Assembly: GCA_965235115.1 (NCBI GenBank)
Contig: OZ249445.1
Location: 9,734,001-9,798,000 of the forward strand
Origin: Laetmonice hystrix
Taxonomy: Eukaryota
Direction: 5' to 3'
DNA length: 64,000 nt
A model generated the notes under the pieces. That model did not search any database. It was given only the letters and a program-made list of their open reading frames with translations, and was not told where the DNA came from. Positions 1 through 64,000 of this stretch are shown here, piece by piece (the first letter of the stretch is position 1; each line of letters opens with the position of its first letter). The position numbers and the translations under genes are program-made.

Positions 1-705
1 ATCATCCACCCCACGCCGTGGTCAGTCTCCGGCCGCTGGTCTCGGCCGTCTGTTGAAGACAGCAGCACGGAGCTGTCCCGACCCGCTGATTATCGCAATG
101 TCACGTGACTCACGCGAGGCGAGCATTTTTCAGTCGGCCACTTGGCATGTTGCACAAACTGCTGAGATACTTCAGGGCGATCGTGGCTGACACACATTTA
201 TATTCTAGATCTCTGCAGTGTTTAGATATAATTGATATAGGCGAGAAACCCTTCCAGAAATAGCGTAGGACATGGAACAATAAAGCAATCTCGGTATTAT
301 CTGAAACATTATTTGCATGGTTGGCGTATCCCAGGCAGAACGGCGGCTGACCCAAGCAAATAACATATTTTGCATTGATAAAACATCTTTATTTTGGTAC
401 GAAGCTTTCAGCATTATAAGTGTAAATTAGGCTGCATGGAGAACTCGGGAGCACTCTGAAATGGTTCTAATAGTGGGAGGAATTGAAAGGAGAATCGAGT
501 ATTAGCATAATGTTGAATGACCTTCTGCGGATTCTTTGTGGACTATGAATCACTAAAGGTCGTATTCCATGCATATCGTATTCGGATGTGACAACATTGT
601 TAAACTAACAGCCCACGCGTCGAAATGATGAAGGAAAGACCGGGGGGAGAGGGGTTAGCATGGTCAATTCAGAAAGTTCAATGGAGGCTAAAGAATAATT
701 GGCTG

Positions 706-768
706 CCTAGGGGGGGGGGGTGGTGTTTAAATCCACTTTAATCCACTCCCCCCTTGCATCCGCCACTG
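706..768. mobile_element. MITE end fragment (CAGTGGCGGAT family)
   Basis: CCCCCTTGCATCCGCCACTG right end preceded by poly-G; left end not found. Confidence 0.35.
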
Positions 769-2482
769 ATATCCCCATCCTTCTTTGAAGTTCTTCCTTT
801 CTTCGATCAACACCTGACGCTGAAAATAAATCACTAAATGTTTCACTGGTATTCCACGCACGTTTCCATTCTCCTCCCTGTAGATTAGTTTTAACCTTAA
901 CTATCGGGCTTAAACAGACAGAGGACTGACTTCTTCTAGAAGAGCTATGAAAACGTTTCCATGCAGACAGTAGTAATGCATCCTCAGTATAAACACTGGA
1001 AATGGAAGTCCTCGGCAAATATTTGCGACCCACTGATGAGTTAGCGTCGGTTTTATAATAGTTATAATAGGGTTAACCGTTTCAACATGAAGGTGAGGGG
1101 GGCGAATATAGGCATGATATTATCCTGGTGGGGTCCGGGGTAAAATCGGCCCAAGCCCGCCATTAGATTTTGTACTTAAAATATTTCCTGTGGAGGGTAC
1201 CTTGTAACCTAGGGGATAACTAGGGCGATTAGTAGTAAGACAAGATGTCACAAGAAGCGTTAGATGGCGACTTTTGATGGCGAAAGAAAATGTTCTGATT
1301 GTCATTTAGGTGAAATTGTTCTTCTGTAGGTCTGAGAATCGGTAAACTGTTGGCGGTGGCGGAGTAGTATGACTGGTTATGACTAGAGTCAGTTTAAATA
1401 ATTTACCCGTTTACAATCTTATATCAGAGTATATAGGAGTCATGGCGAACATTTGACCTTTACTATCACCTACCTGCCAGTCAAGCTCTATCCCAGGGAT
1501 GCTTGGCAATTTACAGGCATGGTATTTTTTAAACGTTGGTTATCCCGATGTAATGTCAAAAAAACAAAAGCTTCAAATATTGAGCCTTTTTCTGTGAACA
1601 ATAAATAAAGCTGTGCCGCAACGACTTAACTGCGTCTCATCTCCTCGAGCTTCCTGCCTCAGTACCAGGTAAATATTATTCTAGCTCATTGTGACAGTTC
1701 CCATTGTTGAAACTTGCCAGAGGTTACATCACAGTCTTGAGTTTCTTCATATGGAGCTGAGTTTTAAGGGCAAATATGAGATTGTGAAGGCTCGGGAACG
1801 AACCATCTGTTAGCAGTCGGCAGGCACAATTGTAACTCTCCTTACTCTCGCCCAGATCTCTATTTGTATCCATGAGCCCCTCTGCACCGCTGATCCTTAA
1901 TGTTCCATAACTGAAGGAGAGGCGGAAACGATCCCATTCAGCCGAGGGGGGGGGGGGACAGAGAGACGGTGTTCAAGAAGGTGACTGCCAACGTTATAAA
2001 TGTATTCTTTCGACTCATCCAGCTCATTGAGTTCAAAAAGCTCCTGAAAAATCCTTGGGGAAAAAGTTGTCCTGGAAAATCCTGGAAAACCCCTGGAAAA
2101 CTGGCAAAACACATGGAATCATGTTAGCCAGAAAGAATTATCCTGGAAAAGTCGCGAAAATCATGTGCAGAGGTCTTAGAGACGTGTATAGATAGATTGC
2201 AATTAATTAATTTACAGGATCAAATACGCAGCGATTATGGCAGTCTTTCAGTTATTATAAACCTGTGCACAAATTCATAAATCCGTTCTACCCTAATTGG
2301 CTGCTAAACTATTATGATGTTGGAATACAATTTAGCAATGGGATATGAGACAAAGTGGAACCACACTCGCGAAAAACTAGTTCAAGGTCAGGGAAGGGAT
2401 TGCGCCCAATCTTGTGTGGAGACGAGCACAAAGGCTGGCACACGGAAATGTTGATAAAGGAATTGTGGTCAAGGTTATATTA

Positions 2483-3245
2483 CAGGGTGAGTAAAAAAAA
2501 TACATTCAAAAATAGGGTGATGAATCAGAGATTTTGCAAAATTAGGACATTGTAGTAATCGGGCCAAAAAGAGTAACTCGTGTGCTTCAATTTGGTAGTT
2601 GCTCCACTAAGATGCGTCCAGTCATAAAGAAATACTTGCCATTTTTTTAAACCCCCTAAAATACCACTTGCGCCAAGTGAGACTTTTCAATTCAAACAAA
2701 ACATGATGTAAGTAATGAAAAGCAATGAAACGGGCCAGTGCCACTGGTGTTGTCTTGGGTTTCATAATCAATTCAGATCTGTGGATGTTGCTCATAGTCC
2801 TGCTTGGTGCTGCTAAAGCATGGTGCGTCCACAGTTGACACCCAGGGAGAGAGTGGCACTCTGCGTCTCGGCAAATTCATTGACCAAGAAGGTCCTTTGC
2901 TGTGGTGTAAACGCTGCTTTAAGGGCACCTAGGTGAAGTGAACTGATCATGCCTTCCAAGACCACAGCCATGACAATGGCCCATTTGATTGTTTTTCATT
3001 GCTTCCATCATGTTTTGTTTGAATTGAAAAGACTGTCTCACTTGGCGCAAGTGGTATGTTAGGGGTTTTGAAAAATGGCAAGTATTTCTTTATTATTGGT
3101 CGCCTCTGAGAGAATCAACCACCAAATTGAAGCACAAGAGTTACTCTTTCTGTACCAATTACTACATTGTCCTGATTTTGCCAAATCTCTGATTCATCGC
3201 CATACTTTTAAGTGTATGCCCTATAGGTTTTTTTTACTCACCCTG
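2483..3245. mobile_element. Non-autonomous Tc1/mariner-type foldback element (763 bp)
   Basis: Termini CAGGGTGAGTAAAAAAAA...TTTTTTTTACTCACCCTG, TA duplication on both sides (2481-82, 3246-47), inverted arms of about 290 bp at roughly 80% identity by eye. Confidence 0.9.
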
Positions 3246-3476
3246 TATACTCTAGAGAGAGAGAGTGAGATGACGTGAGCTCATTTATTGAAGTAATTGA
3301 ACTATACATGTGTGTACGCTAGTTGCAAGGTGCCTTTTGTCTCTGGTTCCGACTCCTCCGGATTGAACGTCTGCTGGACATAACTGATTCGCAGTCTCCC
3401 CTCTAGAATAGCGAGTAGCAGACGACACGACTGAGATTTATATGAAGGGGAAAAGGCTTGTAAAGTAATTCTCCGC

Positions 3477-3963
3477 AAGCGCGTGCTGCGCCCCCACCGT
3501 CAGAGTTGGGAACTGCCTGTCGATAACGAGGCGGCGCAGACGGAAAGCGCCGACAGGGGCGCTCCATTGGACGGCGCCGTGGTCGGCGCGACGCGACCTC
3601 AACGTGACTGGGCGCACAACGCGGCGTCTCCCGCCGTGCCACGCGTTCTCTCGGCTGCCATCGTTCAGGCTAGCCGACCATAAAACACACTGAAACGATT
3701 CTCCAGCGAAACGAAACAATCCACAATGTAATGCTCTGGTGTCTCTTGTAATGTTTTAATGCTAAAAAGGTTTATTCCTGTCTACAGAAAGGAGTAGCGT
3801 GCGGAATGGCAGGAATGAGAACCCTGAACCCTGAGTTGTGGTGACGTCAGGGACTTTTGGATGGAGGATGGTGTTGAATAACTTGAAGGTCTATGCTTCT
3901 TCTCAAGGTGACGTGACGTAATATACCCAACTCCGAGATTAACTCCGTAGAGAATCGTCGAAG
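3477..3963 (+). promoter_or_regulatory. Candidate promoter/5'UTR of the nAChR gene (CpG-rich patch, CRE motifs, possible 5'UTR acceptor)
   Basis: CpG/GC-rich patch about 3477-3710 with reverse CCAAT (ATTGG about 3566); TGACGTCA 3842-49, TGACGTGA/TGACGTAA 3909-21; acceptor-like TTTATTCCTGTCTACAG| ending 3787. TSS not determinable. Confidence 0.4.
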
Positions 3964-4045
3964 ATGGAAGTGTTCTTCTCACAAAGTACTATATGCTGGC
4001 GACAACGCTACCTGCTGCTCTACCTGGCAGTTCTTGTGACCACAG
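3964..4045 (+). CDS. nAChR coding exon 1: signal peptide MEVFFSQSTICWRQRYLLLYLAVLVTT(V)
   Basis: ATG in AAGATGG context, basic residues then hydrophobic core, strong donor ACAG|GTAAGT at 4046, phase 1, matching the phase-1 acceptor of exon 2 (G+TT=Val). Linkage across 25 kb is inferred; no better signal-peptide exon was seen nearer exon 2. Confidence 0.7.
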
Positions 4046-7000
4046 GTAAGTCCCTCGTCCCATAATACAATTGTTCTCAGCTGCCTTCACTATTGCTCGC
4101 GAGCTTGTGTGAAAAAGAAATGAATCTCACAATATCGCCACACTTATCCGGTAGTCATTCTACGTTCTTGAGGAGAGAATGAGCCGTTACTGTGAGATTT
4201 GATGAGTAACGGTCATTCATCATTGTTCCTATAGCCGGCCCAGAGCTATGTATATTTGGATAGTATTGATAAGGATTATGTTTGCATGTTCTGTAAGCAG
4301 TTGCTGTAGACACATACTTCCTATGAAGGTCCAGGATTAATTACAGGTGTGTCACGGTGCAGGATTGGTCAAAGATTTCTGTACTACTCAGATCATATAA
4401 TGACTTGTTACACATTAAACCTTCCGGTTAGACCATCTGAGACATTAACGGTGATGGAATGGTATCTCACAAATATTGAATGTGACATAACTGAGTGTTA
4501 AATCTCACACTTTAGAAGACAGACGCTGTTATTTCCATTGTTTCCTAGTAGATTTCTTTGCGTCCTCACCTTGCAAGGCTTGCGTGATGTGCCGCCGTCA
4601 GGGTTTATAGTTTGGATATTAAGTATGACGCCTGGCTCACAGTTTGGTGTCATGTTAGTAGTGCCCATAGCGGATATCACCTTCACATCTGAGAAAGGCA
4701 TGTGTATAGGGATGGGCGAAGTCATCATTTGTTTAGAACAAAGTGATTTATTCCACAGAAAAAAAAATACATAAAGTCAGTCTAAAGAAGAAAAGACGGG
4801 AAAGAAGTGGATTTGAGATATAATAAGTTGAGGGCCTTCGCCTATGTGAGTGCGGTTTCCTAAACATTTTGTGCACGTGTTGCCAGAAGTGACGTTACGG
4901 ACTCGGGACGCCCACTTCCGGCAGCACAGATGTTTTTAAAGGAAAATATTTAATATTTAAAATGGTGAACCCCTCAAGGGACATTGAAGTCAGAGGTACA
5001 GGGTCAAAAGATGTAGGCCTACTGTATACTATGGATTCACCTAGAAACCATGCATGACATCTGTTTTTTTAATCAGAGAAACTTTGCTGCAACCTTACAG
5101 CTAGAGATGAGTAGGAACTATTTCGAGATAATACGACCACCACGGATTTCACTTGCATTGACTGTGATATAATAAGACGGTTGCTCAACTAATGGCAGTG
5201 TATCGAAAACTAACAACATTAAAGGCTCGATGTATCTGAGTAGAAAGGCCATGTTTCGCTTTGAGGAAGTAAAAGCTTTCATGGTGGCACACACGGAAGC
5301 TCCACAACAGGTGTGTTACATGTGATAGGTTAACATTGACACTTGTGATTTGTAGAATGAAAGGCCACCGTAGTCTGTGTTGTGTGGTTCATTGCCAAAA
5401 TTAGTCCTGATTAGTTCCTACAGCAGGGGGAGCCTCGCCATCTCAGTTTCAGGAAAATGGAACATAATGCTATATCAGAAACTACAAATGGTAGTCTGTG
5501 ATCATTTCTCTCTCTAATCATTCAAGACAACGATAATAACGCTTAGCCGATACAAAGTGTCGGCAGAAAACGGAGAACTAATGGGGCTAGCTCTCCCATG
5601 CATTCCCTTTCTCGAACTAAAGATGGAGTGGAAGTTTGGGCGTCAGTTCTGACTAAGTGGACTCCATTGATGTACCTAAAGTTCTGGCCGACCCAGCACG
5701 CCCTTGGAGCTTTTCAGAGAAATGCTCCTTCCTCCCATACCGTCGTTAGTAAAGACGGTACGGAAGTAGATGGGAGTAGTCGGCACCGGTCTGGGTGAAA
5801 TAGTTTGGATGTTGGAGCCACTTCCAACACCGGGATGCTTTTAACGGAAGTCTGCCGCCTGACCTGAGCACTTCCGCTGGGCGCACACCAAGCCCGAAAT
5901 ACACCACACCACTTGGCGCATTCACCATCCCTTTCCGTTGTCGCATATATAAACTTAGATTGCAGAGGAGAGAGAGATAAAGCGAGGGGTAGGAGAAAGA
6001 GAAATTGTGGCTATGAACGAGAGAATGAATGAATAACACAGGCGACAAAGAAACGGACAAGTTATCCCTTCACGTGTTCGTGTAAAAGTTCGTAATTCGT
6101 TATGTCCTTCGTTTTAATTACACCGAAGTGAAGACGGTGGGGTTGGCAGTGCACCCTCCCCCAACCTGCTCCCTCAAAGTTACCCGAGCACGTGCGTCGT
6201 GGGATTGACACGCGCTCACAGACGCTACCGGTTCGTGGTTGCCGCTAACAAACGCCGTACATGTCTTTCTGTCGCCATGCCTCCTTTGATCTTGCCAGGT
6301 TCTCTTCAGTGAAAAAGGATCAGGAACAGTTTGTTTCAAACATGACTGCATGAAGGTCAACCATTGCCGCACATAGGCCAGTGATAGCGCTATACCTGGC
6401 AAGCAGGCTGCCAAGCATTAACAGTGCGAGGCAGTTGGTAGTCCGTTTAAATAGGTTGTAGCAGAATTTACATGGTAACAGAGGATCAACTAATAAGATG
6501 TGATGTTTCACTCTGGATGCTGTTAATGACCGAGCGGTTCCGAGATCATTGACGTATATAACATATAGCAGCTGCTTCTATTGGTACATAGAGTAATAAG
6601 ATGGCCATTCTTAGTTGAGGTTTACACCAGAATATCAAAATGGTGCAAAAATAGGGATATAAAAATAAAATCGGTGGAAGCAAACCAAATAACGTGAAAG
6701 TATTCCTCATTATTCCTTGCAATGTCGGTGCGTCAGCAGAGAAATAAATGCATCAGAAAGAATTTTGGAGGCGAGTACAAGTTGTATGGGTGATTATGGT
6801 GAGCTGATGATTAAAACCTCCCTGGGTCGTCCACATTGTCATGGCGCATCTGGCACACCAGTGATAAATCTAGTGTCTCACACCGACCTATTGTTTCTAC
6901 ATCAAGTAGGGACATGGCATGATCGGTATGTTTCTCAACCTGTCCCACTCATGCAGCTGCCAGATTTAAACCTGTTAATGGGCAAGTCTGAGTCTGAGCC

Positions 7001-10000
7001 GAATATTTATTGACACTTCCAGATTAAATGCTCTGGGCCAGGTTTTCCCATTCACACTTGTCTTTAGTCTAATTATGCCACGCATAATAGCTATCTCATT
7101 GGCGGGCGGGCCTGCCCGTGGCGCTGGCTGACGATGACCGAAAGACAATCCATTAACTCACATTAAAGGTTTTTCTATCATGCTGATTGCAACCGTAGGA
7201 GAATGTAATGGTTAATTGAGCCGGATGACTGGCTATGGACGCGGAAGTTGGTGCCTTTTCTGGTGAAAGCTGTCTTGTGGCCGCTTTGATCAGGCCAGCG
7301 TCTAGACACTTGGTGTCTGGCCAAGTGGCGTAATGACGGTCCTAACTGTAGATCGGACCGTGGGAACTCCTTGTTCTAGTTTCTTCATGACGGAGCTCAA
7401 TTACTTCAGGAAGAAACGTTGCATGATGTTATCACTAAGAGGCATCCTTATGTCTTACAATATAGAGCCTTCCTCATGGTCATAGTCTGTAACCACAGAA
7501 AAAGTAATCGACTGCTTCGTGAATTTACGTGATCTACTAATTTCCAGACGAAAATTGGTAACTGGCATTTCTTTCTAACAGTTTATCATAGATTTGTCCG
7601 TTTGGAAACATAAACCAAACATGATTATTCGTGTTTCACTTAGTGCTTGAAGTATAAGGAGTTGTGAAAACTTTTAGCTGACACTAGCCAAAGTTACAAT
7701 CTGTAAGTAGTATATAGAAATGGTCGGTTTAGTAGTATATAGAATTGGTGGGTTTAGTGCGGGGATCGGGTGACTACCTCAGTGTCGTACGGACGTGGAA
7801 GAGTTAAAGATAATTAAATTACGATGGATAATGAGATAATACTAGGGAAAGTTCTAAGTGGGAAAGCTTCTTTCGACGGATCATCTCCACTGAGAAAGTG
7901 CTACACCTCAACCGTTTGCCACTCGCCATACCGCGAGATGATGCTGCGGTCAGTTTTAACATTTAGTCTCGAAAGGACCGAAAGTTGTGGTCGCTAGAGA
8001 GATTCATCCCTTAGACCACTAATAACGCCAGTCTGACGTGCCGATGAGATGTTAATCGATCATTATACGCAAATGGCTGGCGTGGTGAAACGGATTATCG
8101 GAAAGTAATGCAATCGACATCGCCATGCTCCTGTTTCTCCCAGCAACAGGGCACATGCACCAGGACTACGGCCAATGTGTACCAAAGCCAATGATTAAAC
8201 AGCGTATTAAATTCCCATTGAGCCTGTAAGATGGGTCGGGGTGTTGATAGGACTGGGGGCGTACAGCGGCTCGCGCCAGCCTGGCTTGTTTGGTGACATT
8301 ATTAATAGGACGGGACCTCCCGCTCCGTGTGGACTTACCCCCTCGGCTGGTCGTCATTGGAGAATCTCCATGACCCGGAACCTTTCTCATCAAGTCGACC
8401 CTATTTGAACGTCCCCCCATCAACGGAGGAAAAACGATAGAAAAATCTAATCAGAGAATCCTAGACATGATAATTATTGAAAGTAACCTACGGTTATCCA
8501 CAGTGACGCAAAAATAATTTCAGAAAGGCAAAACCTGAGGTCCATACGGACAGTTGGGCCTTCCTAGCTCTTCCAGTGATTTTTTTTCGGACCTCTCCAC
8601 TCCCAGCTTGCCCACATATTTGATTGGTGTTGGATACCAAAAATAACCGATAGCCTGGAATGACAGTTTTGGCAGTCACTATGTATAATTGTAATATTGC
8701 AGGTGCTAACGACGCTCATCTTACTGATCAAATAATACGGTATCACCTTCGGAGATTTTATCCGAAAAATGAAGCCATACCCGCCTCAATATCTTGGACT
8801 ATAGGAATACAGCTCTAGAGGGAATCCAACATAACTCGTAGACATGCACCCGTCTTCTGAACATGGAAGAGAAGTGGTTGAAAGTTATGTTGAACAGCAG
8901 GTTACCGAACTACCGCCATTCGGGCTGGGCTGGGTCTGGCCGTTCAGGTGCATGGGAGGCTGACGCATCGTCGCTCTACTAGCGCCTTAATTGATCGCCC
9001 GTACAACTTTGTCGCTGGGTTTCATTCATTATGTATTGGCTCCGTCATTATTGCCGCCGAGTGGCTCGTATCGCGAAACACCTGAGCATCGCGGGGGGTT
9101 GCAAAACTCGGCACGCGTTCAGCACGTGCCCGTTTAATAACCCGGCGCACATCATGCAGCCTCTCTCAGTCATGTAGGGAAGGAATCTTGAAGAGTGTAG
9201 TTTAAAAAAAGAGCGTCTTACACCACATGGACGTGTTACGTCTAATTTTCACTGTACGTGTTGTAAGGGGGCACATCATCATGTCGCACCTGTTTCATGG
9301 TTAATTCACGGGGCCGTTGGTTAGCTCTATATTCACCAGGCCTAACGTTTGAGCTCCTTTCTGAACTTCGGCTGGCACTCTGTCGTCGATGTTGGTCGTT
9401 GAAGAACTGAAAGAGAGCAAAGGGCAAGGTGGTAGCCAGCGAAAGCCGCTCCCCCCTGGCCACTGGTCCTCGCCACTTGTTGGACCCGGGGGCAGCGCCT
9501 TGTTCCATTTACTCAGCTCTTTGACAAGCGCCTGGACAAATGTGTCCGGAACCTCAGAGATTCTATGGAAACGACACGATGCTGTCACTTTGACAAGCAA
9601 CGCTCTGCTGCTCTGGGCGAGGGCATACTGTTAAAACCTTTACCTTTCGGCTATGTGCGTGGGTTTTCGTTCGGGGCCATAAAAGATAGAAACTGATTTT
9701 CTAACAGTTCAAGGTAAGCCCAAAGAAAAATATATATAAAAGCCATTTGACGTGATAGAGAATGATAAGGAATGAGTCTTTGGAAGGGATCGTGTAAACG
9801 TAGCATCAGTGGGACGAGGACTAAAGGCACGCAGAACAGCGTTGATGTATGCATAGTAGATTTGGTTTTAGGTGAAGGAACTCCGACAATCGATAGGCCG
9901 ACACCTGACTGACGGTGGGGGACACTGATCCAGCACCATTGGGTGCCAGACTGGTGAGCAATGAAAGTATCGGCGCAGTTTGAGATCAGATTTATGTGTG

Positions 10001-13000
10001 ATTGCGCAGACGTAGGCAGGTGTCTGAGATAATTCCCCCCTGATGCATCAGGCCTGTCACCAGCAGTTTAAAGGTGGGACTCGCCTTTCAAGGCAATATT
10101 TACCCAAAAATTTATCGAGTTGATTCGAGGCGCTTCTTAAATCCCGCGTTAAATGTATAATACCTTATCAGCAACACAGAATGACAGTGTTTCGTATGAA
10201 TTTAGGAAAGTAAAATCCATAATTAATGTCCAATAGTAAAGTGTTATCTGATCACTTCCTAGAATAATCTTCTCAGATCACATTGCTTTTGGGAGAAAAA
10301 GTCAATTATGAAAATTAAAACATGATAAAGTTAAAATGTAGATTTTGGACAGGCTCTCGTAGTGCATACGAAGTTCTATATTTCCTCCTTTTTTGTACAT
10401 AGTGTTATTTACAACACAAAACATTTTTAACAGCTTCAATGTCCTAGGGGACTCCCGTCGAGTTTAAACGAGGCGTTGCTTCTTTATGATCTGTCTGGGA
10501 CGAGACGTTGCCGGTCAGGCATTGGAAGATTCCGGCGAAGTCCGTGACGAAGCACTATAAAATCATATCGTAAAACAAACACCGTTTTCCTTTAATGAAG
10601 CATTGCAAGTTTTTCCAAGGTTCTCAAGGCATGTCACAGCATATTTAGCAATATCATGTACAAGTCTTAAGGGATATCTTAATTTTGTTGTCATTTTATG
10701 CAATAAGCCCACAATATAATGCAATATGGTGCTTTAGATTCGCCTTATACGAGTGTCTATTGTGCGGCGTTGAAAGTGATGGGATTCCCTTGCCTAACGA
10801 TGGTCTCGTCATGAGGTTAAGGAAACTCAAGGACTGGCTTGTGAACATTGGCGAGTAAATGCACGGGAAATTCGGGAAAAACAGATTCTAAGTGTATTGG
10901 ACACACGGGAATTCTAATTCTACAATAGACATCATCGAGACCTTGGAATTGCTGTCGTACCTGTAAACAACATACGAACTGGAAATCCTAAATCTAATTA
11001 TCGGGAGAATGGTAGTCCGGATTAGTTTTTGTTAACAACATACACGACTATAAGACGCCGAATGATGACGTGATGAGGAGAAGCTAGTTGATGAATCTGA
11101 TGCGTGATGTGTACAGATGTTTGGGTTATTGTTAGGGGGAGAATGAGATATACGAGAGAGTGTATATGTAACTACTTACCGGCCAGCCAATTCCTATCCT
11201 TTATACGTACCAACTGGCAAGCCCAATTGTCATTTCGGTGTAGAGATGATTGGTTCCACTGAGAGAATCATCAAACATGGGTTCTTGTCGGGACCCCAAA
11301 ATCTGCTTCTCCCCATTCTCATCCATATCCCTTATTCTGTTCTCCCCGCCCTCCCCCAACACACACACTTCCAATCTGCAGCAGGTATGCCCATTAAGTG
11401 AATTATACGAGACCAATCGTGTCATTACTCTAACAAGAGTGGCTTTCCACGCCACTCGTTTCTCCACACATTGCGCTCACAAGTCGGCAGATTCCGCGCC
11501 GCCTAACGGCGTGGTCTCTAACAAAGTATTCTCCCAGGCGTGTATAAATATGGAGCTCACTCGGACGGTATCTTGCTTCAGAAGTCAGCCGATTCCTTAC
11601 GAACGTTCAAAGCTATATTTCATTAGGCGTTGGGTGGTGATAACCGATGCATTGAGCTAATCAACCGTGTAATTTATAATAAGGCAGCACGGCTGTGATG
11701 CTAATTGTCTTGGGCCGTTTATCTCAGCCAGTGCCCAAAACCGGCTTCGCTTCTCTCCGTCCGTTATAGTGCTGTCGGGACTATACATAATCATTTTTCT
11801 CATTTACTTTGGCTGTGTTCAAGAGTTTATATACTTTTAGTATCTGAAACGTGATATCAATTCATCTAAATATGTATTATATCAGAGTTGCCACAAGGTG
11901 GTCCATAAAGAAGGTCGTGCGTGCCAGTCATAAAAAAATGATCATGACATTTAAAAAATCCATATGCTGTACGTGATATGTGATGTCAAGTAAAAACGTT
12001 TTATGGCAATCAGTGGCTGGAGGAGGGGGCCTCGTTACTCCAGTCGACTACTCCAGTTGGTGTTTCTACATTGTTATGTCTCTCAGAAACAACTGAAGTA
12101 TAGGAGCTTGGTCAAATACTTAGATACCTTCACCCAAATCAAACAACGCCCTAGTTAAATTGCCATTTCGGCGCTAGGTTTGCGGAACCTGATGTGTGGT
12201 GGTCATGGGAAAATTAAGGTAGCATCTGGAGACAGGCGTCGGGATCGAGCTAGAAGTAATCCGTCTTTATATGTACGCAGAGAGCCGGAGATAGAGCACT
12301 GGGCCAACCCCGGCCCTAATAATACACGATTGCTGTCATACCCAGGGGAGCCTTAGACGTAAAGTGCTCGTCCTGATTGAGTTTTTTATCTAATATCGTA
12401 GGCACGGATTTCATGTTGTATGCACATTCTGCTAGGTTCGGTTTTCGACAGGTTTGGTCGAAACATCACGACAAAATACAATGGATAGGAATTCAATCGG
12501 CCAGCACTCGTGAATGTTTAGGAAGAATGAAGACATGACCGGGTGTTGGTGTCTGGGTACGCCCGGTCGGCAACTGTTGCCCATCTTCAGGGCGAGAGCA
12601 AACCATTTATAAATTCTGGGGTGATGATGATGAGATGATACAGGAAGCCACTTGGCCACCCACCTGCCCTGATTGATGAGAAACTGGCGGACACACCTAC
12701 AACAATACGTCTCAGTGTGTCCCTGGCTTCATTTAAAGATATTAATCCCAACGTTGAATGACGTCACTAGCCTCACTTATTTCTCGGGAACTGTTCCTAA
12801 GTTCAAGGCCAGTCATTTTAGAGCGACTGATGCACAAAGCATCAGTGGTAAACCTTTGATTTGAATTGTGAAATTCTATACCCTTTGTGGAAAGGTCACG
12901 GATATTTGGAATGCTCTCGGTCACCACAGAACTCACTAGTCGCACTGCTAAGCTATACACATCTGGACATAATAATATATAAACTACCCGCGCATTCTCT

Positions 13001-14022
13001 CTTATATGTAGTAGTATAGCTATATACTAACTCATGTTTTAAAACACTGCCTGCGGATCACAGCTGACATCACATGTTTATTGTGCCATTAGAGACTCGA
13101 TACGTCTGCCTTATTTTCAAGTTTCCAGCTGTACAAACGTCGACTGGAGGCTGTCGACGCGTACCGTCTGAGGTATAGCTGTATCAGTCGGTCAGGTCCT
13201 TCGATACGCCGTCATTAAAACGCTGCATGTCGACCACATGACAGTGGCAGTTTTTCTGTTCCTGGCTTCAACCGCAGCTGACAGCGACGTCCGCCACGGG
13301 AGGCCATCTTGGCCACCTCATTAGGCGGTTAAATAACATGGAGCGGGCCTGACGGCCACCCATATATGGAGATACTTGTATCAAAAACACCACTGTCACT
13401 TTGAGCGATGACTTTTAGATGGAAATAATCAAACCAGGTGTTCCTTTGTATAGAAAAAAACTATACTGATGTTGCAGGTGTATAGATTCATTGGAGTTGT
13501 GTGTCATTATGTACATACATGGGTTACATACGATAGTTCTTAGTATTTTAGGCGACGCAAATGTCCTGCAAAAGGAGGGAAAGTAACATAGGATTAACAG
13601 GATGTAATCCTCGCTCTTTTGGAACGATTCTCGGTAGTTGTACTGAACATAAAGTGAAGCAAGAGTTTAATATTTATCTATCTGTTGATCAATACACTGG
13701 GGCAGAATCAAAGTTTTACACCATAAAGAGAAGAACTTTCAGAGGTCCATAACGTATTTTTCTAGCTAATGATCGAAACTCGATAACACACCAAGCAGTG
13801 AAGAATTGATTTTTGTCTTCCTATTTCATTGATTTCTGTTACGATATTTTTCACTGGCTTTCGTGCTTTGGTGGTTTTTATTTGGTCTATTTCGTTGAAA
13901 TTACGTCGAATTGCACAAGTGCCATGGGTCACAAAAACAACATTCTTCATAGTCTTTTCTCCCTGGGAAACGGATCTAATGTACTTAAAAACATTGAGGC
14001 GGGCCCAGTATAGAGGGATGGG

Positions 14023-14481
14023 GATTGATACTGCCTTTTTTTATACAGAAACTGACTGTAATTGTGTGTGATTGATACTGCCTTTTTTTTATACAGAAAC
14101 TGACTGTAATTGTGTGTGATTGATACTGCCTTTTTATACAGAAACTGACAGTAATTTTGTGTGATTGATACTGCCTTTTTATACAGAAACTGACAGTAAT
14201 TTTGTGTGATTGATACTGCCTTTTTTATACAGAAACTGACAGTAATTGTGTTTGATTGATACTGCCTTTTTTTATACAGAAACTGACAGTAATTGTGTGT
14301 GATTGATACTGCCCTATTTATACAGAACCTGACAGTAAGTGTGTGATTTGATACTGCCTTTTTTATACAGAACCTGACAGTAATTGTGTGTGATTGATAC
14401 TGCCTTTTTTATACAGAACCTGACAGTAATTGTGTGTGATTGATACTGCTTTTTTTATACAGCAACTGACAGTAATTGTGT
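14023..14481. repeat. Minisatellite, 45-48 bp unit x10
   Basis: Unit GATTGATACTGCCTTTTTTATACAGAAACTGACAGTAATTGTGTGT; length varies in the T run. Confidence 0.97.
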
Positions 14482-17400
14482 CACGTCGATTAGTTTTAAA
14501 ACTCCTGTAAACTGCTCATCGGCGGGGACTCGTCGCGTGTCGGACCAATGTGTGGAGACCTCGACATTTCCGACGCTTCCCATATTTCGGATGGACTTAT
14601 TCCTCCGTGCCGTTTAACGTTATAAAGGTATCCTTGAAAGGTTTTGTCATATCCCTTTTTAATCAGCTGTGGATCCTCTTATAGAGGTAACGGCGCGTTG
14701 GTTTCCAGCCGATTCCTTTTTTGTCATCTCCCTGAGCTGACGAAAATGAAGGTCAATTAGGACGAGGTTCAGTGGTAAGCTTTGGCTGGCACACCTAACG
14801 CATATTCTCCTGAGTCGCTGTCATCCCCCACCGTCTCGGAACAAATCCACACCCCTACTAATTGCTGTAAAATTGGCATGAAGATCTCCAAGGGCCATCA
14901 AAGCGACCTCAGTGGCAAAATGAACCAACCTACAGAATGAAAGGCGACGGCAGAATCGTTCATACCAATTTATTATGGTAATACTCAGCGCGCATGTGAC
15001 TCTGCCTTTACCAATCGATGGTACTGCGAACAGAAATGTATCTGGGCGCGTGCTTACCACAAACTGAAGTTCGCCTTGTGCCGCGATCGGACCTTCTAAT
15101 TGGTCCAGGCCATTAGCAACTGGAATTTAGGGACGCTTCCAGATAGTTTGGTGTTCTTTGTAAACTTTTGGGTTTCTGCCTGGTGTTTTTATGGTCAGAT
15201 GAAATATTTGGAGGAGATTTTGATGTTTGGTCCCTACAGAATATTATGTTACACTAAAATGAAAACAGAATAAGGTTGAATTCGTTTAGCTTTTGTTTGT
15301 CTTTCTAGAAAGTAAAGAAAGTCGAATTTTAGGTACAATAAATTATTGTTCGAAAAGAATATTATAGTTTCGAATGGTTACCTTCAATACATGACAATAA
15401 ACGTATTCCATAACAGTTCAGATTAGAATTACGGTGTAATGCAAAATACTGAGGGAATGTTAGCAACAATAAATCTGGATATCCGCTGCTTAAGACAAGG
15501 AGGCTCAACTCTGCCAGTGCTAAATGACAAGACTTAGGCAGGTTAGAGGATGGTGTTTTTATATTCAAGTTGTACCCGGTACCAACTGAATCTGTCTATA
15601 TTACAAAGGAAGACTCGTTGTGCAACAGTAAATGGTTCTAGGAAGCGATATATCATCGAGTATTAACGCAGCTATCCTGCCAGGATGCATCAAACGGAGC
15701 AATTCAATACTCCACTATCTAAGGTTGTGCTCCACACTGCTGTCCCGTGTGCCTTCCTTATCCGTGATATTGGACTAAGTCTAGTCAATTTGTTAGAGGT
15801 CTCTGAGGATTGCGGCAACATAACGGTGGAGGCCAGGGTGGAGGCCGCTAATTGAGGCGGTAATATTAACGTGCACGTAACATCCGCAACCAGTTCAGAT
15901 CGTCTGTTATCAACAGGGATATCGTGTGTCCGAGGGTTTAGGGATATCCACCGAGAGGTCCGGATTTAATCTGGGGTTAATAGAATTAGTTGTGTGGTTG
16001 AGAATATATTACTGCTAGGAAGAGTTGATTCTACCCATATTTTCTCAACAGACGTGGTGTTTGTGCTGTCCTGATAATTATGTCCGCCTTGATAATCTGG
16101 CTATTGTATGGATCAGTGAATCGTCTTTCACTCTTAAAGAATCCTCTCAAAACTTGTAATACATGTATGTGGGTCGTTTTGCCCTGAGGCCGATTTCACA
16201 GCACAAGGACCAATCTGCCCTGTGCTCCCATTGTCGAGTTAAGAATGGATTCAAAGTCTTTGAAGTAATTTGAAAAGAGAAAGCATTACAAGTTCACACA
16301 TACAATATTTAAGGTAGATATATTGCAGACATTAAGCTTAAACATTAAATACACCCTGGAGATAAGTTGTTTGTGTTGAGGGGAAGCAGAATATATGGAC
16401 GTGTAATTCGTGTATTCATTGGAGATGAAAGATGTATGAAAAATGACGTTTTAATCACCTGCTCTATCATCATTAATTTCTACTTCATTTCTCTATCGAA
16501 TCAGAAGGAATATCTGCCAGGCCAACGTGATCACAGGAAACGGGGTCCATTGATTTTAGGAAGGGTAAAGAACATTGTAACTGCCAAGAAAGAAATACTT
16601 GTCGTCTTGTCTCAAGTCTGGTTTGTTTGCTTGTTTGTCTAAAGTTGTTTACTCATGATCCGAGAGACCATATGAATGATTTTACCACATAGTTCTGTAT
16701 CCTCGCAGAACGGGAGTTCACTCTCTATTAACAGGGCCAATGCCACTGTCATAGTAACGCTGATTGGCCCATCGACGTGATCACGTGATCGGCGTTGCCA
16801 AGCCGGGATAATACAAGAAAAGAATGCCATATCCGGGAATCTGTGTGGTATTTGGCACGAGGGTTATTGAGAGTTCGTTAGGTTATCAGACATCAAGGTG
16901 GGCCGATGGAGGTGGAATCCACAATGAGACAGGGACGTATAACCATGTAGGTCTACTGTCATGAAAATGGACGGTTGGGTCGATTCTCGTCCTGCTAGTT
17001 TATCACTCCGGTCTGGTAGATGACGTACAGTAATCAGGAATAGAAGTCTACGACGGAGAAATGACACAAAGTTGAGATGCGCGAATGTTCGAGTTAATGG
17101 TGCGCACATAAATGTTCCAAACGTATATCACCTACTGTCTATACCTGTCTCTTGCCACGTGCGACCATTTTACCTTGTTCATACTAGACTCCTCACTGCT
17201 TTACACTTACAGCAACTTGAAACGACTGCATTTCGCTGCATATTTTGTCTGCAGCTGTAATACTAGATTGTGTTAGGTCTAAACATGTTCTGTCCTTACC
17301 TCTGTCATCTTTGTCTGACGGAAGATGATGTACTCGAAGACTCTTTGAATATCGCACAAATTGCCCGATTACTTTCAGGATATTTACTCTCATTTCGGCA

Positions 17401-19256
17401 CAGCAGCGTGTTCATTCACTGACACCCATAGAAACCTAGGTTTCGCCTCGTGTTCAAGTCACGTAAACGCCTTTCGCAAACGGTATGCCCTCATTCCCAA
17501 TTACTGCACAATTGGCACAAAGTAATACATTTATTGGGAAGGCAAGATGAGAGGGTGGTATTTCCTACTAAAAGCGTAGGTTCTTCAGTTAAGGCAAAGG
17601 GCGTAATGGGTTTGGATGAGATTCTGGTTATGTTTGCCGCATCAGTGCAACATGCATTTCCACGATAGACGTGGGTGTTGTAAATGATGTTGGATTCTAT
17701 TGCCAGTGTAAAAAAGTAATTCCTTCATGGAAATTTGAGTGAACCAACGTCATGCAGATAGCGTATCAGTTGGATTTGTAACCGAATTATATAATTGGAC
17801 CTTGAATGTATTATCCGTATTATATCAATTGTATATAGGCCAGTTCAAATGTTGAGAAAATAATTCCTCAGTCTGTGTGTGCGTTGACCATTTTAATACG
17901 ATGTTTCTAAGTCAAATCCATAACAGTCGTGGACTACTAAGAATATGAATGTCGAGAAACTGAGCTGATATGGAGAAAGAGAAGACTGGAAGTACAAACA
18001 CCGACAAAAAGTGAGAACATATCTGACAATAACTAGGTGTGGGAACCTGAAATGCGCATTAAAATTGAGAATTATACGTGAGAGTACCGATACCAGATAT
18101 CTGTTTGAAATGAGGAGACGAAAGACGACAGAGAAGGCAGTGAAGTATTTACACACCTTGCCGTGGGTCGACCAAGACAAACACCTGTCGATGTGAACAT
18201 GTCGGATTGATGTATCCGGGTGTCGTTTCACGGGAAGGAGCTGGGATTCGTGCGGGGTTCTGACAAAATAGTAAATGGTGCACAGTGAAAGGTGCCCAAC
18301 CTCCGTCAATATGACATGACCCTCTCTGAGGTCATTCACGGAACTAAGTCAATATCAGCCCTGGATCTATGGGCGTAGATCCCGTCATTTATCGATATCA
18401 GGTGAGAAGTTACTTGTACTCGTTATATGAGCACATATGTTTTTTCTCTCAGTGCCATTTTCCGTTAAGTCGGCCGGATTTCCCGCTGTCGGCGCTGTCA
18501 ATGGCAGCAGTTGGGTCCATTGATTATTCCTGTCAGGATTTAGTTTGGAGGCAGACGACGTCCTTGGTCCGTCTACAACCAGCTAGACACATCATCCAAC
18601 TGTTTATATCATTATGGAACAGATGAATGGATTATGATGGATGGTAGCGCAAGCAGTATTTAGTCTTCGATCGAAGATATGAACATCTCCAACGCTAATT
18701 CCGTCTGGTATGGGGGTTTCTGGGACCAATGACAATTATTCTGCGGATATCCTGCCAAGCAGATGTATAGTTTGCAGGCATCATTGGCATTCTCCTTGTA
18801 CAGGTTATTGCTGTTGTTCTGTTTATTGCGTTTCCTATACTCATCCGATGACGTAAGCAGACGTTTGACCTTTTTGACCTTGCTATTTTTGACGGATTTA
18901 CTTACATTAACACATACACACAAGGTCAGACGGCTGGAAGTCGTACTTGGAATGGAGGTTATTAAACAATACAACTATACTCTTGATATGGGGATATTTG
19001 TTCAGTGCTCTAGGTGATCTAGTGCACGGGTGGTCACCCCCAGACATCCACCCCACGATATTCACCAAATCTACACCGAATGGCCGAAACGTTGAACGGA
19101 GAGAGAGTCCCTTGAAATCCAACAGGAAGGTTACTGTTGCTGGGACATGGGCGAAGTTTACATCATAGTAAACCAATTAACCGATTTAGATGAAGTCAGT
19201 GTTTGGATATGCAACGCGGCCACTGAAAGCTAAGATGCAATTTGGCTTTACAAAGG

Positions 19257-20240
19257 CGTGAACTGTGATGTCATTACGCCCCGGGCCCCGGTACCAAACA
19301 CCATGACGACCGATTAACGTGAACTGTGATGTCATTGCCCCGGGCCCCGGTACCAAACACCATGACGACCGATTAACGTGAACTGTGATGTTATTGCGCC
19401 CCGGGCCCCAGTACCAAACACCATGACGACCGATTAACGTGAACTGTGATGTTATTGCGCCCCGGGCCCCAGTACCAAACACCATGACGACCGATTAACG
19501 TGAACTGTGATGTCATTGCCCCGGGCCCCAGTACCAAACACCATGACGACCGATTAACGTGAACTGTGATGTCATTGTCCCGGGCCCCAGTACCAAACAC
19601 CATGACGACCGATTAACGTGAACTGTGATGTTATTGCGCCCCGGGCCCCAGTACCATGACGACCGATTAACGTGAACTGTGATGTCATTGCGCCCCGGGC
19701 CCCAGTACCAAACACCATGACGACCGATTAACGTGAACTGTGATGTCATTGTGCCCCGGGCCCCAGTACCATGACGACCGATTAACGTGAACTGTGATGT
19801 TATTGCGCCCCGGGCCCCAGTACCATGACGACCGATTAACGTGAACTGTGATGTTATTGCGCCCCGGGCCCCAGTACCAAACACCAAGACGACCGATTAA
19901 CGTGAACTGTGATGTCATTGTGCCCCGGGCCCCAGTACCATGACGACCGATTAACGTGAACTGTGATGTCATTGCGCCCCGGGCCCCAGTACCATGACGA
20001 CCGATTAACGTGAACTGTGATGTTATTGCGCCCCGGGCCCCAGTACCAAACACCAAGACGACCGATTAACGTGAACTGTGATGTCATTGCGCCCCGGGCC
20101 CCAGTACCATGACGACCGATTAACGTGAACTGTGATGTCATTGCGCCCCGGGCCCCAGTACCAAACACCATGACGACCGATTAACGTGAACTGTGATGTC
20201 ATTGCGCCCCGGGCCCCAGTACCATGACGACCGATTAACG
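19257..20240. repeat. Minisatellite, 61/54 bp units x17
   Basis: Unit GTGAACTGTGATGTCATTGCGCCCCGGGCCCCAGTACC[AAACACC]ATGACGACCGATTAAC; no unique spacers. Confidence 0.98.
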
Positions 20241-21837
20241 CTGATTGAGAATCGCTGATGGGGAGAGCCCTGCCATGGAAGCAACCAATTTGCATATCGA
20301 CGATCACCTTTTTATAAAACATGCATATTTTCATCATTTCAGTGATGGACTCCCCAAGTACGGCAGTATTTACAATCAGGTGGCTTACGGGGTATCTGTT
20401 GCCAATCAAACTAATGTTTTATGGAAAACGTAATATAACTTTTTTGTAGTGTAGAGACTACCACCATTTTTGGCGTGGAATTATAGTAACCGAGATGGAA
20501 GTCGACGAAATCTGTGATGATGCATATTCCAATACAAAATGTCTGGCGCTGGTGTCTGGTCATCCGTTAAAGTAAATACATGATTGTAATAGAGATTACA
20601 TGCAATTTTGATCAAGCACCCTCTGCCAGTCTTTGAAAATTTTGAGATCTTTGAGTTTCACTGGAAAAGACTGATGATCCGTCTAGTGTATCAATTGCCC
20701 ATGTGTGTTCATGACTTAGTATTGTGTTACATATACATGTAGTATTACATTGTGTCTGCAGCTGCATCATTGGGCATTTTTCAGGAATAGTTACTTCGCT
20801 AGTTAGTAAATGGAAATTGCGATTTCATATTTTTGGATAATATTGTGGTAGACATCAATAAGGATATGGCTAAATGGTGAGGAAAGTATGGCTTTATGGT
20901 GTAAAGATGACTGATGAAGTTGTAAAGAAACCTTTCCAACACCCGAGGAATGTGACGGGAGAAAACGACTGACAGTCCGTTCGTTAGGATCCACGGTCAG
21001 GACCTCAGACCTGAACTCGTTACACGGAGCGGTGACGTAAATAAATAACGATAAACTTCAACTCTTGGCAGATTAATGCGCCAATAGTTAGCGAAACGTA
21101 ACTGTAGTTGACAAAGAAATTACGAGAAGCGATTAATTGTCGTCTTCAATAAACCAAGGGTCCAACGGGCCCCAAACAGGTTAGTCTACAAACAGCGTGA
21201 AAAACGCATTCTCCTTTTTGCCGCTAAACACTACCGAGATTCCCGGAATTAAATTGATCTCGGAACAAACGTTTCCGATAGAGGCATTTATCCGGACAGC
21301 TGTGCATGTTTTGTCAATTAAATTTCTCTGAATGTGGCTCTTAAACACGGAAGGTAATGAAAACGCCAAGCGTTGTTAAAGCCTGATTAGCCAGCTTAAT
21401 TGTGGATGATGTGTCAATGATGTGATGTCAATAAACCCCCAATTTTTTTTATAGGAATTATTGTAATCGTACATACTATAAGAGTATTTCCATACATATG
21501 AAAAAATAATATCTAGAGATCAAAGCTACTTGAGCATCTGATTAAACTAGCATACTTGCCCGAACAGTGCCCGGAGAAATATAAGGCAAACTGCCTGGAT
21601 ACAAATAGTAGAGAGTAATTAGGCACATCATTATAACTGTGTAATTCGTGACAGAAGACGACAAGTCGAGAAGTACGGAATGTTTGTCGTCTGTCATCAG
21701 TGATTGAATGATCTTTGAGCAATGTCTGTATACTCTCTAACTGCTGACCCAGTGACACCAGCACGGCTATAACCTCTGGCCGGCTTATTCCGTGACGCTT
21801 AGCTCACGTGAATCCATCGTTGCTAGTGGCTAACAAA

Positions 21838-22045
21838 CAGTGGCGGCGCCAGACCTAAAAATTCAGGGGGAGGGGGCAAAGTTGGGGCAAACAGAAAATG
21901 GGGGGGGGAGAGATATGTCATACACTTTGATCTTTATAGCCCATTTTTAAACGGGGGGGGGGGGCAAAGAGGGGGCAAACTAAATTTCTGGGGGGGGGGG
22001 GGGGGGACATTTGCCCCCCCCCCTTGCCCCCTAGCGCCGCCACTG
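21838..22045. mobile_element. hAT-type MITE (208 bp, poly-G/poly-C rich)
   Basis: TIR CAGTGGCGGCGC(C/T)AG 14/15 match; 8-bp flanks CTAACAAA / CCAATAAA (6/8, decayed TSD). Confidence 0.8.
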
Positions 22046-24454
22046 CCAATAAACAAGTCTGTAATCTGCTAGGCTGTTTAGGCGAACTTCCCAGTACAGC
22101 AGCCATACTATCCGACACCGTTTTTTATAAAGAGGAATTATAATTTTTTTGACAGCCGATTTAAAAGACAGCCTCTGGCAATAACGCGTCGACATATTGG
22201 CCATGACGCTTGCCATGTAAAGGGTCATTGGATGCTCGTGGGAACCGAATGGTTTAGGTTGGCAGTGCTGGTCGGTAGGGCCTGAGCTCAACATAATGAA
22301 CGCATAACCTGTCATAATCGACGGACCTTAGTGCGTTTTGGGGGGAATAACTACTAATTCCGAGTACGTGACAATGGCTAGGATCTGTGGGAGAGGGGAG
22401 TGGGTATAAGTGAGGTTCATGAACGGGTCCTGTGAGTTTGATGTCATTAATTAAACTGTATACCCGTGCAATTTGAGGACTTGTTTGTTATACGCATATT
22501 CAGAATGCAGTCTAAAGGGGGCACGTCGAGGATGGTAGAACGGAAAGTATGTGGTAGATAGACCGACTTTGCTACGGAACAGTCCATGAGGACAACCGCT
22601 CCCATCTTAGTATTTACCACATTTTCCTCCCTTTATTCTGGAAATTGGGTAGGCTGAAGCTCCGCTTGGGTAGGCCGCCTTCGTCAGAGCAACCATTCCT
22701 CCCACATTACCCCCCCCCCTCATAATTATGAAAATGAACTTCTTTATCTGGTCTTATATTGTCAAGTTCCTAAATTTTGAGACATCAAAAAAGGAAGGGG
22801 TGTGATCCCATAAAGCCCCCCCCCCCTCCCATTAGCTGTGCCCGTCTGCTGGCAATGTGGGAATGAATTTGTTTGCGATTCCGAATAGAGGAATCGTCCA
22901 TGAAAAGCGGGTAACCATGGAAGACCGTGTAACATAGGAAAGCCCCTAAAACCAGTGCAATCTGGACGTTTTGTAGGCAATTAGGGGACTATGGCGGGAG
23001 ACATTGACAGACAGGGTTAACGGTGTCAGAACGTGGAGGTGGGCGATCAGCTGCAGACCAAAGCTTTGTGTTTGGTCGTCGCTTATCAAGCACGGAATAA
23101 CATGGACGTCTGGACAGAAAAAAGACGATATTTTGCTCAGCCATGACTTGCATAGCGTATAGTATGGAGCGATATCTCCCACCACAGTGTATTGCTGGGG
23201 GATGGCGCGTTGCAGCAATCTGCAACTCCACTGACCAACAAGAAGGTCATGGAATTAACCTTGGTCAACGCACTGACCTTTTCGGTCAGTAAACCGATCG
23301 AGACATGTAAATTGGGACTGGATGCATTGTTCACTTCAAATGGCAGCTGGGCAGTGTTTTCCAGCTCTTCAAATCAGGCAGGCACCGTCCCTGTACTATA
23401 TGAAACTTATTAAACTTCAGAAACTTATTTACTTTATATCATTGGACAGCCTAACCGGTTCTGTCACCAGCTTTACGAGAGAAAAATATATATATTGGCG
23501 TTATGTTTAGCATTATTTTCCTCTAGCATTGGCATTGATGCATCTTCATTTTCTTCATGACCTCCATTACAAAGTAAAAACTGATAGTAAACTGTAAACT
23601 AAACCTCTTCCTTTCCCTATTCTCGAGTCGCTGTTTGATAGGGTAAATTGAGATAGACGAAGCCATTTACAGAAGATTGAATGTAAACCTGATAAATGAG
23701 TTCTATGCATGCATGCCCCAATTCGTGCACAGGAAGCGCGCTGTAGGCGAGTGTTAATGATGGACAACATGGTTTAGACCTGAGAGTGTGTGAGCAAACA
23801 ATATGGTGTGACTGTGGACCTGGCGACATGTGCCCTGTCAGTTGTAGTCATTACTGGACGGACCCTATCTCTACTCTCACGTCCAGTAGTCGCTCACAGA
23901 TGGTCCAAGTCGGGGGTATGGATAGTGGTGCTTGGATACAAACCAACACAAGTTGTATTCTGTGTCTGCGTCTAACATCCCACACTAGATGTGTTGTGGC
24001 TGCTGTAAGAAAATTATTATCACGTGAACGTACAGTAGGACAGTAATACCTTTTTTTTAATGAAAATTCCAAATATGAATACCAGACGTATGCATGTGTG
24101 TCTTTAACTATCAAAGTTAGATTTTTTAGTCAAATGTTGGTAATTGTGTTTCGCAACAATGAGCTGATGGTACTATTACTAAAACATTTCTGTATCAAGA
24201 AGCTCCAGGAGCTGTAATGCACGTTTCCTGTCGGCGTTGCAAGGTTTGTATGGTAAAAGGCGTAGATTTTACCACTTGATTGTTCTGAGTTTAAAAGCTC
24301 CGACGGAGGAAGGCGGCAGCAGGATAAAGGACTTACAGAGAACGCAAAAACTTCATATATAAGACAGGGCTCGGCTCAATCAGGATGGTACTGGTTATTT
24401 TATACTAGAAACGGGAAACAGGTATTGTAACATGAAGAACAGTCCATATTTCAA

Positions 24455-24511
24455 TCTGTCCGTCTCCTTCTGTCTGTCTTTTCTGCCTGTCTGTCTGTCT
24501 GTTTGTCTGTA

Positions 24512-24561
<50 letters not shown>
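24455..24561. repeat. Compound microsatellite (TCTG)n(CT)n
   Basis: Direct reading. Confidence 0.95.
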
Positions 24562-24563
<2 letters not shown>

Positions 24564-25961
24564 GGCGTGGCTGGGAATCAGAAACAAAGCCTGAGTTCTG
24601 CGCTACTTTTGATATACTACTAACACCTCGAGAACCGGAGTGATGCTGTGAGATCAATTGAGAGAACCGCCCATACAGGTGGACATTGGAAACTGTGACG
24701 TGGTCGAAGAGGTTTCTTGTTAGTACATTAGTGACCATGGGTTCACAACATGCAGGTGAAGAATGAGAAAGACAGGAACGTTTTGAATGATAGAGCACGA
24801 CGTGTAGTGTTAAGAAAACCAGACGTCTTGGGCGGCCTTTTTAAAAAGTTCCGGTATACCGACTCCCATTAGTAGCGCCAGGTCGTACTGGGGCACGCAA
24901 CCTTTAAGTCTTTAGGGAACCACGACTTTCATAGGTGTGAACCTCCAGCTCTGTGGAACCCGTGGATAAAATGACTACTTGAAGGCACTATTGATGTTTG
25001 TAAGGGCTGGCTTTAGGGGGTTGAGATGGGTTGGGTATAGCATACCGGTTGATGCACTAGACGTTGAACTTATGAACTCCTGTTCCGAAACCTGCTCCCT
25101 GCTGATAAGGTGATGTATCGGATCACCGGTAGGCTGAATAAGATTTGTTCTGCCCGTACGTATGATAGTCCCTGGTGGCGTCTTAACGTTATACTGAGCC
25201 AGTTACAGGTTGCGTGATGGTCTGCCTGACTCTCTGTCTCTGCCTGGGTGTATCTTGTGTGGCCTTTCAAATACAGCTTCTGCGAAACGAACTACGTCTA
25301 ATCACGAACTGTCTGGGGTACGGTTAGTGCACTTCAAACATCTTATTAGGAAGAATTGATGGGTGAATGGTATCAGACCCCACTATGGTCACTTAGAGCT
25401 TCCCAGAATCCCCCGTAAAAGTTTATCTAAACACATACTTAACTAAAATTGTTGTTATTCCTGCACGTTGCTAATCGGTGTTTCAACTGTTCAGAAAATT
25501 GGTTGAGCTCTTCTTCCTGATGACAAACGGGTCCATGTGTATTGTTTCATATAGACTTAGGTACGGTGGCATAGTAGGGCCAAATCAATAGACTCACCGA
25601 AAATAAGAAAGTCATTTGGCACCAGTAAGTGGGTCAAGATTGAAGAGGTATGCATCAGTTTACAGATGTTGGTGATTCAAGGTCGTATGATTTGATAAGA
25701 CGGCTCCTTTAATGTCGTGCGGGCGGCGCGTGACAATTTGACGAACGTCCATGATTTAATGTCAATTAGGGCAGAAACCAGGTCGGGCGGTAGATATGAA
25801 TCCCAGTAACAAGGTCCTGAACCTTATAGTCCTAATGCCACCTTAAAATATGTCGTGAATACTAAGGTGGGTTTGTAGAACAACGTACAGGCCTACATAA
25901 TAGACACGTCTCCGTTATAAATATTGTTACTGTACATTGCACAACACACTATTGTCTCTGT

Positions 25962-26003
25962 GGGTGGGTGGGTGGGGGTGGGGGTGGGGGTGGGGGGTGG
26001 GGG
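25962..26003. repeat. (G3-6T)n G-rich tract
   Basis: Eight G runs separated by single T. Confidence 0.9.
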
Positions 26004-27046
26004 TTCATGTTATGAGCTTTGTCAGCCACTTCAGTCACGATGTTATGTATAATAAGCTAGACGGAAGAAGGTGTAGGTCATATTACATACTTTTCACTAA
26101 GTTTGGGATGCCATTAGAAACAAATTTGTGTAAAATTCTACTGTTCTAAAAGCGGGATAGAGATTATTTTCTCATTATTTTACTTTGTGCGAATAATAAT
26201 ATTGCGGAGAGTGGACGTCATTGTTAAGAACTGCCTATAAGTGAACACCGCAAAGTATCTCTCTCTCTCAATTAGCTCTCTTTGTATTTGGAATTACTCT
26301 CGGATATAATGTTGACTTGGAGATGGTGACAGCCTAATCGTCCAAGAGTTGTGCATATGTCGCCCGTCTACGCAGACAGAGAGACAATTATTATATTATT
26401 TTTTCACCTCAGCAGACCGAGGAGTATGACGTCACTGCGAGTTTACATATTGCTGTATGTCTGCCTGTCTGTCGCACAGGACAATGTGTGAGCAACTGAG
26501 CATCGTCTTGGGTAGGATTTCTATTCATACACCTCAAAGACGTGCCAGCGGCCAGCAGATGACTATAGGGAAACGGCCTGGCTCTGGCCAGTCTCCTCTT
26601 TGATGAACCCTTCAATGACGCTGCCCTTGATCGAATACAATTCGAGAGCAATTTTTGCACTGTTTCATCACCGCTGTACGTTCAAGATAGGTTTTGGAAT
26701 AATCGATCATCTGTTCTTTCTTCTTTGGGGAGCTCTGTCCGTGGGACGTCATCCGTCTAGAAAGCCTTGGGTAGAGGACTTATTCGTTTTCACGCGCAAA
26801 ACTCAGCCTATATAAAACAAGATTCGTCATCATAGACACAGGCGTCTTTCGTGGACGAGGTGGGGAATGGTGTACTTTAATGTCCATTGCCTGTTCGAGT
26901 ACCCCCACACTTGTATACGGTCCCATGGTGACAGTCTCCGAGATTGTAATAATCGTAAAGTATAGCATATACTATATGCTGTGCATTACGATTCGATCTC
27001 CGCATTTAAATTATCTGTCTTGAAACTATCCATGTTCATGATTCCG

Positions 27047-27180
27047 NNNNNNNNNNNNNNNNNNNNNNNNNNNNNNNNNNNNNNNNNNNNNNNNNNNNNN
27101 NNNNNNNNNNNNNNNNNNNNNNNNNNNNNNNNNNNNNNNNNNNNNNNNNNNNNNNNNNNNNNNNNNNNNNNNNNNNNNNN
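27047..27180. other. Assembly gap (134 N)
   Basis: Run of N; true length unknown. Confidence 1.
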
Positions 27181-29072
27181 CACATGCGTGCGCACAGATA
27201 CAGAGAGTGGACCGAAGCTCTTGAATATTCTCGACTTTCTGAGTCTCGACGGGAGACCGATAAAGTGGCCGACAACGCATCCATATCGACATACCACGAG
27301 AATAAATCCACAGCACACAGTCATAACACATTCACCTACCTTGTTCACACTGGCCTCATTGGTAACTCAGGGCTGACCGCAACCGTTCATGATAGAGGCA
27401 GAGTCTCGATAGACTTTGGTGATTAATCGAATATATTTACGTAAGGCTGCCAATATCGCGCAGTAAACCATTCGTTAGGGTGCTTTGATGCTGCATTAAC
27501 GTTAACCGCGCCATTGAACCATTGCGGTACACAGAGTGTGCAGGGTCAAAGGTATCACATTGTCTGCTAAATCACCCATCTCCCAGGACGAGACGCCATG
27601 CTGGTTTGTTTGGATTTTACTCTTCAACCCAAATTACTGCCAAGTTATGTGCCTGTGTCTGGCGGACTCTACCCCCGCCCGCCCGCCCGCCCAGCCTGCC
27701 GGCCGGATGGCCTGCGGTGGGTGAGCCCAGACATGGTACATGACGTTTTACATCCTCTCAACCAACATCCGGGCTTTTCTGACGGTGTCCAATGACGCCC
27801 ACGGAATGTTGCGAGCTACATAACAATGCTCTTGCTAACGCGCTCTGAATTTCTCATGTAAAGATATTTCTCCCCATATTGCCTTTATATCAGTACAAAA
27901 AAAAATGGAGACTCAAAATCACCCACCAGTACGTATTTCAAGTAGGAACATTCCATATTTAACCGTACTGAATAGGCCGTTGTTCTGGGTTTTTATCACA
28001 ATGTCATACTTGATGTTTGTCTCAGATATTCAAGTCAGATCAAGATAGGAAAGGTGTCGGCAAGACATATCTTGACTTCGTACATTTATCATTGGAACAT
28101 GGCAGATACATGAGAGATAGTACCAATATATATCGTGCCATCTTCGCTTATTATTATTCACACGTGCACTGCTTATCATACTCATGAATGATGTAATGCG
28201 GAATTGCCGAAGGAAAACAAGTGATAAGAAAAGATATAACTAAATAAATCTGACTTCCCGTTTTCTTCACGTTATGTAAAAAACGTGATCGTATTCAGCT
28301 TCTTGTGTGTAGATCTGTAGGAAAGAATGATTAATGGTTCGTCATGTCGGTATCTGAGACGTTAAAGTTTTTACTTTGGCATGATGAGTGAGTTCCTAGG
28401 TGAAGTGAACCTGATAGAATCTGTAGCAAACCATATCGTGCTGGATAGGGCCGTTTGGCCTTGCCGACATGTCTCCGTTTGGAGACGGCTAGTCGGTCCA
28501 AAATCCGGGTCATTCTCGAAACCTCCACTGTAAACGTTACACGAGTCTGGCTCTCCCTGAGCTCCTAGTTATCATCTGGTCATTACCTGTGGATCACGTG
28601 CCACTGGTAAAAGTCAGATGTATGCGATCATATGTCAGACGACAGTGTCAGTCATGAAACGTTTGATATCAGTATTCTCAAGTAGCTAGTATGAAATGGT
28701 GCTCAATATGCAAACTTTAACCAAATGCTAAAAACCATTAGCTGTGGGAATGGTGCATTGAAAGTCAGGGTAAAAGAAAACTCTTTGTGTACAAAGGACG
28801 GAGTTTCCGTGCATGGAGTTTAAGGTGACATTGGGAAATGAGAATGTGCCTGCAGCCTTCTTATCTTTTTCATAAAGTCCATCAGAACCAAAGTCTATTT
28901 CTTGAGTCCATGGTAATTCTAATGTTGACGATGCCAACAAAATGACGATTTTGTTTCCACCGAAACTCTAGAAACCTATAACAAGCAGCACAACTTGGTG
29001 GTGTTTGCTGTGCCGCAGAGTTTTCGCCGTTAAAAGTTGTCTTTACTAATGGCGGATGTTCTTTCATTACAG

Positions 29073-29578
29073 TTATGTGTATTTCGAGTGACAACGAAAC
29101 CGGCACGGAGTCGTTTCATTTGAAACCGGAAGCCAGCTCTGCAGCGCCCCCAAGCGGCGGTGAGACGCTCGCCACGGAGGAGGCCGTAACGTACACACAA
29201 ACAGCGAGGTCGGAATCCCAACAATCCTCGAGGGTCAAAGTTCGTAAAGATGCTTCCAATGATATCACGACGACAGCCGATGATTCTGTAGACGTCTCAT
29301 CGACTGCCGACTATCTCTACAACTCTGAAGACACGATCGAAATCAACGGTACACAATACGTGGCGGTAGACAAAGGGCAGGAACTTACGCTAAGCCGGAC
29401 GAAGAGAAGGAAATCTAGAAACAAAAATGCGAAGAAAAGGGCGTATTCTCATGAATATTATATCAAGAAACTGTTACTTAGGGATCAGTATTACGACAAA
29501 ACAACTCGGCCAGTGAAAAATGATTCGGCAACAACGACGGTCTATGTAGGGATGTCTCTTTATCACATACTAGACACA
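29073..29578 (+). CDS. nAChR coding exon 2: N-terminal extension plus start of ligand-binding domain (..HEYYIKKLLLRDQYYDKTTRPVKNDSATTTVYVGMSLYHILDT)
   Basis: Branch-like TACTAAT (29044-50), acceptor CTTTCATTACAG|, donor ACA|GTAAGT phase 0. Motif L..Y....RP.......V..G.SL..I.D is the canonical nAChR helix-1/beta1. Confidence 0.92.
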
Positions 29579-30257
29579 GTAAGTACGCTTTTAAACCAAA
29601 AATTATCATTATTCCAGTTGCACGCAATATTGGGTTAGATAGGGCCTACTGCAGGAGTTAGTGTTGACACAGAATAAGGAAGGGTCTCTTCCTTATTCCA
29701 GACCTTGAATTAGCTGTTCTTAAACATGTCCTTTGCTTTTGCGATTGTTAACCTTTGAACCCGATTGGCCGAATTTCCGGCCAAAGTACATTTTAAAATA
29801 TACCGAATGGCCGGTTTTCCCGCCAGCTCATTAAGCTTAATTTAATGGCCAGAAAAAAAGGCCAGGTATATAGAAAAATGATGAAAAATGCTTCAGGGTT
29901 CAAAGGGATGAATCGAAGAATTGGTCTTTTAACCCATGCTTTACCAAAGATATCCCAGTAAGGCGTCAGCTGCCGACTGTCGTGTTTATGACGTCATATG
30001 ATCTCTAACGAGCTCCGCATGCACTCGTACGTACACGTCTGACACACCGCAACAACGGAAACCGTTCGTGCCGCGCGCTTCCGTGTTCATAATGGGTTGG
30101 GCTCAAAATCCCACATGCACTTTAAACATTATAATGTGATCTTTTTATTGTTGAGTTTGGTAAAAGGGCCGTACCTTCAGAAAACCTGCAGGAAACAAGG
30201 AGTAGGGCTTGCGGACAGCTGCTCCCCCCGAGAATTACCCCAGTATGTAAAAGTATA

Positions 30258-30430
30258 CAGGGTGTCCCAAAAGAAATGTCCAGGCCAAACCAGGCAACCT
30301 CAGAATCTATGTTTCCCCAGAACCTGATGGGGAATCTTCTTACAAGAGAAGTAGTCTTTAGTGTATCAAAATCGGTCAAGCGAATCAAAAGTTATATCAT
30401 TTTCGGCGCGTCAAGGCCAGATCTCAACTT
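30258..30430. mobile_element. Single terminus/fragment of a mariner-like DNA transposon
   Basis: TA|CAGGGTGTCCCAAAA terminus and AAAATCGGTCAAG subterminal motif; partner end not found. Confidence 0.5.
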
Positions 30431-32196
30431 GCATGGAGTGATTGACTGTGTGACTTTTTTTTCATTGCAGTTTCTTTCCTTTCTTTATTGTTTTTTTTTT
30501 CATTATTCTTAATACTTTTTGCTCTTTTCTTTATTTGCAATTACGATTATCATTTACAATTTTTTTCTTTTCTCTTTTTATTATGAACATTAACATTAAC
30601 ATCACTTTTAATGACATTTCATTCACCACCTGCCCGTCCTTCCACCAGTTTCGACCATAAAGACACGCTGCTCAGTTATGAACTGTTGGCCAACCATCTT
30701 GGCCATGCATATACACAATGTGGAAAAAATGATATCAAAGAAAAACTACGGCCAGTGATCAGGCTATTGACAAATCCTAAACTGGGCGGCAAGTTCTTGT
30801 TCTCAGATCAGATCTGGTTCAAGTATGTGCATTTAAATACATGGGTATAGGTCCATCACAGTCATTGTTGGCCTTATATTGTGGTCGCAGTTTCCACACA
30901 CAGTGTATGGCGCAACAGAAAGACCATTCTGATAGTTTGGTCTGGCGGCGGGGGGGGGGGGGGGGGGCTTGAGGCTCGTTAACCTTTACAAAACTGCTAG
31001 CACAATATTGTTTAAATAAAAGCTGAAGTGGTTGAGCTTTGTGTACAGTTAGAATTATGTTAAGATGGTTGCACGGGGCCAATCTTCATAGTAACAACGC
31101 TTTCAAGTACACGTACAGCTGTATCGGTACGTATTTCGCTGGCTGTTTGCACGCAATAGAGGGGCGGAGGGTTGTAGGGCCAGGCGATCACCTTCAGAGA
31201 CAATCATACACACCTTACCTGTCTGCCAACCACAACGAGCCAGTACGGCAGAGATCTAAAGAGGACCCCCAGGTAGTATTGCCATCAGGAGATCCCATTG
31301 CATTATATACAAAGAACCCGAATTATGCAGTGTTTTCTTCCATCTCTGCATCTTGGCACCGAAAAAAGGAGACCCACAACTTATACTACGTAAACAAAAC
31401 AAGGAGCTTAAATTGCCGTGAAAAAAAATCAATAATTAACAGACAAAGAAGTCCATATAACCACAAGAATGTAGTTCGATCATCGCTTACGGGAAGAGTT
31501 TCAAACTTAAGATTATCTAGAGAAGCTCTCCAAGTTGACCTTGGAAACGATACTCAGTTTGCAGTTTGATGGAGACTGAACGAATTGGCGCCATTACTAT
31601 CATCGAAGGTTTGGAGAGAAAAGCTCGGATTACTTCTGAAGAGCGAGACAATCAAAGAAAGAAACACAAAACGAGAAGACGAACGTTGTAAGTTAATGTA
31701 TATAGGGAGCCCAAGAGTCTGCGCTTTGAAGAGACTGCATGGGGGACGTAATTCATAAGCTTTAGGTAGTGCTTCCACCAGCATACTTGGAACCACGCAT
31801 GCGCTGTGGCTTTGCGTTTTGCACAGAAAACTGACGCATAGTGACAAGTAATCAGCGCGGTACATGGACGGCCGAGTGGCAGCTTATCGTCGGCCTGATG
31901 GAGGCCCGAAACAAGCGTGGATCCCGCCTGCCCATGGCGCCTCAAGGTATGAACGCCACATGTGAGCGTACAAAGGAGCCGCTCAGGCACGGCGACGCCT
32001 CATTACCTGTAGCGCCTCGTTTGCATATTGTGAACCCCACCGGCACTGGTGCACTAACAACATATCTCGCCCACTGTGACGCGGTTTCCAATCCACAGTC
32101 GCAGCAACCGATGGATGCCGATGTAGCCGCATAGTTTAACATGTTTATATAAACTTACTCCATGTATTGCATATGTAAAAAAAACTATAGAATCTC

Positions 32197-32284
32197 CAGT
32201 CCGTTCCTTCCCGAAGGCCGGTGGTTTCCTCCGGGTACTCCGGTTTCCTCCACCAAGAAAAACTGACTTTCATCATCATCTTCA
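32197..32284 (+). mobile_element. Core-only copy of the same SINE
   Basis: 88 bp matching the reverse complement of about 38802-38889 with few substitutions (GTTCCTTCCCGAAGG.CGGTGGTTTCCTCCGGGT.CTCCGGTTTCCTCCACC..CTGACTTTCATCATCATCTTCA). Confidence 0.8.
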
Positions 32285-33822
32285 ATACAAACAGTGTATC
32301 CCGTGTAAGTAGTATATGAAAAGTGCCGTCTGTATCAGGCTGTAGGTCCACAGTGCTACATTACAGGGGCGGATTCAACTTCAGTGAACTCTTAGAAGTA
32401 GGTTAGTGTAGGCCTACCTAGTTATTTGATTATATTGCTATGGATCCCAAGTGATTTAGAAGTAGAACCCCGTTAGGTTAAAGTCGACTGGCTTTAACCG
32501 TCAGTTACCTATCTGCTATACACTGATGGATACTGAACTAATTAATCATGGTGAATATGGCACCCGACATGATCCTGGACATATGGGTCCGGATTAACTG
32601 TAACTCTATAATCCCGAGCTTTGCTGAGAGACACCTTCATAGTTTGGACCTGATATCGTTATAACGGGACGAGCATTTCCAATCCAATGTCCCTTAAGAC
32701 GAATACTAAAGATAGAGATATTTCTTTTAATCATAGAGTTGAAAAGAAATGACCAATTACTTTGATGCACCATCTGTCTGTAGTCATGACGGATATTGAA
32801 AGGCTCACTCGTTCCATAGCAGCACTGCGTAGATTCTCCGCGGCAAGGTGTACTGTGTGCCATTTCATATTTCACGAAATCGGAGACGTCTTTGCCGAAA
32901 ACGGGGATTTTGGCGGCGCTTAGTGAACCTAGTTCGGACGTGTAATTAATGTAAAGTTAGCCGGCGGTCGGCGAAAATATAGGACAGGGCCTGCCTGGAT
33001 ATCAGTCTACGACTTCTGAGGCAGGCGTGAATTAATTTTTCATCACAGGTGTGGATCTGGTTAAGACCATATCAAGGCTTTATATCTTTTGATCTAATGC
33101 TGCAGGTCCTACTTTGATGTCTCTTATAATTTTACTAATTTTCAAAGAGCTTTCGCCCAATCGTTTCGTGTGTAGGAGAAAATGTTATAAATTAAAGTAC
33201 GTTTGCGGACGAGCAGAACATGAAAACATCCCAGCGAAAGATATGGAAGGTCATCCAATATGGCGGTGTTAGCAAATGGGTTCATGATATTGAGACGTCA
33301 CTAAGTTTAGACCAGAGAAATATAGGGCGAAGGCTCCCTAGATACCGTGATAATCCTAGCACTTTATGGTTGTCCACTTCTTCCAGCTCTCCATTGAAAA
33401 CGGTAATTCCCGCTCCATTCGTTATATGCGGTATGTAAGTACCGCTGTAAGTCACACTTTAATACTTCTATATCTCAATGAACTTTCCGGAATCAAAGTG
33501 GAACAGATATATGCCTATCTCGCGATGGAGACAAATGGCAGAATGAAATGCTGTTCTCAGATGAGGGCCAGATTTGGCGATATAGGAGGCACAGTCTATA
33601 GGAATGTAAGTTACTCCCTCGGGTGTAGTTGAGTCCCCGTTGCCGCCGTGAGGATGGCCAGACTTATATATATATATAGGAGTTCATCGGTGTTGGATGT
33701 CGTTCTCATTGCCGCACTTTTTCCTGATGAACCAGCACATCATTATCTGTAACAATCAAGGTAAAGTGGCACCATACTGGTACGCTAGTATAGCTAATTA
33801 ACAGTGTCTCCATATAACGTTA

Positions 33823-33960
33823 GGGATGGATGGAGGGAGGGACGGAGAGAGGGAGGCAGGGAGGGAGGGACGGACGGAGGGACGGACGGAGGGACGGACG
33901 GACGGAGGGCCAGAGGGACGGAGGGACGGAGGGAGAGACGGAGACAGAGACAGACAGAGA
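33823..33960. repeat. Purine-rich compound microsatellite (GGAT/GGGA/GGAC/GACA)n
   Basis: Direct reading. Confidence 0.92.
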
Positions 33961-36706
33961 GTAGTTTATTCCGTTCGACACAGACATGGCTTCTTGTCAA
34001 ATATCAAATGTCACTGTTCCTTTCAAATATATATTTGAGCTATATTTTCAGCCTATGCGTTTTTATTGCCGTTCAGTATATGGGGATCTATAACACATTA
34101 TAATCTTGATGACTTCTTTATTATCGGGTAGACAGCTGAATCCCTACTATATATGGCACTATTATATCCATGCATCTCATGGCCCATAATGCTTTTGATT
34201 AAGTTGCCAACATCCATATAGAATTTATAGATATTCTACGAAAGTACATGGGCGCATGTGTGGATCTAACATAGTGAAATGCCCGAGGAGTGCTTTTTGT
34301 AAGAGTATTGTAATCATCTTGTAGTTTTTTGTTTTTTTTATTATCCAATGCCGTTGTCGGAGAAGGTGGCTAAAATTGGCGTGCTTATTCTGCCTGAATG
34401 TGCACTTACGTTAACCTTCTTTACACAAAAACCGTTTGATCATGTCCGCAATACAAGATAACAGATACGTGTACGTACGTGATAGATCCTCCTTATGGCA
34501 GTATTCTAGGTATACTATGATTGTGTAATTTTGACCCAATATTTTGAGACCACATTCCTTTTCTCCAAATATTTGATCCTTAGCAGCCGCAGTTGGTTTT
34601 GTAACCTACACCTGAATACCAACGACTATTAGACAAATTGCGTACTTGTGGTGGCGCAAAGATGGTATGTGATATTAGTTCATATAATGGGGCGGCTACA
34701 GCCAGATCTATACGTGGACGTGATGAGGCATACGGGTGTCGGCCGCGCCACGTCCCCGCCACAGTTATGGCGTCCTTGTCGTGTATACCGACCTGCCTTT
34801 AAGGTCGGACCGGCGTCGGGGATATACAAGATATATGAACTGCGTCCAAGTAAAAGGCCAACGTCTGAAAAATGTTTTATCCGCTTGCGTCTTGGAAAGG
34901 TGAGAAAGTCAGTGAATAACAACGCGTGCTTAGTGTTGGACCCGTTACTATTATGTCACTGTTGTGTGACATACAAGAGATAATGATCATTAAGGTGAAA
35001 GAATATATAACAATATTAACAAAAATAGTAAAAAGTCTAAGAAAGACAATAATAGCGATTTTTGGTGGGCGATAAGTCGTACAATGATAAAAATGATCTT
35101 AAAGGGAAAAGTAGTACTTACAATAGTTTTCAGAGAACCCATGTTGATATATGAGATAAACATCATTTCCCAGATAAAAGGAGCCCTGAGACAGGCAGAC
35201 GCTACGAGTGACGTAATGCTTGCTGCCATAGTGATGGATGGTCGGAGTTATTAAATATGTCCAGGCCGTTGGCCGTGGGAGTTGGGCTGGTGGTCAGGTG
35301 GTGCGAGCCGGTACGCTTCTACTGACCAAGGAAACTAATCTCAACTCTTTACCTAAATATCATTACCACCGTCAGTAAGTCGGATTGCTATACTTGATGT
35401 ATCTGTCAACTGCTTTCAAGGAAAGCTTGTTTATTTCGCGTGTTGAAAAGTGAAGGGGCAATGTTGCTTATTTAGTCGAATTGTTCGCTTCAGCCACCGA
35501 GCCTTGCAAGCCGTTGAGAAGGTTAGGTTCGATATACTCCACCTCGTCGATATGTCAGTTCATGACTGTCTCTCCTTTCGTTATTTTTCATGGTACACTT
35601 TTCAGCCATTCACATATTAAATAGATTTATTATATGACCATACCATTTTCCGTTATAATTAGATTAGTTTCGTAACGGTGTATAGATGAATGTGCCAAGA
35701 TCGTACTGTTATTACAAATACACGCACTTCCTGTAGAACAAGACGTGTAACTAAAAACCTACAGGTATTAATTTATTCATCTGGAATAACTTTTATCGGC
35801 GAGTCATTTTATATAGTTAAATCACACATAGCGTGGGTCGGAAAATCAAAACTGTTTGTTCTCTCTCCCGTTTTAAAAACACCATTCAATACAATTGTTC
35901 TGTTTCAGTCAGTTGTGTTGTTTTAATTTCTAACTTCAACGTGGAAAAATCTTAATTGGAGTCGGAAGTAATTAAATACGCTTCGTTCAGTAATATACTA
36001 GCAGCAGTTTTATCTAAAAAAAAGAATTAATTAGGAACAGATTGATTTGATGCATTAGTAATGTGAATTTAGTTGGTGTAGTTTCTGTTGTTTCTCGATC
36101 GGGCAGAAAGTAATCAAGCTCGTCTTTTGTTGGCAATCACAAGTGATTTTTACGAGGCAACAACAAGAACGCCCTGCTCCAGACGGTTGTGGAATCTCGA
36201 GTTGTAATTTGTTGTTACTGCTGCCGCTACTTCTTCTCTTGCTTCTGTGGCTTCTCCTGTTCTCATTGCCCTTCCAACGGTCGCTTTGTCCTGTGTTCAT
36301 CGTTTGATTAAACACCTGATCTCTCGCCCTCCTACTGTACTGCTACTACTACTACAACAACAGTTTACTACTACTACGACTACTACTATTCTAGAACGAT
36401 TCCTGATAGATCTTCAGGGCAAATCGTGCAGAGTAGGTAAAGATTGTGTTTTGAAACAGTCTAGACCAAAAAATACGTTTAGTGAAATTTAAGTCAAATA
36501 GCCGAGTATAGGTCTGAGTAGATTTAATTTGGAATATTTAATTAAACTTTCATTTAAGAGCAATCGGCTTCCACTAAAGAAAGAAAGGGGAGAAGCTTTT
36601 TGGAGACATCCAATCAATTCCGGATCGACAGAAACATTGTTTTGGTCGACGTTTTAAAACGTGGTCTGACTGGAGAAAAGCGAAAGGATAGCAAAGGTAG
36701 ATGTGA

Positions 36707-37379
36707 AGGTAGCACGTGTGAGTGGTGCAGACAGTCCGAGGTAGCACGTGTGAGTGGTGCAGACAGTCCGAGGTAGCACGTGTGAGTGGTGCAGACAGTC
36801 CGAGGTAGCACGTGTGAGTGGTGCAGACAGTCCGAGGTAGCACGTGTGAGTGGTGCAGACAGTCCGAGGTAGCACGTGTGAGTGGTGCAGACAGTCCGAG
36901 GTAGCACGTGTGAGTGGTGCAGACAGTCCGAGGTAGCACGTGTGAGTGGTGCAGACAGTCCGAGGTAGCACGTGTGAGTGGTGCAGACAGTCCGAGGTAG
37001 CACGTGTGAGTGGTGCAGACAGTCCGAGGTAGCACGTGTGAGTGGTGCAGACAGTCCGAGGTAGCACGTGTGAGTGGTGCAGACAGTCCGAGGTAGCACG
37101 TGTGAGTGGTGCAGACAGTCCGAGGTAGCACGTGTGAGTGGTGCAGACAGTCCGAGGTAGCACGTGTGAGTGGTGCAGACAGTCCGAGGTAGCACGTGTG
37201 AGTGGTGCAGACAGTCCGAGGTAGCACGTGTGAGTGGTGCAGACAGTCCGAGGTAGCACGTGTGAGTGGTGCAGACAGTCCGAGGTAGCACGTGTGAGTG
37301 GTGCAGACAGTCCGAGGTAGCACGTGTGAGTGGTGCAGACAGTCCGAGGTAGCACGTGTGAGTGGTGCAGACAGTCCGA
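36707..37379. repeat. Perfect minisatellite, 32 bp x21
   Basis: Unit AGGTAGCACGTGTGAGTGGTGCAGACAGTCCG, no variants seen. Confidence 0.98.
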
Positions 37380-38744
37380 CAGCCGATCACACAGACCTCA
37401 TTACACAGGGCCCGGCTTGAGACGGTTAGGTTAGAGGGAGGAAGGCGGCACACAGAATGGTTGGGTAAAATACCACGATTCATGCTACCAATCAATCGGA
37501 ACGAACAACGCGTACATCTCTGAATTCCCTGGTGTTGGATTGGACAGTGCCGTGGAATCACGTCAGAGCAAGCAACGTATACACTTACACCATTGACCCC
37601 CCCCCCTCCCCACGATCGTTGGCGCAAGTATAGGCCCGCGGCACTTGTAGGCATACTTGTGTAACCCCAGCCACTACTAACGTGATACTCCGACCTGCAC
37701 TCTTTCTCTCCGCCCACCCACATTGATTGAAACCAGTGGCTGGCGGCGCTGTCAAACCAGGTTTTCCTGATGCTATCGTTCAAACACTCGCTCAGTATAG
37801 GTTACACCACTAATTACTAAGTCACCTCTAAATGTCCACGCGCCTTAGCCCCCGGTCTACCTTGGCTATAGAGGTAGCTGAATGGGGAAACGACGGTCGA
37901 TCAATGGCCCGTGTTCATTTCCGTGGACCTTTATTGATTCGGGGCGTGGGAGAAGACCGGTAAGTTGGGACGGGCGACCCTCAACCGACATTAATTGTGG
38001 GCTTGTTTCACTTACCCGGCGTTACCTTGCGTTGTTAGGGCCGGATGGGCAGCATTCTGAGATACTTTCAAACTAATTCCGGGGGGGGGGGGGGTCACCA
38101 CTCAAAGTTTCACACCCATGGTCCGTTAGTTAATCCGATATAAGAACCATCGTAAAAGCAGAGCAATCTCTTCGGTATTCGAAACTGTTGGTAGGGATTG
38201 AGACGACACATTCCCAGCGCGTAAGGCTTTAAAATAGGAAATAGCTTAAAACATATCAACCGTTCTTGAGTGCATGTTATACACGTATTCGTAGTGGGCT
38301 TGGAAATTCTTTATTAAATGAAACATTGTGTACAAAAAATGGCATAATGATGAACTTGATCTAAGTATATTCCCTGAGTTATCGGGAGTAAATTCAACCG
38401 ACATATTATCCTATCCAGTACAAAAACTGGTCTTGACGTTGTGGTAAGAAGAGAAGCCAGGAATTTACGGGAAGACTGGGTGAGTTTGAGAGAGTAACGA
38501 ATCAGAAAACGACGGCGTCACGAGATACTGGGCCAGTGGCGCTCGGCTTTATACTGACACTGATCTCTTAAAACAACCCCGCGGGCACATGACCTACGTT
38601 AAAAGGGGTTTCTGGAAACAAGATGCCATTCTGGACACAGGTGTTTATGTTATATAGCCACCCATCTCTAAAATGTAGTACCTGGCGCTCTCTTCAAGGT
38701 GGACACCTGTAGGGAATGAGTAGTATAGGAAAAGTGGGAAAAGT

Positions 38745-38963
38745 GGTAGGTAGGTATTTGGGGTTTTATGCCTTGCAACAGCCAGGGTCATATCACGGCG
38801 GTGAAGATGATGATGAAAGTCAGTCTTTCTCGGTGGAGGAAACCGGAGGACCCGGAGGAAACCACCGACCTTCGGGAAGGAACTGACTGACAAACCTTTC
38901 ACACATGCAGCCCAGGCCCGGGATCGAACTCGGTCGGCAGTGGTGTGAGGCGATGGTCCTAGG
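38745..38963 (-). mobile_element. tRNA-derived SINE, 5'-truncated, with V-domain-like core
   Basis: Minus strand: B-box GAGTTCGATCCC (38931-20), core GGTGGTTTCCTCCGGGTCCTCCGGTTTCCTCCACC resembling the conserved V-SINE domain, tail ending in (TACC)n. Confidence 0.75.
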
Positions 38964-40763
38964 TGTCATGATTAAAATTAAAATTAAAATCACTTGTTCA
39001 GGTACACACTTCATTTGCATACAACATGAGCTGGTTGCCGTGGTCTAGGCCTACATACTATACGGTTACGAAGGATAGCAACTCTCCGTTCGACCGAGTA
39101 TGAATGGGAGAGGCGGAAATGTGAAATAGGCCTTGGCCTATTTTACCCGGAAAGACCATTCATGCAACAAATTACCAATTACCGTCAACACCTGCGAAAC
39201 TGATTTCACTTCACATCTATAGTGTATCCCGGACTACGTCAGCGGGTGGTTGCTTCCTTTGTAGTCCTCGGATCTGTTAAATCTATGTGCGAGTGATACA
39301 CCTGATAATCCGTATGTAGATCAACGCATGCATGTATTCTGATGGTAAAGCTGGTGTCACACGGCACGATATTCTTTTCTAAACGTTTCCGAAGCTCCGA
39401 CCACCCGATATCGGGAACATATCGGACCAAATATCAGGACAGGTGAGCACAAGGTCGTGCAGTGTGATGATATATACGATGCGATGCGATGGTCGCAGCA
39501 ATATCGGCGGGTCGGTGAGTCTGAGGAAAGTCTGACAGTGTGAGCATGACGTCGTACCGTGTGAGCCTCATATAGGACGAGAATCGGAGTCGGGTCTGGG
39601 CTCTCACAACTGACAACCAACAAAAACGTTAGAAATATCATGTGACGTATATAAAATGGCGGAAGACGGGAATTTCCGATGGACGGACTGTTTTTTGAGC
39701 AATAATAAAAAACATTAGCGGAGTTCAAGTGATATTATACAGGATATTCACCTTTCGTAAAGTTATCCTTGTGGTTAAACCAATCCGTAGGGCATCCATC
39801 ATAATAACATCTTAGGAACTAGCCTCTCACATAAAGTAAATACAAAATCGCATAGATAGTAAACTTGGATGGTGCTGTGAAAAAAGGATAAAAACTTGAT
39901 GTGTCAATCAGAATGGCTCAGCTTATACTTGGACGAAAACACAGATGGCGATTAAGAGGATCTTATTGCAGTGCTTGTGTACACGTGGCAAATGACAGAG
40001 GAGCTTGACGGCCAAATACGTTCTTCGACTTGTGGAATGTGACCAAACTATTCCTAGATAATGTAATAAAGATGGAGAATGAATAACAGAAACTTCCTGC
40101 AAGCTAAGTCCCATTATCGCAGTCCCTGGACTGCAGAATGATAACCCTAATCTTCTCTTTTAATCAATTCCATTATTTGGTTTTCAATGTCCCAGTGGCT
40201 GGCTCGTGTATTTGATGAGCTGGGCCCTTATCAGGTCTGATATGACCAAATTTGTTTCGATGTGGGCATTAGTATTTTCTCTATTTGTAAAGAACACCCC
40301 GGAAAGAAATCGACGTCGGGGATCAGCCTTAATTGAATGTTTCTCTCGCGTAAGAATCTAACCATAAAAGTTGCACCATGGGGCCAGGACGATGGAGAAG
40401 GGTGGGTCTGTGGGAAGAGAGCGGGGAGGGGGCGGAGTTAAAGCTGGGCGGGGGATTGGAGGAGGGGCATTCCAGAAATCAAATCGGGGAATACATACCC
40501 TGGGATCTAAGAAGGTATTCATGCAAAAATATTTTGGTGTATGCTTCGGGAGCTCTCCTCTTTATTTAATATCACTATGAAAGCCGATTCAAAAGGAAAA
40601 TGATCATTCCTCAGCGCACTTTTGTAAAACAAATGAGTCGCATTACAAACTTTGATGGTCCATTAGTACTTGTAAGCTATTGGGAGGTTTTTACTCCTGA
40701 ATTTAACCTCGAGAAACATCCGTTGAAAACACACTTACCATTTTCTACTTTTCTCGGTTACAG

Positions 40764-40808
40764 AATGAAAAGTATCAGACATTATCTGCCCTCATTGCTG
40801 TCAGATTG
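40764..40808 (+). CDS. nAChR coding exon 3 (45 nt, NEKYQTLSALIAVRL)
   Basis: Acceptor TTTTCTCGGTTACAG|, donor TTG|GTAAGT, phase 0-0. Equivalent to the conserved 45-nt DEKNQVLTTNIWLQM exon of nAChRs; not in the ORF track. Confidence 0.9.
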
Positions 40809-43800
40809 GTAAGTAGTTTTTACCTTCAGTATATATGGTGTGGATGTCTATGCAAACAGAGTGGGTTATCTGTATGTTAGTGAATGTCCACGCGTAGAGT
40901 GGTTGCATGGTGTAATATCTCCATGACTACGTCATTCTGATTTTACAGACTTCAGTAAGGCCCAATATTTGACTCGCGAGTACCGTACAGGTTGTCAATG
41001 GCAATAGGAGGAATTGAAGTAAACTATTTTTTTGTGGCCGTGGGATTAATGACTAAAATCGTTTACGGAACTTCCTTGCACATTTAACATCGCACAACAT
41101 TGAATTTAGAGCTCGGTGAGTACATGTCATCGAGCTGGGGGGGGGGGGGGTACGGGGGCTAACATTTATTGTCGTATGTCCCTCTTCGAGGAGACATCAT
41201 AGCATGCACGTAGAGTAGCGTAACGTGATGAAACCCACGTGACAGGCGCTGACCCTCACAAAGACGTCACGCAATAAAACATTGGGTAAATCAGCCCGAG
41301 CACGTGCAGTAAAGCAGACGGCACGCAGCCAAGCCTAGCCGCTGATGCGACCAACCCTATTTATGGTCAAAAGTATCACGGAACAATGGTATCGGGTGGC
41401 GAGTGGAATCTTTGCCAAGGAATGACAAGTATGCTGGCTTTTAAGGGCCGTGTCGGGTCAGTCGGACGCTGACCGTGGTAGAGGGACGCCGCCCAATCCG
41501 TCTTCTGGCAACGATTTTGATGTAATTTATCTGTCGCACGTTCTCATTAGGAAGACGCTTGTCACGCTTTCAGGGGGTCCCAGCTTGACTCGCACGGGCT
41601 GGCTGACGCCTTACTTAGCTAAGGAAGCCGGTAGGGGCAGAGAGCTGCCGACATCTGGGATCCCATCTGAAGGCCTGACCTCGCCTTCCCTTCACTTCCA
41701 TCTACATGTTGTGGTCTGATGGCACTGATATAGGACGTGCCTATAGGTCCTTACCCTCCCACCCAACGTACGACGACATCCGTGCTGTCAGACACGTCAT
41801 GACCTAATGACCCCTCGGGTCGGTCAGATACAGGCTAATCCGGAGGGGATGTCCCAAGGTTTTTTTCTAACTGGTTCCTGGTAACTAGATACAAATAAAA
41901 CAGTGGGATTTTGATTTCTTTGAATACCTGTGTGGATAGCAAACGATGGATATATACGACGGGCGGGAAAATCAACTCTTAACTGAATTTCTGTCAGGAC
42001 CGTGCCGTTATTCCGCATATTTTAAGCCAGGCAGCAAATGTTTCTGTCCAACTACTGGAGCTTATGATCCTTAATTCCCACAACAAACGGGCATAAAACT
42101 AAAATTTTAATCCTCCAGTCCGACGAGAGCGTTTCCATGGTAACCAGTTTAGAAATGTCAACAACTTAGATTCCATTAATTATGGCACGATGATCGTGTC
42201 ATAAAATGATGTCCATGTTAAACCAGTGGGTGGTCCAACATTCTGAAGTCTTATTCTGATTCAAATAGAGAAAGGGAACGACGAGAGACGTCCACCGTGG
42301 TCACGTCAAAGAAACATTGTCATATTGAAATGAGTAGAGGATCCTTTCCGGTTGGTAGTGTGATAGTAGACTTCTTATAATATCACCTTCTTCGTCCTAA
42401 TAGCAATCATCATCAAAACAAAGGGTCTCTCTCAATCAATAAATACAAGCGTTCTCGCCCCAGATGTTGCCAACAATTGTCGGCAGGGCATGCAACAAGC
42501 AATCTTTCAGCCATTCTCTTGTTTCTAACTTAAAAAGTAATAGTATATTTCCATGGGAGCCTAATAACTGGATCATTGCCCTGTGGTTTTATAACGGATC
42601 CTTACAAAAAGCACAAGGATTAATACCTTACGCAGTCAACGGCGTGCCTATGTCTCTATTAGATAGGTATTATGGGATTTGGAACCTTAAGGTAAAAAAG
42701 TGCAGAGATAATCTTAAGTAAAGGCCAGTTAGCTAAGTTAAAATCTAATATCATTGGTGGTGCTAACATATTCGTTACTGTAGTAGAGGTACAATTTGTT
42801 GGTGAAAAGAACCTTCGCAAAATGCGACCATCTACCCGGTAATCACTTGGTACTACTGGCGGCAAGGGTAAGACAAGCTTAAATGACGCTCAGATTGAGG
42901 AATCTCCCCTTACGTCATTATCCCGGGGCCATACCAGGCCGTCCAGGAAACGTTGCCACACTCGTTCAGGGCAAAAACTCTGTTTTAAATGTGCTGGCCT
43001 GGGGTGGAATCTTGGCCTTCTGAAATGAACCCTCCTTGGCCTGGGGTGGCAGACTCGCCGTAAGCTCTGTAATCTTTCCCTCTCCCTCTCATTAACACGG
43101 CAACTGGCGCGCTTCCACCTTGTCGAAGACAAACTGAGGCAAGTTCAGCTGGAGTTTTGTTGAATGTGAACTGAAAGAACTGAAACACAAAGTGCAAACT
43201 TCCAAGGCTGTAAGGGAACTGTTGGAGAATTCTGTGGTAGAAATGCCTGTATACGCTTGTCCATTCCTCCCGTGCACCTCCGTGTAACCTTCCGCCTTGT
43301 ACGACCCTGCCAGAGCACATGCAATCTCAGTGTAGTATTCTACACCCGTTCGCCAATAAAAGAGGTGCCACTCCATATCGTTTCTGGTAATTCTATGGAA
43401 ATGTTATAGAAGCCAGCTGCCTTTTAATGATTAGCCTTACATTCGGCTAGGTGAGCCGACACAAAAATATCCCACCTTCCCAGTGCTGTATTGGCCCCCG
43501 ACTAGAAGTGAGTGTGTCAGCTGGCCATCTTTGGCGATCCAACCTGGCCCGCCGGGAGCACTCTCCATGGGAGCAGCGAGATTGCCAGGGCACTAACCTC
43601 AAAATATCATTAGGCTATAGTTGTCCTTAATCCTCAATGTTCGTCTATGTGAACCGGGATTTAACCAGATCTACGGCTTACCAAGGTACTTTCCTTCTGA
43701 AAACCGTATCCAAGAGAGAGAATCGATTCTACTCTGTATAATGTACCTTGAGGTCTTGCTCTGCCAGACAGCCTTTCCGGAACTTTGGCATGATCAGCCA

Positions 43801-45013
43801 GTTAATAGGTTTCTCACAGAAAATGCTGGTAATAGTGAGATAATTTCATCTGTGAAACGCATTTCAGCAAGATTGGCCGGCCTTGGTCTTAAACTCGTAT
43901 CGTACTATATCACCTCTGAAAGGGGCAGACCTTTGAACAGGGCATAACGTATCATGAAGGGCAACAATTGCGATTGCAAGACTGTATACAGTTGTATTGT
44001 ACTTATGATTGGCAAGCAAAGTCCCTTACTAAATACGCTATTGCAAATGTTTCTATGTGGATTAAAACACATGTTCATGCTCACACATGCACGTTCTAAG
44101 CCTGGCGTGCATATCTGTGTCGAGATCCGCCCACACACACGGGTCCGTGTCGACACGAAGGGGTACAGATGACTGACGGAGCCTTCTGTCAGACCTCCGC
44201 TCCTCCACTAGTCCCATGTCGGATATGCTTATAATTGTTACGGTCCCACTGAGAACTCATGAGTTCTCGCAGATAGCAGCAAAGGTCGTGGTCCCAGTCC
44301 AAACCCCTTGTGCCCAACATTGTCGTTGTCCGGGAGGGGTTTGTCCCTGGTTGGTGGAGCGTACCGGCTGTGACCAAAAGGCCTGTTGCTGATATTGTCC
44401 CCTCACTTGATGAAGGCCTCTCGAGTGAATACACGCGTGCACGTGAGAAGGCTGAACTCTGGTCTCCAAGGACCCGCACCGATCATCAATACACGTTATG
44501 TCCGGGCATAGTCTCCCTGACTCTCTACTTCCTTCCCATTCAATTATCTACTTTTGTATTTTTTTTTAATTAATATTATCTATCTGTATTAGCTGTTGCT
44601 CTTGACCACAATTTCATCGTTACAAATCAAATGTTTACTGTGCCTAGGTTACCTTGGAGAAAATCATGCAGTTTAGAGCCATTGTTAGACTTCCATGGAC
44701 CTGTTTTGACAACATTTATGAATAAAATGTATACAATTTTAATACGGTACCTGAGTATGTTGAAAAACTAAGTTGGGCTAAAGTAGTTTATCTCAATTGA
44801 AGTGAAGGTGATTTTTTAAAAATGATTAGAATCCTGATTGCTCAGATTTACCAATTCTACCAATTCTAAACCAGACGTGGTCATGGACACCCTATAAATG
44901 AGAACCTTCTTCGGTTCCTTCTCCTAACATTATCTAATTACGGCTGTCTAAAGTCACCGTTTGAAATGTTTCATACCAAGCCCTTTTATTCCCTTCATTT
45001 TCCACCTGGGTAG

Positions 45014-45123
45014 AGATGGATTGACGACTTCCTACGCTGGGACCCAGCCCGCTACGGTGGAGTGGACCACGTGTGGGTGCCGGCCATGGACATTTGGAGG
45101 CCCGACATCTTCATCAACAATTT
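45014..45123 (+). CDS. nAChR coding exon 4 (110 nt, RWIDDFLRWDPARYGGVDHVWVPAMDIWRPDIFINN)
   Basis: W.D..L.W.P..YGG...........IW.PDI motif; acceptor ..CCTGGGTAG|, donor TT|GTAAGT, phase 0-2; same 110-nt size as the conserved nAChR exon. Confidence 0.95.
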
Positions 45124-46199
45124 GTAAGTGCTCCAGTCTTCACTCCAACCAGGCTAAAGCCTCTCTCAAAATGAGTCGTTTTCAGCTTAGAATGAGGTCT
45201 TAAGCAAACGAGGCAATTATTGCAATGTCTCTTTCATGTCGAGTTGCCGATAGTGAAGCTTGACGTACTTAATGCTGCATCCACTAATTAATATCACGGC
45301 CACACTGACGATTCCTAATCACTATATCATGTATTTCCTGAACTGAAAGAGGAGCATGGGTTGGCATTTGTTGTTTTTTTCCGTGGCATTACAATATCAG
45401 GAACTTCAGGTTCGCGACAGCCATATGTCTATACGTCCCTGACGTATGGCGTTATAACCAAACTTCAAAGGTGAAAAAAAACGCCCGTGGTTATAAGGGG
45501 GGGGGGCTTTTACTTACAAAGCCTCACTTTGGCTTCCTAACGCTGTATCCGGCTTTGGTTAGGCAATGGCGTACGTACAATTAATGTACACGTACACACG
45601 TGGACGTGCTTTTTCTTGATCTTCAAAGCACGGCGCTCTATAATCCCTATAATTTACCGGAGGCCTTAAGGCGTGCTGGGGAAGAACACATGTATTAACA
45701 TATAGCGGAGTTACACGACGTAAGATATATCGAGGTGGACCCCTAACATCACCTCATTTATAGGTCACTCAGAGGTTCATTTTATCTGCCCTTGAACCGG
45801 GACAAAAGGTCCTACATGTTCCAGAGAATAATCCCTAAATATCGGGTTGAAGTATTAGAAGCGATGGTTGGTGTATCCTGCTGGGCATGAGGGATCGACG
45901 AACACAGAGGAGAACGGGAGGACTTACACCTGATGTACACATTAATGTGGCATGGTACCGGAGTAGTAATATTGTGGCTCATATAGAGAGTTGAGAGGTG
46001 AAAGGTGGAGCACGTAACCTCAGCTGGGAATCGGTGCAAAAGTTTCATGTTTTTGAAAGAAGAAGTTGCTAAGCAAAATGTCACATTCAACCCCAAAATG
46101 AACGACTCGCCTTTCTGAGATACTAATATTTGACATATCATTTAAATGCAGTGTTCTCCCTCTATATACCTTATGTTTGTTGTCCGTTTCCCACTTCAG

Positions 46200-46738
46200 T
46201 GCTGACGACAGTTTCCAAGACTTCATGAACACGTTTACCATCGTGTCGTACGACGGTTCGGTCCTGTGGATGTTCCCGGCCGTCGTGAAGACATACTGCA
46301 CGCTCGACGTACGCCATTTCCCGTTTGATCGTCAAAAATGCAACATTATCTTCATCTCATGGACATTCAACGGATTCAAACTGAACGTGACGTACAACGT
46401 GAGCGAACACAATACCGTGTACTACACGCCCAAGAATCAAGAGTGGTACGTGGATGAGATTGGGGTGGCACGTCATGAGAAAATATACGCTTGTTGCATA
46501 GAGCCGTACCCTGACGTGACGTTCAGTATACACATGACGCGACGTAGCTTGTTCTACATTATCAACCTTATCTTTCCCTGTCTGCTCATCTATGCTGTGT
46601 CCTTCCTTGGCTTCTTTTTACCGGTCGAATCGGGAGAGAAGGTGAACTTGGAGATTACCATTTTATTGGCTCTTGTCGTGTTCTTGCTGATTGTCGGGGA
46701 GACTTTGCCGCCCACACCGGACGCCATTCCCGCGCTAG
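46200..46738 (+). CDS. nAChR coding exon 5: Cys-loop, loops B/C, M1, M2, M2-M3 linker
   Basis: ORF 46177..46770; acceptor TTTCCCACTTCAG|, donor CTAG|GTACGT phase 1; CTLDVRHFPFDRQKC, SWTFNG, YACCIEPYPD (vicinal Cys = alpha type), SGEKVNLEITILLALVVFLLIVGETLP. Confidence 0.97.
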
Positions 46739-48138
46739 GTACGTCAAATACTCCTGTTGACTGTTATTAGCATATTCATGTCATCTCGCACGATAAAGTC
46801 TTTCCAAGTGAAAAATGTTCATATAGAATTCCAAAGAATAATTTCTGATTGGCAACCTTGCCATTCTATATGTTACAATGAAAGATAGCTTAATTGCAAT
46901 CAAATAGTGAGGCATGTTTTAAAACAACATGGTGTACATAGTACGTCAGGGCTGTAGTACATTATGAGAGGGTCCCACGTTCTTGGTGCATGACCAGACG
47001 TAGCTATCGATTGCAAAGTTGCTTAATGTCTTAGCCAAACATCACGACTACCGCAGGCAAGACGTCTGGCCGCAATGACATGGGGAGTGATATGATTTAG
47101 GGCCACCTTGGTGTTTTTTCAGATCTTTTATTACCGCAAATTATTGGGGAAATCACGTTTCTATAGATCCAATATAAAACGATTGTGACGTCATCACCTT
47201 GAGAAATCACAAACCATCATTGCTTGAAACTTTATGTAAATTAAGGACCCTTCAAACTTAACATCGTGAGATAGATTCTATATATTACACGCAGGAAAGG
47301 CAAATTCTTTTTTTTTTTTAATATTGTATTGATTATTTCAATGGGTAATTGCTCAGAGCGTCGTGTGGCAAATTGCCGTATAGAATATCAGATTAGCTGA
47401 ATGTCGCGTTTACAGCTGAGTTCCTTTTCTGAAAAGAATAAAGTATTATATTCCAGCAATAAGGTAACTGTTAAATTTATTTTCTCACAAACTCGGATAT
47501 GTTGAGATTAGGGCACTAATGTCATGTGGTAGCTTAGTGGTAATGTCTAATGTGGCATGTCTAGATGTCGAATATCCCGTCTGTAGATCCTACCCAAAAC
47601 ATGTTACATTCAGATTCATAGGTGTGGCTGTCATGAGCAGTTGACACGTCCATTTTATTAATTGCTTTTAATAATAAAATTACATATTTCATCGTTCTAT
47701 TTCTATTATTTTAATTATACAATTACTTACGACTAGTTACCATTCAAGAAACTATATTTGTTTTTAACTATTATACATTATTACAGTCTTATGCATGTTC
47801 CTCTTCTGTGATGTCCTAGGCATGAGTCATCTATGTCGTATGCATCTCTGTAGAGCATCTTTTCAGGAAACATACTAGAGTAGAAGTAGTTAGAGGCCAA
47901 ACGAGGACGTTTCCATTGACCTCGATAACAGTGGCCGTGTTCTCCCGATAAATTTCTGGAGTCCAGTTGTGGTTTATTCAGTATCCCAACTTTTCCTCTA
48001 TGCCCCATCCTGCCTCTAGGTATAAAAGCAAATGGTAAACTTTTCCCCGAAGTCCCCCCCCCCCTTCCAATTTCTTAGCTACAGGATTTACCTAAAAGAT
48101 TCAGGTTGTTATTTAAATGTTTATCTTGCTCTTTACAG

Positions 48139-48590
48139 GTGTTCTCTTTGGAACGACCATGCTCATGGTGTCAATCGCGCTGGTAATGGCCGTCATCGTC
48201 ACAAACATATTCCTACGCAAAGACTCTGGACATCGAGTACCTGTTTGCCTCCGGAAAATCTTTATCGGGAAGTCACAGAGGAGTTCTCTATCTAACAAGG
48301 TCACCCACACCGAGAATCACGTTCTCGAGAGTAAAATACAGGAAATCGAAATCGACAATCTCTCCAACCACAGTGAGGCTGAAACCTTGACCTGTAGGAG
48401 TCGCTGTAGTCGCAAGCGATCGGGGACGCCATACAAGGTGAACGACCTTGACTTACACGTCCGCATTTCTCACGAATGGCAAGTGTTGGCCAAGTGCGTC
48501 GATCGTGCATTTTTCTGGCTATTTCTTGCTTCTAGTGTCGCCGCCTTGACATCAATGTTCCTTCAAGTTCCGGCATACAATGCAACGTAA
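48139..48590 (+). CDS. nAChR coding exon 6: M3, ~90-aa intracellular loop, MA helix, M4, stop
   Basis: ORF 48117..48590; acceptor CTTGCTCTTTACAG| phase 1; VLFGTTMLMVSIALVMAVIVTNIF (M3), EWQVLAKCVDRAFFWLF (MA-M4); TAA 48588-90. Confidence 0.95.
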
Positions 48591-50448
48591 GAAGACACGT
48601 AATTTATTATACGCTGGTTAAGTTAACCAACCGTGTTGGTTGGTTGAGCGGAGACGTGCATTGATTGTAGGACAAAGTCTTGGGTTCGTCATCTCCAGGC
48701 CTTACAGTAGATACTGCCGACTGGAACAGAATCATTAACTGCTGATTAACCGCTGGCGGGTCTAGCTGAAGGATGTTCACATGAGAAGGGGTACGCCTCC
48801 GGATGGCATTTAATTCGTGGCGATGTGTTTTTGTCTGGTATCCGGACTGAAAGCGTCGGTAGAGGTTCGATGATTGCCCTTCACTGAAGGTCAGAGATAG
48901 CGCGGCCTTACGCTGCACCCAGAGGTCATCGTCAAGGTCGTTAGCAATGTGCATTTAGCACCAAGTATTACAGCGACATTTTCAGTGCATTTCAACACCA
49001 TCCTGTAGCCTATAATATACTGCGTACGTATGTTTAATTTACGGCTATCATTTCACAGCAGTCGTCTTTCGTTTTTCCCAACAACCACTTTTAATTACAG
49101 TGGATGGATATAAAATGTATAATCTACGCTATACCAAATTACACGATGATGATTGCTTATTTGTTCATTCTCCTGGCATGTCTTCAGAGGATCCAGGAGG
49201 AGAAAGTGAAGGAATAGAGGACGATGAACGATTTTCTCTAGCTGCCGAGCCACAAAGCAATGCACAAAGTGAGTGTGTGAATTTGGAAGCACGGATACCC
49301 GTAGTTGCCTACCCGAGATAGACATTGGCGTCGTCCCGATGGGTTCTGTCGTGGATTCGACGTCTTTATCGGCCAACCACACGGCCAACATGGCGGCCGG
49401 GTGGCTCACGTGACCGCCCGAGAATGGGGTGAGATCACACGAGAACATCTGTGGCTGAGCACCCCCAAGTGATGGCCATGCTTGCCGCATGCCGTGCACA
49501 CCACATCGCCTATGTCCTATAGAGCATCATGTTCATGTAGGCCGATAGTACACGTTGGCGCCAACCAGATTTTACTCATTTCTTTTCCACTGACGGGCGC
49601 CACCGTAAAGAAGTTAACATTTGACTAGATCTATGCTTGGAGGTGGCATGGGAAATAAGTGTTGTCTTTAGGTATGATAGTTTGTAGGGAAGAAATAAAT
49701 TCGGTGCATTATACCACGTATGATTTCATTCCGTAATAACCAAGACGTGAATACGAGATTAATATGAAGGAATCAGCGAGTCTGCGGTGCACAATGTGTT
49801 GTGTGTTGTTATTATTAACGGTATTTGGGAATGAACTAATAATTGACCGATAATATATTGAGGAATTCAATTACTTCCCTTGCTGATGGTAGCCTGCATA
49901 TGCTGAACCGATTGCACGTTGATTACAACTAACTTCAAGTACAATTTTACCGGTGGTCAATCCAGCTTAAATACCAGGCCTCTTGCCAAGGCTTTTTTCA
50001 TTAGCATGGGCCAGTCCCCCGAGAAATCTGTGCGACTCCCTTGTTCTTGGAGTCATTGTGTTTGTGATGGTTTGTGTGGCTCCTGACGTAGACGTTTCAA
50101 TGAGTTTTCGATTACGGGTCTATTTAAGGTTCTTACAGTGTTGATCCTGCAGGTCAAGATCACAGCCTCGCTGTGGGTGGAGCTGTGTAAGGGTGACGTT
50201 TAAGCCACGTGTTAGCCTATTTGCATATCCATCACTTCAACTCGTCGATGCGTCAACGTCAGACTCTTTGTTTAACATTTCAATAAAAAAAAGGTTTGTG
50301 GTATGTCTGAATAATCTAAGATCATGTATGTTTAATTATGAAGAACCCCCCATTAAAATGTTCATTTCAACACTCTTTCCTTGTCAGTTATATTTGTGTT
50401 GTGTACATTAGATTAGGAATGTCCCACCGCTTTTTAAAGGGACAAAGC

Positions 50449-50648
50449 AAATATACTGGTATATCCATCAAATATACTGGTATATCCATCAAATATACTG
50501 GTATATAATATACTGGTATATAATATACTAGTATATCCATCAAATATACTAGTATATCCATCAAATATACTGGTATATCCATCAAATATACTGGTATATC
50601 CATCAAATTTACTGGTATATCCATCAAATTTACTGGTATATCCATCAA
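50449..50648. repeat. Minisatellite, 21 bp unit (14-bp variants), internally palindromic
   Basis: Unit AAATATACTGGTATATCCATC, about 10 units. Confidence 0.95.
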
Positions 50649-51689
50649 GAGACTGCACAAAACAACAACCAGTATCTCAATCCTCGCCGTGCTATTTTTT
50701 AGCACGTCGATAAGTAATGGCCGCAAATATGACCAAAAAATTGGCATCGAAAGTTCGGAATGTAAAAAAACCTGTATTTGTAAACAATCACCGCTTCGGA
50801 CCGAAGAGGAGAGAGAACGCATGGGGCCACTATCAGAAAATTTCGTTATGCTTACCCATATCGATAACATAATGGCTAATGTGAAAATGTTAGTTGAATT
50901 TGGGGTTGGTTGGTTGCTAATACTTAATGTGCCTCTTTAAGGTAAGAGGCTATAAAAGGTAAGGTAGAATGTGTATCATGCCCGTGTAGTTGATAGTTTG
51001 AGGTAGATAGGGCTGGCAGTGTTTAGTCCGGGGTTTTAGGCGGGGCAGGCCGGATGTGGTTAATACACTCAACGTATTTAGAGTCGGCTGCCGGAGTTCG
51101 CCGCGCCACCAGCCCTGATGGCTTGCCATGGTCGCTGTCAGTCACTCCGGCAGAAAGTGAATGGAGAACTCTTGGGGATTCTGCAGCAGAATTCCTCGAT
51201 GAATATCTGTCTGCAGGTGAAAAGATTGATGATACCGTGCCGGAAGGATGACAATTAGTCCTGGCATTTCACGTGATGAAAGATTTGAATGTCAGCCACA
51301 AGGGAACTGCGTTGGGAGTCATAACTCAGGATATTTGTTAGATCTGGTACCTGTTCAAAACAAACGCACAGCTGAAGTTCCCATAGGAAAACTGTATAAA
51401 AAGATACTATGTAGTTCCATTTAGTTGTATGAACTGAATGGAAAGCTACACAGTTCTCGATCCGTGGCAATGTTCGCAATAAATTATGCGTGGTGGACAG
51501 TTCGCATACTTTTATCATCTGTACAGATAATGATAAAAAGATAATCATGCTACATTTGAGGGTAGTTAAAAATTAATGAAAGGGACTGTGATCGTAGTGA
51601 AATTGCACTCCTGGGAAAGGGCCCCTTCTGTGATAAAGTGTAGCCAAGGAAAAAATGTGCAGGCTCAATATTTAAAACCCGCATTAAGT

Positions 51690-51920
51690 CAGGACTGTAA
51701 CAACAAGCGACGAGGCGAAGACAACTCTTCTAGGGGGTCTGGGGGTATGGGCCCCCAGAAAGTTGTTAAATTCTGGGCGTCAAATCTTGCATTCTTAGGA
51801 GGTGAAATTTGACACTTTAACTCAGGAAAAAAGTCCTTTAAATGTTACTTAAAAAAGAATCTCAGAAATGACAGACGAGGCATGGGCCTCGTCTACCTCA
51901 ATGCTAGTTATACGGCCCTG
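51690..51920. mobile_element. Degenerate hAT-type MITE
   Basis: Ends CAGGACTGTA / TACGGCCCTG (8/10) and internal GGGGGTCTGGGGG..CCCCCAGAAA motif; no TSD. Confidence 0.4.
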
Positions 51921-51968
51921 TAATTATATAGTCATAATTTCCAGAATTCTAAAGGGCCTGTACAACCC

Positions 51969-52115
51969 GCAATATGTAAAAATATTTGCTGCAATATGTA
52001 AAAATATTTGCCGCTATATGTAAAACTCCCGCAATATGTAAAAATTCTGCCCCCATATATAAAAAATCTTAGTTCCCCCAATATGTAAAATTCTGCCCCT
52101 AATGTAAAATTGATT
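51969..52115. repeat. Degenerate AT-rich ~22 bp tandem repeat
   Basis: Recurring GCAATATGTAAAAAT motif. Confidence 0.7.
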
Positions 52116-52864
52116 TTTACCCTAAAATATAATCTCCCCCCTAAATGTTAAAAAATTAGCGACAAATGTCATATTGAGAAATTTAATAGCTGATTCATGT
52201 CCCCAACCCCCTTGGATAAAAGCCTAACCCTTTTATTTAAATCCCCCAAAAGAAAAGCCCCATAGACAAAAGCTGCCTTTCCCCGTGGACAATGAAATCC
52301 CTCCTATCTAGTTCGTGCCTTGGTACGGAGAATCGACGTAAGCAGGTCTGTGCATGGAGCTGCTGACCGGGCCCTGAGGACCCAGTCCCGCGGGGTTTAA
52401 TGCTATCGACCGTGGGAAAGTGTTTGTGATACGGGCTATTATGGCAGGATAGTGGTCGCGCTGGGGTGGTAATCCATGCCCCTCACTCTCTGAGGCCTAC
52501 TAACGCTGAATTCTATTATCTCAAACCGCGAATCAAAGCAGATGTTGATCGTTGATGGTCGATAAGAACACGTGAAAAAACGTCGTACATGGATCAGGGT
52601 AAGAATAATGTCGTCACTAGCAGTAATCACCACAGGTATAATGACCCTCGTTCCGTAAGTGTAAAATTTACGGAAAACTTGCCAGGTTCTCATTTTCTCA
52701 AGTGAGCTGAAAGTGTTAGCAACAGAGGATGGGGAAATTATCGATTGGGTCCCATGGAAATGACCTTCATCGTCTTGTGCTAGGTATTCCAATTTGCTAA
52801 AGGATGGTTTTAAAGAGGCACAATTGCAGGCCTGTAATTTTTCCGGGGTTTGCCGGATTTCTGT

Positions 52865-52911
52865 TTTTATATATATATATATATATATAAAGTTGCTTTT
52901 ATATATATATA
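52865..52911. repeat. (TA)n microsatellite, interrupted
   Basis: Direct reading. Confidence 0.85.
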
Positions 52912-54315
52912 AAAAAAAGTTGCCCATCTGCGAGCGGTGCAAATCCGTTGAGATCTAACGTATAGGCCTATATAGAGGGGGTGGGGGTAAAAGTTGTCCA
53001 AATTCGTCAAAAAAATTAGCTTGGGGTCAATAATTCAGAAAGTCTATGGGGGGAAAATGGTTGCCAGGGGGGTTTTTAAATTCCCTAACCCCCCCCCCCC
53101 CCCCCGATCTGCCAGTACCAAACAACCAGGTGGGCCAAGCGGGCGGTCTCTTGGCTTTAGAAAGGCCCTGCTCACCCATCGTCAACGAGTCTGTTTCCAA
53201 CATCTACCGACAGGGGGAGGAAGCAGCGCGTGCCGAGCACACGAACTATTTCCTTCCCATCAGTATGAATGTACCGTACAGAGAGGGCCCAAGGATGCAT
53301 CACTCAATATAAAGGCGACTGTGACGGCTAACAAAACCAATGTGACATAACGTAGGAAATAAACAGTCCATATTTCCAGCAGGGACCTCGGCAGGAGTGG
53401 GGGGGGGGGGGATGGCATACATGTATAGCCTTCAAAAGCAGAGGTATCTGCATTGATCTCATTTTTAACGCCAGAAACTATAGCTATGCCCGCATTAGCA
53501 TAATTACTGTATCTAACCTTCTTAATCAAGTAAACTGGTCATCAGCACTTGCTTGATCTGCCTTCGTTTTACCCCGAGGAATTGGTTTCATAGTGGCCTT
53601 CAAAAACCGCCCTGCGAAAACTGGTCTTCATCTGCTGGACGTTTCCAAACTGAACCGCTAGAGGGAGTTAACGGTGTTCTCTAGGCCTAGGCCCTAGCTG
53701 AAGGTAAACGTTAATTCCAAGGAATTATATTATAAATAACCGACGTGTCAAAGTAATCATTACATGATTCTGTTTCTGTGCTAATTATCGATTTATATAT
53801 ACAGCAGCGCTTGTACGTTAAAGGGGCAAATTAGGAACGGCGATTTTATATTACCATATTTATTTCTTACATAAATTTAATATGTCTGCCATCTGTTTTT
53901 GGCGTTAGTCGTTCCATTTTCTCAGAACTAAGAAGCAAACATAATATTATATTGGTAACATTTTCTCACAACGCTCCTGTTCTACGGAAGTAGGGTGTGA
54001 AAAGGAGAGGTGTGTCTAATTCGCATTTGAATTTCAGAGTCAAACGTTCCCAAAGCTGTTGGTTAGGAGTTAACTAGAGGGACAATCCAATCATGTCTGA
54101 TAGGTCATGAATAACCTAGGTCTAATTATGTCAAGTTTGTCGCCAGGAAGAGGTAAATACACAAATAGATCGGATGAGCCGTTGCCATAGAATGCCGTCA
54201 ACTAGTGGCGCCCCTAGTGTGTGACGCGGGCCGTGTCACCACCACCTTCCCTGGTGTAACGGGGGCGCACGGTGATCACTCAACCATAAAACTCTGAAAG
54301 ACACCTCACACTGGT

Positions 54316-54490
54316 CAGGGGCAGATTTTGGTAAAGGGGGGGGGGGGGGTTTCAGAGGTTGAGTTTCGCTAAAGGAGGGAGGGGGGGTCACCATCATGCA
54401 TAGCCAATTTAGAAAGTTCGATGAGAAGAAAAGGAAAATTGAGGGGGGGGGGCGAAGCCCCTGGACCCCCCCCCCTTGGATCAGCCCCTG
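54316..54490. mobile_element. hAT-type MITE (175 bp)
   Basis: TIR CAGGGGCAGAT / ATCAGCCCCTG (10/11), poly-G and poly-C subterminal tracts as in 21838-22045; no clear TSD. Confidence 0.6.
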
Positions 54491-55034
54491 CTAGTAACAA
54501 GCTTTTTGTAATTCAGGTAGGCTGAGAAATTATTGTTGCATGCCAGCTGTCAGCCGGTAAAGTAGCAAGAAGAAAAACGGAAGGCAATGGAGAGGTTCTC
54601 AGAATAATACTCTTTCACATTATACAACGTATTATTCCATCCACGTATAACTCATCTCTACTATGTACATCTTGGCAAAAATAATTGTTACTTAATGTTC
54701 TCCACAAACCTCTTCGCACCCCGTCTTCCATTGGAAGGCCAATTGTCGCCAAGGGCACGTGATTCTCCTGCATCAGTGAATAAATTGAGCCCCTCAACAC
54801 GCTACCGAGAAGATAATCAGGCAGTAATCTGTTTAGAACGCGATAACTCATCAACTGAAAGACAAAGTTTGACACTGACTTGAATTAAAGAAGACAAATT
54901 CACATGTTATGTTTATTGTCATTGCGTGTTATATAACGGTCAGTGCATCAGAATGGTAAACAATGGAACCAATGCAATACTATACGAACCAATGAAATAT
55001 ACGAAACAATGCAAGCGTATACATGACGGACATA

Positions 55035-55162
55035 AGGGCCTTGTCCACTGAGCTTGCGGCAGTGCGATTTTCCTTGCGATGCGGCAGTCGTACAGCCTGA
55101 TAGGCTGTGCGACTGTCGCATCGCAAGGAAAATCGCACGGCAAGCTCAGTGGACAAGGCCCT
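55035..55162. mobile_element. 128-bp fully palindromic MITE, PIF/Harbinger-like
   Basis: 23-bp perfect outer stem AGGGCCTTGTCCACTGAGCTTGC, 37-bp inner stem with 2 substitutions, 3-nt loop; 3-bp ATA duplication on both sides. Confidence 0.85.
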
Positions 55163-58100
55163 ATAAAGATAGTATTTTACATAAAGATGGTATGTGAGGA
55201 AAGGCCTACTTTATTGACTGACCTCTTCCTTCTCCCATTACCTCTTACTTGATATTAGTGTGTTGAGCCCTGTGACTGGTCGCGTAACTGTCATAGACTC
55301 ATCGCCTCGGAATCTCCCTGTGTTCATGTCTGAAACTTCCTCAAAAGTCCGCTCGTAGCGCCCATCCGACGCCACTATCTGTAACCCGACGCCTCTATCT
55401 GTTGCGGTACATGAGGCAGACTCGATCGATCTACCACTGTTCCTTTCCAAAACACGTGCAAAGCCCGGGCTCGATTTCTACTTGGCATTGCTAGTAGCTT
55501 TTTCGTGGGAGTGTGAATGGCCAGTTACTGTCTCCATAGCAACGCAATTTTATCAATTTGCAAAATGTGACATTCTATTAGATAATCACATTTGAGTTCT
55601 AGCTAACAACATTTCCCCCTTGTTGTATGCGTTTGCCACTGGTAGAAAAAGGCGTTTCCTTCATGGCACCACTATTCGTAGGGGTTGGATTTGGCTTAGA
55701 CGCGAACTAGTCCAATATTCGACGGTGATGTCGCCTTGGGTCCACTGGGTAAAATTTATCTCATATTCTGCAAATGAAGTTAATACAGGAACTTATAAAA
55801 AGGGGTTGATATCGGAGTGGCCAGCTCATGTGCGCCTTTGATGTGGGAAATTGGCATAAGGCGGTCATCGGGGGGCACCGGTATAAAGTGAAAGGGTTGG
55901 GATGGGTGGGCGAGGGACGCTGAAGAAGATGATGTGGGGACAGTTGTGGGTGTGGAGGGGTAATGTTCGGTGTACGTCTAGGAATAAGCCGATGTATAAT
56001 TTCTATATACATATTTCTATAAGTGTATCTGGGGGTGGCATAGGTGTGCAACGTATTTTATATATGGATGATCATATAAGCATAGCAGTGATGTCTTGCT
56101 ACGTGATTTATATATAATACGGCCTCCAACAAGTAGGCCACAGTTTGTGTCCTTTTTTTTTTTTGACACGCCGAGAGCCAACTAAGCAATCACAATAACC
56201 GCTCTCAGCGGCCTTGTTTTTACATCGTCGGCTATGATGGGGCGCCGCGTACTTCTGGTTCAGAAAAAAGGACAAGAAGGCAAATCTCCTGGTGATAAAT
56301 TTTCGATCGGTCGCTGTTTTATCAAGGGTGGCAGCCATAATCATCCCAGTTACATTCCCCAGTACAAGAGCAGGTCCTCCGGAAGAGAGCAACTGCTTTA
56401 TTGCTGAAACGTATAAAAAGGGGTTGGCTGAAACGATAAGAAACTTTTGATATCAAGATGCGCTTTGGCATGGTCAATCCGTATTAGTCTTCTGTCGCAA
56501 GGTTACAGGTTTTCCCATTGAGGAATTCTTGAGTTGATCGTTTCGTATTACGGTGTTTCTGTTTATATCTATGAAATGGTGGGTTTCCAGAAAACTGGCC
56601 GACGCACGTAAACTGCGGTGTAACACATAACAATTCATATTCAACCAATTCGATTTCTTTCTTGTGCTTCAGGAACAATTCCTGAAAAACTAATCCAATA
56701 CTAAAAGTAGTGATATTCTATAAGTAATCCACTGTTGAACTAAACCAATCACAACCCACCCTACCTGTTTATTTTCACAGTCCATACGGGAAAGACATTC
56801 GTGTGACAGTTCACCGATTTTATGGGCTGAATCAGGAAAATAACGATCTCATCTGAGTCGTGGCGGTGGTTTCCGCGCCGGCACAATCTACGTTCTCCGT
56901 TAGCGATCTTTCCTTGTGACGCCTCCGGCCAATCGGATGACCACTAATAGGCTGAATGAAGGGCGATTGGTTTGATTAAGAACTTCTACATCTGCCCCGT
57001 GTTCGCTTCTGTTATTGACGGTCACTCTCCTCCTACATCCGGTCCTCGGTTGAGCCGCTTTGTACATTTGGGGCTTACCTATTGGAATGGAGACACCTAG
57101 TGTTGGACGAGCCGATCTAACCATCCACTATCGGCAGGTCCGTGCTACATCAAAAGAAGCCGAAGTCATTTTTCCCCCTTTATCAGTCATCTCATCCTGT
57201 GGGGTCGCCCATGGGCCTTGCAAGACGCAGGGGTCATTTGGCGGAGACAGGGCAACGACCGGGAAGCTTACACGTGTACACATGATGGTCGTATCAACAT
57301 GTATGAGACGGCAGCAGCGCCAGATCTCACCGACAGATACACACGTTCCTACCCATATTTATGCGTCCAACTTGACTAGTCTCATGTTTCATAATGCTGC
57401 GATTACTTTTCATGTCGGCGGGAGGATGAATTTAGACGTAGATAGACTTGTGTGGCGGCCCTTGGCCTCCTGATGGACGCCTCCGTGTGACGAGTCGACA
57501 AGACGTCAACCCCAATAAACGTAGGTTGGAGACGTGAACACGCCGGATTTATCAACATGGCAGTGGTGCCCAGTACGACTACAGGCTCATGTCGCATTCA
57601 CTGGAACTGACATTGACTTGTAAACATGCCAGCACATATCAGGAGATATCACATCATCAGACTGAAACTTCAAGAGGAAACTTCTCCTCGATAAGACGGC
57701 AATGTCAAGCTGGCAACTGCAGTTCCTACAATCAGCAATGCGTGGGCCAAAAATGCAACATCAAGTTGTTGAAAGCCATACGGACAGAGCTGATAACACA
57801 AGGTCAATACGACTCTGACGACATTAATAAGCTCACAAAATAGAGTGTCCACCCAAGCTGTCCTCGTTTGCGACCTGCAGCGGCCCCAATATCTATTAGA
57901 AACGAAGGCTCCTATAGCCCAGTACATTACGGGCACTGGGAAAGCGTATCGACATTGTACCTCACTATAGGGGCATTCCCTCTGCAGGTCTATAGCTTTG
58001 CTAGTAAAACACAGGATGAAATATCAAAGGTCATCCAAATATTCCATCCATTATAACATTTAGTATTTTAAGTAACTAAGTCCCGTCAGTGCAAAAAGTA

Positions 58101-61100
58101 GCAAAGATTGTGGCACCTCAGCACAAGCTTTGTTAATGAGAAACATTTCTTGTATTATTTACCAGGGAAAAGTAAAAAAAAAAAATCCAAACCAGTGATT
58201 GATTCCTCGTATGGTACTCTTCAAAGTAAGGGGTTTCACAAGTCATTATGCTTTTTCCATTGTAACATAAGCGTGTAACTCTAATGGCAAGCATTCGTAT
58301 AATATTCATTCTGTCTGACATAAAAAGGGAAATGTTGAACTGCTACCCCGGAAAAGTCTAAGCAATTGTGTGAAAGGTTTGTTGAAGTCAATAGAAAGAT
58401 CAAAGTGATAATAGACAATAGATAATAGACAATCTCACAAAGTAATTCTGACTTCTAATTCTTCATGTATGTTTGGAAAAAGTAGTTCGTAAATTACACC
58501 TTTTACTAATAGACCTGAAAAGGGGTCTGTCCAATTTTTGATTGTAATTTGATGCCGGCCTAAATTAATTGCGTTGAACTAAGCCTGGGTATGTCTTGAA
58601 CGATGTATCAATTCTTGAATTATAAAAGTAGTAGAAATTACCCTATAGGTTGTCCAGGTGGGTGATAGCGAAGCTTTCGGAAGCGGTACAAAATACTTCC
58701 GGAAGTTCTTGCTTAGAAACCTTTGCAAGCAATAATCCTCACTTTTTCACACAAGCTCCACCGCTATACCCCACACTGTCAGTTGATCTTCGGCAGCCTG
58801 TCTGAGACGGAGGCAGCAGACAAATATGTAAACAGTGAGATAATCGAGCTGTGTTCTCTACATGGGGCACTACCTCGGTGTTAGGATGTGAGGCACTTCA
58901 TTGAGAGTCCACCCCCAGGGGTCCTGATGATCCCCGACAGGGATATAGAGTGGGCCTCATTCTGCCCAGCCGCTGCCGCCTCACCCGGTGGGCCGCACGC
59001 CTCACACCCCGAGCGGTCAATCCTTACGCCCGTCTCCCATTGCCGAGTCTGCTCACCGACAGCAGCCACCGGCGAAGCAATCTTTGCTCTCTCGCTCTTC
59101 AAAAAAGACGGCTATTTCCTTTGTAACTGCATACACATCATTTGGGACCTACAGCCAGTCACACATTAAACGATGGTTCTTAATGGCGGAATCCTTTTGA
59201 TCTGCAGCATTAGGAGCGTTTGTGAAACTATATAATTAGGATGGGATCAAAAGAAATATGATACTGCTAGACGAAAATACAAGATTTGTGTACTCGTGGG
59301 GAGGTGGAGAGTTGTGAGCAATAGTTAGTGTTTTCTTTGTCAGTGTTAACAATAAGGATAAAACCGCCAATGTAAATACGAAGAAACATGTTTATATATT
59401 GATCATTGGTCAGTCATAGTCTTGTTAATTCCTGTCCATTATTTCTGTTATTTTTTTTCTGTAGAAATGCTATCCTGTAAACCGATATGTGAACCACAAT
59501 TAGGTAGATGAGCTTGCCAAAACTCAGACACATATGGTTTTGATCTGACAGGTGTTCTTCTTCGTCCTGATGATAGGAAACCTGACGACAAACATCTCTT
59601 GGCTCTAAAACACAGAGACACACATACATGACGTCGAGGAACTCTCAGCAATGCCAATGGTGAGACTTTTTTACTTCCTGATGTTTGATAAGGCTGAAGT
59701 TTGTTGTTCTAGGTACAAAGTCATTGTGACAATCGTCAATGATTCTGTCTGCTATCACATGGTAGAAACGGAACCAGTGGAGATTATTCTATCGGTAAAT
59801 GGTTCATTGATATAATGTTCACTTTCAAGGCGTAGTGATTCTGATTATTTATGTCATGATACCTTGGCTATTAGGATATGTCGATGTCATGACAACTCGT
59901 TTTACCTCATAGATCCCTCTGTGATAAACATGTATGTCAAATGTAAATCCAAGTAAATATATAGGCCCGATCAGTGTCAATTTGTCTATCTCACAACATG
60001 GTTCGAAGATTTGTCTACAAGCCTTCGAACCAATGCCTGTAATCTAAACAGAACTTTACATCAGCCAATGGTGAGGGCTCATTACAGCCCGAACTTGTGT
60101 TGGTTGAAGGTGAATGGTGTACCAAGGTTATAAATCAGCAGGACCACATATTTTTCAGTTGTGATATACTGGGGCTAGAGTGTTTTATACAGGTATATGA
60201 GCAGGGTACGTACATAACTATACGTTAATGAGGTCTTATTTAAGAAAAGTTTCTTACCACCTATTTGAAAGCTGGTGAAAAGTAGTTAAATGTTTTCCTT
60301 GCTAACAGTGAATAGATTCACCCTTTTTCATTAGAGTTTGCGTTTCTCTTCTTTGGACTTGTGCCTTGGTACAATAGTACCCCGAAACAGACTGCCATAT
60401 CTCAGGATGATACCATGTGCAGCCCAGGCGAGTCCAGGCTGTCCATTGAAATATAAATGACGGGACCGCTGCACATTAGTTAGAGCGCGGATGAATATGT
60501 CAGTGATGGCCAATGAATGAGCACCGCGGCGGATACAAGGGGCGATTACTCAGAGCTGATAGTAAGGAGTGAACACCATCCTGTCCACTCGGGTTCCGTG
60601 TTCACTTCGCCATTTGTCAACACGAAAATCGCTCGCAAAGTGTTCGGGTGGTCCCAAGGCTAACGCTGATTTAAAAGCGCACAGGGCCATGGTGGGTCAT
60701 GAAAGGGTAACTACATGTGTCGGGGTTTTTATGTAGCGAGCCCCCCCCCCTCCGGCCCCAGGTATGTTTGAATCCATGGGATTTACCTGGGGCCGGGGAG
60801 GGGGGAAGAGTTATGGAAAATAATGGGTTTCTTGTCGGCCATTTTCATTTTTAATTGAATTTTTAATTTTTGGGGTGACGTCGTGGTTCCTGTAATTATT
60901 GAATCCCCCCTACCCCGAGCAATATTTCATATATCCGCTCCACTAACTTACACAGGCCTTCTTGAGTGTCTATGTTCAATTTACGTCTGAAGTGCATGCA
61001 GTTAATGCGGGATACAGCTAAGATTTCTGAGTAGACTCATGTTAATATAAAAAAAAGTCCGATTCCATTTAAAATCCTATTCTGTTCCAATATATTGGGT

Positions 61101-64000
61101 GTTGTTGGTATATGAAGAGGTCATAAGGACTTGCCTCCAGGGCGTCAGCCTGGATGACTATGCTGATAGGTAGAAGGGCGCCTGGAGAAGCTCGTGTGGT
61201 CAGTGGTTTTTTATCTCGCCCACACAGCGATAGGCTCGTTAAGGACCCCGTCCGTTGTAGCCAGGGTCTCCTACCTCTGGAGACGTACTCCTCTTTCCCC
61301 GGGGTTGGATGGACGTGAGTGCCGAGTCCCGCCAGCCCGGCCCCCTAACCCCGCACTCAGGGTGTCCAGGGATGTCCATCACCTCGTGTCGGCCCTCAGG
61401 GCAGTCCACATGTCCCCAGTCATACACTGATCTGTCGGTTAACTCAAAGGTTGATTGGAGGCAACTGAAATGGCAACCAATGATTGTCTCATGGAAGGAG
61501 CTGAAAGGGAGCCTTCATAGTCGACTCTCTAATGATCCTGTACATGCACGTTATGGGCAGCGAAGAGACGAGACCTGTATATGGGCTAATTCATTGGTAT
61601 CTATAGAGGCAACATGTGTGATTAACATGGTTAATATTAAATTAACTTCTTGTGGTCTTTGGTAAAAAGGTCGCCGACAGCAAATTATTTGATTTGCATT
61701 AAATTGTTGAGGCGTATAGGGGATGACAATTACGCAAGTGGCTGTACTAATGTATCTTCATCCAAAAAATCTGCCCCTCCCGGATCCCCCACTGAATAAA
61801 TGTTGTGCTTGAGACAGTTTAGGGCGTGATATGGTTTATACACGGTGTTGTATTACACCGTGACGCACCATTGTGCCGTTTGCCTCCGAGGCTCCCAATA
61901 CCGACAGCTGACAGCAAATATAGTCTGTCAAGGCGAAGGCCAGTCAGACGCCGCCCTTCTGACCTGGTCAAAGGATCGGCAAATTGTGCAAGTATCTCTT
62001 CATCGCTCCAAAAGTGAGGAACTTGCATAGCGACAGAAGCTCGTTTTATCCAGTAGGATGCAATTGCTGATCCGAACCAATCGAGGCGAATGGCTTGCGG
62101 CCCGTTCGCCGTCATAAATCGATTGCCTTTCGCAGAGCTCTTTGTGGTCATTTACAGCGCGTGGTAAGGAAGAAAGTGGGGGGACGAGATCGGCCAAAGC
62201 GGTAGGATCAATATGGGTTAAACGCTTCTGTGTTATTTTTCTATTGTTTGTCCACGTTATATAATGGGTACACATAGAAAGTACAAGAGCTAGGGGAACA
62301 TAGACTGGACATGCGTTAGATTTATTTGTTGGAACGCTTCCGGTTAGGAATTGGGTGTAGATAATGGTGACTCTGTAAGTGGAGTCTGAATGATAGAGAT
62401 ATCGCGCAATGAGGAGATAATACGATATGGTATGCCATCTCTGTTGATGACATTTATCAGTCACTAAATAGAATTAAGCTCGCCCTTATACGCTTAAGTC
62501 CATAGTCCTCTGTCATTTGGAAAGAAGAGTATCCCTCCAGCAGAGCCGATGCTTAATACCGATTTCTGTAGATGTACGAAAACGGCTTCAATGTTCCCTC
62601 TATAGCAGCACCAAACGTTCTCCCATCCGTATAAAAGTCGTGAATTGTTGTTTTATTATTGGTAAGGCTTGGATGTTGAAGCCGCTCTACCTCCAGGATG
62701 TATTATTCGTGTGGTCTCGAGATACGCGTTGGGTTTGACAGGATATAGATAGGGAGCAATTACCATACGATCGCCTTTTCTTGAAGATCAAAAGTGTACC
62801 AAATTTGGGGACTAAATTCCAGAAATGTAATTTGTAATCGAAAAAGCAGCGGTTCCCACGCGTGCGACTCGACGGTTTGAGTGCATGCATTATCTCGACA
62901 CGTTCCAGATCCGTTGGAAACAAAACAATTAATCCTTGATCAGACCAAAAACTGCTTCAAACGCGATGCTCCATGTTCTTGTTGCACGCAATGTGGGGGT
63001 TCTTGGCATAAGAAAAGGCCCCCTAACAATTGTTTCATCTGTTGAATTATTCGACCTTCATGCTCTGAAGGCCATCGGGAAAAAATGGCAACAGACGGCA
63101 TCCTGGTCATCCGGGTACGTAATGAAGTACCATAGTTGGTTGTCATGGCGACCGTTTTCTACTGGCGCCATGTAGGCCTAAACATTTTTTAACCGTCCCT
63201 AACAAGGTAGGGATGAAGGTGGAGAGGGCTCTGACGCTGCGTGTGGGGCTTTCTCCTGCCCATCTCCCAGCGGACCCTCTTATTGTCATGGTTCCCTTTT
63301 TTCCGGCTCATTTTATCGCCATCCGTTCAGCGACTTAATTTGTTAGACAGGAAGCGAAATGAGTTCGATTAAATCAAGGAATTATCGAACGGGACGGACG
63401 GAAAATCATAGTGTGACAGACACGACTTTGGGCTTTTCTTGACCTATGTGTGTTATTGCACACATTATCGTCACCGGAAGTAGATTTATGAATCTGTGTC
63501 ACGGCGAATGATTCATTAAGGCCTGACCACTGGAAAGATTTAATGGACTTTGGGGATTGTGATGCGATAGGGGCGTGTAAATTTGCCGTTGTAGGCCCCC
63601 CATGTACCCGGAAGCAGAAAGGAACATGGTTTATTTAGGCGCACGGGCGCTGGGACATAGCATCAAGAATGAGTCATATACATCTGCCACACCCTGACGT
63701 TAAAATTAATAAGGATAATGGTGCCTTATCGGACGGTCGGATTGACAAAGTTGCTATAGCAACCATCCACAGGAAGCAGAAAGTGGTGAATGGTTTTGAG
63801 CCGCTTTGCATGGGGTGTGGCCTTTAGCAAATATAGCTAAAAGATACATACACCCGGCGTAGTCGTGAAAAATGACGTCCTAACCTACGAACACCCATCA
63901 ACGACACATCAAGGTCAAATGTTAATAGAGACGCCACGTTTAGCATACAATCAACGTTTTTTAAAACAGTTTTTGGCCCAATTTCGCGAGAGCTGTAATG

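What the first reader, a model, noticed from the sequence alone, without database searches (positions are those of the whole stretch)
29073..29440. nAChR subunit with an apparent cleavable pro-domain: ~120-aa acidic extension ending in a polybasic convertase cluster
Seen: between the signal peptide and the first conserved helix, exon 2 encodes about 120 extra residues rich in S/T/D/E/A with sequons NET and NGT, followed by RTKRRKSRNKNAKKR (29396-29440) and then directly AYSHEYYIKKLLL..YDKTTRP, the normal mature N-terminus. Known: RTKR fits the furin consensus R-X-K/R-R, KR is a PC1/PC2-type site, and typical nAChRs start right after signal cleavage (equivalent exon about 140 nt versus 506 nt here). 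Inference: this could be a pro-receptor whose acidic propeptide controls assembly, trafficking or gating until removed, or releases a secreted peptide. I know of proteolytic activation for ENaC but not as an established mode for Cys-loop receptors.
Basis: partly seen in the sequence, partly recalled or inferred. Interest (0 to 1): 0.75.

Follow-up and report, generated by a model that had tools for sequence, protein, structure and literature searches.

The report
Nicotinic-type receptor with conserved cleavable N-terminal extension
An annelid-type worm gene for a nicotinic-receptor-like channel subunit really does carry about 120 extra acidic, disordered residues ahead of the normal start. They end in an R-x-K-R furin-type motif that related worms keep unchanged, so the subunit is probably trimmed by a convertase, which has not been described for this receptor class.

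Summary
Exon 2 (29073-29578) is one open frame. It encodes a 108-residue S/T/D/E-rich stretch (pI 4.1), then RTKRRKSRNKNAKKR, then the usual first helix of a Cys-loop receptor. The six-exon, 577-codon model is coherent.

The extension is real coding sequence:
- 87 relatives from other genomes, one of them named as an annelid, keep the open frame.
- Many show the same layout: acidic block, basic cluster, helix.
- In several, the signal peptide sits in the same frame.
- An annotated annelid protein and a spliced transcript include such extensions.
- dN/dS in the extension of two related species is 0.09.

Within the extension of 11 related sequences, the only invariant columns are R, K and R of S-R-x-K-R, at the boundary between the acidic and basic parts. 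The P3 and P1' positions vary. This pattern fits a furin-type cleavage site. Cleavage would therefore leave a basic tail on the mature receptor. Short-N-terminus relatives have a similar basic stretch, so that tail looks ancestral.

A second group of 26 relatives has the same acid/basic layout but no strict furin motif. Cleavage and its effect are untested. No run on record as RNA covers the gene, so the exon 1/exon 2 junction is also untested.

The parts
3964..4045 (+). Exon 1: start codon and signal peptide (27 codons plus 1 base, phase 1)
   Evidence: Of all ATG-to-donor candidates in the 29 kb upstream of exon 2, this is the only one with a hydrophobic core and a perfect CAG|GTAAGT donor in the right phase. 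The junction to 29073 has no read support.
29073..29395 (+). 5' part of exon 2: acidic, S/T-rich, disordered extension (model residues 28-135), the putative pro-region. Carries sequons NET (29093-29101) and NGT (29345-29353).
   Evidence: Sequence. No Pfam domain. AlphaFold2 pLDDT is mostly below 50. Homologous extensions in other genomes. dN/dS 0.09 in a related species pair.
29396..29407 (+). R-T-K-R (model residues R136-R139): conserved furin-type motif, with the predicted scissile bond after 29407
   Evidence: R108, K110 and R111 (exon-2 numbering) are the only invariant columns within the extension in an 11-sequence alignment; S107 is nearly invariant.
29408..29440 (+). Basic tail RKSRNKNAKKR, which would remain on the mature receptor if cleavage is at RTKR
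   Evidence: Basic stretches precede the helix in relatives that lack an acidic block. The distal dibasic site is not conserved.
29441..29578 (+). 3' part of exon 2: N-terminal helix and start of the ligand-binding domain (AYSHEYYIKK...GMSLYHILDT)
   Evidence: Weak Pfam Neur_chan_LBD match to this part, 18.7 bits against a cut-off of 26. Helix predicted at exon-2 residues 126-139. 60-77% identity to many relatives.
40764..40808 (+). Exon 3 (45 nt, NEKYQTLSALIAVRL)
   Evidence: Matches NEKFQTLSALIAIRL of the Paralvinella protein.
45014..45123 (+). Exon 4 (110 nt)
46200..46738 (+). Exon 5: rest of the ligand-binding domain (Cys-loop, YACC), TM1 and TM2
   Evidence: Pfam PF02931 at 7e-27 and PF02932 at 4e-15.
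48139..48590 (+). Exon 6: TM3, cytoplasmic loop, TM4 and stop codon
   Evidence: Pfam PF02932 at 7e-12.

Best explanation
This is an intact alpha-type nicotinic-receptor-like (Cys-loop) subunit gene, most likely from an annelid. Its exon 2 has grown to encode a disordered, acidic, glycosylatable N-terminal extension between the signal peptide and the first helix of the extracellular domain.

The layout is S/T-rich segment, acidic block, basic cluster, helix. It is shared by the corresponding gene of many other worm genomes and is under purifying selection (shown).

In the lineage that includes this genome, the acid/basic boundary carries an invariant S-R-x-K-R. The most likely mechanism (inferred) has these steps:
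- The signal peptide is removed and the extension is glycosylated in the ER and Golgi.
- A furin-like proprotein convertase cuts after R-T-K-R (after base 29407) in the late secretory pathway.
- This removes an acidic pro-piece of about 110 residues, net charge about -12.
- The mature subunit keeps a short, strongly basic tail in front of helix 1, at the rim of the channel vestibule.

The acidic pro-piece probably masks the basic tail until late in the pathway, so cleavage would switch the charge at the top of the pentamer. What that changes (assembly, export, matrix anchoring or conductance) is unknown.
For: Gene model and sequence. One search finds a unique signal-peptide exon candidate.

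The extension is coding:
- 87 phmmer hits are mostly exon-2 open frames from other genomes with long upstream extensions.
- The signal peptide is contiguous with the extension in P0006, P0031, P0016 and P0040.
- The annotated Paralvinella palmiformis protein KAK2168105.1 includes the extension spliced to downstream exons, and is 80% identical to this gene's core.
- The spliced transcript L005 carries a signal peptide, an extension of about 110 aa and the helix.
- Two related assemblies show no indel in 600 nt of the exon, against indel-rich flanks. dS is 0.41 and dN/dS is 0.09 in the extension.

The motif:
- R, K and R of S-R-x-K-R are the only invariant extension columns in 11 sequences.
- 11 of 12 clade members have R-x-[KR]-R at the acid/basic boundary. 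Across all 38 sequences analysed, shuffling predicts about 2.3 with the motif.
- P3 varies (T, K, I, E, Q, Y, P) and P1' varies (R, G, A).

Context:
- The region is predicted disordered, hence accessible.
- The genome encodes several proprotein-convertase P-domains.
- No plausible internal acceptor would skip the site.
- Run X4, of unrecorded kind, holds 29216-29516 as colinear sequence and nothing from the flanking introns.
Against: - No protein-level evidence of cleavage exists.
- No run on record as RNA holds the exon, and the 4045/29073 junction is unverified.
- 26 other relatives share the acid/basic layout but have no strict R-x-[KR]-R, and only 14 of the 26 have even a loose furin-type site. 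The conserved function of the extension therefore cannot depend on a strict furin site everywhere.
- The own-genome searches suggest these relatives are the same gene in other lineages rather than a paralog.
- Basic stretches before the helix also occur in relatives with no pro-region.
- A conserved basic motif could serve binding rather than cleavage.
Confidence: 0.5

Rival explanations
1. The extension is a permanent, uncleaved part of the mature receptor. It would be a disordered polyampholyte (acidic block plus basic cluster, possibly O-glycosylated or Tyr-sulfated) that anchors or spaces the receptor in the extracellular matrix, or tunes local ion concentration at the vestibule. In this reading S-R-x-K-R is conserved as a binding motif, for example for sulfated glycans or for the receptor's own acidic block.
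For: The acid/basic layout is conserved in 26 relatives without a strict furin motif. Basic stretches occur in relatives without any pro-region. Some extensions contain mucin-like PTS repeats (P0016; L005). Purifying selection acts on the whole extension, not only on the motif.
Against: Simple charge-based binding would tolerate K/R exchange and positional drift. Instead P4 R, P2 K and P1 R are invariant while P3 and P1' vary freely. From established knowledge of furin specificity, an exposed R-x-K-R in a disordered luminal segment is normally a good substrate.
Confidence: 0.3
2. Cleavage occurs, but at the distal dibasic site directly before AYSHEYY (KKR|A). That would give a 'normal' mature N-terminus and remove the whole basic cluster.
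For: KR is present at 29435-29440. P0001 has a similar RKR|V.
Against: The residues directly before the helix are not conserved as a dibasic site. Examples are QVRL|FS, KKGK|FS, SGKG|FS, DFMD|YS and QLDG|YS. Several relatives have a 35-50 aa Gly-rich spacer after the conserved motif.
Confidence: 0.08
3. The extension is a gene-model artefact. Mature mRNA would use another first exon or acceptor, and the open frame upstream of the helix would not be translated.
For: No RNA run on record covers the exon. The exon 1/exon 2 junction spans a 25-kb intron and was not observed.
Against: - The open frame is kept in dozens of genomes.
- The signal peptide is contiguous with it in several of them.
- An annotated protein and a spliced transcript include such extensions.
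- dN/dS is 0.09 and the exon has no indels.
- No usable internal acceptor exists.

Confidence: 0.04

Closest known systems
Alpha7/alpha9/alpha10-like nicotinic acetylcholine receptor subunits (Cys-loop pLGICs); spiralian 'alpha-9/10-like' orthologs in Owenia, Lineus, Tubulanus and Lingula
   Same: Same six-exon core. It has the Neur_chan_LBD and Neur_chan_memb domains, the Cys-loop, the vicinal Cys pair, a GEK cation-type M2 and four TM segments. The core is 62-80% identical to these proteins.
   Different: Those proteins start a few to about 55 residues before helix 1, and none of them has an acidic block. This gene has about 123 residues there, with an acidic pro-region and an invariant R-x-K-R.
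ENaC alpha/gamma subunits (furin-activated channels; from general knowledge)
   Same: A channel subunit with polybasic convertase sites in its extracellular region, whose cleavage changes channel behaviour. Some relatives here (P0007, P0011, P0019, P0030) even have two basic clusters flanking a spacer.
   Different: The protein family and fold are unrelated. In ENaC two cuts release an internal inhibitory tract, whereas here a single conserved site would remove an N-terminal pro-piece. No functional data exist for this gene.
Drosophila Neto, an iGluR auxiliary subunit whose inhibitory prodomain is removed by furin (PMC4344203; title and abstract seen)
   Same: Convertase removal of an N-terminal prodomain as a step that controls synaptic receptor complexes.
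   Different: Neto is an auxiliary CUB-domain protein, not the channel subunit, and belongs to a different receptor class.
Alvinella pompejana Cys-loop receptors. Alv-a1-pHCl/Alpo7 has a 37-residue pre-helix N-terminus reported to alter gating (Juneja et al. 2014, recalled from memory; the paper is cited in PMC4801368). Alv-a9/Alpo1 is an orphan.
   Same: Annelid Cys-loop receptors in which residues ahead of helix 1 matter, or whose ligand is unknown.
   Different: Alpo7 is an anion channel with a short, non-acidic extension, and no cleavage is reported. Whether Alpo1 belongs to this orthogroup was not tested.

Membership tests
Cys-loop receptor / nAChR subunit | Neurotransmitter-gated ion-channel ligand-binding domain and transmembrane region | tested here: met
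   Pfam PF02931 at 7e-27 and PF02932 at 4e-15 and 7e-12 on exons 5 and 6. The best solved relative is alpha7 nAChR, E 1e-45.
Cys-loop receptor / nAChR subunit | Cys-loop (C-x13-C) and four TM segments | tested here: met
   C-TLDVRHFPFDRQK-C, TM1-TM4 and the GEK/ETLP M2 borders are read directly from the model.
alpha-type nAChR subunit | Vicinal cysteines in loop C | tested here: met
   YACC in exon 5.
ACh-gated nAChR | Complete aromatic box for acetylcholine | not tested
   Exon 3 has R where loop D usually has W. Another note of this scan (s1-349285) addresses this, and it was not evaluated here.
Furin/proprotein-convertase substrate (proprotein) | R-X-K/R-R motif | tested here: met
   RTKR at 29396-29407.
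Furin/proprotein-convertase substrate (proprotein) | Motif conserved at P4, P2 and P1 in relatives | tested here: met
   Invariant R, K and R in 11 sequences, with variable P3 and P1'. The motif is absent from a second group of 26 relatives.
Furin/proprotein-convertase substrate (proprotein) | Site lies in the secretory lumen (signal peptide upstream) and is accessible | tested here: met
   Signal-peptide exon and contiguous signal peptides in relatives. Disordered context, pLDDT about 50-62. The exon 1/exon 2 junction itself was not observed.
Furin/proprotein-convertase substrate (proprotein) | Convertase present in the organism | tested here: met
   8 P_proprotein (PF01483) matches above the cut-off in the same genome, some of them adjacent exons of one gene.
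Furin/proprotein-convertase substrate (proprotein) | Cleavage actually occurs | not testable with these tools
   Needs protein biochemistry or proteomics.
ENaC-type proteolytically activated channel | Two cleavages that release an inhibitory tract and raise open probability | tested here: inconclusive
   Only one conserved site. The second basic cluster in some relatives is not a strict motif. No functional data.

The most novel reading that the evidence does not exclude
This would be the first Cys-loop receptor made as a pro-receptor. A furin-type convertase would remove a conserved acidic N-terminal pro-piece and unmask a polybasic tail at the vestibule rim. That cut would control assembly, surface delivery, matrix anchoring or conductance of a highly conserved spiralian orphan channel.
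Probability: 0.3. Interest if true: 0.8.

Novelty: new variant of a known kind. Interest (0 to 1): 0.6.

Why it matters
Cys-loop receptors are textbook channels whose mature subunit begins right after the signal peptide. In six searches of the held paper library, three of them aimed at this question, I found no report of convertase processing of their extracellular domain.

Here a receptor whose core is 68-80% identical across annelids and nemerteans carries a fast-evolving but selected N-terminal extension. Within that extension, the only invariant residues in 11 species-level sequences spell a furin site.

This gives a precise, cheap test: mutate two arginines, or block convertases, and compare protein size, surface expression and currents. 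It may also explain why annelid orphans of this type stay silent in heterologous systems that may not process them correctly. If the motif is not cleaved, the conserved acid/basic extension is still an undescribed extracellular module on a nicotinic-type receptor.

Tried and rejected
- RNA support: the look-up of sequencing runs returned four runs from one sample, none on record as RNA. In read laying, X1-X3 proved to be genomic, because their contigs run through the exon/intron borders. X4, of unknown kind, holds only 29216-29516. That is suggestive of RNA but is not proof, and it says nothing about the junction.
- The stretch 3900-29600 is too long to lay in one call, so the 4045/29073 joint could not be examined.
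- DNA for the closest relative P0001 could not be fetched because the file was too large. The dN/dS test was therefore done on another pair of the same clade (L009 and L010).
- Pfam found no domain in the extension. AlphaFold2 gave only a weak hairpin at IEINGTQYVAV and disorder elsewhere, so a folded prodomain is rejected.
- A strict furin motif across the whole family is rejected: 0 of 26 in the EYR/EYQ-type group. The looser rule (P1 R plus two of P2, P4, P6 basic) is met in only 14 of 26.
- An internal acceptor that skips the extension is rejected. The only in-phase AG with a weak pyrimidine tract is at 29331. It is still upstream of the motif, and an X4 contig spans it.
- Alternative signal-peptide exons: none is comparable.
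- Literature: three searches on furin, convertase or prodomain terms with Cys-loop, pLGIC or nAChR terms found nothing relevant. A fourth search, on disordered or long N-terminal regions of invertebrate Cys-loop receptors, also found nothing. The Juneja 2014 paper is not held.
- The full 577-aa model could not be sent to the remote search or fold tools, because a spliced protein has no reference. Only single exons were used there.

Full report
**1. Observation**

The frame holding 29075 is stop-free from 28982 to 29635. Exon 2 is bounded by a good acceptor (ttctttcattacag|TT at 29073) and a consensus donor (ACA|gtaagt after 29578).

After the exon-1 residues, the translation runs in this order:
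- 108 residues with 16 S, 14 T, 9 D, 10 E and 10 A, pI 4.1, with sequons NET and NGT;
- RTKRRKSRNKNAKKR at 29396-29440;
- AYSHEYYIKKLLLRDQYYDKTTRPV..., the usual first helix.

I rebuilt the whole gene by hand. The exons are 3964-4045, 29073-29578, 40764-40808, 45014-45123, 46200-46738 and 48139-48590. All have canonical splice sites, phases that fit, and a total of 577 codons. Pfam places Neur_chan_LBD and Neur_chan_memb on exons 5 and 6, and finds nothing in the extension. The nearest solved relative is alpha7 nAChR.

Exon 1 encodes a plausible signal peptide. Of all ATG-to-donor candidates in the 29 kb upstream, it is the only one that combines a hydrophobic core with a perfect CAG|GTAAGT donor in phase 1.

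**2. Is the extension really coding?**

A phmmer search of the 168 exon-2 residues against 1.84 billion representatives gave 87 hits. Nearly all are short open frames called on genomic contigs of other organisms. The 24 I fetched all end ...GMSL(Y/F)HIL(D/N)TV..., which is exon 2 plus read-through into the intron.

Their upstream parts are long, 60 to 280 residues. They repeat one layout: an S/T/P-rich segment, a poly-D/E block (up to 23 acidic residues in 30), a basic cluster (8-13 K/R in the last 40 residues in nearly all with a long extension), then (Y/F)SxEYxIK.

Further points:
- One cluster member is named: Paralvinella palmiformis KAK2168105.1, from an annelid. Its annotated model splices the extension to NEKFQTLSALIAIRLRW....
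- The core of the window gene is 80% identical to that protein. It is 72% identical to an Owenia protein and 68-70% identical to nemertean proteins.
- In P0006, P0031, P0016 and P0040 a hydrophobic signal peptide lies in the same open frame, directly ahead of the extension.
- A spliced Logan transcript (L005) encodes a signal peptide, an extension of about 110 residues, the helix and ...LDT|NEK....
- Two related assemblies (L009, L010) differ by 8% in the exon without a single indel over 600 nt, while the flanks are full of indels. dS is 0.41. dN/dS is 0.09 over the extension and 0.05 over its acidic plus basic part, against 0.10 in the conserved helix part.
- No usable internal acceptor would skip the extension.

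The extension is therefore a translated, selected part of the protein.

**3. Read evidence**

No run on record as RNA holds the exon. Runs X1-X3 are genomic, because their contigs run through both exon borders. Run X4 is of unknown kind and holds 58 Mb of contigs. It contains only 29216-29516, which covers the extension, the basic cluster and the helix as colinear sequence. It has nothing from 1.9 kb of upstream intron or 0.65 kb of downstream intron. This fits a transcript but does not prove one, and the 4045/29073 junction remains unobserved.

**4. The basic cluster**

I aligned the window with ten relatives whose helix reads EYY, EYF or EYK: P0001, P0002, P0003, P0007, P0011, P0016, P0019, P0030, P0040 and P0042.
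- Apart from the called start methionine, the only invariant columns upstream of the helix are R108, K110 and R111 in exon-2 numbering. S107 is nearly invariant.
- The motif reads (L)S-R-x-K-R and sits exactly at the end of the acidic block.
- P3 varies (T, K, I, E, Q, Y, P) and P1' varies (R, G, A).
- Eleven of twelve members of this group have R-x-[KR]-R there. Shuffling the last 75 residues predicts about 2.3 occurrences across all 38 sequences analysed.

Invariant P4, P2 and P1 with free P3 and P1' is what recognition by a furin-type convertase predicts. A charge patch would not show it. This step rests on established knowledge of furin specificity and is an inference.

The site lies in a region that AlphaFold2 leaves disordered. 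The genome also encodes several convertase P-domains.

The distal KKR next to AYSHEYY is not conserved. Several relatives have a 35-50-residue Gly-rich basic spacer between the motif and the helix. If cleavage occurs, it is therefore after RTKR. The mature subunit would keep a basic tail, RKSRNKNAKKR in this gene.

**5. What weakens the pro-receptor reading**

- A second group of 26 relatives (helix mostly EYR, EYQ or EYH) has the same acidic block and basic cluster but no strict furin motif. Many share instead D-x-M-Q-x-D-F/Y and SKGGKK-like runs, and only 14 of 26 pass even a loose furin rule.
- In the window's genome the best match to such a protein is this same gene. The only other close match is the short paralog. 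The core also groups with the Paralvinella gene. The two types are therefore probably the same gene in different lineages. If so, the conserved role of the extension does not require a strict furin site everywhere.
- Relatives with little or no extension still carry a basic stretch just before the helix. Examples are Tubulanus, Lineus, Owenia and the paralog 72 kb downstream, SRSARPKSKIVRSNEYKIK. The basic tail therefore looks ancestral and the acidic block looks like a later addition that may mask it.

**6. Mechanism, verdict and novelty**

- Shown: the gene is intact, the extension is coding and selected, and the R-x-K-R is conserved within its clade.
- Inferred: luminal exposure, glycosylation, a furin-type cut after base 29407, release or non-covalent retention of an acidic pro-piece, and a basic tail at the vestibule rim.
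- Unknown: the functional consequence.

My odds are about 0.5 for cleavage at RTKR, about 0.3 for an uncleaved polyampholyte extension and about 0.04 for an artefact.

In six searches of the held library I found no report of convertase processing of a Cys-loop receptor. The nearest functional analogies are ENaC (from general knowledge) and furin removal of the Neto prodomain (PMC4344203, seen). Among annelid receptors, Alv-a1-pHCl has a short pre-helix segment reported to change gating. I recall that from memory; the paper is cited in PMC4801368 but is not held here.

I class the finding as a new variant of a known kind.

Noticed in passing
L002:1490-1659 (G000:C11, about 72 kb downstream of this gene, outside the window): The closest paralog has a normal-size exon 2 of about 170 nt. 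It encodes a short basic pre-helix segment with no acidic extension. Its next exon reads NEKEQTFTSLLAIRQ.
   Followed up: partly
window 40764-40808: Exon 3 reads NEKYQTLSALIAVRL, with R where most nAChRs have the loop-D tryptophan. The same change is in the Paralvinella and Owenia relatives. This fits the scan's separate note on a reduced aromatic box.
   Followed up: no
window exons 3-5, against P0096 and P0097 (nemerteans) and P0103 (Lingula): The receptor core is unusually conserved for a spiralian orphan. It is 68-70% identical to nemertean proteins and 62% to a brachiopod protein over 234 residues, while the N-terminus ranges from about 5 to about 280 residues.
   Followed up: partly
window 3842-3849 and 3907-3926: A palindromic TGACGTCA and a GGTGACGTGACGTAATATA stretch (CRE-like plus TATA-like) lie 40-120 nt upstream of the start codon. 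They may be the promoter.
   Followed up: no
window 29712-29979 and 30248-30783: Intron 2 holds repeats with very high summed contig depth in the DNA runs, hundreds to thousands against about 40-50 elsewhere. They are presumably transposable elements.
   Followed up: no
window 27047-27180: A run of 134 N in intron 1, which is an assembly gap or a masked stretch. It was left alone.
   Followed up: no
window about 50460-50660: A tandem repeat downstream of the gene translates as YTGISIK / YTSISIK units, so the period is about 21 nt.
   Followed up: no
P0016 residues about 45-175; L005:174-1994 (residues about 95-115): Some relatives' extensions contain mucin-like repeats: PEVKPRSTTS(A/V)APP units in P0016 and an S4-T4-P7 run in L005. 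This suggests heavy O-glycosylation of these N-termini.
   Followed up: no
window 29336-29368 (IEINGTQYVAV): AlphaFold2 predicts a small beta-hairpin (pLDDT about 57-62) around the NGT sequon, just upstream of the basic cluster. The segment is conserved in P0001 and P0002.
   Followed up: no
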